A stretch of DNA of 64,000 nucleotides from Harriotta raleighana (Eukaryota). Positions 1 to 64,000 of this stretch are shown in pieces. Location of the stretch: the NCBI GenBank assembly GCA_050575255.1, contig JBNZDD010013660.1:3070594-3134593 (forward strand). Direction: 5' to 3'. The notes beneath the pieces were generated by a model that was given only the letters and a program-made list of their open reading frames with translations, made no database searches and was not told the origin of the DNA. Numbering within the stretch: the stretch's first letter is position 1; each line of letters opens with the position of its first letter. The translations under genes were made by a program, and so were the position numbers.

Positions 1-159
1 CCCCCCCCCCCCATCCTTCAGCTTTGATCCCTGCTTGACTGTTCAGCGCTTTGGGACGTCCTCCCGACGTGAAAGGCGCTATCTAAATGTGATTTTGATA
101 TTGATTCCTGATTCTGTGAAGCGATTTGAGACGTCTAATGTAAGAATTATTATCAGTAT

Positions 160-1276
160 ATGTGAGTCTATGCAATTATCAGTGTGTGTGTGTGTCCCTA
201 CGCAGTTGTCAGTGTGTACAGTATGTATCTCTATGCAGTTGTCAGTGTGTACAGTGTGTCTGCAGTGATCAGTATGTGTGTGTGTCTGCAGTGATCAGTN
301 NNNNNNNNNNNNNNNNNNNNNNNNNNNNNNNNNNNNNNNNNNNNNNNNNNNNNNNNNNNNNNNNNNNNNNNNNNNNNNNNNNNNNNNNNNNNNNNNNNNN
401 NNNNNNNNNNNNNNNNNNNNNNNNNNNNNNNNNNNNNNNNNNNNNNNNNNNNNNNNNNNNNNNNNNNNNNNNNNNNNNNNNNNNNNNNNNNNNNNNNNNN
501 NNNNNNNNNNNNTGTGTGTGTGTGTGTGTCTGCTGTGATCAGTATGTGTGTGTCTGCAGTGATCAGCATGTGTGTCTGCAGTGATCAGTATGTGTGTGTG
601 TGTGTGCAGTGATCAGTATGTGTGTGTGTGTGTCTGCAGTGATCAGTATGTGTGTGTGTCTGCAGTGATCAGTATGTGTGTGTATGTGTGTCTGCAGTGA
701 TCAGTGTGTGTGTGTGTCTGCAGTGATCAGAATGTGTGTGTGTGTCTGCAGTGATCAGTATGTGTGTGTGTGTGTGTGTCTGCAGTGATCAGTGTGTGTG
801 TGTGTCTGCAGTGATCAGTATGTGTGTGTGTCTGCAGTGATCAGTATGTGTGTGTGTCTGCAGTGATCAGTATGTGTGTGTGTGTGCAGTGATCAGTATG
901 TGTGTGTGTCTGCAGTGATCAGTGTGTGCAGTGATCAGTATGTGTGTGTGCAGTGATCAGTGTGTGTGTGCAGTGATCAGTGTGTGTGTGTGCAGAGCTC
1001 AGTGTGTGTGTGCAGTGATCAGTGTATGTGTGTGTGTGCAGAGCAGTGTGTGTGTGCAGAGCTCAGTGTGTGTGTGTGTGCAGTGATCAGTGTATGTGTG
1101 CAGAGCTCAGTGTGTGTGTGTGCAGTGATCAGTGTGCAGAGCTCAGTGTGTGTGTGTGTGTGTGCAGTGATCAGTGTATGTGTGTGTGTGTGCAGTGATC
1201 AGTGTGTGTCTGCAGAGCTCAGTGTGTGTGTGTGTGTGCAGAGCTCAGTGTGTGTGTGTGTGTGTCTGCAGAGCTC
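160..1276. repeat. Compound minisatellite of (GT)n tracts separated by CTGCAGTGATCAGT / GCAGAGCTCAGT units, spanning an N gap at 300-512
   Basis: Tandem units directly visible; the Cys/Val-rich ORFs here are translations of the repeat. Confidence 0.95.
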
Positions 1277-1610
1277 ACATGGCCCTGGCCGGCCTCACCA
1301 CGTGCGAGGCTGTGTTTACGCGGCCCCTGATTGGCCGCGCGCTGCCGCTGTGACGCGCCCAGGGCCGGGTGGAACGTCCCCCGGGAGCTCGCAGCGCCGG
1401 CGGCTCCACGTGACGGCAGCAGCGCTGTGTTGATCTGACCCAGATTCTGCAGCTCGACAGCTGGCAGCAGCCTCCCTCCCCCCCCTCCCTCCCTCCCTCC
1501 CACACGTGTCTCCACTTCATCACGTTGTGGCTTGTTGCTGCCTCACTCCCTCCCTCCCTCCCCTCCCCTCCTCTCCACAACAGAAATACGCCGACTGCCG
1601 GCTGCATTGG
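1275..1610 (+). promoter_or_regulatory. GC/CpG-rich putative NR1D2 promoter or enhancer with circadian elements
   Basis: CACGTG at 1299-1304, 1407-1412 and 1503-1508; CACGTT at 1521-1526; NF-Y box (GGCCAATCAG on -) at 1327-1336; RORE (AATCTGGGTCA on -) at 1436-1446; most conspicuous CpG-rich segment upstream of NR1D2 exon 2. Confidence 0.75.
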
Positions 1611-1705
1611 TGTTTTTTTTAATTTAAACCAATAAACTCAGCGAGGCAGACGCATTGCAGTTAATATATCTGTATATATATATATTTATATCTACATACA
1701 AATAA

Positions 1706-1738
<33 letters not shown>

Positions 1739-2604
1739 TATATACACATGTATATCCCACTGTATATGTTGCATATTTGGGGTTTGGGCTGAACAGAAAT
1801 GGTGCTTTTTAAAATTTCCTTCCACCTTGTGTGACTCGGTGGGGAATTCCCCGCGGTTTTCGGTTTGCCTGACTTGCAGATAATGCTCCCTCTCCTTGCG
1901 TTTGGTTATTTAGGGCCTCATGACATCCGTGTGGCTCGGACACGTTTTTCTCCTCCCTCTCTCTCTCTCTCTCTCTCTCTCCTCCCCCCTCCTCTGCGCA
2001 TAACACACACGCACACACACAGGCGAGAAAAAAAAAGCTGAGCCCAAAATAGGTTTTAGGCACAATGGTGGGCATCGGGGAACTTCTTTTTAAACTGTAT
2101 TTGAAGTGAATCCAGTCTCTCTTTCAGTGGATCACATTGGCTTCCGACCTACATATACCGGACTGTATAGTACTGTATAAAGCAGGTTTTTATTTAAGCA
2201 AAATATATAAATTTGTTGCATCTATGGAATGACAAATTTTTCACAAATTTTGGTTTTCTAAGGCAGTTTTTGAGGCTTGTGTGTTTCCACACTAGCTTCA
2301 TTTGAGAGAATATACAGCAGTAATAATGTAGAGCATTAGTGAAGACTTTGTTTCGGACAGCTGAGATTCTGACACGTGAAATGCATTGCTATGTTTAAAC
2401 GAGTCCAAATTAGACAAGAGTCTCAAATACGTATGGTTTCTATCCGACTGTATCGGGTCACACAGTACTTAGCTGATCCCAGGGAATTTAGATGCAGGTT
2501 AAGAAGAGACAAATATTTGGGCAAAATCAAAATGTGTTGAAGTTTAAGCAAACTTCCTGATGCTTGTTTAGCTAGGACCAATCTACCCGTTAGAATTTAG
2601 GCTT

Positions 2605-3070
2605 GCAACATCCAAGCCATGACCCGCTCTGCCTCACCTCTGCAACATTGCCCGACTGCCACTACCTCACCTCCAAGCACCGTGACCCCATCTCCCCCAT
2701 TTTTGCCCGACTCCATTGGCTTCCCCATCATTCAGAAGATTGAATTCAAGATCCTGGTTCTCACCTTTAAATACCTCCGTGGCCTTGCCCCACCCTACCT
2801 CTGCGACCTCCTAACCCCCTACCAACCGGTCCGCTCCTTCTGCCCACTCCACTTCGCCCACCCCAGCCTTCAGCCTCTCTGACCTCAAACGTTGGAATTC
2901 TATCCCGCAATCCCTCCATCTCGTCCCCTCCTTAGTCTCCTTCAAGTCCTGCCTCTTCGACCATGCCATCGGTCACCCTAACTTCCCCTTCCTTCCCTCC
3001 ACTCTCTCCGATCCCAGTGCCTGCTCAGGTTCGATGTGAAAGGCGCTAGACAAGTGTAATTGTGTTGTTG
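2605..3070 (+). mobile_element. L2 LINE 3' fragment
   Basis: Translates to IEFKILVLTFKYLRGLAPPYLCDLL (L2 ORF2 C-terminus); ends in GTGAAAGGCGCTA...TGTAATTGTGTTGTTG tail. Confidence 0.85.
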
Positions 3071-4267
3071 ATACAAGGTTGACAGCTGAACGTGAAGTGC
3101 TTATCAAGAAACTACACAAATCACTTTACAGTTTATTCGGTGAAGCATTTTAAGACTTCTCCATGACTTGAAAAGAGTTGTATCAAATGGAAGCATATTA
3201 TTAAAAATCCTAGGCTCAGTGACTGGTCTACTCCTCCAAGTCCTTCTAACAAGACAGAGTGATTGGTCTGTCGTCTAAAGTGCCAAGATTGTGGGAGATC
3301 TGCCTAGGACTAGTCAATATGTTTTATTAGCAGGCTAGTCATTGAGCGAAAATCAAATGCTGGTAGTCTAGAAGAATAAAAGGTGAAATTACTGGACTTA
3401 AATGTGATGGTGTTTCTTAACGTTAACGTAAATACATTTGCAATCTACTTTATTGTTGTATGAAATGGACGTTCGATGACTAAAAAAAGGACTTGTTTTG
3501 TACAAAATTGATTTCCATTGCTGATCCTAGGAAGTTTCAAATAACTTTTAGCATATGTTTGCAGGTCAACCCACTTCCTGTATTTTGGGGCATTCTAGTA
3601 GATAATGATTAGGTGTTGCTTAAACAGAGTTTGCTTTGGCGGCATAACTGATTTCTTAATACGTCCAGTAATTATAATTACCCTAGATATCATTATAGTA
3701 TGAATAGATATGTTTGTAATAGGCATTCTATATTTTCTATATTCTAAGATTTCAGTGACACTTTTCATTATCTGATCATAAAACACAAAACAACTTTTTT
3801 TTCTTGAAGACATTTATTTTCTCTCTGGACCATCAGGGGTCTACTGTTCAGAACAGTACTCGGAAGGCACTTAATCGTGCAGCCTGGTGAGACGTAGAGA
3901 GCAGCAGGAATAGTCTGTAATTGTAAAACTATAGAACTATGAATCTCAATCAGAAAAGCAAGGTAGATATAGAAAATAGAAGATTTCAGTGTAAATGGGA
4001 AGTGGATTACTTGTTTACAGAAAGTAATAGAAAACCCCAGTGCCTTGTTTGCTAATATCCATTTTGTTGGAGATCAGAGTTAGCTTTACAACTATGGATT
4101 AATCTGTTTTGGTTTTGTTGAGCATATGTTTAAAGTGATTTGGAGCGGACAGGATAGAACTGCATCTTAGGAAATATTTGATCTATATGAAATGATTGAA
4201 AGAGGGCACAAAATGTGATTAAAATCATTCATTTAATCATTGTTTTTTTTTCTTTTTTTAAATACAG

Positions 4268-4543
4268 GTGGAGTGATTACATATATTAGTTCCTCAAGTT
4301 CCAGCTGTAGTCCTGCATCTTATCTTAGTGACAGCTCGGAGAACAGTTTTCAGTCGATTTCGCCTCCAGTTCCTTCATCGCCAAGTGGCTTTATTTCCGA
4401 CAACTTCATTGGCAAGAATGATGTGTCTGTAGAGAATTGTGCATCAAGCTTGGGGAACTCCAACAATGTCCACCTTATGTGTCCAGCCCAAGCCGAAGGA
4501 CTGAGTGGTAATCCTACCACTAAAAGCACGAGCGGCATTACAA
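4268..4543 (+). CDS. NR1D2: NR1D2 coding exon 2 (A/B domain, GGVITYISSSSSSCSPASYLSDSSENSFQS...SGITK)
   Basis: tacag| acceptor and |gtgagt donor, phase 1/1; matches the conserved Rev-erb N-terminal GGVIxYI motif. Confidence 0.93.
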
Positions 4544-4782
4544 GTGAGTTGCTATTAACGTTATGAATGTTATGAATGAGATGCCATCTGGCGTGGAGGG
4601 CGCTATATAATTCGAAGCTGTTGTTGTTGAATATAACTTGATCTTAAATTTATTAGAATAATTGATTTGCAGTGTTTTGATGTATCAATATAATCATGAT
4701 TTTACGAAGAGTAAATTCTAGTTCAGGGTTAACTGATAAGTGGTGCTATAGTTGTTACAGTCTATTGTGTCTTGCTTTTCAG

Positions 4783-4871
4783 AAATAAGTGGCATGATCC
4801 TTCTGTGTAAAGTATGTGGAGATGTGGCATCTGGATTTCATTATGGTGTGCATGCCTGTGAAGGTTGTAAG
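4783..4871 (+). CDS. NR1D2: NR1D2 coding exon 3 (first zinc finger, [24 protein letters not shown])
   Basis: tttcag| and |gtaagg, 89 nt; translated by hand, absent from the ORF track. Confidence 0.97.
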
Positions 4872-7767
4872 GTAAGGAAGTGTTTTTTTGTGTATTTAAA
4901 TAAATAATCATAACAGTTTGTATTCACTCACGTGAGAGAACAGTTCCAGATATCCACAGTCCAATTTTAATGGCTGACTGATATATTAAACCTTTGTAGA
5001 TTCAGATAATATCACAAGCTGGATTCCCCACAACTGAAACACTCTCCCTCTAACCCTCCCTTCTCCTACCCATCTTTCAGTCCTCTCGTAAAGCCTACCT
5101 ACTCACATCATATCTGTGCCTAAGTCCACTCCATCCTTGCTCGGTTTCTGACTCTGTTTTCTTGATGTGAATGTGGTTATATAAATGTAAATTTGTATTG
5201 TCTTTGTATACTACCCTCTGAAAGATGCTTGGGAAATTAAGTTATTGGTTTCTTGCATGTTTAGTTTCAGTTTATGATTTAATATAGTGGTTATTGTGTG
5301 AACAGTAGTATAAAAGAAATTTTGACTACTAGGTGGAAAATTTCTAAAGCTTTGAAGGTTGCTTCAACTCCTCAGTTCAGTTATTATATTTTCTCAAGCT
5401 TGCAATTCACTATTTCTGTTTTGAGTAAAGGGATTAAAAAAAAATATTTTTGGATCCAGGTGGAATGTTGCACACCATTTCCGAGCATTCTGTGTAACAA
5501 ATCTAAAATCTTTTTTTGAAGTGCAGATTACTTGTGTAATTATTTACATTTGATAGCTGGAAAACTATAACGTCTTTGACTGCATCCTTAATGCATGACT
5601 GTGATGATATTCATGTATATGAATAGGCTAGTGAGCCTGTTATGTAGCTGATTGAATGAGAGGCAGTTAATGTATCATTTTATTTGATTAAATGGGAAGC
5701 AGCAAGCAATAGTTGATGGACCTGGTGAACATTGCACTGTAATTTTACAGCCTGAATATGTTGTATAAAATTCTGGTGTGCTGACTGAAACAATAATGAC
5801 AAAGGTTGGATGTGTAGCTCCCCATCTATTGTATCTCAATCCATGATATACATAATGTTTATACAATTAAGTGAAGAGGGAACAAATAAGATTGAAGGTG
5901 AAATTACAGATATGAAAGTAAAGTATTTAATGTAAATTTAATAATAATCATTCTTGCATTTGATAGGACAGTTGATATTAACTGGCACTTAATACATCTT
6001 AACCTGTAATCTTATTATCAATGTTTTATGAATGCTAACTAAGACGATGAATCTAAATCCTTTTTTCTGAAAGTTTATTAGCTAAATGTGTAGTTTCAGA
6101 GACCTATGTACTGTCGTCTCTTTTCATCCTTTTTTTTCCTTCTATGTTACTTTGTTTCCCTTCCTTCATTTTATGTTTTCCCTTTCAGGACTTCTGATCT
6201 ATCAGCAGAATATTTCTGCTGCAATTTTATTCCTAACATTTCTTAGGACTTTGCAAAGTTGCACATGACAGCAACACCACTTTAGTCGATATTAAATTAT
6301 TTCACCGTTCTCCTTTTTTTGGCTGAATACATTGACCTGTGGTGTCATCATTTGTTCTCTGGTAGTTCACCCATGGGACAATTATTTATCTGTAAGCATT
6401 GATGGGGCGGGGTGTGTTGGCAAAGTATTCGACCGCAAGAGCGTCACAGCTGATCCTGATCATATGTCCAATCCAATGTACATACTTGCACATACCTCTT
6501 ATCAAGAGTCATTGCATTGTGATCAGTAGGGGGATTCCTGACTAATCTGACTTAATCTAAGGCACAGAGGCAGAGCTGATGTTTGCCCCCAGATGAGATC
6601 AGATCTCTCAGCCCACATCAAAATTTGCACCTGCAATTTCCCTGTTCATCCAGTTTACTGATTTTTATCAGGTGAGCTTCAAGGAGGCTACTTTAAACAA
6701 GATTAATTGTTCAGTGTAGGATTTTGTCCAATGATCAGTTCTGTGATTGCACGTTGAGCTGGTGTTCTGTATGTTTTTACTGCCGTAACAATTCTTGTCA
6801 CTTAGTGGCACTCAAACAATTTAACATTTTGAAAAAAAAACTGTAGCAGGAATATTATGGTGTTCGAAGTCCTCAAAGAAAGGAAAACAAAAGAACTGTA
6901 AAACAAATAGGATGAAAAGAGATGGTGGATGTGTGGGTATGGGTGTGTGTGTGTACAGATGCATTTGTTATTTATTCAAGCTGTGGGTATGAATGGGTCT
7001 GTTTCCTGGCACAGTTGGGACTTGATGAGGGCGGTAATAATGTTGCACTTATTAAAACGCCAAATGTTGCTTGAGACGTGTTCTGGAACTCTTATCGAGT
7101 GTGTGAGATACCCAGCTTTCGTGAGTTTCCCATTGCTTCTTAAATTGCCCACGTGTCTTAAGCAGATTTCTATTTTTAAAATGATCCGCTCTTCCTTACC
7201 TCTGTTTATATATAGAGAGTATCTAATTTGCTTGTTTTTCAATCTCCAAAAATGGGTCACTGTCAATTAGCAGGCTGTTAGGGATGGCCCCAAGTCTTAC
7301 ACTCATGATGCAGGACAGTCAATCGTGCCAGTGTCGCCAATACTTTAGAAATTGAATTAGTCCTCCTCCTTTATATGGAGAGAAGAGAGGGATTTCAATC
7401 CAAATTGATACAGATGCTAAGTTCCGTCTGTCAGTGTAACATTTCTGAAGATGATGGAGCAGAGATGGAGTTCTGCCGGTTAATGGGCCCTTCCAAAGGA
7501 AGATAATACTCCTTTCAAGGGAGTTGGCAGATAAGATTCTAGTTTGTGCTAATGTTTGGTATCTCAGTATTTTTCAGTATTGTTGCTGGATGTTCTGCAC
7601 AGCAGAAGAAAAAAAATCACAAAGCGACAGCTTTTTTTTTTCCAGACGTGAATATATTTTGTCGCACTAAGAAACATGGCATATTCTACTTCAATGATTA
7701 TTTATTCAATATATTTATTATAAATACTTACATCATCTTAAAAACCCTCTTGTAATTTTTTTTGCAG

Positions 7768-7912
7768 GGATTTTTCAGAAGAAGCATTCAGCAGAATATC
7801 CAATATAAGAAGTGCCTAAAAAATGAAAACTGTTCCATAATGCGGATGAATCGGAACCGGTGCCAACAGTGCCGCTTCAAGAAGTGTCTGTCCGTAGGGA
7901 TGTCCCGAGATG
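7768..7912 (+). CDS. NR1D2: NR1D2 coding exon 4 (second zinc finger, [48 protein letters not shown])
   Basis: tgcag| and |gtgagc, 145 nt; [15 protein letters not shown] is the NR1D2-type rather than NR1D1-type sequence. Confidence 0.97.
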
Positions 7913-8321
7913 GTGAGCATTGTATTTCAGCCAAAAATGGTCTTACTAAGTTGTATCAAATGCTTGATTAAGGCAATTTGATCTTGAACAGAAAGCTAAA
8001 CTTATCAACCTGGCCTTTTTACCTTTCTGCCCACACACTCTGAAACCATCCCTTCACCTCGTCCTTTCCCATTACTTCCTTCAAGGCGCGTCTGAAGATC
8101 TTCCTATTTGACCATGTGTTTGGTCTTCTTCCAGGCCCCAAACCTTAGCTCTCAAACGCTCTTGACCCGACCCCCAGCTCAGGTCAAACCTTTCACTGTC
8201 CAGTGCCTTGGAATATCTTCCCGATGTGAAAGGTGTTATAATAATGATTTATTGTTGTTGCTGCTTTATTAGGATATATTTTTGATTGAGAAAAGTTTGA
8301 TATCCTGTTTTACTTTTACAG

Positions 8322-8872
8322 CGGTTCGATTTGGACGCATTCCTAAGCGTGAGAAGCAGAGAATGCTGATCGAAATGCAAAGTGCAATGAAAAACATGAT
8401 GAATAAGCAGCCAAATGGCTATGTACAGGAAGAAATCTCTCCTCCACAGCTGTCACAGTCAGAGCCACAAATGGCCCTGAGGCCAGACATTGTTGAGGAT
8501 GAAGTAATTGGTACAGTGCCCATGGTTCACAAGGAAACTTTTATCTGTACCCAGGATAAGGCGGACAAAATGTCAGAAGCCTTTCAGTTCCAGAATGTGG
8601 AGACCGTTCAAAAAAACCAAGATGATAACAACTGGATAAATGGAATTAATGGGATCCACTGTTTCAACAATGCAAACAAACACAAGCTCTACAGTGTACA
8701 TAAGATTAATAACCAAATATTTTGCCCAACTGGGCACACAGATACATTCATAAACCGGAACTGCCATACCGTTTCCAATGGGTACATGCAAAAAACTCTT
8801 GCAGAGGATGGGAATTGTCAAAATGAGACCCCTAATAACTGCCATTGGACCACAGAAAGAAGAAAGCATTTG
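8322..8872 (+). CDS. NR1D2: NR1D2 coding exon 5 (C-terminal extension and hinge, AVRFGRIPKREKQRMLIEMQSAMK...RKHL)
   Basis: tacag| and |gtgagt, 551 nt, open frame. Confidence 0.95.
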
Positions 8873-9123
8873 GTGAGTTTACAGTCTGTGGGCACAAGGT
8901 TGAATGAAGTCTGTGTGTAGCTTTTTATTGGTCACTGAAAACCTGACTTTGTGGATAATTCTGTGTTAAGAACAAATAGTAAAGATATCAATATAAAAGT
9001 TGAGCTATTTCTATATTGCGTTAAAATCTTATCAGGAGTATTTTCATAGAATCTAAATCAAATTTGTAATATGGAAGTCACAAGCCTAAATAAAATACTC
9101 AAATGTTTTTGTTGTTTGGTTAG

Positions 9124-9309
9124 GTCTGTCCAATGAGCATGTCCCCGCATGTAGACCCTAATAAATCAGAACAGGAAATCTGGGAGGAATTCTCCATGAG
9201 TTTCACACCCGCAGTTCGAGAGGTGGTGGAATTCGCAAAACGTATACCTGGATTCAAAGATCTATCGCAACATGATCAAGTCAGCTTACTTAAAGCTGGG
9301 ACATTTGAG
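9124..9309 (+). CDS. NR1D2: NR1D2 coding exon 6 (LBD, VCPM...FAKRIPGFKDLSQHDQVSLLKAGTFE; includes the heme-ligand Cys of HLVCP)
   Basis: ttag| and |gtatgt, 186 nt. Confidence 0.97.
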
Positions 9310-9712
9310 GTATGTACATGCTTTTTTGTTTGTTTGCTTTAGCACATGAAGCTTTGTACTTGTTTGAAGCTTTGTACTGATTCTACACTCATGATTGTAG
9401 GGTTGGGGTTGGATTTTGACAGTTCTGAGTCAGAAAGTTTGGGTTCAAGCCCCACATTGGGACTTTGAACTCAGGCTGGCAGTGCAGTACTGTCCTGGAG
9501 TCTTTTACGCCCCACAATTGATGCCAAAGTGTGTGTGTGTGTGTAATATATAGTTATATATATATATATATCTATATATAAAAATTGTACGGGTTTGAAA
9601 AATACTTGAACAAAAAAAGCCTATTATGCTTTTCTTGTTGTAAAAGTTTATGAATGTTGAATCATGCAGCTTTTTCGCTGATGTGTTAATGGATATCTGT
9701 TTCTGTTGGCAG

Positions 9713-9923
9713 GTGTTAATGGTGCGGTTTGTGGCTCTGTTTGATGTGAATGAGCGTACGGTCACATTTCTCAGTGGAAAGAAATATGGCATTGAAGAGT
9801 TGCGTGTGCTGGGGACAGGAGATTTGTTGACTGCCATGTTTGAGTTTAGTGAGAAGCTGGGTACACTTCAGCTCAATGAAGAAGAAATGAGCTTATTCAC
9901 TGCTGTCGTCCTGGTTTCAGCTG
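9713..9923 (+). CDS. NR1D2: NR1D2 coding exon 7 (LBD, VLMVRF...FTAVVLVSA)
   Basis: ggcag| and |gtaagg, 211 nt. Confidence 0.97.
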
Positions 9924-10316
9924 GTAAGGAAAAGATTGTGTTCTAAATAGGTGGTTCATAGAACAATTTTTATGCCTTGTATATTGAGATGTAATTCTTG
10001 CTTCCAAATGTGTCAAAATAAAACTATAATAAAAGGAAAAGCATACCCAAGATGATCAAGCCATAAATGCCAGTTATTATCCAATAAGTAACTTTTAAGG
10101 GGAAACACTGTTGTTCCCCAATCTCTAAAATGGAGGTAGGCACAGTAGACAGTGGGATCCTTGGGACAGACAAAGACATTACAGTAAGATGGTTTAAAAA
10201 TTTAAAAAGATTTTTTTGAATGTTGAAAGTGTTATTTAGTGGAACTGTTTTCCACACAAATGTACTTGGTGAATATTAATGAGATTATCAATGTTTTCTT
10301 TGTTTTTATTTCCTAG

Positions 10317-10513
10317 ATCGATCAACTATAGAAAATGTTAACTCTGTAGAACAGCTGCAAGAAATACTAATTCGAGCACTCAGAACCTTAATTATGAAGA
10401 ATCATCCAAACGAATCCTCCATTTTTACCAAACTGCTGTTGAAATTGCCCGACCTGCGGTCTCTTAACAATATGCATTCAGAAGAACTATTGGCCTTCAA
10501 AATCCATCCTTAG
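10317..10513 (+). CDS. NR1D2: NR1D2 last coding exon (DRSTIENVNSVEQLQE...DLRSLNNMHSEELLAFKIHP*), no AF-2 helix as expected for Rev-erb
   Basis: cctag| acceptor, TAG at 10511-10513; heme-ligand His in NNMHSEEL retained; translated by hand. Confidence 0.97.
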
Positions 10514-13315
10514 ATTTCGGAATGCAATCACCTTATTCTGGTTTTTTTTGTCATTGTATATTTTGAACAAGTACGCACATTTATGTATATAAGTACGTTT
10601 TCTCCTTATTTTTGAACTATAAAGGGAGGTAATATAATCAAATAAATAAACTAGACGTATACAGAAGATACTAAAATATATTTTAAAAGAATTTAACTTG
10701 TAAGTAACATGAACCTATATATAAATAAATATATATATAAGAGGGAATACTCTTATGTTTACACTTCACTGTTTAAAGATGACTTGCATGTATATGGCTT
10801 CAGTTTAAAATTGATGTTGAATTAAATTGACTTTTAAGGAAGTGTTTCCACATACTGGGCGAAGCCTTGATGTTATGAAGAGCTTTGTGGCTTTTTTTGC
10901 TATTCAGAGGAAAGCTTTAATTTTACAAGCCCCAGTTTCTTGATGCTGTGTATTGATGTCAGTGAGAGAACAAGAATACAGGTTTAAGGATCTTGGAGCA
11001 TGTTCAAAATGTATCCTCCTTAGCCAATTTTTTAAAAGATCATTTTCATGATAGCCTTGGCAGTAACTTGTGAAGTCGTCTTCTTGCTGCTTCAGTTTAT
11101 GATAAATTTAAGTAATTGTGCAAAATATTGTAAATCATTTTTTTGTTAGCTGCAGTTGCAGCTTTTATATAGCACATCATATGAATGGTATTGCACCAAA
11201 GCAGTAATATTTATAGATTTGGGTTTGTTCTTGTGGATTGATTATTATACAATGTTTTACTCTATAACCACTTTTGATTGGGAACAGATGCTGCAAATTA
11301 ATTGTTTGAAATATTCAGTTTTTTGTGTATTGGATAATTAGCTAACATATGCCCAGTTGCAATATTCAAATACTTATACTAAAGCTTGCAGAATTGCACA
11401 TCCCATGGAGTTGGACTCCCTGGGTTACCCTAGAACTTGCTGACTCAAACACCTTGTTAAATTAAATAGCTTTGCAGGGAGTTGGGGAATTGGCACATTT
11501 CACTACTCGCCTACACAGCTCTTGCTGTGAGCTTGGAGCTTTTAAAGCGCTCAGAAAAGTGCTTTTTAGCCTAAGCTTCTGCTTTACACCAAATGTAAGA
11601 GACTGCCTTTCCAAAATTCTTCATCATCAGTTTTTGTCCTATCCTTTACCAACCTTCCCATCCTCAGCTGTAGCTTGTTTTTTCACCTTTCAAGGCATTA
11701 ATCTTTACATTTGGTATATCGCCTTTCACGTCTGTCGGGAGGACATCTTAAATTGCTTCACATGATTTACTGTGAAGTGCAGCAGCTGTGTGTTTTGCAG
11801 GCGCAGTGTAACAAATTTGCTCACTGCAGTGTCCCACAAAAGCCATGAAGTGAATGACCAATCTTATCTGGGAGATTGTGGCTATGACACTGAGAGAAGC
11901 TCCATTCTCTTGACAAATGTTTTCTTGGCATCTTTAACAGCCCCTGAACAAGCAGATGGGACCTCAGTTAATGTCTCATCAATGCAGTCTACTCCCAGCA
12001 ATACTTTAGAATGTCAGCCTACAAACACTTGTATTTACATAGCAGTACTGACCCATAGCGCTTGACAGTGGCTAAGCATGAGGCAGAACTTGTGAGTTCT
12101 AAGTTGCAATGTGCTGACTTGGGTGAGGTTGATACCAATAGTCTGGTTGATTCCATTACCAATCTCTTGTCTGGAACGCATTACAAATGTAACTGGATTG
12201 CCCCTAAATTAAATAAATCTTGATGTGCAGCCATGAGCATTAGTTAGGGTTAGACCAGGTAAATACCAAATAAAGGAAACAAAAAAATCGAACTTGTATA
12301 ACACCTTTCATATCGGGAGGACGTCCCAAGGTGCTGGACAGTCGAGGGCTTGCATCATTGAATATAATAGAAAGCTGGGGCATTCAGCTTTTAGATATTT
12401 GTATGTAGACTTGCTTTTTAAAAATAGTAAACATTTCTATCCTGACTTGATTTGACCAGTTAATATTTATATTTAAAATCTGTACTGTAAACATAAAACC
12501 TCATAATTGACTTTGAATTTGGTTTTGAAACCAAATTTGAAGTACTTCTACTGATTATGTATGTAGCTACAGATGTATACAGTAATCCCTGGGGCTGATT
12601 TTGTTTTGGTGGGCATTTTGATTCTTGACTGGAAAAATTTGTCTGCTCAGCACTGTTCTGCCACCAGAGGTTATTCTACTTTCCTTGTGCATATTAGCTT
12701 CTAGTGGCAGAAATAAGTTACTGCAACAAAGCTGAAGTCTCTTGTATTTAACCATCTGCTTTGGACTATTAAAGTTCTTTGGAGACCTCTATACATTTGG
12801 TGGAACCTTAAAATCTAGCTTCGTAAGAATGTGTTTAAGAGAGGTATCATGAAATTGTATTTGGCAATTTATTTGTTTGAGAGAAGAGAGAGTCGNATTA
12901 AAGTTCTTTGGAGACCTCTATACATTTGGTGGAACCTTAAAATCTAACTTCGTAAGAATGTGTTTAAGAGAGGCATCATGAAATTGTATTTGGCAATTTA
13001 TTTGTTTGAGAGAAGAGAGAGTCGGTTATGAACATCATTATAATGTTGCAATGAAAGTGACTTAATGATGTTTGAATAATTTTGATTATCAAGGTGGTCA
13101 GCTTTTTAAAAAAAGAAAAACTGATGAGAATTTTGTCTTTTTGGTGAAACATTGTGGAGAAGAAAACTATGTGTAGCAGGTCTTAATCTGATGCTGAGAA
13201 CATTTGCTTGATTGTTTCTGATGGGGGTGTTTGATTTTAAGTGGTTATAGATGTAAGTGACCAATGGTTCTCAAGAAAACAAGAAAAACAATTAAACTGC
13301 AAAGGCACAGACTTC

Positions 13316-13382
13316 AATAAACATTTCATACTATGTTTGTAAAATGACAGTACTGTTCTAATGTATACCATTAAGGAATAAA
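13316..13382 (+). other. Candidate distal poly(A) signals of the NR1D2 3' UTR
   Basis: AATAAA at 13316-13321 and 13377-13382 followed by T-rich sequence; more proximal AATAAA also exist (e.g. 10641). Confidence 0.35.
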
Positions 13383-13899
13383 CATTGCCAATACCCATTT
13401 ATCTTTTGTCAACTTTTTATTACTGATATATATAGTATTGGCACAATTGCTACAGATTTATTTTCTCTTGTCTTTTTTCCTGTGAAGATGGTAATTCAGA
13501 CTGGAGCTTGGTTCTTGGGAGCTGGCAATCCTTTTGGTACTTTGCCCATATTACCATATGTGATATATCTGCCTTTACCATGAGTGTTAGAAGGGTGAAG
13601 AGGGAAATTACATAGAAGCCTAATTTTGTCCACAGATGTTTACTGTCCATATCCATGGATAATGCCAACTGTTGCTCTTCCATGCCTCCTCCACCCCCGC
13701 CCCACTTCTCCTCCCACCATGCTTGAATCATATTTCAAAGTGTTACGTTTGGAAACTTGCCTGGACTTGGTCTGAACTAGTATCTTTAAATAGTTTGCTT
13801 CAAGGCAAATAATGAGTCATTTCAAAGAGGAGATTGGTATTGAATAATGCATAGTTACTATTAGCAAATTGGCAGATGAATGGGGAAGAAATTCCACTC

Positions 13900-14195
13900 A
13901 CTAGCTCCTCTCAACTGTGTCCAGCCTTCTTGTCTGCCAAATCCTCTGCTCCAGATTGGCAGCAGTGCTTTCAGATACTATGCCCGAAACTTTGGAACTC
14001 CCTCCCTCGACCCCTTCACCTCACACCCCCCTTTCTCATCTTCGGAATGAATGCCTGAAGACCTTTCTCTTTGCCCATACTTACGATCACCTTCTTCTCC
14101 CACACACCCCGTCCCGCCCAGCTTGACCTCGGGCATTCAAAGCATTGTGACGTGCTTAGCATACAGGGCGTTATATAAATGCAAGTTATTGTTGA
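13900..14195 (+). mobile_element. L2 LINE 3' end
   Basis: Contains ...CTTTGGAACTCCCTCCC... and tail GCGTTATATAAATGCAAGTTATTGTTG. Confidence 0.75.
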
Positions 14196-14982
14196 ATGAT
14201 GAATGACCTTTAATGTTGAGGAAAATTAAGTAACAGCATGTTTGAGTAAGAGATGAGTAAGATGTTAAATACAGGTACTGCATTAGAAAGAAAGAGATCT
14301 GGGCGTATTTGAGCCTTCCTTGACAATATCATCACACCATATGGCAACAATTATCTATGGCAAAACAACTTGATGCATAGTCCCAACTGCTGCATAAAAT
14401 AAAGCTCTAAGGCACAGTGGGAATAGTTCTCAAAACCCTACACTGTATTTAGGGACAAAATGCTGAGGTATTGAAAAGAGTTCAAATAAGGATGCTCTTG
14501 AATTCTCTACCTCATTTAAGGGGGAAGAAATTCCACATGGGTTTAGATGTACTCTACGTANGCACAGTGGGAATAGTTCTCAAAACCCTACACTGTATTT
14601 AGGGACAAAATGCTGAGGTATTGAAAAGAGTTCAAATAAGGATGCTCTTGAATTCTCTACCTCATTTAAGGGGGAAGAAATTCCACGTGGGTTTAGATGT
14701 ACTCTACGTAACATTGTTGAATTGAATCTTAATTTTGAAGCCTGTTTTTAATAGAATGTCTAGAAAACTGGCTTAAAACTAAAATTGTGTTTGCAAATTT
14801 GCCAAACCACTTTTTCTAAAATGGTAGAGTGAATCTAGATCCAGTTGAATTCCTCCTCACATATCTGGCATAAGAAAAAAAACTAAAGTGACAAGGATCT
14901 GGGTTTCAAATTATGAAAGGAATCTATAGGATCCATTTTTTGTTGACTCAGTGATGAGAACATAATACCATTATAGAAACTA

Positions 14983-15786
14983 CAGGTATCCCCTGATTTA
15001 CGACAGGGTTGCGCTCCTGAAAAACGTCACGCAAATCCAAATGTTGTAAATTGGACACGTTTTCCCATGCGGTAACATTATATAACCCAAGATGTGTCCT
15101 TTTGACAAAATTTTCGGTCCTTAAACCCAATAAAATAACATATAAAATAACACACATAGGCAAGATTTAGTATCTAAAGTAATGATTTTGCGGGATCTCT
15201 TATCTCTAGCAGTATTACTGCTACTCATTTCACTTTACTGGTCTCTTTTCTGACATTGTAGAAATGCGGTTGAGGCTGTAAATCGCTCAAAATTGTGTGG
15301 TATCGCTTCAAAAGAAGCTGGCTTTTAAACTGCTTTTTTTTAAAAAGCTTTTAACACTAATTAAAAAAAAGCTTTTAACGCTAATAAAATAAAAGTTTTT
15401 AACGCTAATAAAAAAGGCTTTTTATGCTTAAAAAAACAGCGACACCACTGACCAATTTGTATAAAGAGTGTACCTGCAAAACAGACGGAGCTAACGTTTT
15501 GGCTGAGCGGAGCGTCAAATCTAGTGGTGGGAGGCTAATTTGGGTCGCAGCAAAATGGTTGTGAACCACTGACAAATCGACATACTATTGGCCAGTTCAA
15601 ACGCTTGGATACAGTATACGACTGTGATTTTACTGCAAAATACACTACATACTGGGCAAAAAAGATGCTCCCAATTTTTTGTCGTTAAAACAAACCAAAA
15701 TATTGTAAATTGATTAAAAAGGTGTTAATTACATTTGTTTAATTGAAAATGTGTAAATGAAGACGTCAGGAATCGGGGGATACCTG
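14983..15786. mobile_element. Tigger/pogo-like non-autonomous DNA transposon (MITE)
   Basis: TIRs CAGGTATCCCCTGATT / AATCGGGGGATACCTG (15 of 16 match) flanked by TA on both sides. Confidence 0.88.
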
Positions 15787-16892
15787 TATAAGCTAAAACT
15801 AATCATTGACAGATTCAAAGGCAACATTTCATGTTGAGCTATGTTGCACACAAGGAACCACTCAGGGAGTTCTTGACACCTGCTATTATTATTACCATTA
15901 CCGTATTATCATTCACCTATTGAGAGCTCATATCCATGCTTGTTAGATATCAAACTTAACTGGCTCTGAGCTCCTTTCACATCGGGAGGACGTCCAAAGT
16001 GCTGAACAGTCAGGCGTCGGGACCCAAGCATGGCGGAGGGGAGGAAGGATTATTATTAACTTTGCAAGCTAAAGCTCTAATAGATACGGTGGTCTAAACA
16101 GGTCAAGCAGTGGGAAAGTTTGCTAAGCAGTAATGGCATGCTATGAAGTTTTATCTAGTCAGACTCCAGGAGTACTCCAACATATACACGGGTTTGCCAA
16201 TCTGTGCCTAATACTTATCCAGGTTAGATAAGGTGGATACGCCCTTCCAGGGAGTAAGTGTGCATTCTGTTCCAACGTTCTCTGGGAATTCCTTGTATAG
16301 ATGGAATGCATAAAATTCCTTTTGGTTTGGATACTCTTAAGCATAGTGATGAGTTTCCACATAAATCAGACACCCAGCTGACCAAAAACAAACAAGCTGA
16401 TATACCACAATGATGCAGACTCGGTTGAATCATTTAAAACTATAACATAGTTAAAACCACCAGGATTGGCAAATATGTACTTGAAAAACAACAACATTTA
16501 AGTAATAATGTGCCTGATAGTCATAAATGCTGTATTAATTCATAAAATCAAAACCGGTACTGAGACTGTGTGTTTGTATATTTTTTTAAATGCACGTTGG
16601 AGAAATATCCTATCTTTGATCAAGTAATTGAGAAGTCTCAAAGTGCTTCACAGAATATACGGTAAAGTGAATAGACTGTATTTTGTAGGCAAAATGTGGC
16701 AGCCAATTGCACACAGCAGTGTCCCACAAGCAGTTGTGGATTGAGTGACCAAATTATAATTTTTTATTTTTTTGATTGGGCGTGATTATTGCCCCCGGAA
16801 AGCGATCTTCCAACTGACAAACAACCGGGTAGAGTAAGGAAACTGGGCTAAGACAGTATATTAGTATTGCAGTGTAAATTGACAGCATAATT

Positions 16893-17440
16893 CAGTGGTT
16901 TCCAAACTTTAAATAGCGCACCCTCCTAACTCAGCAAAGTTTTCGTTGCGCACCCTCTCCTTCACATTGAATAATTTTCACAAATGATAACAGCAAATCC
17001 AATATTTTCTTTACCTGTTTTTAATGTTTTTTTTAAGTATTAACAAAAAACATTAAATTGTTCAATTTTAATTAAATAAAAAAATTATTAAAACTGTGAA
17101 ACCAATTACAGTATTTATATTTACAATTCCAAGCGATAGGCATTTCCTCTCGTATTTTTTTCATTCAGTTTTTTACATGCCATTTCTCTATTTAAACTGG
17201 CCTCACTATCTTTACTTGAACTTGCTTCACTATCTCTATCTTTCCGCTTGAAACCAGTTAAGAACTCCTCTATCTCCTCAAGGATTCCATTGGTGAACCC
17301 GGCTTAATGTCGTAGTTTGGTTTTTGAAAGTGCGACTTTAAGTGACATGACATTAGGCGAATACATTTTTCCCATAAGAATGAATGTAAAAACTGGAGTT
17401 AGGTTCTTTTGGACATTTTTCGTCATACTTTTCTTAAAAA
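16893..17440. mobile_element. Degraded DNA-transposon remnants (hAT-like end followed by Tigger-like sequence)
   Basis: Begins CAGTGGTTTCCAAAC (hAT/Charlie-type TIR); later TTTCCCATAAGAATGAATGTAAA motif; matching end not found. Confidence 0.45.
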
Positions 17441-19477
17441 AACATAATACTTGCTCCCTGGCTGCCTGCCCGACTCATTCACTCGCTCCCTGAGTGCCTG
17501 CCGGCTCACTCACTCGCTCCCTGACTTCTGGCCTGACTGGTCTCACTCGCCGTCGGCCTGCCTCGCTCTCTCGCTGCCAGCCTGGGTCACTTCCAGGTCC
17601 CTGTGCCGTCATACCCCCTTTCCACCCGCTGGCAAATTACGTATTAGTGAACATAGCAACGTTAAGCAGGATTTACAAGTAATAAGAACAATAAAGGCTG
17701 CACCTCCCCACCAGCCAACAGTATTCCCTCCTGGTACCCAACACAGCTCAGCATGAAATGCGAAGGTGCATTTTTACCACATTCCTCCCTACAGTATGGA
17801 CACACGTTGAGCGATGGTTTCACCTGTTGGAGGTGCAGAGCTTAAGCAGCATCTTCTTACCTCTCTGCAAACTAATCCACATGGAAACTGCTCCCTGGAC
17901 ATATCAATGTGTGTTCACAAACTTGTACTACAAATAAGGCCTTCCAGCAGTTGTTGCCCCAAGCCTCAGCGTTTCCCCACCAGCTACCTGATAGACATTC
18001 GCCTCAGTGTGGTGGACGACCTTTACAAGACACCCTGTTGTTCTCGAGGTCCAAATCCAATATCATGTACCGCGATTACTCAGTACCAGCTGTGAGAGAC
18101 TTTTGAGAAATAAACATTTCCACTGTGAAGCCAGTGATTGATCCATTTTATTTGGGAGATTATTGGCTCTTTTCAAATAGTTCCCCAATGATCTTTAAAG
18201 CTGACCCGAACAGGGAGATGGGGATCTCTAGAGATAGGTTTAATGTGTAATCTGAAACACAGCATCTCCAATGATGCAGACCAGAATTGCATTGAGTTTC
18301 AGCATAGACTATGTATGATTGAAATCCCCCCATGAAGCTTGAGCCCACAACCTTCTGACACACAAGTAGGAGTGCTCCCAACCGAGCCAGGTCAACACCT
18401 CATACACAAGAGATATATGTGTTGAAATCAAACTACAGGAAAAGAAAATAAACAGATGGTTTTGGACCAGACACTGCAATGGACTGGGATTAATTATTTT
18501 AGTAACTCATACATCTGTGCACAAGTTGGCTGCTGCATTTCACTGAAAATCTATATAGTCAATTTACTTTGCAATACAGTATATTCTGCGAAGTGCTTGA
18601 AGACATCTCGAAGATGTGATAAGGAGCTATATCAAATGCAAGGATTATTATTATAACACTTTCACCCAGCATTCTACAGATGTAGTCAATGTAAAACCAC
18701 TGTGAAAGTGAAAGACAAGATGACATGATTGGTTAAAACGAAGAAGATCGCATGAAGGTTCTTATCCTTCCGGAATAATCATCATACCATTTTCGAACAC
18801 AGTCCAGTGTCCTGGTCGTAACCACTTTTCCTGGTCACTTGGTCTAGGCTTTGATTACCCTCTGAGTAAATAGGAACTTCCTGGATCTTTGTCCTGAAAT
18901 CGCCCTTTACAATCGTAAACCCACGTCCATTTCAAATAACATAGAGCAACAATTTATCGATAAATGGCACTGATAATATATGATTTGCTAATATTTGATA
19001 GCATTGCCTATCTGGATGGGAAACAAGTTTGACAGAAGATGGCACTATTGTGCAACTAGGAAGTGAGAATTTTTCTTGAACCGTCCTATATTTACCCTTT
19101 AGGAGGTTGAATTAATTTGCAAGAACATTCTGATATTCTGTTTTTTAAACAAAAAATCCATAAATTTCATGAACTGACCTCTACAAGAGGAAAAAAAGAA
19201 AACAAAAACTGATCTGCTTTAGCTTCTAAAGAATATAACAGCAGGAGGTGAGGCTGGGCTTCAATACTGTTTGTCTAATGTCAACTAGATTCACGATGGG
19301 AGAGAAATTCCACCTAGGACTAAGATTTACTCTATTTTGTTTGCATTTCAAAATATCCATAACTTGGCAAATTGTTGATTTCAGTTTTAACTTTGAAAAG
19401 AATGTACAGGACACAAAGGCTTAAAAAAACCTCACAGAAAACTCGCTTGAAAATTTATATTAAATAAAATTGGCTAA

Positions 19478-19725
19478 TAATAATCCTGGCATTTGATATA
19501 ACACTTTTCTCCTCTTCTAGACATCTTAAAGCGCTTCACAGAATATACTGTACAGTGAATTGACTGTATATATTTGAGTGAAACGCGGCAACCAATTGCA
19601 ATGACCATTTTTTTTCAAACAATTATTATCAGTCATATGGAATAAGGAAACTTGGCCAAAGTTTCACCCTGGGCAAGTTACCTTACTCCACTTGCCTGAT
19701 AATAATCCCTCAAAAAAAAGCAATA
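19478..19725 (-). mobile_element. Deu-type SINE with L2-like tail (representative of more than 20 partial copies in the window)
   Basis: AATAATCCTGGCATTTGATATA...AAAGCGCTTCACAGAATATACTGTA...CCAATTGC motif recurring throughout the window. Confidence 0.8.
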
Positions 19726-20574
19726 ATAAATTGGGAATGTCAATTCCCGAGGCGAGTACAGTTCAGAAGCAAGTTACATTATAAAACAGCCAATTTTCCC
19801 ACTCTGGATCTCTCAAGATTTTACAGATTTTTGAATCCGATTTCACTTTTGCAGATGATTTCCTAGCTTGATGATGAAAAGCTGTAGAGACGGAGCAAGT
19901 GAGCCCAGCAATATTCCACACCTGAAGGTGTCACAATGACTTTTGAGATGTAGGGCATGTAGGAACTGCCACAATAATGTGTTTGCAATTTAATACCGGA
20001 TGTAGATTTAGACCAAAATCTATTAGTATCATATGCAGAGCTAGGTGTGATTCTCAGTTTGTGCTTAGTTCCCTGAAAGCAGCAAGGAACTGGGTCTCAG
20101 AATCTAAGGAGTAGGAAGAGACCGCCTCTGTTTAGAGCCTAGGATCTAATTTTAGATAAGGATTCAGAGTAACATATCAGGAGCTTCCCAGTGAGAGGGT
20201 TGGGGGGGTGCGGGGAGGGGGGGCAGCTCACCACTGACTCATGAGTGAGGGGGTGTCCATCACAATGAGAAACGAGTGAGCTCATCACTCACCTTGTGAG
20301 AGTGTGTGAGATTCTGAGTCCACAAGTACTCCAGCACACCTCCTTGTAGTAGACCCACAGTGCCATTCACACTTTGATCTACTGCAAAGGTATGAGGTGA
20401 TAAAAATAGAATGATAGGGTCCCATTATAGTGCATTCGGTAAAAAGGAACTGTTTTGTTTTATTCATTGTTTGAAGTTATGAATCATTATCCACCTTTGG
20501 AAATATATATTTGAGATCAGATTTGGTGTCACACCAGTTCTAGCCATTACATCAGTTCTAGCCAGGTTCCACTG

Positions 20575-20988
20575 ACTCCCTATCACTATATGGATTGATT
20601 TTAAGGTACTCACACTTGTTTTGAAATCCCTTCATGTCCTGTCAACTCCCCACCTCTCCCATCTGCTTACTCCGCAAAGCTCACCCAGCTGCTTCTCTCG
20701 ACTGGCTCCGGCCTCCAGCATTTCCCTGGTGCCCTCGTTCCACCATTGGAACGCCCCTACTTTTGGCCACTTCAGCCCGAACCTCTGGAATACTCTTCCT
20801 CTATCTCTCTGCTTTGCCTCATCTTTCCCTATCTTCAAGTTGCGCCTGGAGACCTTGCTTTTCAACCGTGCCTACTGTCACCTCGCCCTCCCCCTCCCTC
20901 CTCTGTCTCAATGTCATGTTCCGCCAGTGTCAAGCACTCTGGTGCACTACACTGCATGAGGGGCGCTATATAAATGCAAGTTGCTGTT
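20575..20988 (+). mobile_element. L2 LINE 3' fragment
   Basis: Contains PNLWNTLP motif and tail GGCGCTATATAAATGCAAGTTGCTG. Confidence 0.82.
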
Positions 20989-21410
20989 CTTATACTGATA
21001 AAAGGAAACATTTATTTTGAAAGAGTTTCAGTTTCTGTTCTTTGCCTTTTTTATAATTCCTCTGGTCATTTGTTGATCAAACTTTGCTTGACTTTACTCT
21101 CTAAACCTCCTCTGGTGCTCAGTCATGAGAAGGTGTGTAAGGATGCCAGGACAAATCAGTCACTAAGGATATGTTTATGTACAGGTTGGTCTCTAGCACA
21201 GAGGTTATTGTCCATCTCTTGTTCAGACTCTTCAATGATGATGTGACCAACTGCAAGAATCAGTCAGGTGGGAGGCTGTGAGTGTTAACTAAGATCCAAG
21301 CACTTCCCCCGCCATCCACCCCCAAGTTAAATTGAAGTTGTTCTTTTCAACCAAACAACCACATCTTGTTTGACACAAAGTGCGCACTATGCATTTGAAG
21401 TCCACAAATA

Positions 21411-21456
21411 TTTATTTTCCAGAGTGTGTACGTTCTTTGTCAAGATTTGTTTTATT
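21411..21456 (-). other. Candidate distal poly(A) signals of a long THRB 3' UTR
   Basis: AATAAA on the - strand at 21451-21456 and 21411-21416, ending a repeat-poor AT-rich stretch about 8 kb beyond the THRB stop; inference only. Confidence 0.3.
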
Positions 21457-23019
21457 ACATAAAATATCTATAACTAAAATACAGCATCAACAATTACATA
21501 AAATATTGTTCTGCAACATTTCTATAACATAGTTCATATTCATTACACAATGCGTACAATGTGATTGTCAACAGCTCTTAGAGACCACAGAAACTATCTG
21601 ACATTGTTTTAGAGCAAGTAACTGTATTGGATGCTCTGTTTTCACAGTGTGCAATATAAATCTGCAATAATTAATAAAGAGCATATCAGTTTTTTTTAGC
21701 ATAGCAATTCTGGTTATTTACACCATCATTATTTTTGGATTCTGCATAATATCGATTATTTGATAAGCTACCAGGAAAAAAATACATTTAGTCTGCATTT
21801 ACATAAAGAATGTTTACTAGCCATCAGCATTGGTGTGCAGTAACACAAGTGTTTAAAAGCAGTACAAAAAGGTTGCAACATATATACAATGGACTTGTTT
21901 AAACCACAAGCAGAAAATCGAGGGGTTTAGAGAGGAAAAAGGAAACGCCCTTGTAGGGATTCTAACTTTTTTTCTGAATATCAGCAAATATTAGTAACTC
22001 GTTTCACTGTTCTCCTCTTGTGATAAGAAATGACTGAACAATTATGGAGAAACCAAATGAGTGAATTCAAATGGAGGGCAGCATTGTAACATGTTTTCTC
22101 ACAGATGAAATAAAAAATAATTTCTCACCTAATACATCTATATGTGCAAACATTGCGCAAAACACATCTAACTCTTAAGCAAGGGAACAAAATAATTCTG
22201 GAGAGATCACTTTGTTGGGCTATAGTAATATATATTTGTTTGCGCACGCACAGCGTGGCGATCAGTGAAGCTCAATATCAGTGTTGGGTTTAAGTGGAAC
22301 ATCTAGTCAGGACACCCCAGTTCAAAGCTCATGTGCACTTAATACATGAATGTCTCAGTGAGTGAACAATGCTTTATAGCAAGTTATTCATAAGGGAAAG
22401 AAAGTTAAAGTCTTAATGTATCGATGGATTTGGAAAAATGTTGCACCATATAATTATTAAATAAAAGAGTTTAATAATACTTTTTTTTAATTATGGCTCA
22501 AATTATTTGCACCTGAATTATTTAAATTTCAAAACAAAACAAACCTTGTACATTCAGACAGGCAACGTCAAGTAGATTTTCTAAACAGGATTGTGTTCAG
22601 TTCCAGTCCCTTTATGCGGTATTAAGATTTTAATTGGAAATTGAACCTAGCACGATTCCAATGGACTGACAAGACAGTGTAGAGTAATAAGAAAGAAAGC
22701 TGCTTCAAGACAGACAGCTTCAACACACCAAAAAAAAAGAAGCAATTTCGGTAAATCTGGATATCAGCTGTTTGCTACATATCTTTACAGGCAATATTAG
22801 TCTTACATATGAATTCAGATTTATTCAAGATTGGGCATTCATACTCCTATTAAATATGCTATATATGTATACATATTTATTACAAAATTGCATATTGTTT
22901 TTAAATTGTGCTTTGAAATTGAGATCATGGTATGATGGTCAATGTTAAAACTATCACATTTTCAATTCAAAAGTTATCGTATATTTTAAAAGGAAATGTT
23001 GTCCTCTAGTTTTTCTAGT

Positions 23020-23210
23020 TTGTGGGACACTACTGTGCGCAATTTGGCTGTTGCGTTTTTGCCCACAAATATACAGTCAATTTTTCCTACTTTCCTTCCC
23101 CCGACTTCTCACTCCCCCCTGCTCTGATCCCTACTTGACTGTACAGCGCCTTGGGACGTCCTCCCGACGTGAAAGGCACTATATAAATGTAATTATTGAT
23201 TGATTGATTC
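23020..23210 (+). mobile_element. SINE with Deu core and alternative L2-type tail ending in (ATTG)n
   Basis: GGGACACTACTGTGCGCAATTTGGCTG core joined to CTTGACTGTACAGCGCCTTGGGACGTCCTCCCGACGTGAAAGGC tail; second copy at about 63085-63245. Confidence 0.75.
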
Positions 23211-26200
23211 TCCTTAGATCCTTCGCCATCCACCTTTCTCCAGGTCGGAGACACAAATGTGAATTTTCTATTTTGTCCCCTGCCCAAATGATGGAAACTA
23301 CACTTCATTAGGCTCTGCTGGCAATGGGTAGACTACAAAGCAATGAAATGCACATCGTGCACTTTAATCTTGACCCCAACTCAATAAAGAGGAAATCCAT
23401 AGTGGCGAAATTAATATTTTGAAACAGGTTTGATAATTTTCAATGTGTTAGCTATTCAACTTGATATTAACCATCACATTTTCCATTGATTTCTAACGAT
23501 TGGAAACTCTGTGTAGTCTCCCCCTCTTCCTCCCCAACCTATCTTCAGCGCAACTGTTGGGTTTTCATATTTTGCTGTCATCTTCCATTGCCAAACAGAT
23601 TCATTATCCCCAACCCTGGAGACAGCGTGTGAGTACTACTTATAGGGTAGTGACATTCTATTTTTAACTGTACTGAAACACATTCAGGGTCAGTAATGAG
23701 AGCACTTCAATCAACATGAATGGATAAAAACACAATGTTTCATAACAGATTTAATAGCCCATTTGATAATGATCAAACTTGCTATGAAATCTTGAATGTG
23801 TCACACCTCGTTTGCCCATAAAATGCACAGATAATCCACTTTACAGTATGTCCTGTGAACTGCTTTGAGAGTTCTTGATGACGTGATAAAATGCTACATC
23901 AATGCCAAGTTATTATTTATTTTGGTAACTAACAAATCAATCAGCATCTGAAAGATAAAGGTGGCAGATAGACTTAGTGGAAGATCAGCACAGATATAAT
24001 GGGCGAATAAACATTAGCACAGGCATGATGGTCTGAATAATCTTCCATATAATAATAATCCCTACATTTGATAATGACATCTTTAATAATGGAAGGTTGT
24101 CTCAAAGCATTTCACAGAATTTACTGGAAAATATAATGACTGTATTTTCCCGTTGAACACAGGAGACATTTGCACAAAGGAATGTCCCATTAACAGTGCT
24201 ATAAATGCTGTATAAATCTATGAAAGGGTAAATCACCGGACAAATTGCTCCATTGGAACAAAGTATATTTTGGATATTCTTTTGAAGAGTCACATCCAAA
24301 ATCTTAATGTGCACCTCTCTGTTCAACCTGTGGTGATCCTCCAGAATTCAGGAGTTTCCTTATTATTTCAACATTGTGGCCAGGCACCTGAAAATCCACT
24401 TAGTCTTAGTCATTGATATCATATAGTCTTAAAATTTAAGGTGGCACCAAATTATCAAATTTAGTTTTTTTTCCTCAGCTCTTGAGAAGATCTGGCTTCC
24501 AAATTAAGACTGAATTTAAGAATTTTTCTACAATTTCGCACAATCTTAAATGTTAAGGCAAATATAACACAACTTTACATTTATATAGCACCTTTCATAT
24601 CATCAGGATGTCCTAAAGTGTTTAAATATAAGGTTTGGGTCACATTACTTTGTGATGGCAAAAGTATAATTGATATCAGCTAAAGTAACTTTCTAATTCA
24701 TTGTGAACTTTAAAAACTTCATTGCATGTAAAAAAAGGAAAAGTTGTTGCTTTCGTAACATTTTGCACCAAATAAATTTTGAATCTGATAAAAAAAAATG
24801 CCCCAAATGATTTCAATTTGAAAATAGCAGCAAGTGGCCTTCAGATCAACCTGGAAAGTAGAGCAAATAGATAGTACTGATCTGAGGCAAAATGAAGGAA
24901 GATCAAATACTTCATGGGTAGAGACATTGGCAAGCATGAAATAAGATTTTTTTTGACTGTAGTTTCAATTATAAAGATCCAAAATTTCACAACTCCCACT
25001 TTACTTATGTATTCAAGAGTGTTAACTCCTTCATTTCTCCTGCCTCCTAAGTTCACTTATAAAGACATACATTTTTACAGTCAAAAAAATTAGCGACTAA
25101 GTGTTTGACACCTTTTTCCTTCTACTGAGGTACAGTTTCATGCACACTATTTCCTTTCCTGTATCTCACTCAAGGGGCCATTACTAACAATATGTTTTGG
25201 CAGCCTATTGGATACTGGAGTACATCTGCAGCAGGGGTTGTTAGGCAGTGAGTGATCAGAAGCAGCCACCCTATCGCTGTTTCCCCCTCTTTACCTGGAG
25301 TGCTGGGACGTCCTCCTGACGTGAAAGGCGCTATACAAAGGTAATTTTGTGGTTGTTGCTGACTCTTTATCACTACCCAGATCAACTCGGTCAACTCACA
25401 CTCAGAACCTCTCTACAATTCAGAACATTCATTTATCAACAATCTTTATTGCACTTTTAGTTACAAAGTGCACACTTGCACACATCTCTAGTTCTGTCAA
25501 CTCGGAGAAAGCTACAATCAGAATATCTCTCTCACACACACATATTGTCCTATATAAATATATATATATATATGTGTGTGTGTGTCTGTGTAAAATATAC
25601 ATTTTAAACAGAAACTTCTCCATATAATGCCGTTACAGCAGCTCTGCAATCCAATGAACATAATTCACAAAATATAATGTCCACAGAGGGGTGGGCAGGG
25701 AATCAACACATTCTAACACGAGGAATACATCTATACCTATTAAGAAAGGGCAAGATGAGATCTAATAATGGCTAAGGATGTCTATCCATTTGACTGCACA
25801 AAACCAACATGGCCAGGCAGCACAAAGCATGTATTGTACAAAATAAAAATCAATAAAAATACGAGTTGGCAATTCTATGGCATAAATAAAAAACTGCACA
25901 CTCACCCCATGTTTGACAAGAGAATAAAACACCCATTGACGTCACCCACTCACTGCATTACTGCCTATGGGCTATAAAGATCAACTCAAACATTAAATGC
26001 TTTCAGGAATGCTTAAACAAACATGCAACATCTCTATTTACCAGTGGTTCAAAACTGCAACAATGTCAAATGCATTTACATGACCACCTGAGAGTACTTC
26101 ACTGCTCCAGATTCTGTGAGGACATGCAAAGAGAGACAATGGGATGTTCAGTTCATCCCTAGAGTATATCTACAGTCACAAATGGCCTATGAAAGTTTTA

Positions 26201-29200
26201 CTCGCAGGTGGAATAAACTGAGTGTTCTGAAGCTCTGCACTCTATTGTCTGTTTATACCACGCATACCATGTCAAGGTTTCATATACTATCATCCAACTC
26301 CAGCATATTGGAAGCAAAGAGCTTGGATAGTTTCAAATTAGCATTTTTACAAAAAGAAATTTAAACAAAGATGAGTTAAAAATGTAATTAGCAAATTCTC
26401 CCAATTTTCTGGGGAACATAGAAATGGATGGAAGTTCTTCAAGCCTGTCCTGCCATTTTGTTACATAATGTCATATTTAAGTGTTACTTAACAAGTTAAA
26501 ATACTGTTCTCTATTAAGTGATTCGCAACACTCCCCCATCTCATATATGCGTATGAATGGTATAAAGGACATTCATCAATTCTATCACTATTTTGGCATC
26601 ACTGACATTCTCAGTAGCAGCATAATTTTCTGCTGAAATCCCGGAAAGGTTGTCTTTTCAGTTAACATACAGAGCCACTTTCAAACAAAAATAAAATTCT
26701 GGTTTCCACTATAATTGATTTTTAAACAGGTAAATTCAGGATCATTAATAAAATAATAATCCTTGCATTTGATGTAGTGCTTTTCGCGTCTTCTAGACAT
26801 CTCAAAGCGCTTCACAGAATATACTGTAAGGTGAATTGATTGTATATTTGTGGGCGAATTGGTGGTCAGGTGAAATTTGCCAGACTGATAAGACAAGAAA
26901 GCAAATTAACTGAAGGAGTGGCACCAAAGTTAAAGGCATCTGATACAGTGCCATTGAGTTCCAATGCATAGACATGTTTTTATATGGAACACAAAATATG
27001 GGTAACATACTGATTTATGTACAGATAAGCAAGGTGCAATTCGACATATAGAATACCCTATGCTGATTCTTGAATGGCTGTTAAGGACTGAGTAACTAAA
27101 TGACGCTTCCTTAAAATACTACAGCTTATCCGTTGCCTCATTACCAGTTTGCCCTTCTTGAAAATACTTGCTCTGCACTGTGCCAAATATAATTAAAAAA
27201 TACAATTACAATGTTCAGGAGCAAGATTAAAAAGCTGTCCTATTTCATTAAGTTATACTTTAAAAAGGTGGGTCCCTATTTAAAGGAATAAAGAAGAAAA
27301 CAGCTCAAAGGTAAGTAATATTGTGCAAAAGTCTGATTTTAAAAAGTGTCATTTTTTTCTTTTTTTTCTTAGGTGTTGCATTCTTTAGTAGCTTGGGTAT
27401 TTTCTCTTTATAAGCATTGAAGTCTGGTTTTCTTTCAAGATCCATTATTTGATTGTCTTGTGCATTCAAAGTTCTTAAAATGTGAGTTTTGCTGTGCAGT
27501 GTTTAGTAGGCAACAGGATGTATTAGCTATTAATATGCAAAAGCATTCAGGTTGGGTACAAAGAAATATCCTTTTTTTGCCATAAAAATAATCAGTTATT
27601 AACCAATTGTTCAAAGGCCAAACCAATTTAATTTTTAGGAGAATATTTTTCCTCCAAAAGGAGCATATACTATTTATTCATCTATTACTTCTAAATCCAG
27701 GTAATTTCTATTTTCAACACCCTTCCTCTTTACCACAGTCTTCATCCTCCCTAAATTCTTCCAAGATCAAATGTACCAGAAAACTCAAGCTAACGCAAAT
27801 AGCTATGGAATAGTCAGTCATAGCAGATGGGTGCAAGTTGATTTGCGTTCTTTGCCATCTTATCATGTAAACCAAGGATGCCTTAATTTCTTGATCAACA
27901 TAACACTGACAGATTAATACTGAATCATTGAAAGCTCCTGGCTGAGGTTGCATTTCATCTAGAAATACGTATATATGGCGATGGTGGTGGGGTAACGTGG
28001 GGCATGGGGGTATTGTTGTTGTTGGTATGGTTCTCATCATGGGAGTTGGAACCAGCAGCATCTCTCAGATACCCTCTACATTACTGTTTGTGATGGATAC
28101 AATCATAGGGACACCACACAGTCATAGTTTATAATGTGTATTTACCAATTTATCACCAGTTTTAAAAAGGCACAGCATCATTCCCAGGCTGTTAACACTA
28201 TCTGCCAGTGTGTTAGTAACATGTACAGCAGCAGGGACTCAGAGCTGTGGAGAATCATTTATGAAAATGGAGCTGAAGTATAAGTTTTTGAGAAACACTG
28301 AATTATTTGAAAACTTTTTAACTTCAATAACAAAGGCTTAAATTCTTAACACTTTAGTGGTAGCCAAAAAGGAAACAAATATATATATTTTTAAAAAGGC
28401 TTTGACTCTCTCTTTAGGTCTCAGAATTCCTAAACACTGTAGGAATTAGATTTAGCACCAGACTAAATCTAGACTATTTAAAATGTCCAATAAAGATGGG
28501 TTTAGGAAATCCTGCCCAAGCCAACTATTTATTCTATTACTTTAGGTGATGTTTGAAATCATACAAGTGGTGAAAATCTTTTTATTTTCTTTGATAGAAA
28601 TGAAAGACCCAAAGCCCAGTAAACCCTCATTTAATTGTGCGTTCGTTAAAGTGCAGGGGACTGCCACAGTGGGTCAGTATCAGGCCACCCAGGTCAGATA
28701 TTGATCGAGTAAAATCATGTAATACAATAATGTACCTTAACTCAAATCCCAGAAGAATACTTGTGCAGTTTGAACATTGTGTTTCCCACTTAGTCTTGTG
28801 GTCAAACTGTGGGCAGGTTCTCGCTGTTGCTACTAGAAACTTGGTATTTGATAAATGCCACCAGTGACTGAAAAATAAAGTTTCAACTCATCACTTTTGG
28901 CTGGATGGAAATCCCAGCACCCAGAGGTAAATGGATACAATACAAAATTATATTTGGTTACTAAACTTCTGCATTTATCCTACGTTAACTATGTATGTGA
29001 ATTGCTGGTTTATTTGAGCATGTTGTATGTAAAACAATGTTTTACATATCATTGATGATTTGAGGTAAAAGCACTATTACGAGACCACTGAATGGTAAGA
29101 CTACACTTCTCAAATATTGGCTCACAGCTCTCAATGTTCTCTGAGCCCACAGACGTGTGCCGAATGAGATTAAGATTTCACATCCCTGTTCACCTTGCAA

Positions 29201-29550
29201 ACACTTTTGAAATTATCCTTCAGAGAAAAAAAAATCTAATTGGTTTGGCCTTCCATTATGGTGACTAAGTTCCATGCAAGAGAAAATTCATATGACACCT
29301 GGTGTTTGGAGTTCCTGACACAAAACAATATTCTACCATACTGTACATTTGGAAACTAACATTAACCACATACAGTCCACAAAATAAGCAAGAATGTGTC
29401 AAAAAGCTACGTCCACAAAATCACTAGTACCCGCATTAATGGAATGTTTCCACCATATCTAGGAAAAAGGTACCCTACGAAGTGCAATGAAGCATTGCTC
29501 AGTAGTGCTAATGTAGTTCACAGACAGCCAAGCTGCTCATACTCCCAATT

Positions 29551-29829
<279 letters not shown>

Positions 29830-30144
29830 TCAAATCAAACACATAAAACCATTATATACCATGTTAAAATAAGAACAGCCTGCCCTTTGTCAAATAACAG
29901 GCCAGAAATGGTATTACAACAACGTACATTTCTATGTCTATATCTTAAAGCACTTTACAAAGTAAGGATTGGTTGCTGAGCATGGGAGAGGGGAGAAGGG
30001 AGGTAGCCATAAGACGTATGTTTTAAGATGGAATTTAAACCTACAGAGTGGGTGAGAGAAAGGGGCAGGATGGAGGGAGATATGGAGTTTCAGAGTGCAG
30101 AATCTAAAGGCTCAGCCACTGATGGTGGCAAGGAGCGAGTAAGT

Positions 30145-30435
30145 GATAATAAATTGCATTTGCTATAGTGTTTTTCACATCTTCTAGATGTTTCAAAGGC
30201 TTCACAGAATACTCTGCAAAGTGAATTGACTATTTTTGTGGACGAAATGCAGCAGCTAATTGTACACAGCAGTGTCCCACAAACAGTAGTGAATTGAGTG
30301 ACAAAATTATTATTATTTCTTGAGGGATTATTATCATGGGTGTGGGAAAACTCGCCCAAGGTATTGACCTGCCAGGGATCAAACCCAGGTCTCTCACTTG
30401 TGAGGTGAGTGCTCTAACCACTGAGCTACAGGACT
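30145..30435 (-). mobile_element. tRNA-headed SINE (short variant)
   Basis: Reverse strand reads CCTGTAGCTCAGTGGTTAGAGCACTCACCTCACAAG head, then Deu core, then L2-like tail. Confidence 0.85.
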
Positions 30436-33400
30436 CCACTTCCATGAGCAGCAAGTGTTAATATTAACAAACTTAGAAAACAAATTCTGTTGTTGCAGAG
30501 AGAGCTGAGAAAGTGGAACTCAATGATAATCGTACATGGTGTTACCATTATGGCTTTTGGCGGTGGCAGCGTATCAGTTTATAGATTGTATCATATAACA
30601 GATAAAAGTACATTTGCAGAAAGTAAAATGATCAAATCTGCAAAACCGACTGTATTAAGCAATAGGAGGATTTATTTCTACAACAACAAGCACAGCACCC
30701 TTCATGCAGGGTTGCATTCCGGAGCACTTGGGACAGTGACTGAGCACATCTCCAAATTGGTGGGAGGTTGACCATAGGCATGGTGAAAGAGAAAGGCCTT
30801 CAGGCAAAACTTGAAGATGGAGAAGGATGGGCAAGTCGGGGGTTCTAAACAACAACAATAATATAGTTGTATGGCGCCTTTCATGTCAGGAGGATGTCCC
30901 AAGGTGCTGGACAGTCACTGTGTCAGACCCAAGCTGGGGACAGGGTGGGGAGGGAAGGGGGGGGATTACGAGTTGCCAATGGGACCATTGAAAAGGAGAG
31001 TTTTGAGGTGGGACTTGAAGGATTGTGCCTATGTTTGGGCGTCTGAATCATTCTGCCCTCATCAATAAAGAGTAGGTGACATGCTTAGAAGTAAAACTTC
31101 TAAGAATGGCCCCTCTGAACTGGAGCTTCGAGAGGTGCAAGCCAAGAGGGTAAATAATGATTGCTGTAATATTTTACAATTCTATGATTAAGGATGCATG
31201 GCAAATGCTGAAATCTGGTTGCTGATGTTAGGCTGTGGAGTTGGTTTGTGACATAAAACAAACCATATACAGAGCTGTGCATTCCTATAAGGTCAGGTAA
31301 ATCAGACAGCATTCCTTCATTAACGTTCAGACGAATCTAGTGGGATTACCCATTATAGTCGTGCATTGTCAAAGATGCGATGCTGAACGGAATTTTCATC
31401 CATGTAGATTTGAAGAGAGTACAGTTTCAACTTTGCTTGCTGTTCGTTTGTAATATTCAGCCATTAAGTAAGAAAGTAATTAGAATGCAAAGCCAACTCC
31501 AAGGAGCACGTGGATCAGTGGAAGGTTTAATGAGCGACTACCAGCAACTGAACAAATTACTGTAATTACAGATAGAAACACGAAATAACTACATAACATT
31601 AATTTCCTGGGAGGGATCAAAACAAAACTTAGTTGCTTGATAAAAAAGAACAAAGCTCCTCTTCTGAAAGGGTTGGTGTACTGTTCCATGGATGTTCTCA
31701 AGTGCTGGCCATTCTACAATGTGTTAGGCTAGATACTGAGTATTGACAGGCTTTGCGACTGTGGGAATATCACACCCCAGCCCACCTTACCACACACTTA
31801 ACAACAGGTGTCAATAGATAGTAATAGGAAACCTGGCTCATTTTTATCTCCTCATTAGGCCATGGTGATGAAAGCTAGCTGTAGCAGCCCCATGGTCTCC
31901 TGGCTGAAATATTCCAACTCAACACAGCTCAAGGATGAAACCTGAGATCTCCCTGACGTATGGCTCAGTTCTACACGCTGGTTAATTCATCATTAATAAA
32001 ATATCAACATAGTCTTTCATGTCAAGGAGTACCAGATCTTACATGATAGTATGGATCTCCATGCTACTGAAGAGTGGGAGATGAAAGAGATCAGCAAATT
32101 ACAGTAGCTTATGTCAATGCTTGGGCCAAGTGAGTGAGACTAACCTTGATGCTGATGCGGAGGGTAAGGGCATGGGCACTGCTCAATGCTGTTACTAGCA
32201 AATGATGGGCTATATGAAGTGACGATTCATGGCAACCAAGAAATGCTTGCAGGAAAAGGCCCATTCAAAAGGCAAATCAATATTCATGACCCATTCTCTC
32301 AGAACAGTGAACTTTTATTTTCACCAAATACTAGCCAAGATATTTTGATGTTAACCAACTTCAAGCAAGTTGTGGTGGATTTAGAGGAATGTAAATCACA
32401 CAGAATCTGGATAGCTTCTCCCCAATATTGAGAATTAGTGCTAAATGTGATTTGGTTGGATTCTTTAGGAAGCAGCATGGTGCAAGCTTATTTTGAACCT
32501 TCAAATCTTGTAATTTGATTCTTTTTTATCTTAGTTTCACGGCTTCGGTTACACATTATATTATTACGCAACACCGTCTTTTCCTCCAAGATTACTTAGG
32601 TGTTGAACAGTTTAAAAATCATTCTCTTATAGTATTACTATTTAGTGAGTTCACATTGTGCGCTGGCAGGAAAATGAATGGGGATGAGAGGGAAGCAGAG
32701 ATGTAAGTTTCCAAAATGCAAATTAAAAAAAAATTAATGGCATCCCACTTTTAGTGTTTCTTCATTTAAAACATAAAGTTGCTCAATGTTCCTTAATGTT
32801 AAGAATATCAATATTAAATATGTAACCCCTTGGATCCTTCAAGATCTGTCTCAAGATCCTCCTCTTCGATGTTTATTGTGATTCCTTGTCTTAGTTTCAC
32901 ATTCTGTGAAAAAGAGTTCTGCATTTTACAGGTCAATACAAATTTACATTTATATAGTAACCTTTCAGCACCTTGGGACATCCTCCCGGCATGAAAGGCA
33001 CTCTGCAAATATAATTTTGTAGTTTCACTTTTGATTCGCGTTTGCTTTTCATTTCATTGAATGTCATTTGAGGCATAAAAGTGACATCTTTGTGATTTAA
33101 TGATATTGCAGTTTAGTACATTATCTGGCTAGTGGCAGGTCACTCTGTCGGAAAAGCATGGATGGCTGATGTTAAGCAATACCTAAGAAAACCCAGAGGG
33201 TAAGGTAATAATAATGATCCTTGCATTTGGATGTACTCCGTATCACGTCTTCTAGACATCACAAAGAGCTTCACCCAATATACTGTAAAGTGAAATGACT
33301 GTACGCTTTGTGGTCGAAAACAAAGTGGCACACAATGCCAATCTTTGGCCATCTATGAAGGACAGAGGTGAACATTGTAACCTAAAATAGCGATGGCGTG

Positions 33401-34664
33401 TTGATCAAAACAAGTTGCTTTATTCGCCGATAGCAAGAATACTTGTGCTAATGTCAAACTGTGCATCTGAGTGAATGTGAAGTTTTAAACTCTGCAATGG
33501 TCCGTCCTACAGCCTCATCTGAATCTGCTATAAATAGAACTGATGCTGAAAGCTATTGCACTGTATAAACTCAGCCAATAGAGACTTTTTTTTTGCTTTC
33601 ATTCATCAGTTGATGGCATAAAATGCACCTACAGTGGAAAATAACCACATTATGGGTGGAGAGGGGGTAAGAGATCTGGCAAGCCAGAATTTCTGGCTGA
33701 GTGTAATTGCAATGCTGGTACCAACATTATAAATGCCAGTACCATCATTGCAATTGTTTGAATCCCGTAAGATAAACAGGATGCGTTCCTCTAAAGAGAT
33801 TGCGCATTCCAACTCGCGAGTAAAACTCTTCTGCTCACGGGATTCAAACATTCGGAGTCAAAGATGATATCCATGGCCAATGAGAAGGCTGCTTAGCGTG
33901 GCATGGCGCTAGGAGAATTAGCAGTCGGGAGTTTACACGACTCGTGGGAATTGTTTTTCGATGTTTCAGGTCTGGTTTGAATTCTGGATACCTGGAGTCC
34001 GGTACGGCATGAAGTTACTATGTTCAAAAACATTGTGTTTAAGACCATTTCAGAACTAAACTGGTCGTAATCCTCAGTGCACTGTTCTTCCTTTTTCATT
34101 CACATTGTTCTTGACTACTCCGCATCCCATGCACCATTGGAGCCAGGCAACCCAGCTTGAAGCCTGCCAATAGTTATGAGCTGGGCACCAGGAGGGGTGG
34201 AAAAGTGTAAGAGACTGTAGGAACCATCCAATTCTCTTGCTCTCCTTTCTGGAAAGCCCCAGGCCACATCATACAATGATGATGCAAGTTTGAAATACAT
34301 TCCAAATTGTAAATCTTTGAAGGTGTATAATTTTCCCCACAGACTCGTGATAGGGTATTGTACCACAGGTGTTGGTAAGCTTCCTGAACAATGACACTGT
34401 GTGTTGACAGAACTTATTTGATTGGGGGCAGCGTAATTGGTAGATGAGGGGTGTTGCATGCAAGCCTGACACTTGTACACAGGCACGATCCAATGGGATC
34501 ACAGAGACACAATGAAGCATCCCTCTTTTTCCTTGGGAGAGATAAGCTAACAAGAACAAATCAGGGGCCTGCTTGTTCTGTAACCAGACCGCATAGAGCA
34601 CCTACCTACTGAATAATAGGAAGAGCAAAGACTATAGTTTTAAAATGCATCTGCTACTTGTGGA

Positions 34665-35640
34665 GTCCTGTACCTTAGTGGTTAGAGGACTCGCCTCACA
34701 AGCAAGAGGATCCTGGTTTGAATCCTGGCCAGGTTGAAACGTTGGGCAAGTTTCCGTACTCCACATGCCTGTTTACCTAGCAGTAAGTAGGAACCTGGTT
34801 GTTAGTTGGTTGACGCATTGCTTTTCTGGGGATAGTAATCCCTCTATAAAAATATATATGTAATTTGGTCTCTCAATTCACCCGTGTTTGTATGAAACTG
34901 CTGGGCATAATTGGCTGCCGTGAAACTCTCATTCATGCCTTCATCACATCCAGGTTTGATTTCGCCAATGCCTTGCTTATCAGCCTTCCCAACTGCTTGC
35001 TCCATAAATTGCAGATCATCCAGAACACTACAGTCCATGCACTCTCCTGCACCAAGCTCCTTAATTCCATCTCCCCCATTCTCGCCTGATTCCCATTAAC
35101 TCCCCATCACCCAGAGGATTCAATTCAAGAGCCTGGTCCTCACCTTTAAAACCCTCCATGGCCTTGCCCCACCCTATCTCTGTGACCTCCTAACCCTCTA
35201 ACAACCTGCCCACTCCCTCCACTCAGTGAGCTCCGGCCTGCTCCATGTCCCCCGACCCACCAACCCCACCATCAACGGGCGAGCCTTCAGACACTCTGCC
35301 CCCAACCTCTGGAAATCTATCCCACAATTCCTCTGCCTCACCTCCTCCCTAGCCTCCTTCAAGTCCCACCTCAAGACTTTCCTCTTTGACGATCCCATTG
35401 GTCACCCTACCTCCTCCCGTCCCAATCCTGACCCCAGCTCAGGTCTAAAACACCAATTGTCCAGCACCTTGAGACGTCCCCCGATATGAAAGGCGCTATA
35501 CAAATGTAATTTTGTTGTCATTGTGTTCTGTCCACAAAATATAGTCAATTTACTTTACAGTGTATTCTATGAAGTGTTTTGAGACGTCTAGAAGAAATGA
35601 TAAGGCGCTACATCAAATTCAAGGATTATTATTATTACTT
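34665..35640 (+). mobile_element. Near full-length tRNA-headed SINE interrupted by an L2 fragment (about 34922-35520)
   Basis: SINE head at 34665; core breaks after AATTGGCTGCCGTG; L2 ORF2 (ETLIHAFITSRFDFANALL, APNLWKSIP) with its own tail; SINE tail resumes at about 35525. Confidence 0.88.
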
Positions 35641-35956
35641 GTCAAAATGTGAAGATTGTGCTAAAACAAATACTTTGAACCCAGAATGCCTGAACATCCT
35701 TTACAGCTTTCATGGAAAACAACACTTCAAAATTCTTGTGTTAATTGTTTTGTAATTAAAAAAATTCCACACAGGGAACACTTAAGTACATTTTAATTCT
35801 TTGCATCCTTCCCTTGAGAAGCCCAAATGAAAACTTTCAAGTGATTTAAAAGAAAGTGGTTACTATAAATCATACCACGTTGAGTTAACAGATTAGTTTG
35901 AGGCATTCAAAGCAAATTATTTTATATGATCACACATCTAAGAAAAGACATTGTAC

Positions 35957-36215
35957 CTGAAGACATCAAAAGCACAGCCTGGAGCAGAGCGACTTCACTG
36001 TCGTCCAAGTTGAATGCAGACAGAGATATTCCGAGATCAAAGATAGCATCAGATACTACACCAAGGCCTCCGTTTTTTAGCTGTTCCCTCTTGACAGCTA
36101 TCTCACCATTTAGCGTTAAAGTTTCACTCTCAGGGTCATAGCGGACAGCTGCCCTGAGGGACATGATTTCCATACAGCAGCCCTTCAGAAGGATTATCTG
36201 GTCTTCACATGGCAG
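35957..36215 (-). CDS. THRB: THRB LBD exon ([38 protein letters not shown]...QAVLLMSS)
   Basis: tctag| and |gtacaa, 259 nt, phase 0/1. Confidence 0.98.
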
Positions 36216-37049
36216 CTAGAAAACCAGCAGGGAGGAATCAGTGAACACCTTCAAACAACGGCTTTCACAAAGCAACATGATTAGTCATGGCGCACTGTTA
36301 ATTAACAAAGAGAAAATTAACAAAGTAAAATCGGCTGAAAATGCCAAACAATTAAGGGAGACATTGAGCTACATCTCACCACCTGTAGTGAACATTGAGC
36401 AAGTGTTTATATAATTAGTCACAAGGATACAGGTCTAAAAGCATGTTTTGGATGATGAAGAGATACCCATTGCCTTGCTCCTTCACTCCCTACATTGCAA
36501 TCTCACTCAAAAGTTTAGAGTGATTTAACTCCAAACCCTCAAATACTACCCCCCAACCATCCCCCCCACACCTCTTCCATTCATCCAAGCTTGGCGATCC
36601 CTATTTTTGGAAACTTGAGGCGAGATGTTCATCTTACATGAGAGACCCCATGTAAGTGCAAGTTGTTGTGCTATTCATACGATGAACAGAAGGATTGGTT
36701 ACTTATTTCCAGTTTCCGTCTCCTGAAGTTAATTGCAACTCATAAACAAATACTGTGCAAAGAATGAGGGAGATCATACCAAAGCTAGGTATTTAATATT
36801 TTACATTCTTTACACACCTATGAGAATTATACCAAATCATGTAACTTGTTGTCAAGACCTGGATGAGTGGAAACTTCCTGTAGTTGAATGTTCACAAGTC
36901 AGAAGCCGTACTTCGTGGCTACAATGAACATCTTCGCTCCTGCGGTTCTGAACTCCTCAACCGTCCCGGTCTGTCACTATGACTTACCAAACATGGGTGA
37001 AATTAACGTATCAGGCAAAATCCCCTGTCATTCCTACCCGAAATTCAGT

Positions 37050-37665
37050 CCCTGACCGGAACTGCTTTCTTCCACCCGAGTCACATTGCTGTCCTCTGAC
37101 TGTACCTCACACTCAACACAGCCAAAACCCTCGTCAATGCTTTTGGCACCTCATTGCTCTCCTTGTGGGTCTCCCCAGCTCCACTATCCATAAAACAACG
37201 AATGCAAAGCTCTGTTGCCAGCATACTCTAAACTCCAAACCCTGATCACACCAGTCCTTCCCAGGCTCCAATAGCTCCCTATTATAGAATGGATTGACTT
37301 CAAAAGCCTCATATGACTCCAAGTGCTACAAATGCCCTCTACCCATACACTTCCCTACCTCCCTGACCTGCTTATTCCCAATGCTACCACCCGCTGCCTC
37401 AGTTTGGCTGCCTCCGGTCAGTTTGTGCCTTGTCCCCTCTTCAATCGGCGGGCGTGCTTTCAGTCACTACACTCCAAGTTTTGGAACTCTCTACCCCCAA
37501 TTTCCCTATCCCGCCTTCCTCATTTTCAGATCATGCCGGAAGATCTTCCTCTTCGACCATGTTTAAGGCCACCTTGCCCCAGCTCGGGGTTAGGCTCCAC
37601 CTCTGTAAAGTGCTCTGAGATTCTCTCCTGTGTGAGGGATGCTATATAAGCACTAAATCTGGTTG
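37050..37665 (+). mobile_element. Degraded L2 LINE 3' fragment
   Basis: SSIGGRAFSHYTP and KFWNSLP motifs; tail GATGCTATATAAG. Confidence 0.75.
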
Positions 37666-37738
37666 GTGTCGACTGATTCCTCTCCGACTCCCACATGCCT
37701 GCTACAATATCTGAGGCTCACATTCATGACATCAATTA

Positions 37739-38116
<378 letters not shown>

Positions 38117-38830
38117 CTAAATGAAGTGTCTTTTTTGTTTGGTATTTTGTATCTTGAAAATAAATAATAATAAACTGATAAAGGATTTTTGTTTAACATT
38201 TGATCAGAAAAAACAGCACTTCTGAAAAAGCAGTGCTCCCCTGGAACTGGCACTAAACAATGTGAATTCAAAGTCACATTGTGGGGCTTGAACCCACAAC
38301 CATAGAATTTATAGGTGAGAGTGCGATGCACTGAGCCAGGCTGATACCTGGGAATAACACTAATGGGATCATTGTGTGATTTATTGAGAACAAAATTGCA
38401 TTTCTAAACAATGAATAGAGCAGACCCCCTAACACTACTAATAATAATCCTTGCATTTGATAAAACACGTTATTACATGTGATAGCCAATTGCGCATAGC
38501 AGTGTCTCAGAAACCGTTGTGGGTTGGGTGACCATATTTTTTTTAGGGTGGGGGGATGGTGGTCGGGTGTCAGCTAAACGTAGTTCAGACTGCAGATCAA
38601 ATCTGGGATCTTTCACTTTGTTTGGCTGAATTTCACTCTGGATAACGGGTTTGTGAGCTAACCGGCAAAAATAAAAGCAAGGAAGCATTCTTTCAAATTT
38701 CAAAAGCAGCGCAATGTTTTATGACTTTGTTCGTGGCTTATGAAAAAGCTTTTAGCAAGAAAACAAAACAAAGAACATGGCTAAATAAAAGTAAATGGGT
38801 TTAGTTTTTACTTGCCTTAAAAGAGCTTAC

Positions 38831-39036
38831 CAGAAATTTACGCTTCTGTTTCCAATGGTTTCCTTGGGCATTGGTTGCCACATGCGCCTCTGTTACGACT
38901 CTGATAAGTTCCCACTCCTCTTGTGAAGGCTCCGGTTTGGTTACAAGGTGTTTTATCACTTCCTCTTTGCGCCTCTTTTCTCGGTTTTCCTCTATTAGCT
39001 TGCGTTTCGCTAACCGTTTACCATCATCCAGCACCA
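38831..39036 (-). CDS. THRB: THRB hinge exon ([26 protein letters not shown]...WKQKRKFL)
   Basis: aatag| and |gtaagc, 206 nt, phase 1/0. Confidence 0.98.
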
Positions 39037-39979
39037 CTATTGCACAAAGACACAAACGACAACTCTTTTTACTTCTACATTGCTTGGTTAGTTCTTTCCT
39101 TAGCTGTTGCCGCAATTAACCAAATGAGAAAGTAATTGCTAAACGTTCCTCAACAAATATAGTTTGTTTAGAACCTAGCATTTATTCTCAAACCTGTGAT
39201 TTTCAAAATAGTCATATATTAAAAACAAATTACCACAACTCTGTGTTGCTTTGTGATGACATAACATTTGGGATCCAAAAATCCCATCTCCTGATATAGC
39301 GAGGCATGGTGTAGGGTTGTACTATGCATGGGAGGCTGACAAAATGTCTGATTTTCGGATGAGTGGGTCACCACAACATCACTTACAGTTTTCTATCTGT
39401 GCGCAAAGTAGGAAGTGATGTTGACAGTGATCTGATGAGCCAGAAGTCTGTTATTTTGGGATCCCCTCCAAATTAACTGCCACATACAAAAGGGTTGCAT
39501 GTGAATCCTAGTGAAAGGGTTTCAAATTGCTACTGTAGTAGTAAACAAATTTGTGAAATGTATTATAGTGGGATTGTATTGAGTTNTGTTTTCATACTTA
39601 AGGAAAGGACCTGTTCCAATGATGCTGTCACTCAGTTTATTCCCATTACATTGGAATTTCAATATAATGCAAGGTTCGGAGTACTTAAAATCATCTATTG
39701 TTGCAAGGTGTAATAGCCTTTTTCCCTGCATATACACACAGCTGGCCAGCTTATTCACTCTCTTCTGGCTGGTTTGAATTCAAGCNTATGTTTTCATACT
39801 TAAGGAAAGGACCTGTTCCAATGATGCTGTCACTCAATTTATTCCCAATACATTGGAATTTCAATATAATGCAAGGTTCGGAGTACGTAAAATCATCTAT
39901 TGTTGCAAGGTGTAATAGCCATTTTCACTGCATATACAAACAGCTGGCCAGCTTATTCACTCTCTTCTGGCTGGTTTGA

Positions 39980-40315
39980 ATTCAAAATCTCATTCGTTTT
40001 CAAATCACTTTATTCCCTCGCACCTCCCTATCTATCCAATCTGCTTAACCCCACCACCTGCCTCCTCTCAGCTGCCTCTGGCCTGTTTGTCCCTCATGTT
40101 CTCCGTTCCACCATCGGCAACCAAGCCTTCACCCATGACTCCTGAAGCTCTTGAACTCTCTCCCACGATGCCCTTCTTACCTTCAAATCCTGCCTAACGA
40201 CCTTCCATTTTGATGGCCCTTACAGTCACCACCCCCCACCCCTCTCCCTCTGGCTTGTAAAGCATTCAAGAATGCTACCGGGCGTGAAGAGTCTATATAA
40301 ATGCAAGTTGTTGTT
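39980..40315 (+). mobile_element. L2 LINE 3' fragment
   Basis: FKISFVFKSLYSLAPPYLSNLL motif; tail CTATATAAATGCAAGTTGTTG. Confidence 0.8.
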
Positions 40316-40920
40316 CTCATGCCAAATTTAAAAAAAGTCTGACTTCCGGGCATCATTTCCTGAGTGCTGCACTCAATCACCCATCATTAGGTGAGAAACA
40401 ATGTCAAGCAAGAGAGGACCAAAAAAAATCTTTCTGTTTAGTCTGGTGCCTTTCACATCGGGAGGACTTCCAAAGCAGATAGCAGGATACAATGTAAAGC
40501 AATGTAAAGCGGAGACTGTGTGTTTTGTGGGGGGAACCCGGCAGAAAAATTGCGCACAGTGATGCAGCGTAAACAGCCATGGAGTGCGTGGGGGATTGTT
40601 GGCCAGAAAAAACCTTTTCAAACAGTGATATAAGATCTTTACGTCCATTTAGTTTCAGTTTACCAACTCATCCGAAGGACGGCACCTCCAACGATGCAGC
40701 ACAGCCCAGGGACTACGCTAATTGCAGGTGTAATGATCATCAGCTTGTAATTTCTATGTGAAGTCACGATGTGAGGCTAGAACCCACAGCCGTCTGACTC
40801 ACAGGTGAGAGTGCTACCAACCGAGCCATGTACTCTAGATACACAAAAAGCAAGTGCAGTGAATAGATTTCATAATGCAACCATGTTTGAGTCAAATTCA
40901 TGCCGTGAAGAGATGCATTA

Positions 40921-41217
<297 letters not shown>

Positions 41218-41472
41218 CTAGAAACCGGGAACAAGTACAACATGTTCCGTTAGGTCACCGCATGTTACCTTCTAATACTTTAATTAAATATTTACAAAAT
41301 GCTTAGATTAACACTGTAAAATACCATCAAGCTATATTTTACTGGAGGAAAGACTCATAAATTGTCAGGTTTAATAACACAAACAATAATAGTCTGTGAA
41401 CCTGAATGCTCGTTCTCAAAGGTGAGTGCTTCAGAAACTAACTCAAACCTACAACAATCTAGGACTTATATA

Positions 41473-41921
41473 CAGTAAAACCTTGTTCATCCATCACTCG
41501 ATTAACCGGATTCCTCGACCCCCTCCTGGGGCAATTCCTCATTCCAGAATCACGAGTTTGCTCACTTTGTGCGTGCGTGAAATACATGCGCATGCGCACT
41601 TAGTAAACTTACGAANCTCCTGGGGCAATTCCTCATTCCAGAATCACGAGTTTGCTCACTTTGTGCATGCGTGAAATACATGCGCATGCGCACTTAGTAA
41701 ACTTACGAACTTGGGTTTTTTACCGATCGGTAAAAGTGCTGGAATGTTTTATTGGTAAGTATCCCTACAATATTCTGTTACTATGTCGTGTATTATTAAC
41801 ATGGTATGTTTTAAAATAAGTTAATTTTTTATGTTGGGTTTTTGGCAACTTGTCCCCCGTTTATCCGGCACAGTCAATTAGTCAAGCCCCCCGAACGGGC
41901 CAGATGAACAAGGTTTTATTG
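41473..41921. mobile_element. Tigger-like MITE, family with CAGTAAAACCTTGTT(T/C)ATCC TIR
   Basis: TA|CAGTAAAACCTTGTTCATC ... GATGAACAAGGTTTTATTG|TA; internal duplication around N 41616 is an assembly artefact. Confidence 0.85.
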
Positions 41922-42128
41922 TATTCACAGAAAAAGTGTGAACAAATCAATATAGAATAGTAATAATTCTTACATTTGATAATAGTGCTTCTCATGTTGG
42001 GAACGCTTCACAAGATATACTGTAACATGCAGTGACTGTTTGCCAATGTGCACACAGCATTGACTCACAAACAGCCAGGAAGTCAGTGGACATTTTTGTT
42101 TGTATACCAATGGCTCTGCATCATGCTA

Positions 42129-42296
<168 letters not shown>

Positions 42297-43316
42297 CTAA
42301 CCATCGTTAGAGTAATAACGGATGGTAACATTGAAGTCTGCTTGTAAAATCCTACGCTCAGCTACCTGGCCATGAAAAATCACGGAATAGTATTTGTGGA
42401 ACAATGCATTTATACAAATACATTCAACAAATTTCCTACAATGACAATAAATGTAACAATCATACATTTCTAAACAGAATATCTCCTCTCTTTGATTGGC
42501 TGCGAGGATCCATTATGAACGGAGCTTGGGCAGTTCTACCCCAATAGGCCTGCTGGGCTGGCCTGTCCCATTCCAGCACTTCACTGCTGCAGAGTTCGCT
42601 CAGGCGACTCAGGGTAGCTGGGGTGAGAAATGGAAAGCATCCGTAAAGGGTGCTCTTCTGAGGTTGGAGCAGAGTAGATGGAGGTTTACACAAGATCACA
42701 AAAGAGCTTAGGACGAAGAAGGTTGATCTCATCCTTCCACCCTCCCATCACAGCATCAAGCAGTTTGTTAAATGTATCCTCGACCATGCATCCTGTTAAG
42801 CAAGTGACACTGAAATTGTCTGTGTGAAATGTAAAAATGTAATTTCTAATAATATACAGTACTTCACTTTCAACATAAAAAGTATCCATTCCCCCCAAAA
42901 TAATAATAATAAAAAATGCTTATATTGGCTTCTGATCTGAATGTGGCAGCTACTTTTGGAGATTATAGACCAAGACTGGTGTGAAATAGTGAAGAATGTT
43001 ATGACATCTCGCATAACACGCAAGACACTAATCCACTCAATAAAATGCATTTAGTGCCATTCACACAAAGCCAGATGGCAAACCATTTATAACACTACAC
43101 AATCGGATTTTCAATGTAGAATTTCCCATAGAAAAGGAATTTCATTTGTCATTTTTTTTTGTAAATCACAAAATATACAAAATATTTGTCCAAAAAATTA
43201 ATTATTTCTCCCAGTGAAATACTAGAGATTTTTCTATACTTAGGAATGACCTGTGCTCACAGTTGCTTATACCTGCAGTAGTTGAAAGTCAAAGCACATA
43301 TGTTTACTAGTAAATA

Positions 43317-43935
43317 CAGTAAAACCCTGTTTATCCGTGACTCGATGAACCGGAAACTCAAAAAAAAGTCCAGATTCAATAAACCGGAAATTATCCGGCA
43401 GAATAGTGATGATGCATTTAATGAATCGATTGGCGCACCCAATTACTGGTGCAGGTACTCAGCTGGCCGCTAGTCGAGCCTAAAATCATGCTACTACCGT
43501 TTTTAAAAAAAGTTGCAATACTGCCTTTTTTTTAAAAAAAGTCGCCCTACTGCCACTTGGTTTTCCTCCCATGGCGGCCATTGCAGAAGTTAAGTATAAA
43601 TAATAAAGTACTAATACAATATTCTGTATTACAGTATCTGTTATTAGTGTATTTAGTCTATTATTTGTATAGTATTGTTCAACATTTACAATAAAGTAGC
43701 CATACAATATTCTGTTATTACAGTATCTGTTATTACTGTATTTACACTATTATTTATATGGTACAGTGTACAACATTTACAATAAAATACCTATACAATA
43801 TTGTTATTATCTGTTATTATTTAGTCTATTATTAATATGGTATGTGTTAAATAATTAATAATTTAAATTAAGTTAAAAAAAGTTCAACCGGAAAACTATT
43901 TAACTGCCACTGGCCAGGTCCCGTGGGTGCACAAC
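43317..43935. mobile_element. Related Tigger-like MITE with an internal AT-rich tandem duplication
   Basis: Begins TA|CAGTAAAACCCTGTTTATCCGTGACTCGATGAACCGG; unit of about 90 bp repeated at 43615-43830; right end degraded. Confidence 0.7.
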
Positions 43936-46149
43936 TAATCAAACCACCCTTAGCAAGGCACAAATTACTGCAATCTCCCAAGATTGGCACTTCCCAACCT
44001 ACACCTAATCCTCTTAAGGAATTAGGTGAGCAGGTTGCATCTTATCCGGGAAACGAGTATGTATTCTGTTGCAAAACGCAGCAATTTCCATGTGTAGGTG
44101 GGATGCATGGAGTTTTCGGTTTGGTTTGGATACTCTTAAGTAAAGTGATGGCTTTCCACATGAGTCAGACACCCGTTTGACAACAAAAATATCATCGTTC
44201 AGTAATAATTGATAGTTGCTAAGTCTTCAATAGGCTCCTTTTGTCTGGGCATAATTATAGTTCCACGAAATCCCAATCTACATTACAACAGGGGGAAGAG
44301 GAGGATCAAGAGTGATTGCCAGTCAACACTTCTGCCTCACGACATCTTGGATCACATGACTGGGTGGTATTATTGTCCATGTGCATGGAAAAGCGACATT
44401 CTCCGTCAGCACCACAGCAACTTCAAAGTGCAATATCACACTTCACGGGTCTTGTCTCATTTCAAAACTGTGTCACTGAACGGTGTTGCAAGTTTGAAGT
44501 ACAACATTATGCTTTGATGTAATGCAGGCGAATGGAGCTGGAATTCTGCACACTTTTTTGATAACTACAAACAACAACAACAAAATTACATTAATAGAGC
44601 ATCTTTCACGTTGGGAGGATGTCCCAAGGTGCTGAACAATCAGGTTGGGACTCAAGGTTTTTTTTAGAAAGAAAATGTAGGAGTCCACATCCCAATCTCT
44701 AAGCAATTAATACCTGTTATAACTGGGTTCTCTACTGTATTTTTAAAAAACATGATACAGTATTGATTGGAGATTATTGAAGAGAATTAACAAGCTCCAC
44801 CGATTACTCAAATCTTAAATCTTTCCAGAGAATAAATCCCAGATTGGCAATAGTGTCCATCAGGGAAGGGAAGCTGCCATCCTTATCAGTCTGACATAGA
44901 GATATAATTCCGGTTCCAAATGACAACTTAATGGATCTTAAGTTGCCTCTTAAGATCCAAGGAAGCCATTCAATTGTAAGAAAACTGCTAGAGAGATGTT
45001 CAATAACTAAAACCTGTATGGACCAATTGCTAGTGAACCAGGACCTACATCAGAACAAGATACAGGGCAGCAGTTATAAAAATAATAATCCTTGCATTTG
45101 ATATAGCACATCATCGAGTCTTTAAGATATCTGAAAGCAATTATAGGTAATTCTGTATATTGTAAAGTGAATTGATTGTGTATTTTGTGAGTGAAACGCA
45201 GCAGTCAATTTTGCACAAGTTTCCCACAAACAGCCGTAGATGAGGGACTGCATTTTGTTTTAGTGTGATTTTTACCCCGGGAAAGTGATCTGTCAATTAA
45301 CTAACAACCGGGTTTCTAGGACGAGTGGCAATGGTCTAGGAAGTCAGTTTCACAGAGTATTTGTGTTGTCAATTGTGGGTAAGATCAGAGTGGTTTCAGA
45401 ATTGCAGTCATTGCTATTGAACTTTGTACTAGTTTGAATAATAATTAAAATGCTTCCCTTACATTTGATATATAATAGTGGGATGCCATGGATGGGATCT
45501 GTAATGTATACCTGAATGGGAATCACCTTGGTTTAGCATCACATCTGAAGAACAGCATGTCTAATAATAACAATGCAACAGTCCTCCCATTACTGTCCTC
45601 CCATACCTGCCAAAACTTCAGCTTGAATTCCAGGTATGGGGCTTGAACCCACAATCTTCTAACTCAGGGGCGAGAGTGCTATCAACTGAGCCAGGCTGAT
45701 ATATAAAACCACATCTGCTGGAGAGACGTAACTTAGGGAGTTTAAATTTTTTTTACAATATGGATGAGAAAAGGAATGTAACCCAGTCACCGACAATCAA
45801 AGCCTTTATAGTTAACTGATTTTGATGAGAAATGGTGACTGTAGAATTGAAACAAGATGACTCTCCAGAGCTTAATGTAATGTTATCTGCGGTAACACAT
45901 TGAAGACTTCCTTTCTGTGCAAACCATAAACTGGAAAAACAGTGTTTTTAAGGTTTTAGTGAAGATATTTTATAGAATACTGTACATACTCACTGTCCTT
46001 TTGTGGATATCAGACTTTGTTCCAGTTGATTGTCTAAACTGATTCACTTATACAATATAAACCTCTGTCTATAAAGTTTTAAGGCATCAATACTCAACTT
46101 ACTTAACATTATTTCCCGGTTCTAATTTGGGGGAATTGTTTGGTTTGTT

Positions 46150-46415
46150 TTGAATAAACAAATCGAATTTGTGTTTAAAATAATCAACACATCCTGTTTC
46201 AACGGGAGTCTGTTCCACAGATTCACTATTTGCTCGCTGAAGTAGTGTTTGCGTAGATTCACCTTGTATTTACCCAACTTCAATTGCAAGCCGTGTCCTC
46301 TGGTTTCACTCTTCTGGATTAGTTGAAACAGCCTGTCATGATCTATTTTGTCTAGCCCTGTTAGAATCTTAAAGAGAGCAATCATGTCGCCTCTCAATCT
46401 TCTCTTTTCCATCAT
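46150..46415 (-). mobile_element. CR1 LINE ORF2 C-terminal fragment
   Basis: EKRRLRGDMIALFKILTG...TRGHGLQL...YFSEQIVNLWNRLP is the diagnostic CR1 C-terminus. Confidence 0.92.
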
Positions 46416-46981
46416 TAAAATGTCCAATACTTTTAAAATCACAGACACTGCAGAGCGAATATATGAATGGACGTTGTTAATTTGGTCACTCATTGTATGA
46501 CTATTTGTGGGATACTGCTGTACGCAATTGGCTGCTGCATTTTAATTCACTTTACAGTTATTCTGTGAAACGCTTTGAGACATCTCGAAGATGTGATAAG
46601 GCACTATATCAAATGCAAGATTTATTAATATTACATATGAATGAATATTGACTGAATAAAATATTTAATTACATTATATTTAGTTAGTTAGTTGAATACC
46701 AAACATGTCAACATTACGTGTAATTTTAAGCACCTTACACAAGTCCCCGCCAACATGCACACAGATCACATGCACAAAGTCCAGGATATACAGAGAAATC
46801 CACAGATTTATGATCTGACATTCCGTCACCAGGAATATACAAGCATCAACTTTGGGATTGTGCATTTCAGAACTACACCTAAACTGGGGAGATTCACATC
46901 CACAACACTTAACTGCCGATCTATCATGAACATGATGAAAAGGAATAGAAGATTCAACATAGCTCTAAGACAAGGGCATAC

Positions 46982-47290
46982 CTTTTTTGAAGGTTGATGA
47001 CTGGTCTTCATAATAACCATCATTTTCATGTGTAAAATACTCAGCCTGGCAAAGGCTGTTCATACTTGTGGACCTGTTACAATAAGCGCTCTAAACCGGT
47101 TTCCAGGGTAACTGGAAGGCTGGTTTACTACCCAGGTTGGATCGATGCAAATATTGCTATTGTGCAGAGTCTGAACATCGTGACGATTGTAAACCTGGTT
47201 ACCTTACATACAATAACTTGGAGGCTGCATTTAGCAATCATTACTGGCTGCTATTGTTGCATCATATGTTTCCTGCATTGAGTAGTTCAT
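46982..47290 (-). pseudogene. THRB: Disrupted TRbeta2-specific N-terminal exon of THRB
   Basis: Reads MNYSMQETYDATIAASNDC*MQPPSYCM*GNQVYNRHDVQTLHNSNICIDPTWVVNQPSSYPGNRFR, then after a frameshift ...MNSLCQAEYFTHE...QSSTFKKG|gtatgc. Colinear with mammalian TRbeta2 (MNYCMQEIYE...NCYMQ...WAVNQP..SYPGNMFK...QPEYFTEE...QKKG, recalled). Located upstream of the GYIPSY exon as expected. Confidence 0.9.
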
Positions 47291-47430
47291 TTGATTGCTG
47301 TAGTTTCACACACCTCAAAATAGATCTATATTATCTATCTGCTCTTTATGAACAGGTGAACGTAACACAATGTACCTGTACATTGGTTTTACAATACACA
47401 TTTGCATTATTTTACATCGCTGTATGTGCG

Positions 47431-47463
47431 AAATCCCTTTTATATTCAGGTGCTCCTAATCCC
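47431..47463 (-). promoter_or_regulatory. Putative TRbeta2 proximal promoter: TATA box plus K50-homeodomain (CRX/OTX2) site
   Basis: TATAAAA on - at 47444-47438, CTAATCCC at 47456-47463 and AAATCC at 47431-47436, about 150 bp upstream of the TRbeta2 ATG. Confidence 0.6.
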
Positions 47464-49316
47464 CCATCCTCTCCCCCCCCAAACCCGCACCAATTAAACA
47501 AACGAGGGATCAGATTTATGGTAAGTAATGGGGACTGATTCTCTGAAAAGTGGACAGACAGGTAGACACTACCACTGGACAGCTAGCTCATGGACAAACA
47601 ACGTCTGAAGCTTTGGGTGGGTCTCACAGAATTCTTCCCTAATGCACATACAGGGTGCAAAAATGATAAGATTTGTACATCTAAATGAAACTTTTCTTGT
47701 TCATTTTCAATAAAATTCACTCAGCAGCACAAATCACAACCGACAATGAGCGATGGTTGACATCTGCAATTTAAAAAAATACATTGTTAAAAAAAGAAAA
47801 TTTGTGATTATTTGCCATCGTTTAATCCATTATCTGGGACGACCTCCCAATGTGAAAGGTGCTATACAAGTGAAAGGCGCTATACAAGTGTAATTTTTGT
47901 TGTTGATGTTATTATCAGCTATATTGATTTTTTAAAACGATTATTAGTTGATTATAAAGTAGCCCAGGAGCAGAGCTATCAATCTTCACACTTTACTAAA
48001 TAAAACAATTTATTCTACTGGCTAACAACAATACAAATACTGGCTAAAAACAATACAGTTAATGCGCTTGGAATTGAATTAGGGAGAGGAAAAGCAATGT
48101 GAACTGTAGCGTATGTCAAATCCACAAAATGAAATGGTCATTATTAGATTACACTGAAAGACTGCATACAGCACTTGCAACAATCCATTAACTGTATTGA
48201 TTGGGTTTAAGAGAATTATCTATGTGCTAAATTAGCTCAACAAAGGGGATTATTCTAAGAGTCTCCGTGGCATCCCCTAACAGATAAAACGTTCATTTTC
48301 TCAGGTGGAAAATATTTCTGCTTTCTGAATTTCATTTTTACAAAATGCAAAAGATTATTACTGAATTAAATAATAATTAGTTAACGTTTCTGAGATTGTA
48401 CAGTCCAAATACGACCCAGGTGCAGCTTTGCCGGCACTTAAAGGCAATTTGTTCTGATTATTTCTTTGCCTCAAGGAATGTTTGACATAGCAATGATTTG
48501 GTTGCATTGCTCAAATAGCACACCTGGCTGCTTTTCGGTGTCAAGTATGGAACTATGACCCTACGATGAACCTAGAGATCCACAATCTTATAATACTACA
48601 CTGATTTGAAAGGAAACCTTTTAGAATGGAACAAAGTATGTGTAAATAGCACAAAATGAAGTGTCTCAATTACAATACATTAAAAATGTCATTGCGCTTG
48701 TGAAAAGCTTGATGTGAAATGGCTTTCATGAAGACAGTCGATCCAATAAAAGATGAGCAAATAAGACTTGAAAGCGATCAACATCAGGGGCACGCTGAGG
48801 TAAGGAACAGCTAAACCTTCAGAAATCAGATAACCAGTTTAACTTTTTTATGAGGCGAAATCCAACATAACGCATTAATCTTTTCTATGTCTCCTACAAG
48901 TCTTGAGGTAAAGTGATGTTTGGTTGAACACTTGTTCTCCAGCTAAATTACAGCAACATGAAGCATAAACGCGGTTTCATGATAAAGAAAGGAGGACTAA
49001 CGTAAGAAACACACTGCTCTATTCTTTCTATAAGTATTAGTGCTGCTGCTACGTTTGTCAGACGACAAATATAACAGAAAAATGCTTTTGGGAAGCTGGC
49101 AATTTGTGAGTTTTAAACAGTGAATTCAACTTACAGAAAATAAACTAAGGTGCAATGTTAACACCATGCAAGTAGATTTTTAAAGTTTCCAAACATTCTG
49201 CAATTTAAGAACATTGAAGTGAAAATACATAGTTTTGAATCCAAATTAAAAATTGTAATAAAACCATGTCCACCCAAAACCTATTTCTGCTAAAGGTTTA
49301 TATTTTAAGACATTAC

Positions 49317-49544
49317 CTTTATAACTTCTCCCATTATTTTCACCAGCTGTCAGTGGCCATAAAGGCAGCACTTCATTTCTTCCATTGTATCAAGTTGCAG
49401 CAAGGACCGAGTGTCTGAAATGGTGGTCAGATTGTGTGCTGTAGTGCTTTGCTCGAGTCCTCTTCCTACTTCTCCCCTTTTCAGGGATTCCAAGAATATT
49501 TGGATGATATTTGTAGCAATTCTCATTGTGAAAGGTTATGAACC
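49317..49544 (-). pseudogene. Possible decayed TRbeta1-like A/B-domain exon
   Basis: Strong phase-1 donor (TAT AAA G|gtaatg, ...SYKG); one TGA at 49392-49390 in an otherwise open frame; weak by-eye similarity to the mammalian TRbeta1 exon; pyrimidine tract ends in TG instead of AG. Confidence 0.35.
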
Positions 49545-51420
49545 CAACAGAAACAGAAAAGGTACTTGTGCTGTTTTCCAAAGTGCACCTGAAAGGCTTG
49601 GATAACTTCTTGCTCAGCTGTGGCATCCGAGGCAATAGGTTCTGTCTATATTCACTTGATGTGCTGCCGTCCGCCTGTATCTCAGCCTTGAAGCACTGGT
49701 CTTTCTAGTTATCATTCCAATAACACATCATTTATTTCAGCCAAGTGCACTCTGCTTCTATGTTGATTACTTTGCTCATGCAGTGCCTACTTCATACTAC
49801 ATATTTTGTGAAAATAAAATTTGTGAATCACTGGCTTTCTAATGCTTTCCTTCAACACATGAGCGAGAGTTCACCTGCATCATCTGGAGTACTTCCACTT
49901 CAGTGTGGGTTCAGAACCAAGTTTTCAGCTAATTTATTTACTTAGACTTAATGATCATTTGAGGACTTTGAGTTCAAAGCTGGCCATGCACTATTTTTAG
50001 ACGCTAAGGACGCAAAACAAAATGGATTCAGCCTCAACTGATATGCCTTTATCGCAAGCTGTCCTGAAACACACCCGGTCACCTCAATGTGACATCCCTT
50101 GGAACCTTTCAGTGATTCCTGTGTTTCTCTCCAGTAACTTTGAATGAATAGAGAACAGTTTGTTGAGAGATTTTACAGAGGTAACAATGCGCTGGTATTT
50201 ACTGGAAAGGAATGATTTTCAACTGGTTTCACATAAGAAATCAAGCATTACAGAACTCTGTTGAGTTGGGACAAAGCAGAAAAGAAATTCCAAGTTCACT
50301 CTTAAAATGCAACCAACTGGAATTTTCGCTACTTTCTACAATATAAAAGAATTGAAGTACAATAATAATTTTTTCAATATTTTCAATGAACATCATTCTA
50401 ACAAGATACCACTCAAGAAACAAATACAAATATGTTCTCTCAACCACATAAGAATCTGATATTTTTCTTTTCTTCTCCTCTCACATTTAGTTTAGTTTAG
50501 TCTCACATTTAGTTTAATTTTTATTTTGCATTTCTAAGTGAGAAACTCCACTCCACTTCAGTTGGCATTGGCATTACCTTTACAACTGTAAAAGCTTTAC
50601 ATCTTTCCTGACACGCAAACCTCTTTACAATTGAATATCAAACCTAGAGATCTTTTGAAATCAAACACATAATCTCAGGAAGTCTGGTTTTGAAATAACG
50701 ACTTGTATTTTAAACTAAATTCATTTCTAACATGGCAGTTTTGCTAATACTTGATATATGTCCTCCGGACATGAAAGATGCTCTATAAATATAATTTTGT
50801 TGTTGTTATATGTTTGACAAATTTTTGACAAAACAATTTTGTTCAAAAGTGGAGTTTGACCAGCACATTGAATTTATCCAGATGTGTACCCACGAATGAC
50901 ATACAGTAGACGTGTGTGTGTTCGTGTAAGTGTTCAACTCCAAACATCTATGCATTGCATAGAAGCATAGAAATTTAGACACAGTAGGAGGTCATTTGAC
51001 CTTTTGTATTAACCTCAGTGTTTACCCTTGTAATAAAGGCTCCACTCAATACATTAAACATTTAATATAATAATCCTTGCATTTGATACAGCCATTAAGC
51101 TGATCACAATGTCACTGAATTGAGGTCCCATTGTACATTAATTACTAAAGTGGTGAAGGGAAGGAACGATCCAATGTAAACAGACTTGGTAACTTCAATT
51201 GTGCTAAATTCCTGTTCAGGAAACTAAAGCTTCAATGCTGATACCTCTCAGCTTCCCAATCAAATTGCCTTCTGCAAGCCAAACTCAGATAGTCTTTACA
51301 TGATAATGCTGCTTTTTGAAGCCAGAAATGATTGTGCTGAGAACCACTAAATAAACCAGCCATTAAAACTTGCAGCATGCATTTACACACTTCAATATGG
51401 TTGTTCTTAGAATTTAAAAA

Positions 51421-52059
51421 AATAATCCTTGCATTTGATATAGGGCCTTATACTATCGAGATGTCTCAAGGCACTTTACAGAATGTACTGTAAAATGAAT
51501 TGACTGTATTTTGTGGGTGAAATACAACAGTGGCTTAGACACCAGAATGAATAATAATAAACAAATTCATGGATTATTATATTATTATAGTGAAAAGGAG
51601 TGCACTTGTATCTTATGTTTGGATATCAAAATGCATTTTTGTGAATAAGATGATTTCCTCTCAATTAAATCATACGTCTGCCTTAATTGCGCCTGTAAGA
51701 TATTTGAATGGCAGGTACTTTAGTGGCAGGTAGATCGATAGGATTTAGGCAGCTAATGATGTAATTAAACTTCAAACAAGTGGATAAAAACATTCTTAAA
51801 ATACCTATTGATTGACAAACAATGTCACGTTTAATCATTCGGAAGCTTTTCTTTATGAATAGAATCATTTCAGGTTTGGTTTTGGATATGTCTGTTGTAT
51901 TAAAAAAAAAGCGCTTGCTGAAGTGTTGGTACTGTGGATTACAGGGATTATTAACAGCAGAAAACATAAATTTTTAGCTGTTATTGTATTAGTGCATTGT
52001 TTGAAATCCATTGGGGGGTAATTGTACTTTGTAGTTTTTGAAAAACTGTAAACTTTATT
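51421..52059. repeat. Left arm of a diverged inverted repeat of about 600 bp (right arm 57248-57840)
   Basis: Reverse-complement matches such as TTTGGATATCAAAATGCATT / AATGCATTTTGATATCCAAA and TTAATTGCGCCTGTAAG / CTTACAGGCGCAATTAA. Confidence 0.85.
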
Positions 52060-52666
52060 GTCGTCTTGTTCGTTTTTGTGACCTCTCTATCTAAGGCTGG
52101 TTAAATCTTTACTATGATTGATGCTTTCAATTTTTTGATACCATGACTGTTACAAATTTGAATTGATTGTAGGAAACCTATTGCTTTTAGATGGGGAGTA
52201 GATTTGCATAGATTCTGCCGAATGTTGTCAGAGTCAGCTTCTTAGAGCAGTGGTGGGTAGCATTTATAAATCGCTAACATTACAAATTTTCTTGAGTGTA
52301 TATTTCTTGGTTTGTGCCCCAAATATTCAACCAAGCAGAAACCGAAAACAGTACTGATGGAACATGAATTCACCAAGACTTGTGCAAAGATTTGTCTGGA
52401 GTGGGGGATGTTTCTTGATGGCCACAGGTTGGCCACCGGTGTCCAAGAGAGTAATATACCAGATAACCTTCAATGTGATCCCTGGTCTGTGGTGAATCAG
52501 TTGATTTCTGTCTAGGGGACACTTCAAATATTCAATCAGCCTAGGTGCCCTGGGTTGGGCAGGAGTTAAATCAGTCAGGGATTCTGTTCCAGAGATACTA
52601 TCCATCATCGTGAGGTCCACGTGGCAAAGATCCAAACAAGTAATAATAATTCTTACATTTCATATA

Positions 52667-53056
52667 CAGTAAAACCTTGTTTATCCGTGACCCGATCAAC
52701 CGTGACTCGATTCAATTGCTCGACCCCCTCCCGGGACAAGACCCCATTCCAGAATTGCGAGTTTGCTCACTTTGCGTACGCGTGCAATGCATGTGCACTT
52801 AGTAAACTTACGCACTTAGGCTTTTTACCGATCAGTAAAAAATGCAGTGTTACCGATTTTTCCCCTGACTCTGCTAGAATGCTTTGTTGGTAAGTGTCCA
52901 TACAATATTCTGTTACTATGTAGTATATTATTAACATGGTATGTTTTAAAATGAGTTACATTTTTATGTTGGGTTTTTGGCAACTTCTCCCTCGTTAATC
53001 CGGCATTGTCAATTAGTCAACCCCCCCGAGGGTGCTGGATAAACAAGGTTTTACTA
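52667..53056. mobile_element. Tigger-like MITE inserted in a SINE tail
   Basis: TA|CAGTAAAACCTTGTTTATCC ... GGATAAACAAGGTTTTACTA|TA; SINE tail continues on both sides. Confidence 0.88.
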
Positions 53057-54989
53057 TAGTAAGAAGATGCCTTATTGCATCTTCAAGACATTTCTAAGTG
53101 CTTCACAGGTTATACTGTAATTGAGTGAATGTATATTTTCTAGGTGAAATATATAAATGCTAGGTGAAATGTATGCGTTCTTTAATGGTTAAAAGTACTA
53201 TGAATTGTACCATTAAGACATCAATGATTGAAGGATTGCGAAGCTGTGTCCAGCCGTGCTGTGTAATTTCAGCATTGTCTGCTGACTGCTTTAGCAATAC
53301 TTGTATCTCTTTGTACAAATGTCCACCATTGCTGAAAGCAATTTCTATTCTTTTGTATTTCTCTGCTCCCAAGGTTCAAAACATCAAAAGAGCAAAGGCA
53401 AGGAATGTGATTCATTGTAGGAAATGTACAAAGGGAACATTGCTTAGTTTGCAGCTGGTTGAATCCGTGTTCCAAAGAAAAATGCTGGATGTACACAGAA
53501 AGTATCTCAGTCTCCGTTAGCGATTTGCAGGTGACCTTCATCAGAAATGGAACAATTGGTTTGAAGGAGGCTTTTATAGGTTTTAGGAGTAATAAAAAAG
53601 ACCATTCACCACAAGTTAATGACACTTATTCAGCGCCTTTCATGTAGAATAAATGCCCCAACATTCAGAAAGATTATGGAGAATGCCAACCAGAGAAGAG
53701 ATTTGATGGTTTTAATCAACTACAGTCAAAGAAATACATTTTTTAAATGACTTTGAAGGCTATGAAAGATGCCGGTTGAAGGGATTTCATAACTGCACAT
53801 TATTTTGAGATAGAAAAAAGATGTGTTGATCACTGACAACAACAACAACATTGATTTATATAGGTCCCTCCATGCCAGACGGCGTCTCAGAGTGCTTCAC
53901 AATAACGGATCCCGGGACTGAGCAGGGGCAGGGGTAGAAAGGTGAATAAAGGCGCGGTTGAAGAAAAAAGTCTTTAGCTGAGACCTGAAATTGGGAAGAG
54001 AGGGGGCGAGGAGAAGGGAGTGAGGAAGGGAGTTCGAAAGCCTCAGTGGGGTAGTGGCTGAAGGCACGGCTGCTTAATGATTGCTTGTGAAATATTGCTG
54101 TGTGCAATTGGCTGCTGTCTTTTTCTGCAAATACACAGTCTGAAAATGCGAATGGTACATAAAGTTGTGGAGAAGGAACCAATAAGGATGTTTGAAAGAA
54201 AAATATCCACATACCTGAGATAATTTAAGGTATGGGGAGAGGGAGAAAGGATTGGTCTTAAAAATTACCAAAATCTAATAAACAGATGAAACAGACTCAA
54301 TGGGATGAACGACCATCTGTTTATTAATGGTTTCCTATATTCCCCATAATATCGTAAATTAGGTCAAGTATTTGTAATTTTATGTGGGGCCCATGGTACA
54401 GTACTAGAACACATGATGTACCAAACCCTTTACTGGGATCATGCTATATAGGCTGAGGTTAGTGTTGGTGCTAAGCCATTTTCTGGTTTAAAATGGATTT
54501 TAAACCAGAAAATGGCNACCCTTTACTGGGATCATGCTATATAGGCTGAGGTTAGTGTTGGTGCTAATCCATTTTAAACCAGAAAATGGTTTAAAGACAT
54601 ATTAGCTCTTTATCTGTGACCACAAAATATGCAGTCAATTCACTTACAATCTATTCTGTGAAGCGCTTTGAAATGTCCCAAAAATGTGATAATATACTAT
54701 GTCAAATGCTAGGATTATTATAATTATTATTACAAATAATGCTTCCATCAGTCATGTGTTCATTTTATCTATTTAAAAACTAATCTTATCTTTATCTAAA
54801 AACTGAGCAGCGATTTTTGAATCTCCTAAAATATTGTAAATTATTGAGGAAAATCTGACTGGACTGATTATTCTTGACAGGCTGTAGTACAACTCAAGCC
54901 GTAAATAGACTGAAGCTGAGATCAGCATCTTTCTGTCATGCTGGACAATCTATTTATAGTAAGTGTATATATATTGTTACAATATCGCC

Positions 54990-56880
54990 TACGTGCAGGT
55001 TCGAGGATCTGAAGGCCTGCCTGATCAGTCTTGATGAAGAGAAAGCCTTTGGTGTCTCACAGATACATGATGAGGTACATTCCAAAATGGGTTTTCGGGA
55101 GGGAATACGCAGGCTGCTCTACCCAGACATCTGTAGCACAGGAACAATAAATGGGTACGAGACTGAGACGTTCCCCATCAGGTCGGAAGTAAGGTAGAGA
55201 TGTCCTCTATACCCCATCCTGTTTGTGTGTGGCATGGAACCCATTGCACAGGGACAAGAACATCAGAGGGCAGGCATGGCTCACAAGCCAAGACCTCGCT
55301 GCATATGGACAATCTCATCTTCTTTTGCCCAGACCAAAAATCAATGTTACTGTACGTGACCCAGGTCTGGCTTTTGACCAACAACAACATTACTACAGGC
55401 ACCAGAGAAGTCTTCCAAATGATCTGGGAGTCCAAGATGGATCATGTCGGCAGAGGCATGATGCAAAAAATCTCAGAAATCGGGGGAATAGGTGTCCCCA
55501 ATATAGCCCTGATCCTCATTGCCACCTTTCGGTGAAACTGCCTTAGACTATGCCTGCAGCCCTGCTACCCCGGCAACAAATGCCGTGATCTGCTGGGTTT
55601 CTGCCTGTACCTGGTGATAAGAAGGGTGGGTCTGGCAGAAATGCCTCGAAGCATTCCAAATAGTCGGAGTGTGCCGAAACACCTGCCCTATGCCGAGAAA
55701 TTCCTGAAGAACATTATCTTAGATCCCCGCGGAATGGTCCTCGCGATAGATAGTCAAAACAGCTTGAAAGGGGGAGAGAGCAGACCTGATTGCGAGTGAC
55801 CCTATGTCTGGCAAAATGCATCGTCACTGGCTTTGACCAACAACCACCAGGACACGGGCTGGCAATAAAAGCGGCCCTCCCCCTCAGTGCTTTCATGTAT
55901 GCAGAAGCGTGGTTTGTACCAGTCAGCAAGCTGCACTCGGGCCTGCTGCAGAGGNCGTCACTGGCTTTGACCAACAACCACCAGGACACGGGCTGGCAAT
56001 AAAAGTGGCCCTCCCCCTCAGTGCTTTCATGCAGAAGCGTGGTTTGTACCAGTCAGCACGCTGCACTCGGGCCTGCTGCAGAGACTAGGAGACCGTGGAC
56101 CACCTCTTCCTGGAGAGTTGTATGCAAAGGCGGTTTGGAAAATGGTGGAATGGATACTCTTGTGGATCATCCCTGAGAACGCGCTGTCATGTCACTCGGT
56201 GCTGTACTGCCTCTTCCCGGGCCCTTACAGCGAAACCCACATCGAGTGCGGCTGTGGATCATAAACAAGGTACAAGTGCCATAGTTCAAACTGGGTACAA
56301 GCCCTTTGGCTCCTGAACCAGGTGTATTTCTGGCAGAGCGAGGGGACGGTGAGAGGCCTGTGGACGTTAGGATCAGGGACTTTGTACTAAGGAACAAGCT
56401 GAAGTTCAGCTCAACCGTGGCAAAGGCCAGATGGACCTGACCCCGGTAGGAGATGCTTCTACACAAACTGCTCAGGGCGCATCCTCCTTGTAGCCCATGG
56501 GCACACCCAAACTTGACTGAAACAAACGTGAGGTTACAGAAGGACGCTCGAGATGTAACCAAAGAGAGTCCCGAAAATGTTAAACACTTGCACGTACAAT
56601 GCATATCGGGGCGGCTTCTGTAAGCGGCACATGTGTCTTATCAGGGTGTCTGAGAGGGCGCAAATAGGTGTGGCGTATACAGGGGCAACTCCCGACTGTT
56701 TTAAAGGTTGTCCTAGTAAACTGTGTGTACAACTCGTGTGCAGTGAAGGAATGTAGCATAAACAACAGATTGGTTTTGCATCGGGAGAAACAGAAAAATG
56801 TAACAGGAAATATTGTACATAGTTTTTGTTTGGGATTTCTGTGTTCTAAATATTATATTTATAAATGTATATATATTCAG
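54990..56880 (+). mobile_element. Degenerate Tx1/L1-clade non-LTR retrotransposon (RT, C-terminal zinc knuckle, 3' UTR)
   Basis: LISLDEEKAF; FPIRSEVR*RCPLYPILF (QGCPLSP motif); YMDN (YxDD); GGIGVPN; ETVDHLFLE; multiple frameshifts. Confidence 0.85.
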
Positions 56881-57247
56881 GAACAAAATCTCTTGCTGAT
56901 TTATCACTTGATCAATCCAGGACATGTAGGATAGTTTAGCCTAAATTAAGGGTACAGTCTTAAGTGTCCCTAGACTGAAATCAACCAATTAAGTACAAAC
57001 CAGGGATTTAAGCTTCATTAAACAACATAATAATAATAATCCTTGTATTTGATATAGTTTCTTATCATGTCTTCTCAACGTCTCAAAACGCTTCGTAGAA
57101 TATAGTGTAAAGTAAATTGACTGTATGTTTTACTGTATGTGGGTGAAATATGACAACAGTTATTGTATAAAAGGAGTTGGAAGTATCAATTATAATAAAG
57201 ATATAATCAGCCCAAGATAGAGATAGAGAAATAAGCAACAAAATTAA

Positions 57248-57840
57248 AATAAAATTTACAGTTTTTGAAAAACTACAAAATACAGTTACCCACCAATGGA
57301 TTTTAAACCATGCATTAATACAATAATAGCTAAGGATTTATGTTTCCTGCTGTTAATAATATTTGTAATCCACAGTACCAGTACTTCAGCATGCGTTTTT
57401 TTTAACACAACATATATCCCAAATTAAACCAGAAATGATTCAGTTGATAAAGAATAACTTCAGAACGATTAAATATGACATTGTTAGTCAATCAATAGGT
57501 GTTTGAGACTGTTTTTATTCCCTTAATTGAAGCTTAATTACATCCAATCTACCTGCCACTGATGTATTTGCCATTCAAATATCTCACTTACAGGCGCAAT
57601 TAAGGTAGAGATTTATCGTTTAATCGAGGAGAAATAATCTTATTCGCAACAATGCATTTTGATATCCAAAGCATAAGGTACAAGTTTACTTATTTTCATT
57701 CTGGCGTGTAAGCCACTGCTGTACCTGTATTTCGACCACAACAAACATGGTCAATTCACCTTACAGTTTACACTGTGAAGCGTCTTGAGACAGCTCGATG
57801 ATGTCATAAGGCACTATATCAAAGGCAAGAATTATTATTA
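57248..57840. repeat. Right arm of the inverted repeat (reverse complement of 51421-52059)
   Basis: See left arm. Confidence 0.85.
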
Positions 57841-58289
57841 TTAGTACTTGTTTGGATCTTTGCCAATTTGCGAAAAAAGATTGAGACAAACATTTCTAGA
57901 AAAAAAATTGCTGTGTTTTGAAATGATTATTTGAATAAAGCGATCTCTTTTTCAAAAACACAAGAATTAAAATAGCTGTTGTAAAAAAATTCCTGAATAT
58001 CTTTATGAAATGAAACCAATTATTAATTTCAACCTATTTGATCAGTTTGCACTCTGTGCTGTGACATGTAAATTAGACGAATAGACATGTGCAATGCAGA
58101 TTTACATCAATAGACAATTTCAAAGTTGCGACTCAATCAAAAGGTACAACTCATCATCAACTACAAGCTGTAGCTTAATATCATTGCCATCTGAATCCTT
58201 CTTGACCTGTGGTAAACCCCTACCTCTATTTTTGGTAATCAATATTGACAAGAGGTTATTAAAATATCATTATGTGTGTCAACCTGATG

Positions 58290-58770
58290 CAGTGATAGCA
58301 CTTTCGCCTCGAAGTCAGAAGGTTGTGGGTTCAAGCCCCACATTGTGATTTGGTATCACTTAGGTAAAGCAGACACTCCAATGCAGTCTGGGGTGGGGGG
58401 TGTTGTATTGTCCAAGATGTCATGATCTGGATGAGACATTAAACCAAGATCATGTGTGCCTGATCAAGTGGATGTTAACGATCCCACAACACTATTTGAA
58501 AAGAGAAGGGAGTTTCTCCAGAATCAAGAGACCTTAACGTCACCCATTTACAACATTGTCCTGGCCAATAAATCCCCAAATAAAATTGGTGACTCACTCA
58601 ATGGCCATTTGTGGGACATTGCTGCATGTAAAAACTCTGCTGTGGTTCATTCACAAAATACACATCGATCCACTTTATAGTGTATCCAATGAGGTTTGTA
58701 CAGCTTTAAGATGTCTCAACGATGTAATGAGGTGCTATATCAAATGCAAGGAATTATTACTATTATTATC
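58290..58770 (+). mobile_element. Older tRNA-headed Deu-type SINE (GGTTGTGGGTTCAAGCCCCAC head family)
   Basis: B-box-like head shared with copies at about 9420, 18330 (-), 38280 (-), 40780 (-) and 45640 (-); Deu core GGGACATTGCTG and L2-like tail. Confidence 0.78.
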
Positions 58771-59964
58771 CTGGGTGAGTGTCCATATCAACATCCTGGC
58801 TTATCCCCATTGACACCTTCCCCTTTGGTGAGGTTGCCCCACTTCGGTAAACATTCACCCTACCCCTAGCCCTGATCACCCCAATGTCATTGCTCTGATT
58901 TCCAAATCCCCCTCTTAGTCTGAACCTTTATTCCTCTGGATCCTTCTCCCTTTGAACAATTTCTTCTCTACCATCACTTTCACCTCTCTGTTAATAACCC
59001 CATCACCTATCACCTTCCCGATGCCATTTGTGCTAAAAATTCCTCTCACCTATCTTTCCTCAGCTTCTTCTCAGAGAGCATTGTCATCTTTGGCAATGTA
59101 ACCTCTCTTCATTCCTGCTTATTCTATCTCCTCAAACATCTCTGTTCTCCTCTTCAAACCTACTTCCACATCGATAGCCTCTCTCTTGAGTTTGTCATCC
59201 AAGTTTACTCCATCGCCTTGAGTTTCATTTCTGATAAGGGCTATTTCCTTATCGACCTCACTCTGCATACCCTTTACCATCTTCTTTGGGACGTCCCCCC
59301 AACGTGAAAGGCGCTATACAAGTGTAATTTTGTTGTTCTGCTCTTCCAGAAAAACAGTGCTTCATTCTCTCCTAAATGTACCCCACTCCACCTCACTAAA
59401 GATGTAGTGAACTTCAGTTACTATGCATCTAATCTCTGGAATGCTTTCACTCAGGCCCTCCATCTCACCCACTCTCCATATATGGCTTTAAATCCTGCCT
59501 AAACATTTACTTCTTTGCCCGCATCTCTGCTCACCTCTCCCTTCCCCTCTGCTCACAGCCCGAAATCTGTTCGCATGAAGAGCACTGAGTTATTATCCTA
59601 TGTGAAAACCTCTTTATTAAATACAATTGCAAGTTGTTGTTGTTGTGCAGGAAGTGACATTGACAGTGACTCCATGATTTAGACATTTTTTTTTANTGTT
59701 GTTGTGCAGGAAGTGACATTGACAGTGACTCCATGATTNAGACATTTTTTTTTAATTACACATGCTTTATGGTGGGCTGGAATTTTGTGGACCCCAAATA
59801 CTACCATATAACAGGTTCTACTGGATCATATTTCTCAATCCCCCATCAAACAACAGGCTTACATCGCATAGGAATATAGCTATTTTATCGCTGCTAAACG
59901 GACTCCAGAATCAAGAGACCTTAACGTCACAGGTGCCATTTACAACAGAACATCTTTTCAGTAC

Positions 59965-59983
59965 CTGACATACTGCTCGACAT
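59965..59983 (-). CDS. THRB: THRB start-codon exon, coding part MSSSMS(G); whole exon 60026-59965
   Basis: tttttccttacag| acceptor; ATG TCG AGC AGT ATG TCA G|gtactg; phase 1 fits the GYIPSY exon; resembles amphibian TRbeta MPSSMSG (recalled). Total spliced CDS 1125 nt = 374 aa plus stop. Confidence 0.9.
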
Positions 59984-61869
59984 TATGGATCTGTGAGCAT
60001 TCTGCTGCTTGTATTTGCCACACCACCTGTAAGGAAAAATTAGCCCATTATTATTGAATTCATTACTCTGTGTTCTCCTTTACGTTTGTACGGCTTAAGG
60101 AAAATTACTGTAAATGCTGAGTGTAAAAACTGTGCCTGAGTGTGCTGTGCTGAATCAACTCATGGGCAGTTTTTACTTCTCAAGGATAGAAATTGAGTTC
60201 AAATTGTTATGCAACTTGTTGTGGTTCTAATGTTACAACCGGAGAATAATATAATACTGTACTGAAGATTCACTGGATCTTTGACAATAGCAGTCTGCAG
60301 TAATGACAATATAATGGACAATCTAGCTTCTTTACCTTGGAAGCTGGTATTTGTGGGGTTAAAACTATCGCATAATATTCAGTGTGACCCCAGTATGATA
60401 CAAGTAAGTGTACAGTACAGAGACAATTAAAGCTGACAGTGCAGTTAATTGGACATCAAACAAATCACAAATTTTGTTATATCAAGAGTTATGTGGTAAT
60501 TTTCACTGTTAACACCATATAAAAGTCTTAGGAATATTAAAAAAAATGTACTTTGCTGTAGCAGAACATTGTATGAACTTCCGAACGTCTGAACAAGATT
60601 ATTGAAAGAAGTGATTTGCATTCTTAATAACCTTGTGCACATAACTTTGTACAATTACATAACCAGTCAGCATCACAGTTCAGTGAACAATTGATACATT
60701 GGCACTCAATGCAGATAAACAGACATGTGGATAACCAGTGTTTCACCCTGATCACCCAGGAAAAATTGGGTCAGTGGTCACATCATCATGATCTCTGTTA
60801 ATGCGTGGAGTCTCATAAACAATAACAACAACACCCACAAAATTACATTTATAAAGCACCCTTCACATCGGGAGGACATCGCAACCAAATTATAAACCCC
60901 CAAAGGGTTGAATTGCTCTACTTGTGTTCTACTTAAGTGATCCGGGCTGCTAGCTCATGTGAAGGGCGCTGATGTAAATGCAAATTGTTGTTCTGCCAGA
61001 TTTGATGACAGAAAATCATGAGTCTGATCACTTTATGCCTAAGGGATAGCATGGAGAATCAGCATCAGTAGGTCAGTTCTTTTTTTGCAGGATTTTAGTG
61101 CTAGATTTGCATTAATCGAACCAGTTAAAATTAAAATTAAAATAAATAATCTTAAGTCTTGTGATACAATATGTCTTCAAGTAGCACACCACAGAAGCAC
61201 TTTGTTTTATACAGTATTCATGTCAGGTTCAAATAGCACCACAAAGGAAACCTCCACAAGAAATAGATTACAACAGAGGTTGAAAAAAGCAACCATGTAT
61301 CAAGCTTAACGGAGCCTGAAATGAGTGTGAAATACTAATTCATTTTTTCATGGTTTACTTGATTCCTCAAATTGGATTGCTGCCTGATATTCACTTTGCA
61401 AAACCTATTTTCCAGTAATGCTACGTGTGATATATTTTCTGCAATTTGCACATGGTAAAAATATAATTCATTGAGACTGGTTTGATGAGATTTATAGGTG
61501 AAGCAAGGCTCCAAATACCCAGATTTCACTTTGGGGCCAACAACGTTGTGTGGTTCTCTGCAGTGTCCATATTTTCTGCTTTAATTCTCCTGCATTGTGA
61601 TGAATCAACATATCCTTAAAAACACATGGTGTATATGATCCAGCTGTTGATGTGCCAACAACCCCCCAGATAACATTGGTCATTCACTTTGTTTGAGGGA
61701 TGTTGTGGGCTAAATTATGCATCTCAACGGTTCGCCTGCTGAACATTTTCTTCAAGGATAAGGTTGCAAATTCCACAGTTAATAAGGTGTCAGCCTGGCT
61801 CAATTTGTAGGATTCATTTGGGACATCTAGGCTAATACTGCAATGCAGTGTTGAATCACTACCCTTAAG

Positions 61870-62055
61870 GGTGGTTATTGTAGCTCAGTGGTTAGAGCAC
61901 TCGCCTCGCAAGAGAGATACCTGGGTTATATTACCAGCAGGGCGAAATGTTGGGCAAGTTTCTTTACTCCACACGCCTCTGTTTACCAAGCAGTAAGTAG
62001 GAACCCGACTGTTAGTTTACTGGTGTATTGCTTTTCTAGGAATAATAATCTTTAA
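61870..62055 (+). mobile_element. SINE 5' half with tRNA-derived head
   Basis: TGTAGCTCAGTGGTTAGAGCACTCGCCTC followed by the same body as the 34665 copy. Confidence 0.85.
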
Positions 62056-62099
62056 AAAAATTATTATTAACAATAATAATTCTTGCAACGGACACAGTA

Positions 62100-62713
62100 C
62101 AGTTAACTCTCGTCGATCGCGGGGGTTAGGTTCCTGGAAAACTGCGCACTCAACGAAATTGGATTGGAGAAGCTTAAGAAGTACAGTAAAACCTTGTTTA
62201 TCCGGCACGCTCGAGGGGGTTGACTAATTGACTCTGACGAATAAACTGGGGACAAGTCGCCGAAAACCCAACATAAAAAATTAACTTATTTTAAAACATA
62301 TCATGTTAATAATAGACTACATAGTAACAGAATACTGTGTGGATACTTACCAAGAAAGCATTCCAGCACAGTCGGGAAAAAATTGGTAAAACAGCATTTT
62401 TTACTGATTGGTAAAGTTATAATATTTACCCAAGAATGCATTGCACGCGGGGCCAGCCAGCCGAGGAATCGTTGGCTTTAGTCAGGATCTGCCGGGCCTC
62501 GTCAAAAGTGCTCATGCGCATGGGACCAGCCAGCTGAGGAATCATCGGATTTAGTCGGAAGTTATCGGCATCCTCATCTGTGTGCATGCGCGCGGGGGTC
62601 AGCCAGCGTGTATACACAAGTTTTGCGCGCGCTGCCCAAAAATTGATGCTTTTATTTCGTCGCATATACTTGAATTCGCAATCGATAAAGTCGCGTTCAA
62701 CGAGGATTAACTG
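62100..62713. mobile_element. Tigger-like MITE containing a nested truncated MITE (62184 to about 62415)
   Basis: TA|CAGTTAACTCTCGTCGA ... TCAACGAGGATTAACTG|TA; inner TA|CAGTAAAACCTTGTTTATCCGG. Confidence 0.85.
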
Positions 62714-63344
62714 TACATTACACTTCAGGAAAATGTCTCAAAGACCCTCACAGGATATACTGTAAAGTATAGCTGCAGAGCAATTTGCAGATGAACACAG
62801 CTGTCAATTTGCACACAGCAATGCCCCACAAACAGTCACAAAAAAATAATTAAAAGAAATAATCAAACTTATTTGAAGGATTGTTGGTCAGGAAAATGGG
62901 AGAAACCCCCTTTTTTCATGAATAGTGCCATGGGATCTTTAACATCCACATGAACAGTGAGATGAAAACTCAGTTTATCTTCTCAACTGAAGGATGGTAC
63001 CCCGCACGTTGCAGTACTCCCCTGTATATTTTTTAACCTTTACTTCTTCTTCCCTCCCTCCCTTCCCCCCTTCCCTCTTACCATGTTGTGCCCACAAATA
63101 TACAGTCAATTTTTCCTACTTTCCTTCCCCCAACCCCTCCCCCCACTCTCTGATCCCTACTTGACTGTACAGCGCCTTAGGACGTCCTCCCATCGTGAAA
63201 GGCGGTATATAAATGTAATATTGATTGATTGATTAATTGATTGAATCCACTTGTTGATTTGATTTAATTCCAACAATTATTAAATACAAGAATACATGTA
63301 CATTGGAATATTAATCTTAACCATACAAATTCAATGTCCACCAC

Positions 63345-63965
63345 TAATAATAATCTTTGCATTTGATACAAATGAGATGTCTCGAACCACTTCACAGAAT
63401 ATACTGAAACGTGAAATGACTGTAGATTTTGTGGGCTAAACGCAACAGTCAATTACACACAGCAGTGTCCCACAAACAATCATGAATTGAGTGACCAAAT
63501 TATTATAATTTTTTTTGAATGGATTTATTATTACAGGAAAAGTGATCTATCAATTGAGTAACAACGTATNCAAACAATCATGAATTGAGTGACCAAATTA
63601 TTATAATTTTTTTTGAATGGGTTTATTATTACAGGAAAAGTGATCTACCAATTGAGTAACAACTCGTCTTACAAGCGTGAGACCTGTGTTTGAATCCAGG
63701 CAGGTCAGAGCGAAACCTTGGGGAAGTTTCCTTACTCGACATGCCTAATAATAATCCATCCAAAAAAATCCACAATAATAAAATTGGTCATTTAAATCCA
63801 CGACTGTTTGTGGGACATTGTTGTGAGCAATTGGCTGCCACGTTTCGCCCACAAATATATACAGTCAATTCACTTTACAGTATATTCTGTGAAGCGTTTT
63901 GAGACATGGATAAAATGTGAAAAGCACTATATCAAATGCAAGGATTATTTTTATTATTATATTAT
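63345..63965. mobile_element. Two SINE copies in opposite orientation (63345-63660 on -, 63665-63965 on +)
   Basis: Deu core and L2-like tail present in both orientations. Confidence 0.8.
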
Positions 63966-64000
63966 TATATATATAACAACCTATTTACTGCTGGGTAAAC

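What the first reader, a model, noticed from the sequence alone, without database searches (positions are those of the whole stretch)
46982..47290. Isoform-specific gene loss: the TRbeta2 (cone-patterning) exon of THRB is pseudogenised inside an intact gene
Seen: on the - strand ATG 47290 starts MNYSMQETYD...; TAA at codon 20 (47233-47231, where mammalian TRbeta2 has the Tyr of NCYMQ) and TAA at codon 29 (47206-47204). The ATG-to-donor length is 309 nt (phase 0) although the next exon needs phase 1, and homology jumps frame near 47090. That is three independent lesions, while all seven other THRB coding exons are intact. Established: TRbeta2 is the retina/pituitary/cochlea-restricted isoform required for M-opsin cones in mouse and LWS (red) cones in zebrafish. 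Inference: this lineage lost TRbeta2 but kept the general receptor, as expected for an animal that lost long-wavelength cones, such as a deep-water chondrichthyan. Gene-level loss screens would score THRB as intact and miss this. I do not know of a published report but cannot search.
Basis: partly seen in the sequence, partly recalled or inferred. Interest (0 to 1): 0.92.

Follow-up and report, generated by a model that had tools for sequence, protein, structure and literature searches.

The report
Disabled TRbeta2 start exon in THRB
The start exon that gives the cone, pituitary and inner-ear form of the thyroid hormone receptor beta gene carries two stop codons and a frameshift here while the shared exons are intact, so this animal seems to have lost one form of the receptor and kept the gene.

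Summary
On the minus strand, ATG 47290 opens a 309-nt stretch that ends at a GT donor. It has TAA at 47233-47231 and at 47206-47204, and a net 1-nt loss at about 47098-47085. It lies 4.7 kb upstream of the first zinc-finger exon of THRB, which needs a phase-1 partner.

An intact 104-aa relative from another, unnamed organism (P0005) aligns in two frames, joint E 6e-16. The six shared THRB exons are open, have AG/GT borders, and are 80-96% identical to human TR beta chains.

The read check was weak. Raw reads of the same species gave only 0.75-2.6x depth over the exon, and the difference tables were truncated. The bases at the lesions are therefore not independently confirmed, and the state in two related organisms could not be read.

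The lineage is unknown, no RNA run was found, and the opsins could not be examined. The proposed link to lost long-wavelength cones is untested.

Best reading (0.7): a real, isoform-specific pseudo-exon. I found no published report in the searches named in the report. Interest is moderate.

The parts
46982..47290 (-). Relic of the TRbeta2-type 5' coding exon of THRB (309 nt from ATG to last exon base)
   Evidence: sequence and three-frame translation. (tblastn of intact relative P0005: two HSPs in two frames, joint E 6e-16, no second copy in the window).
47231..47233 (-). First in-frame TAA (codon 20 from ATG 47290); aligned to a Tyr of P0005
47204..47206 (-). Second in-frame TAA (codon 29); lies beside a 2-residue alignment gap, aligned to the R-E-D part of P0005
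47085..47098 (-). Zone holding the net 1-nt loss: 14 nt where P0005 has 5 codons; in the wider 47098-47046 stretch, 53 nt against 18 codons. A TAG at 47093-47091 closes the donor frame just upstream of where its homology begins.
   Evidence: counts made from those outputs
47061..47063 (-). The only ATG in the exon whose frame reaches the donor in phase 1 (27 codons). Eight other ATGs lie upstream of it in the exon, each opening a short ORF.
46980..46981 (-). GT donor of the relic exon, still canonical (AAG|gtatgc)
42153..42253 (-). THRB first zinc-finger exon, 101 nt, AG/GT borders, open; starts with two letters completing a codon
   Evidence: 25 of 26 aligned residues identical to a PDB TR beta DNA-binding domain
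41070..41217 (-). THRB second zinc-finger exon, 148 nt, open
   Evidence: 47 of 49 identical to PDB TR DNA-binding domain 2nll_B
38831..39036 (-). THRB hinge exon, 206 nt, open
   Evidence: best hits are TR beta chains; 37 of 46 aligned residues identical by my count
37931..38077 (-). THRB ligand-binding exon 1, 147 nt, open
   Evidence: 46 of 48 identical to TR beta
35957..36215 (-). THRB ligand-binding exon 2, 259 nt, open
   Evidence: 81 of 86 identical to the top chain, a TR alpha; TR beta chains score 159 bits against 162
29551..29795 (-). THRB last coding exon with stop codon, 245 nt
   Evidence: 74 of 80 identical to TR beta-1, with one extra residue

Best explanation
This is the remnant of the TRbeta2-specific start exon of the thyroid hormone receptor beta gene. 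In other vertebrates this single exon, with its own promoter, supplies the N-terminus of the isoform found in cones, pituitary and cochlea, and it is spliced in phase 1 onto the first zinc-finger exon. Here the exon keeps its ATG, its donor and recognisable homology, but two nonsense codons (codons 20 and 29) and a net 1-nt deletion about 65 codons in close every frame from the original ATG.

A transcript started here could make only peptides of at most 19 residues from the first ATG. The receptor must therefore be made from other 5' exons. The six shared exons remain under strong constraint.

Shown: the lesions in the assembly, the homology, the position and phase, and the intact shared exons. 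Inferred: that the lesions are fixed in the species, that no TRbeta2 protein is made, and that the loss followed relaxed selection on TRbeta2-dependent functions such as long-wavelength cone specification.
For: Lesions and coordinates.

Homology: phmmer of the 47-aa open piece against 1.84 billion representatives gave 5 hits at E<=0.001. Four were long, many-stretch proteins; I fetched one (P0003), found it a tandem repeat, and set all four aside. One was a 104-aa intact exon-like ORF, P0005. tblastn of P0005 on the window gave 26/63 and 19/46 identities in two frames, joint E 6e-16, and no other locus above E 0.2.

Position and phase: the exon lies 4.7 kb upstream of the 101-nt zinc-finger exon on the same strand. 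Its donor frame leaves one letter, which the next exon completes.

Rest of the gene: six exons of 101, 148, 206, 147, 259 and 245 nt, all with AG/GT borders and all open. For five of them the best PDB hits are thyroid hormone receptor beta chains at 80-96% identity. For ligand-binding exon 2 a TR alpha chain scored slightly higher than the TR beta chains.

Constraint contrast in relatives: the only 2 listed differences inside the zinc-finger exon (42162, 42177) are both synonymous by my reading of the codons, against 26 listed in the 318 nt of intron upstream. Contigs of organisms C and B that span the relic exon differ at 27/340 and 59/792 letters. That falls within the 5.6-10.8% of ten other unique intron pieces (table 8).

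Nature of the lesions: two substitutions and an indel outside any homopolymer, which is not the usual assembly error.

Experimental parallel: a CRISPR frameshift in the first exon of zebrafish trbeta2, at codon 61, abolishes red-cone opsin and red-cone function (PMC7332105, abstract and passages).
Against: The lesions have no base-level confirmation from independent reads. Raw depth was 0.75-2.6x and the tables were truncated.

The state of the exon in related organisms B and C could not be read. The contig of organism C has one letter more than the window somewhere in 46831-47170 (record letters 5-345 on 340 window letters). The frameshift may therefore be young or private to this lineage.

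The only comparator, P0005, comes from an unnamed source, and no named TRbeta2 reference could be fetched.

No RNA run was found, so absence of a TRbeta2 product is inferred.

An in-frame ATG at 47063 could in principle still give a short N-terminus.

I did not identify a TRbeta1-type start exon with a tool, so 'the gene stays functional' rests on conservation of the shared exons.
Confidence: 0.7

Rival explanations
1. The exon is remodelled rather than lost. It is still transcribed from the TRbeta2 promoter and spliced to the zinc-finger exon. Translation would start at ATG 47063, or the 3' part would be entered from an upstream exon through the AG at about 47073. Either route gives a receptor with a short N-terminus of about 27 residues, or a 5' leader rich in upstream ORFs that throttles translation.
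For: ATG 47063 is the one ATG whose frame reaches the intact donor in phase 1. It has A at -3. A Met stands at the same aligned place in P0005. The donor is canonical.
Against: Eight ATGs lie upstream of it within the exon, each opening a short ORF. The 3' part is no better conserved against P0005 than the 5' part (19/46 against 26/63, both 41%). No RNA run is available.
Confidence: 0.12
2. The lesions are assembly or consensus errors, or a null allele carried by the sequenced individual only, and the species has a working TRbeta2 exon.
For: Independent support is thin. Raw depth over the exon was 0.75-2.6x, and contigs of X1 cover only about 130 nt of it. The locus is polymorphic: 47279 T>C in X1, and 42162 T>C in 3 of 4 raw reads.
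Against: All three lesions would have to be wrong together within 309 nt. Two of them are substitutions, and the indel lies outside any run longer than 3. At the one listed exon position with raw-read counts, both raw reads agree with the window (47279). Divergence of the exon-bearing contigs from relatives is at the intron level.
Confidence: 0.08
3. The stretch is not the TRbeta2 exon but a chance resemblance or another alternative exon.
For: No named TRbeta2 sequence could be aligned with the tools. Pfam has no family for this N-terminus.
Against: Joint E 6e-16 to an intact exon-like ORF whose own end also reads K-K-G at the point where the window's donor lies. The strand, position and phase relative to the zinc-finger exon are all correct.
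Confidence: 0.03

Closest known systems
TRbeta2-specific 5' exon of Thrb/THRB in mouse, human and zebrafish
   Same: It is a single isoform-specific coding exon with its own start, upstream of the shared DNA-binding and ligand-binding exons. The isoform is found in few tissues: pituitary, cochlea and retina (PMC10076699, passages; PMC7332105, passages). The window's exon has the same position, strand and donor phase.
   Different: Here the frame is closed by two TAA and a net -1 shift. Expression is unknown.
Zebrafish trbeta2 '6BP+1' CRISPR allele
   Same: It is a frameshift inside the first, isoform-specific exon that leaves the other thrb isoform untouched. It causes loss of LWS opsin and of red-cone responses (PMC7332105, abstract and passages).
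   Different: That allele is engineered, a single lesion at codon 61. The window carries natural lesions from codon 20 onward, and the phenotype is unknown.
Cone-gene decay in cartilaginous fishes without cones or cone opsins
   Same: This is regressive loss of cone-specific functions. In little skate, arr3, gnat2, pde6c and cngb3 are interrupted by nonsense mutations and no cone opsins were recovered (bioRxiv 10.1101/2025.07.30.667746, passages). In Chimaera phantasma, Rh2 and LWS were not found as intact ORFs, although they are kept in Callorhinchus milii (PMC12952989, passages).
   Different: Those are whole-gene losses of dedicated cone genes. Here one exon of a pleiotropic receptor gene is lost. 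Neither paper treats the TRbeta2 exon: 'beta2' occurs 0 times in the first, and 'thrb' 0 times in the second. Whether the window's organism belongs to such a lineage is not shown.
P0005, a 104-aa open exon-like ORF from an unnamed assembly
   Same: It aligns along the whole relic exon and ends with the same K-K-G at the donor.
   Different: It is open throughout. Its organism is unknown, and identity is only 41% in both parts.

Membership tests
TRbeta2-specific start exon of THRB | Lies inside THRB, on the gene's strand, upstream of the first shared (zinc-finger) exon | tested here: met
   The exon at 47290-46982 (-) is 4.7 kb upstream of the zinc-finger exon 42253-42153 (-). That exon's best PDB hits are TR beta DNA-binding domains.
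TRbeta2-specific start exon of THRB | Donor leaves one letter (phase 1) to join the zinc-finger exon | tested here: met
   The frame starting at 47288 gives 102 codons plus g46982 before the gt donor. The next exon begins with two letters of a codon.
TRbeta2-specific start exon of THRB | Sequence similarity to TRbeta2 N-termini of other vertebrates | tested here: inconclusive
   Similarity to the unnamed intact ORF P0005 is significant (E 6e-16). No named TRbeta2 reference could be fetched because of the length window of the search for homologous proteins. Pfam has no such family. Resemblance to mammalian TRbeta2 is recalled only.
TRbeta2-specific start exon of THRB | Open reading frame from its ATG to the donor | tested here: not met
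   TAA at codons 20 and 29 and a net -1 shift; ATG-to-donor length is 309 nt, phase 0. It is therefore filed as a relic of this exon, not a working member.
TRbeta2-specific start exon of THRB | Own promoter, with expression in cones, pituitary and cochlea | not testable with these tools
   No RNA run holds the stretch. A 10-nt piece of the ThrbCRM1 element printed in a paper matched at chance level: 9 matches against 6.4 expected.
Pseudo-exon decaying under relaxed selection after trait loss | Several independent frame-breaking lesions | tested here: met
   Two nonsense codons and one frameshift.
Pseudo-exon decaying under relaxed selection after trait loss | Neutral rate of change compared with flanking introns | tested here: inconclusive
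   Contigs of relatives spanning the exon differ at 7.4-7.9%, against 5.6-10.8% for ten intron pieces and 2 of 101 in the zinc-finger exon. The exon is only 189/340 and 309/792 of those contigs, and per-base rows were not shown.
Pseudo-exon decaying under relaxed selection after trait loss | Lesions shared by related species, and the matching trait (LWS opsin, cones) lost in the same genome | not testable with these tools
   Contigs of organisms B and C cover the exon, but their letters at the lesions were not printed, and read laying is capped at one call. Opsin loci are outside the window. The search of earlier findings never opened.

The most novel reading that the evidence does not exclude
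A vertebrate lineage has dispensed with the TRbeta2 isoform altogether while keeping THRB. That would be a natural, isoform-specific knockout of a nuclear receptor, achieved by decay of one alternative start exon. If it goes with loss of LWS and Rh2 cones, as published for some cartilaginous fishes, it would show that a pleiotropic developmental regulator sheds a trait-specific module at exon level. It would also show that the pituitary and inner-ear roles of TRbeta2 can be covered by other isoforms.
Probability: 0.5. Interest if true: 0.7.

Novelty: new variant of a known kind. Interest (0 to 1): 0.55.

Why it matters
Regressive evolution is usually scored gene by gene, and pleiotropic genes are expected to be kept. 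That expectation is stated in the abstract start of PMC7613276, which I saw only in the search listing. An exon-level loss inside an otherwise conserved receptor gene shows how a pleiotropic gene can lose one tissue-specific function, and it would be invisible to gene-level loss screens.

TRbeta2 is the factor needed for green cones in mouse (title in the reference list of PMC9894165) and for red cones in zebrafish (PMC7332105). A natural null would therefore be a ready test of how far the cone-specification programme is dismantled in animals without such cones. It would also test whether the pituitary and cochlear roles of TRbeta2 are dispensable.

In five searches of the held library I found no report of a TRbeta2 exon loss. 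The library lacks most subscription journals. Supplementary files were not consulted, because the session brief states they are closed, so a mention there would have been missed.

Tried and rejected
Relatives of the exon. The search for homologous proteins with the 41-aa donor-frame piece found no candidate. With P0005 it found only P0005 itself. The tool's length window (0.55-1.75x) excludes full-length receptors, so these blanks say little. Pfam gave 0 families for P0005 and both open pieces. The protein atlas gave no usable hit for P0005.

Lineage. The 212-aa NR1D2 ORF found 28 proteins among 56 candidates. The best was 38% identical, and named hits came from hamster, tarpon and squirrel. 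No close named relative emerged, so the lineage stays unknown. Rough arithmetic from raw depth (about 1.4x from 1894 million letters read) suggests a genome near 1.3 Gb. That fits the small genomes reported for chimaeras (PMC12952989) but proves nothing. I tried to tie the window's abundant repeats to the tRNA-Ala-headed CmiSINEs of Callorhinchus (PMC5499810, outline and sections 6-7).

Regulatory element. A 10-nt piece of ThrbCRM1 printed in the skate preprint matched 9 times against 6.4 expected. The match upstream of the exon (50214-50223) showed nothing more on inspection.

TRbeta1-type start exon. A scan for ATG-started, phase-1, G-ended exons with a good donor between 47300 and 64000 gave 1 weak candidate at 62441-62351, which I rejected. 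Two ORF stretches at about 49.58-49.47 kb and 52.6 kb look to me like the TRbeta1 N-terminus, but from memory only, so they are listed only as noticed in passing.

Reads. One read-laying run on 42000-47600 with X11, X1, X5 and X10 at 80% likeness was answered, but 767 difference rows and 95 indel rows were not shown. The letters of organisms B and C at the lesions remain unseen. Rows 19-22 of table 8 (46204-46527, 9-19% different) were left out of my divergence range because they lie in a high-copy repeat.

Earlier findings. The search of earlier findings never opened.

Joined model. All exon checks were made exon by exon.

Full report
WHAT IS THERE. Read on the minus strand, 47290-46982 starts with ATG and ends at g46982 before a gt donor (g46981 t46980). 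Translation from the ATG meets TAA at 47233-47231 (codon 20), TAA at 47206-47204 (codon 29), and later TGA at 47062-47060. ATG to donor is 309 nt, which is phase 0. Only the frame that starts at 47288 reaches the donor with one letter to spare, and that frame is itself closed further upstream, last by TAG at 47093-47091.

WHERE IT LIES. The window holds the shared exons of a thyroid hormone receptor beta gene on the minus strand:
- 42253-42153, 101 nt, first zinc finger
- 41217-41070, 148 nt, second zinc finger
- 39036-38831, 206 nt, hinge
- 38077-37931, 147 nt
- 36215-35957, 259 nt
- 29795-29551, 245 nt including the stop codon

All have AG/GT borders and an open frame. I searched them exon by exon against the PDB sequences. 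Each hits thyroid hormone receptor chains, with TR beta on top for five of the six. Identities were 25/26, 47/49, 37/46, 46/48, 81/86 (here a TR alpha chain scored 162 bits against 159 for TR beta) and 74/80.

The first zinc-finger exon begins with the last two letters of a codon, so its upstream partner must end in phase 1. The donor frame of the stretch under study does exactly that. An NR1D2-like gene lies on the plus strand at about 4.7-10 kb.

IS IT THE TRbeta2 EXON? Published descriptions say that TRbeta1 and TRbeta2 differ only in their N-termini, and that TRbeta2 has a single specific 5' exon with its own promoter. They also say the isoform is found in few tissues, namely pituitary, cochlea and retina (PMC10076699, passages; PMC7332105, passages). 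Position, strand and phase fit that description.

For sequence evidence I searched the 47-aa open piece (47203-47063) against 1.84 billion representative proteins. Five hits reached E<=0.001. Four were long proteins matched in many stretches; I fetched one of them (P0003), found it a tandem repeat, and set all four aside. One was P0005, a 104-aa open ORF from an unnamed assembly (E 3.1e-5, 54% over 37 residues).

tblastn of P0005 on the window gives two pieces. One is in the ATG frame (47278-47090, 26/63 identical, with both TAA inside). The other is in the donor frame (47108-46977, 19/46). The joint E is 6e-16, and nothing else in 64 kb scores better than E 0.2. P0005 ends with the same K-K-G where the window has its donor.

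Between the shared PGN and AEYF motifs the window has 53 nt where P0005 has 18 codons. Between N and the next shared Y it has 14 nt where P0005 has 5 codons. The net loss of one base therefore lies in about 47098-47085. No run of one base longer than three stands there.

I could not fetch a named TRbeta2 protein. The word-indexed protein search only sees proteins of 0.55-1.75 times the query length, and Pfam has no family for this N-terminus. My impression that the stretch also resembles mammalian TRbeta2 is recalled, not tested.

ARE THE LESIONS REAL? This is the weak point. Ten runs hold part of 42000-47600 and none is on record as RNA. I laid raw reads of organism A (X11), contigs of another sample of A (X1), and contigs of two related organisms (X5 = B, X10 = C) at 80% likeness.
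- Raw depth over the three bins that cover the exon was 2.64, 0.75 and 1.37. That is too low for any difference to be listed, since three reads are required.
- From the bin depths I infer that X1 covers only about 47217-47347. That includes the ATG and the first TAA but not the second TAA or the shift.
- The one listed difference in the exon is T>C at 47279, seen in X1 and X5. The two raw reads at that place agree with the window.
- 767 difference rows and 95 indel rows were not shown, so a missing row means nothing.

What speaks for real lesions is their kind and number: two substitutions and an indel outside any homopolymer, all within 309 nt. They also sit in a stretch that differs from relatives at the intron rate.

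RELATIVES. One contig of organism C spans 46831-47170 with 27 other letters in 340 and one gap letter. One contig of B spans 46673-47464 with 59 other letters in 792 and 60 gap letters. Ten other unique pieces of the intron differ at 5.6-10.8% (table 8). Four repeat-borne pieces at 46204-46527 were left out of that range.

In contrast, only two differences are listed inside the zinc-finger exon (42162, 42177). By my reading of the codons both are synonymous. Twenty-six differences are listed in the 318 nt of intron just upstream.

The relic exon thus shows no sign of the constraint seen on the shared exon. The exon makes up only part of those contigs, though, and a fast-evolving but working N-terminus would not look very different.

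The contig of C has 341 letters on 340 window letters. C therefore carries one extra base somewhere in 46831-47170, which could be the base missing here. I could not see where it lies. Whether B and C share the stops is unknown.

HOW IT MOST LIKELY WORKS. The exon can no longer encode the TRbeta2 N-terminus. From the first ATG only 19 codons are open. By analogy, a single engineered frameshift at codon 61 of the zebrafish trbeta2 first exon removes LWS opsin and red-cone responses while leaving the other isoform alone (PMC7332105). The lesions here start further upstream, so this allele should be null for TRbeta2.

The receptor encoded by the shared exons must come from other start exons. I infer that they exist from the strong conservation of the shared exons. 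I did not identify them with a tool.

A rival is that the exon is still used. ATG 47063 is in the donor frame, 27 codons from the donor, has A at -3, and aligns with a Met of P0005. However, eight ATGs precede it in the exon, and its part of the exon is no better conserved than the rest.

THE VISION LINK. Nothing in the window tests it. Published work shows that cone opsins or cone genes are missing in some cartilaginous fishes. In Chimaera phantasma, Rh2 and LWS were not found intact, while they persist in Callorhinchus milii (PMC12952989, passages). In the little skate, cone transduction genes are pseudogenised and no cone opsins were recovered. In that preprint thrb is treated only at gene level and 'beta2' does not occur (bioRxiv 10.1101/2025.07.30.667746, outline and passages). 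Another paper notes that at least two skates may have rod-only retinae (PMC12361510, passage).

The window's organism is coded in the run table, and my lineage search gave no close named relative. A genome near 1.3 Gb, roughly estimated from depth, and a compact gene would fit a chimaera. That is a guess.

NOVELTY. I made five searches of the held library:
- thrb with LWS, shark and cone (4 papers)
- TRbeta2 with pseudogene (5 papers)
- thrb with gene loss, cone opsin and pseudogen (2 papers)
- TRbeta2 or thrb with cartilaginous-fish terms (20 of 2,297 listed)
- thrb with regressive-evolution terms (15 of 298 listed, all with 0 occurrences of thrb)

None gave a report of a TRbeta2 exon loss. 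The library lacks most subscription journals. I did not consult supplementary files, which the session brief states are closed; they may hold relevant tables, for example the opsin tables of PMC12952989.

VERDICT. It is a new variant of a known kind of event, the decay of trait-specific coding sequence. Three pieces are missing: base-level read support, the state in relatives, and the opsin complement. Until they are supplied the ecological story remains a hypothesis. Interest 0.55.

Noticed in passing
window 4750-10000 (+): An NR1D2-like (Rev-erb beta) gene lies tail to tail with THRB. It has zinc-finger ORFs at 4752-4907 and 7762-7971, a long variable exon at 8282-8920 and ligand-binding ORFs at 9133-9342 and 9650-9946. 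The long exon's best relatives are only 34-38% identical; a named one is hamster NR1D2.
   Followed up: partly
window 42204-42206 (-): The first zinc finger has Ser (agc) where the PDB TR beta domain has Gly, directly after the second zinc-binding Cys. It is the only difference in 26 aligned residues. No difference from organisms B and C is listed at this place, but that table is truncated.
   Followed up: partly
window 29551-29795 (-): The last THRB exon carries one extra residue (an added Asn) relative to human TR beta chains, in an otherwise 74/80 identical stretch.
   Followed up: no
window 43309-45365 and 46488-46674: Very high-copy repeats sit in the intron between the relic exon and the zinc-finger exon. 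Raw-read depth there is up to about 13,000 per strand, against about 1 in unique bins, and the repeats are equally abundant in organisms B and C. An inverted pair lies at 45077-45138 and 46572-46633, 76% complementary.
   Followed up: partly
window about 49470-49584 (-) and about 52450-52610 (-): Two open stretches upstream of the relic exon look to me like TRbeta1-type N-terminal coding sequence. The first could end in phase 1 at an A|gtagga donor. The resemblance is recalled from memory only and no tool tested it.
   Followed up: partly
window 47279 and 42162: Variable sites within the species. T>C at 47279 is seen in a contig of X1 and in organism B, while both raw reads of X11 show T. T>C at 42162 (synonymous in the zinc-finger exon) is seen in 3 of 4 raw reads and in one of two X1 contigs.
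   Followed up: no
window 30364-30435 (-): The only ARAGORN hit in the window is a tRNA-Val-like element (anticodon cac). It lies in the intron before the last THRB exon and is probably the head of a SINE copy.
   Followed up: no
window 1-1450: A TG/CA-rich simple-sequence tract surrounds a 213-letter run of N at 300-512. Ten single N are scattered through the window. They were left as they are.
   Followed up: no
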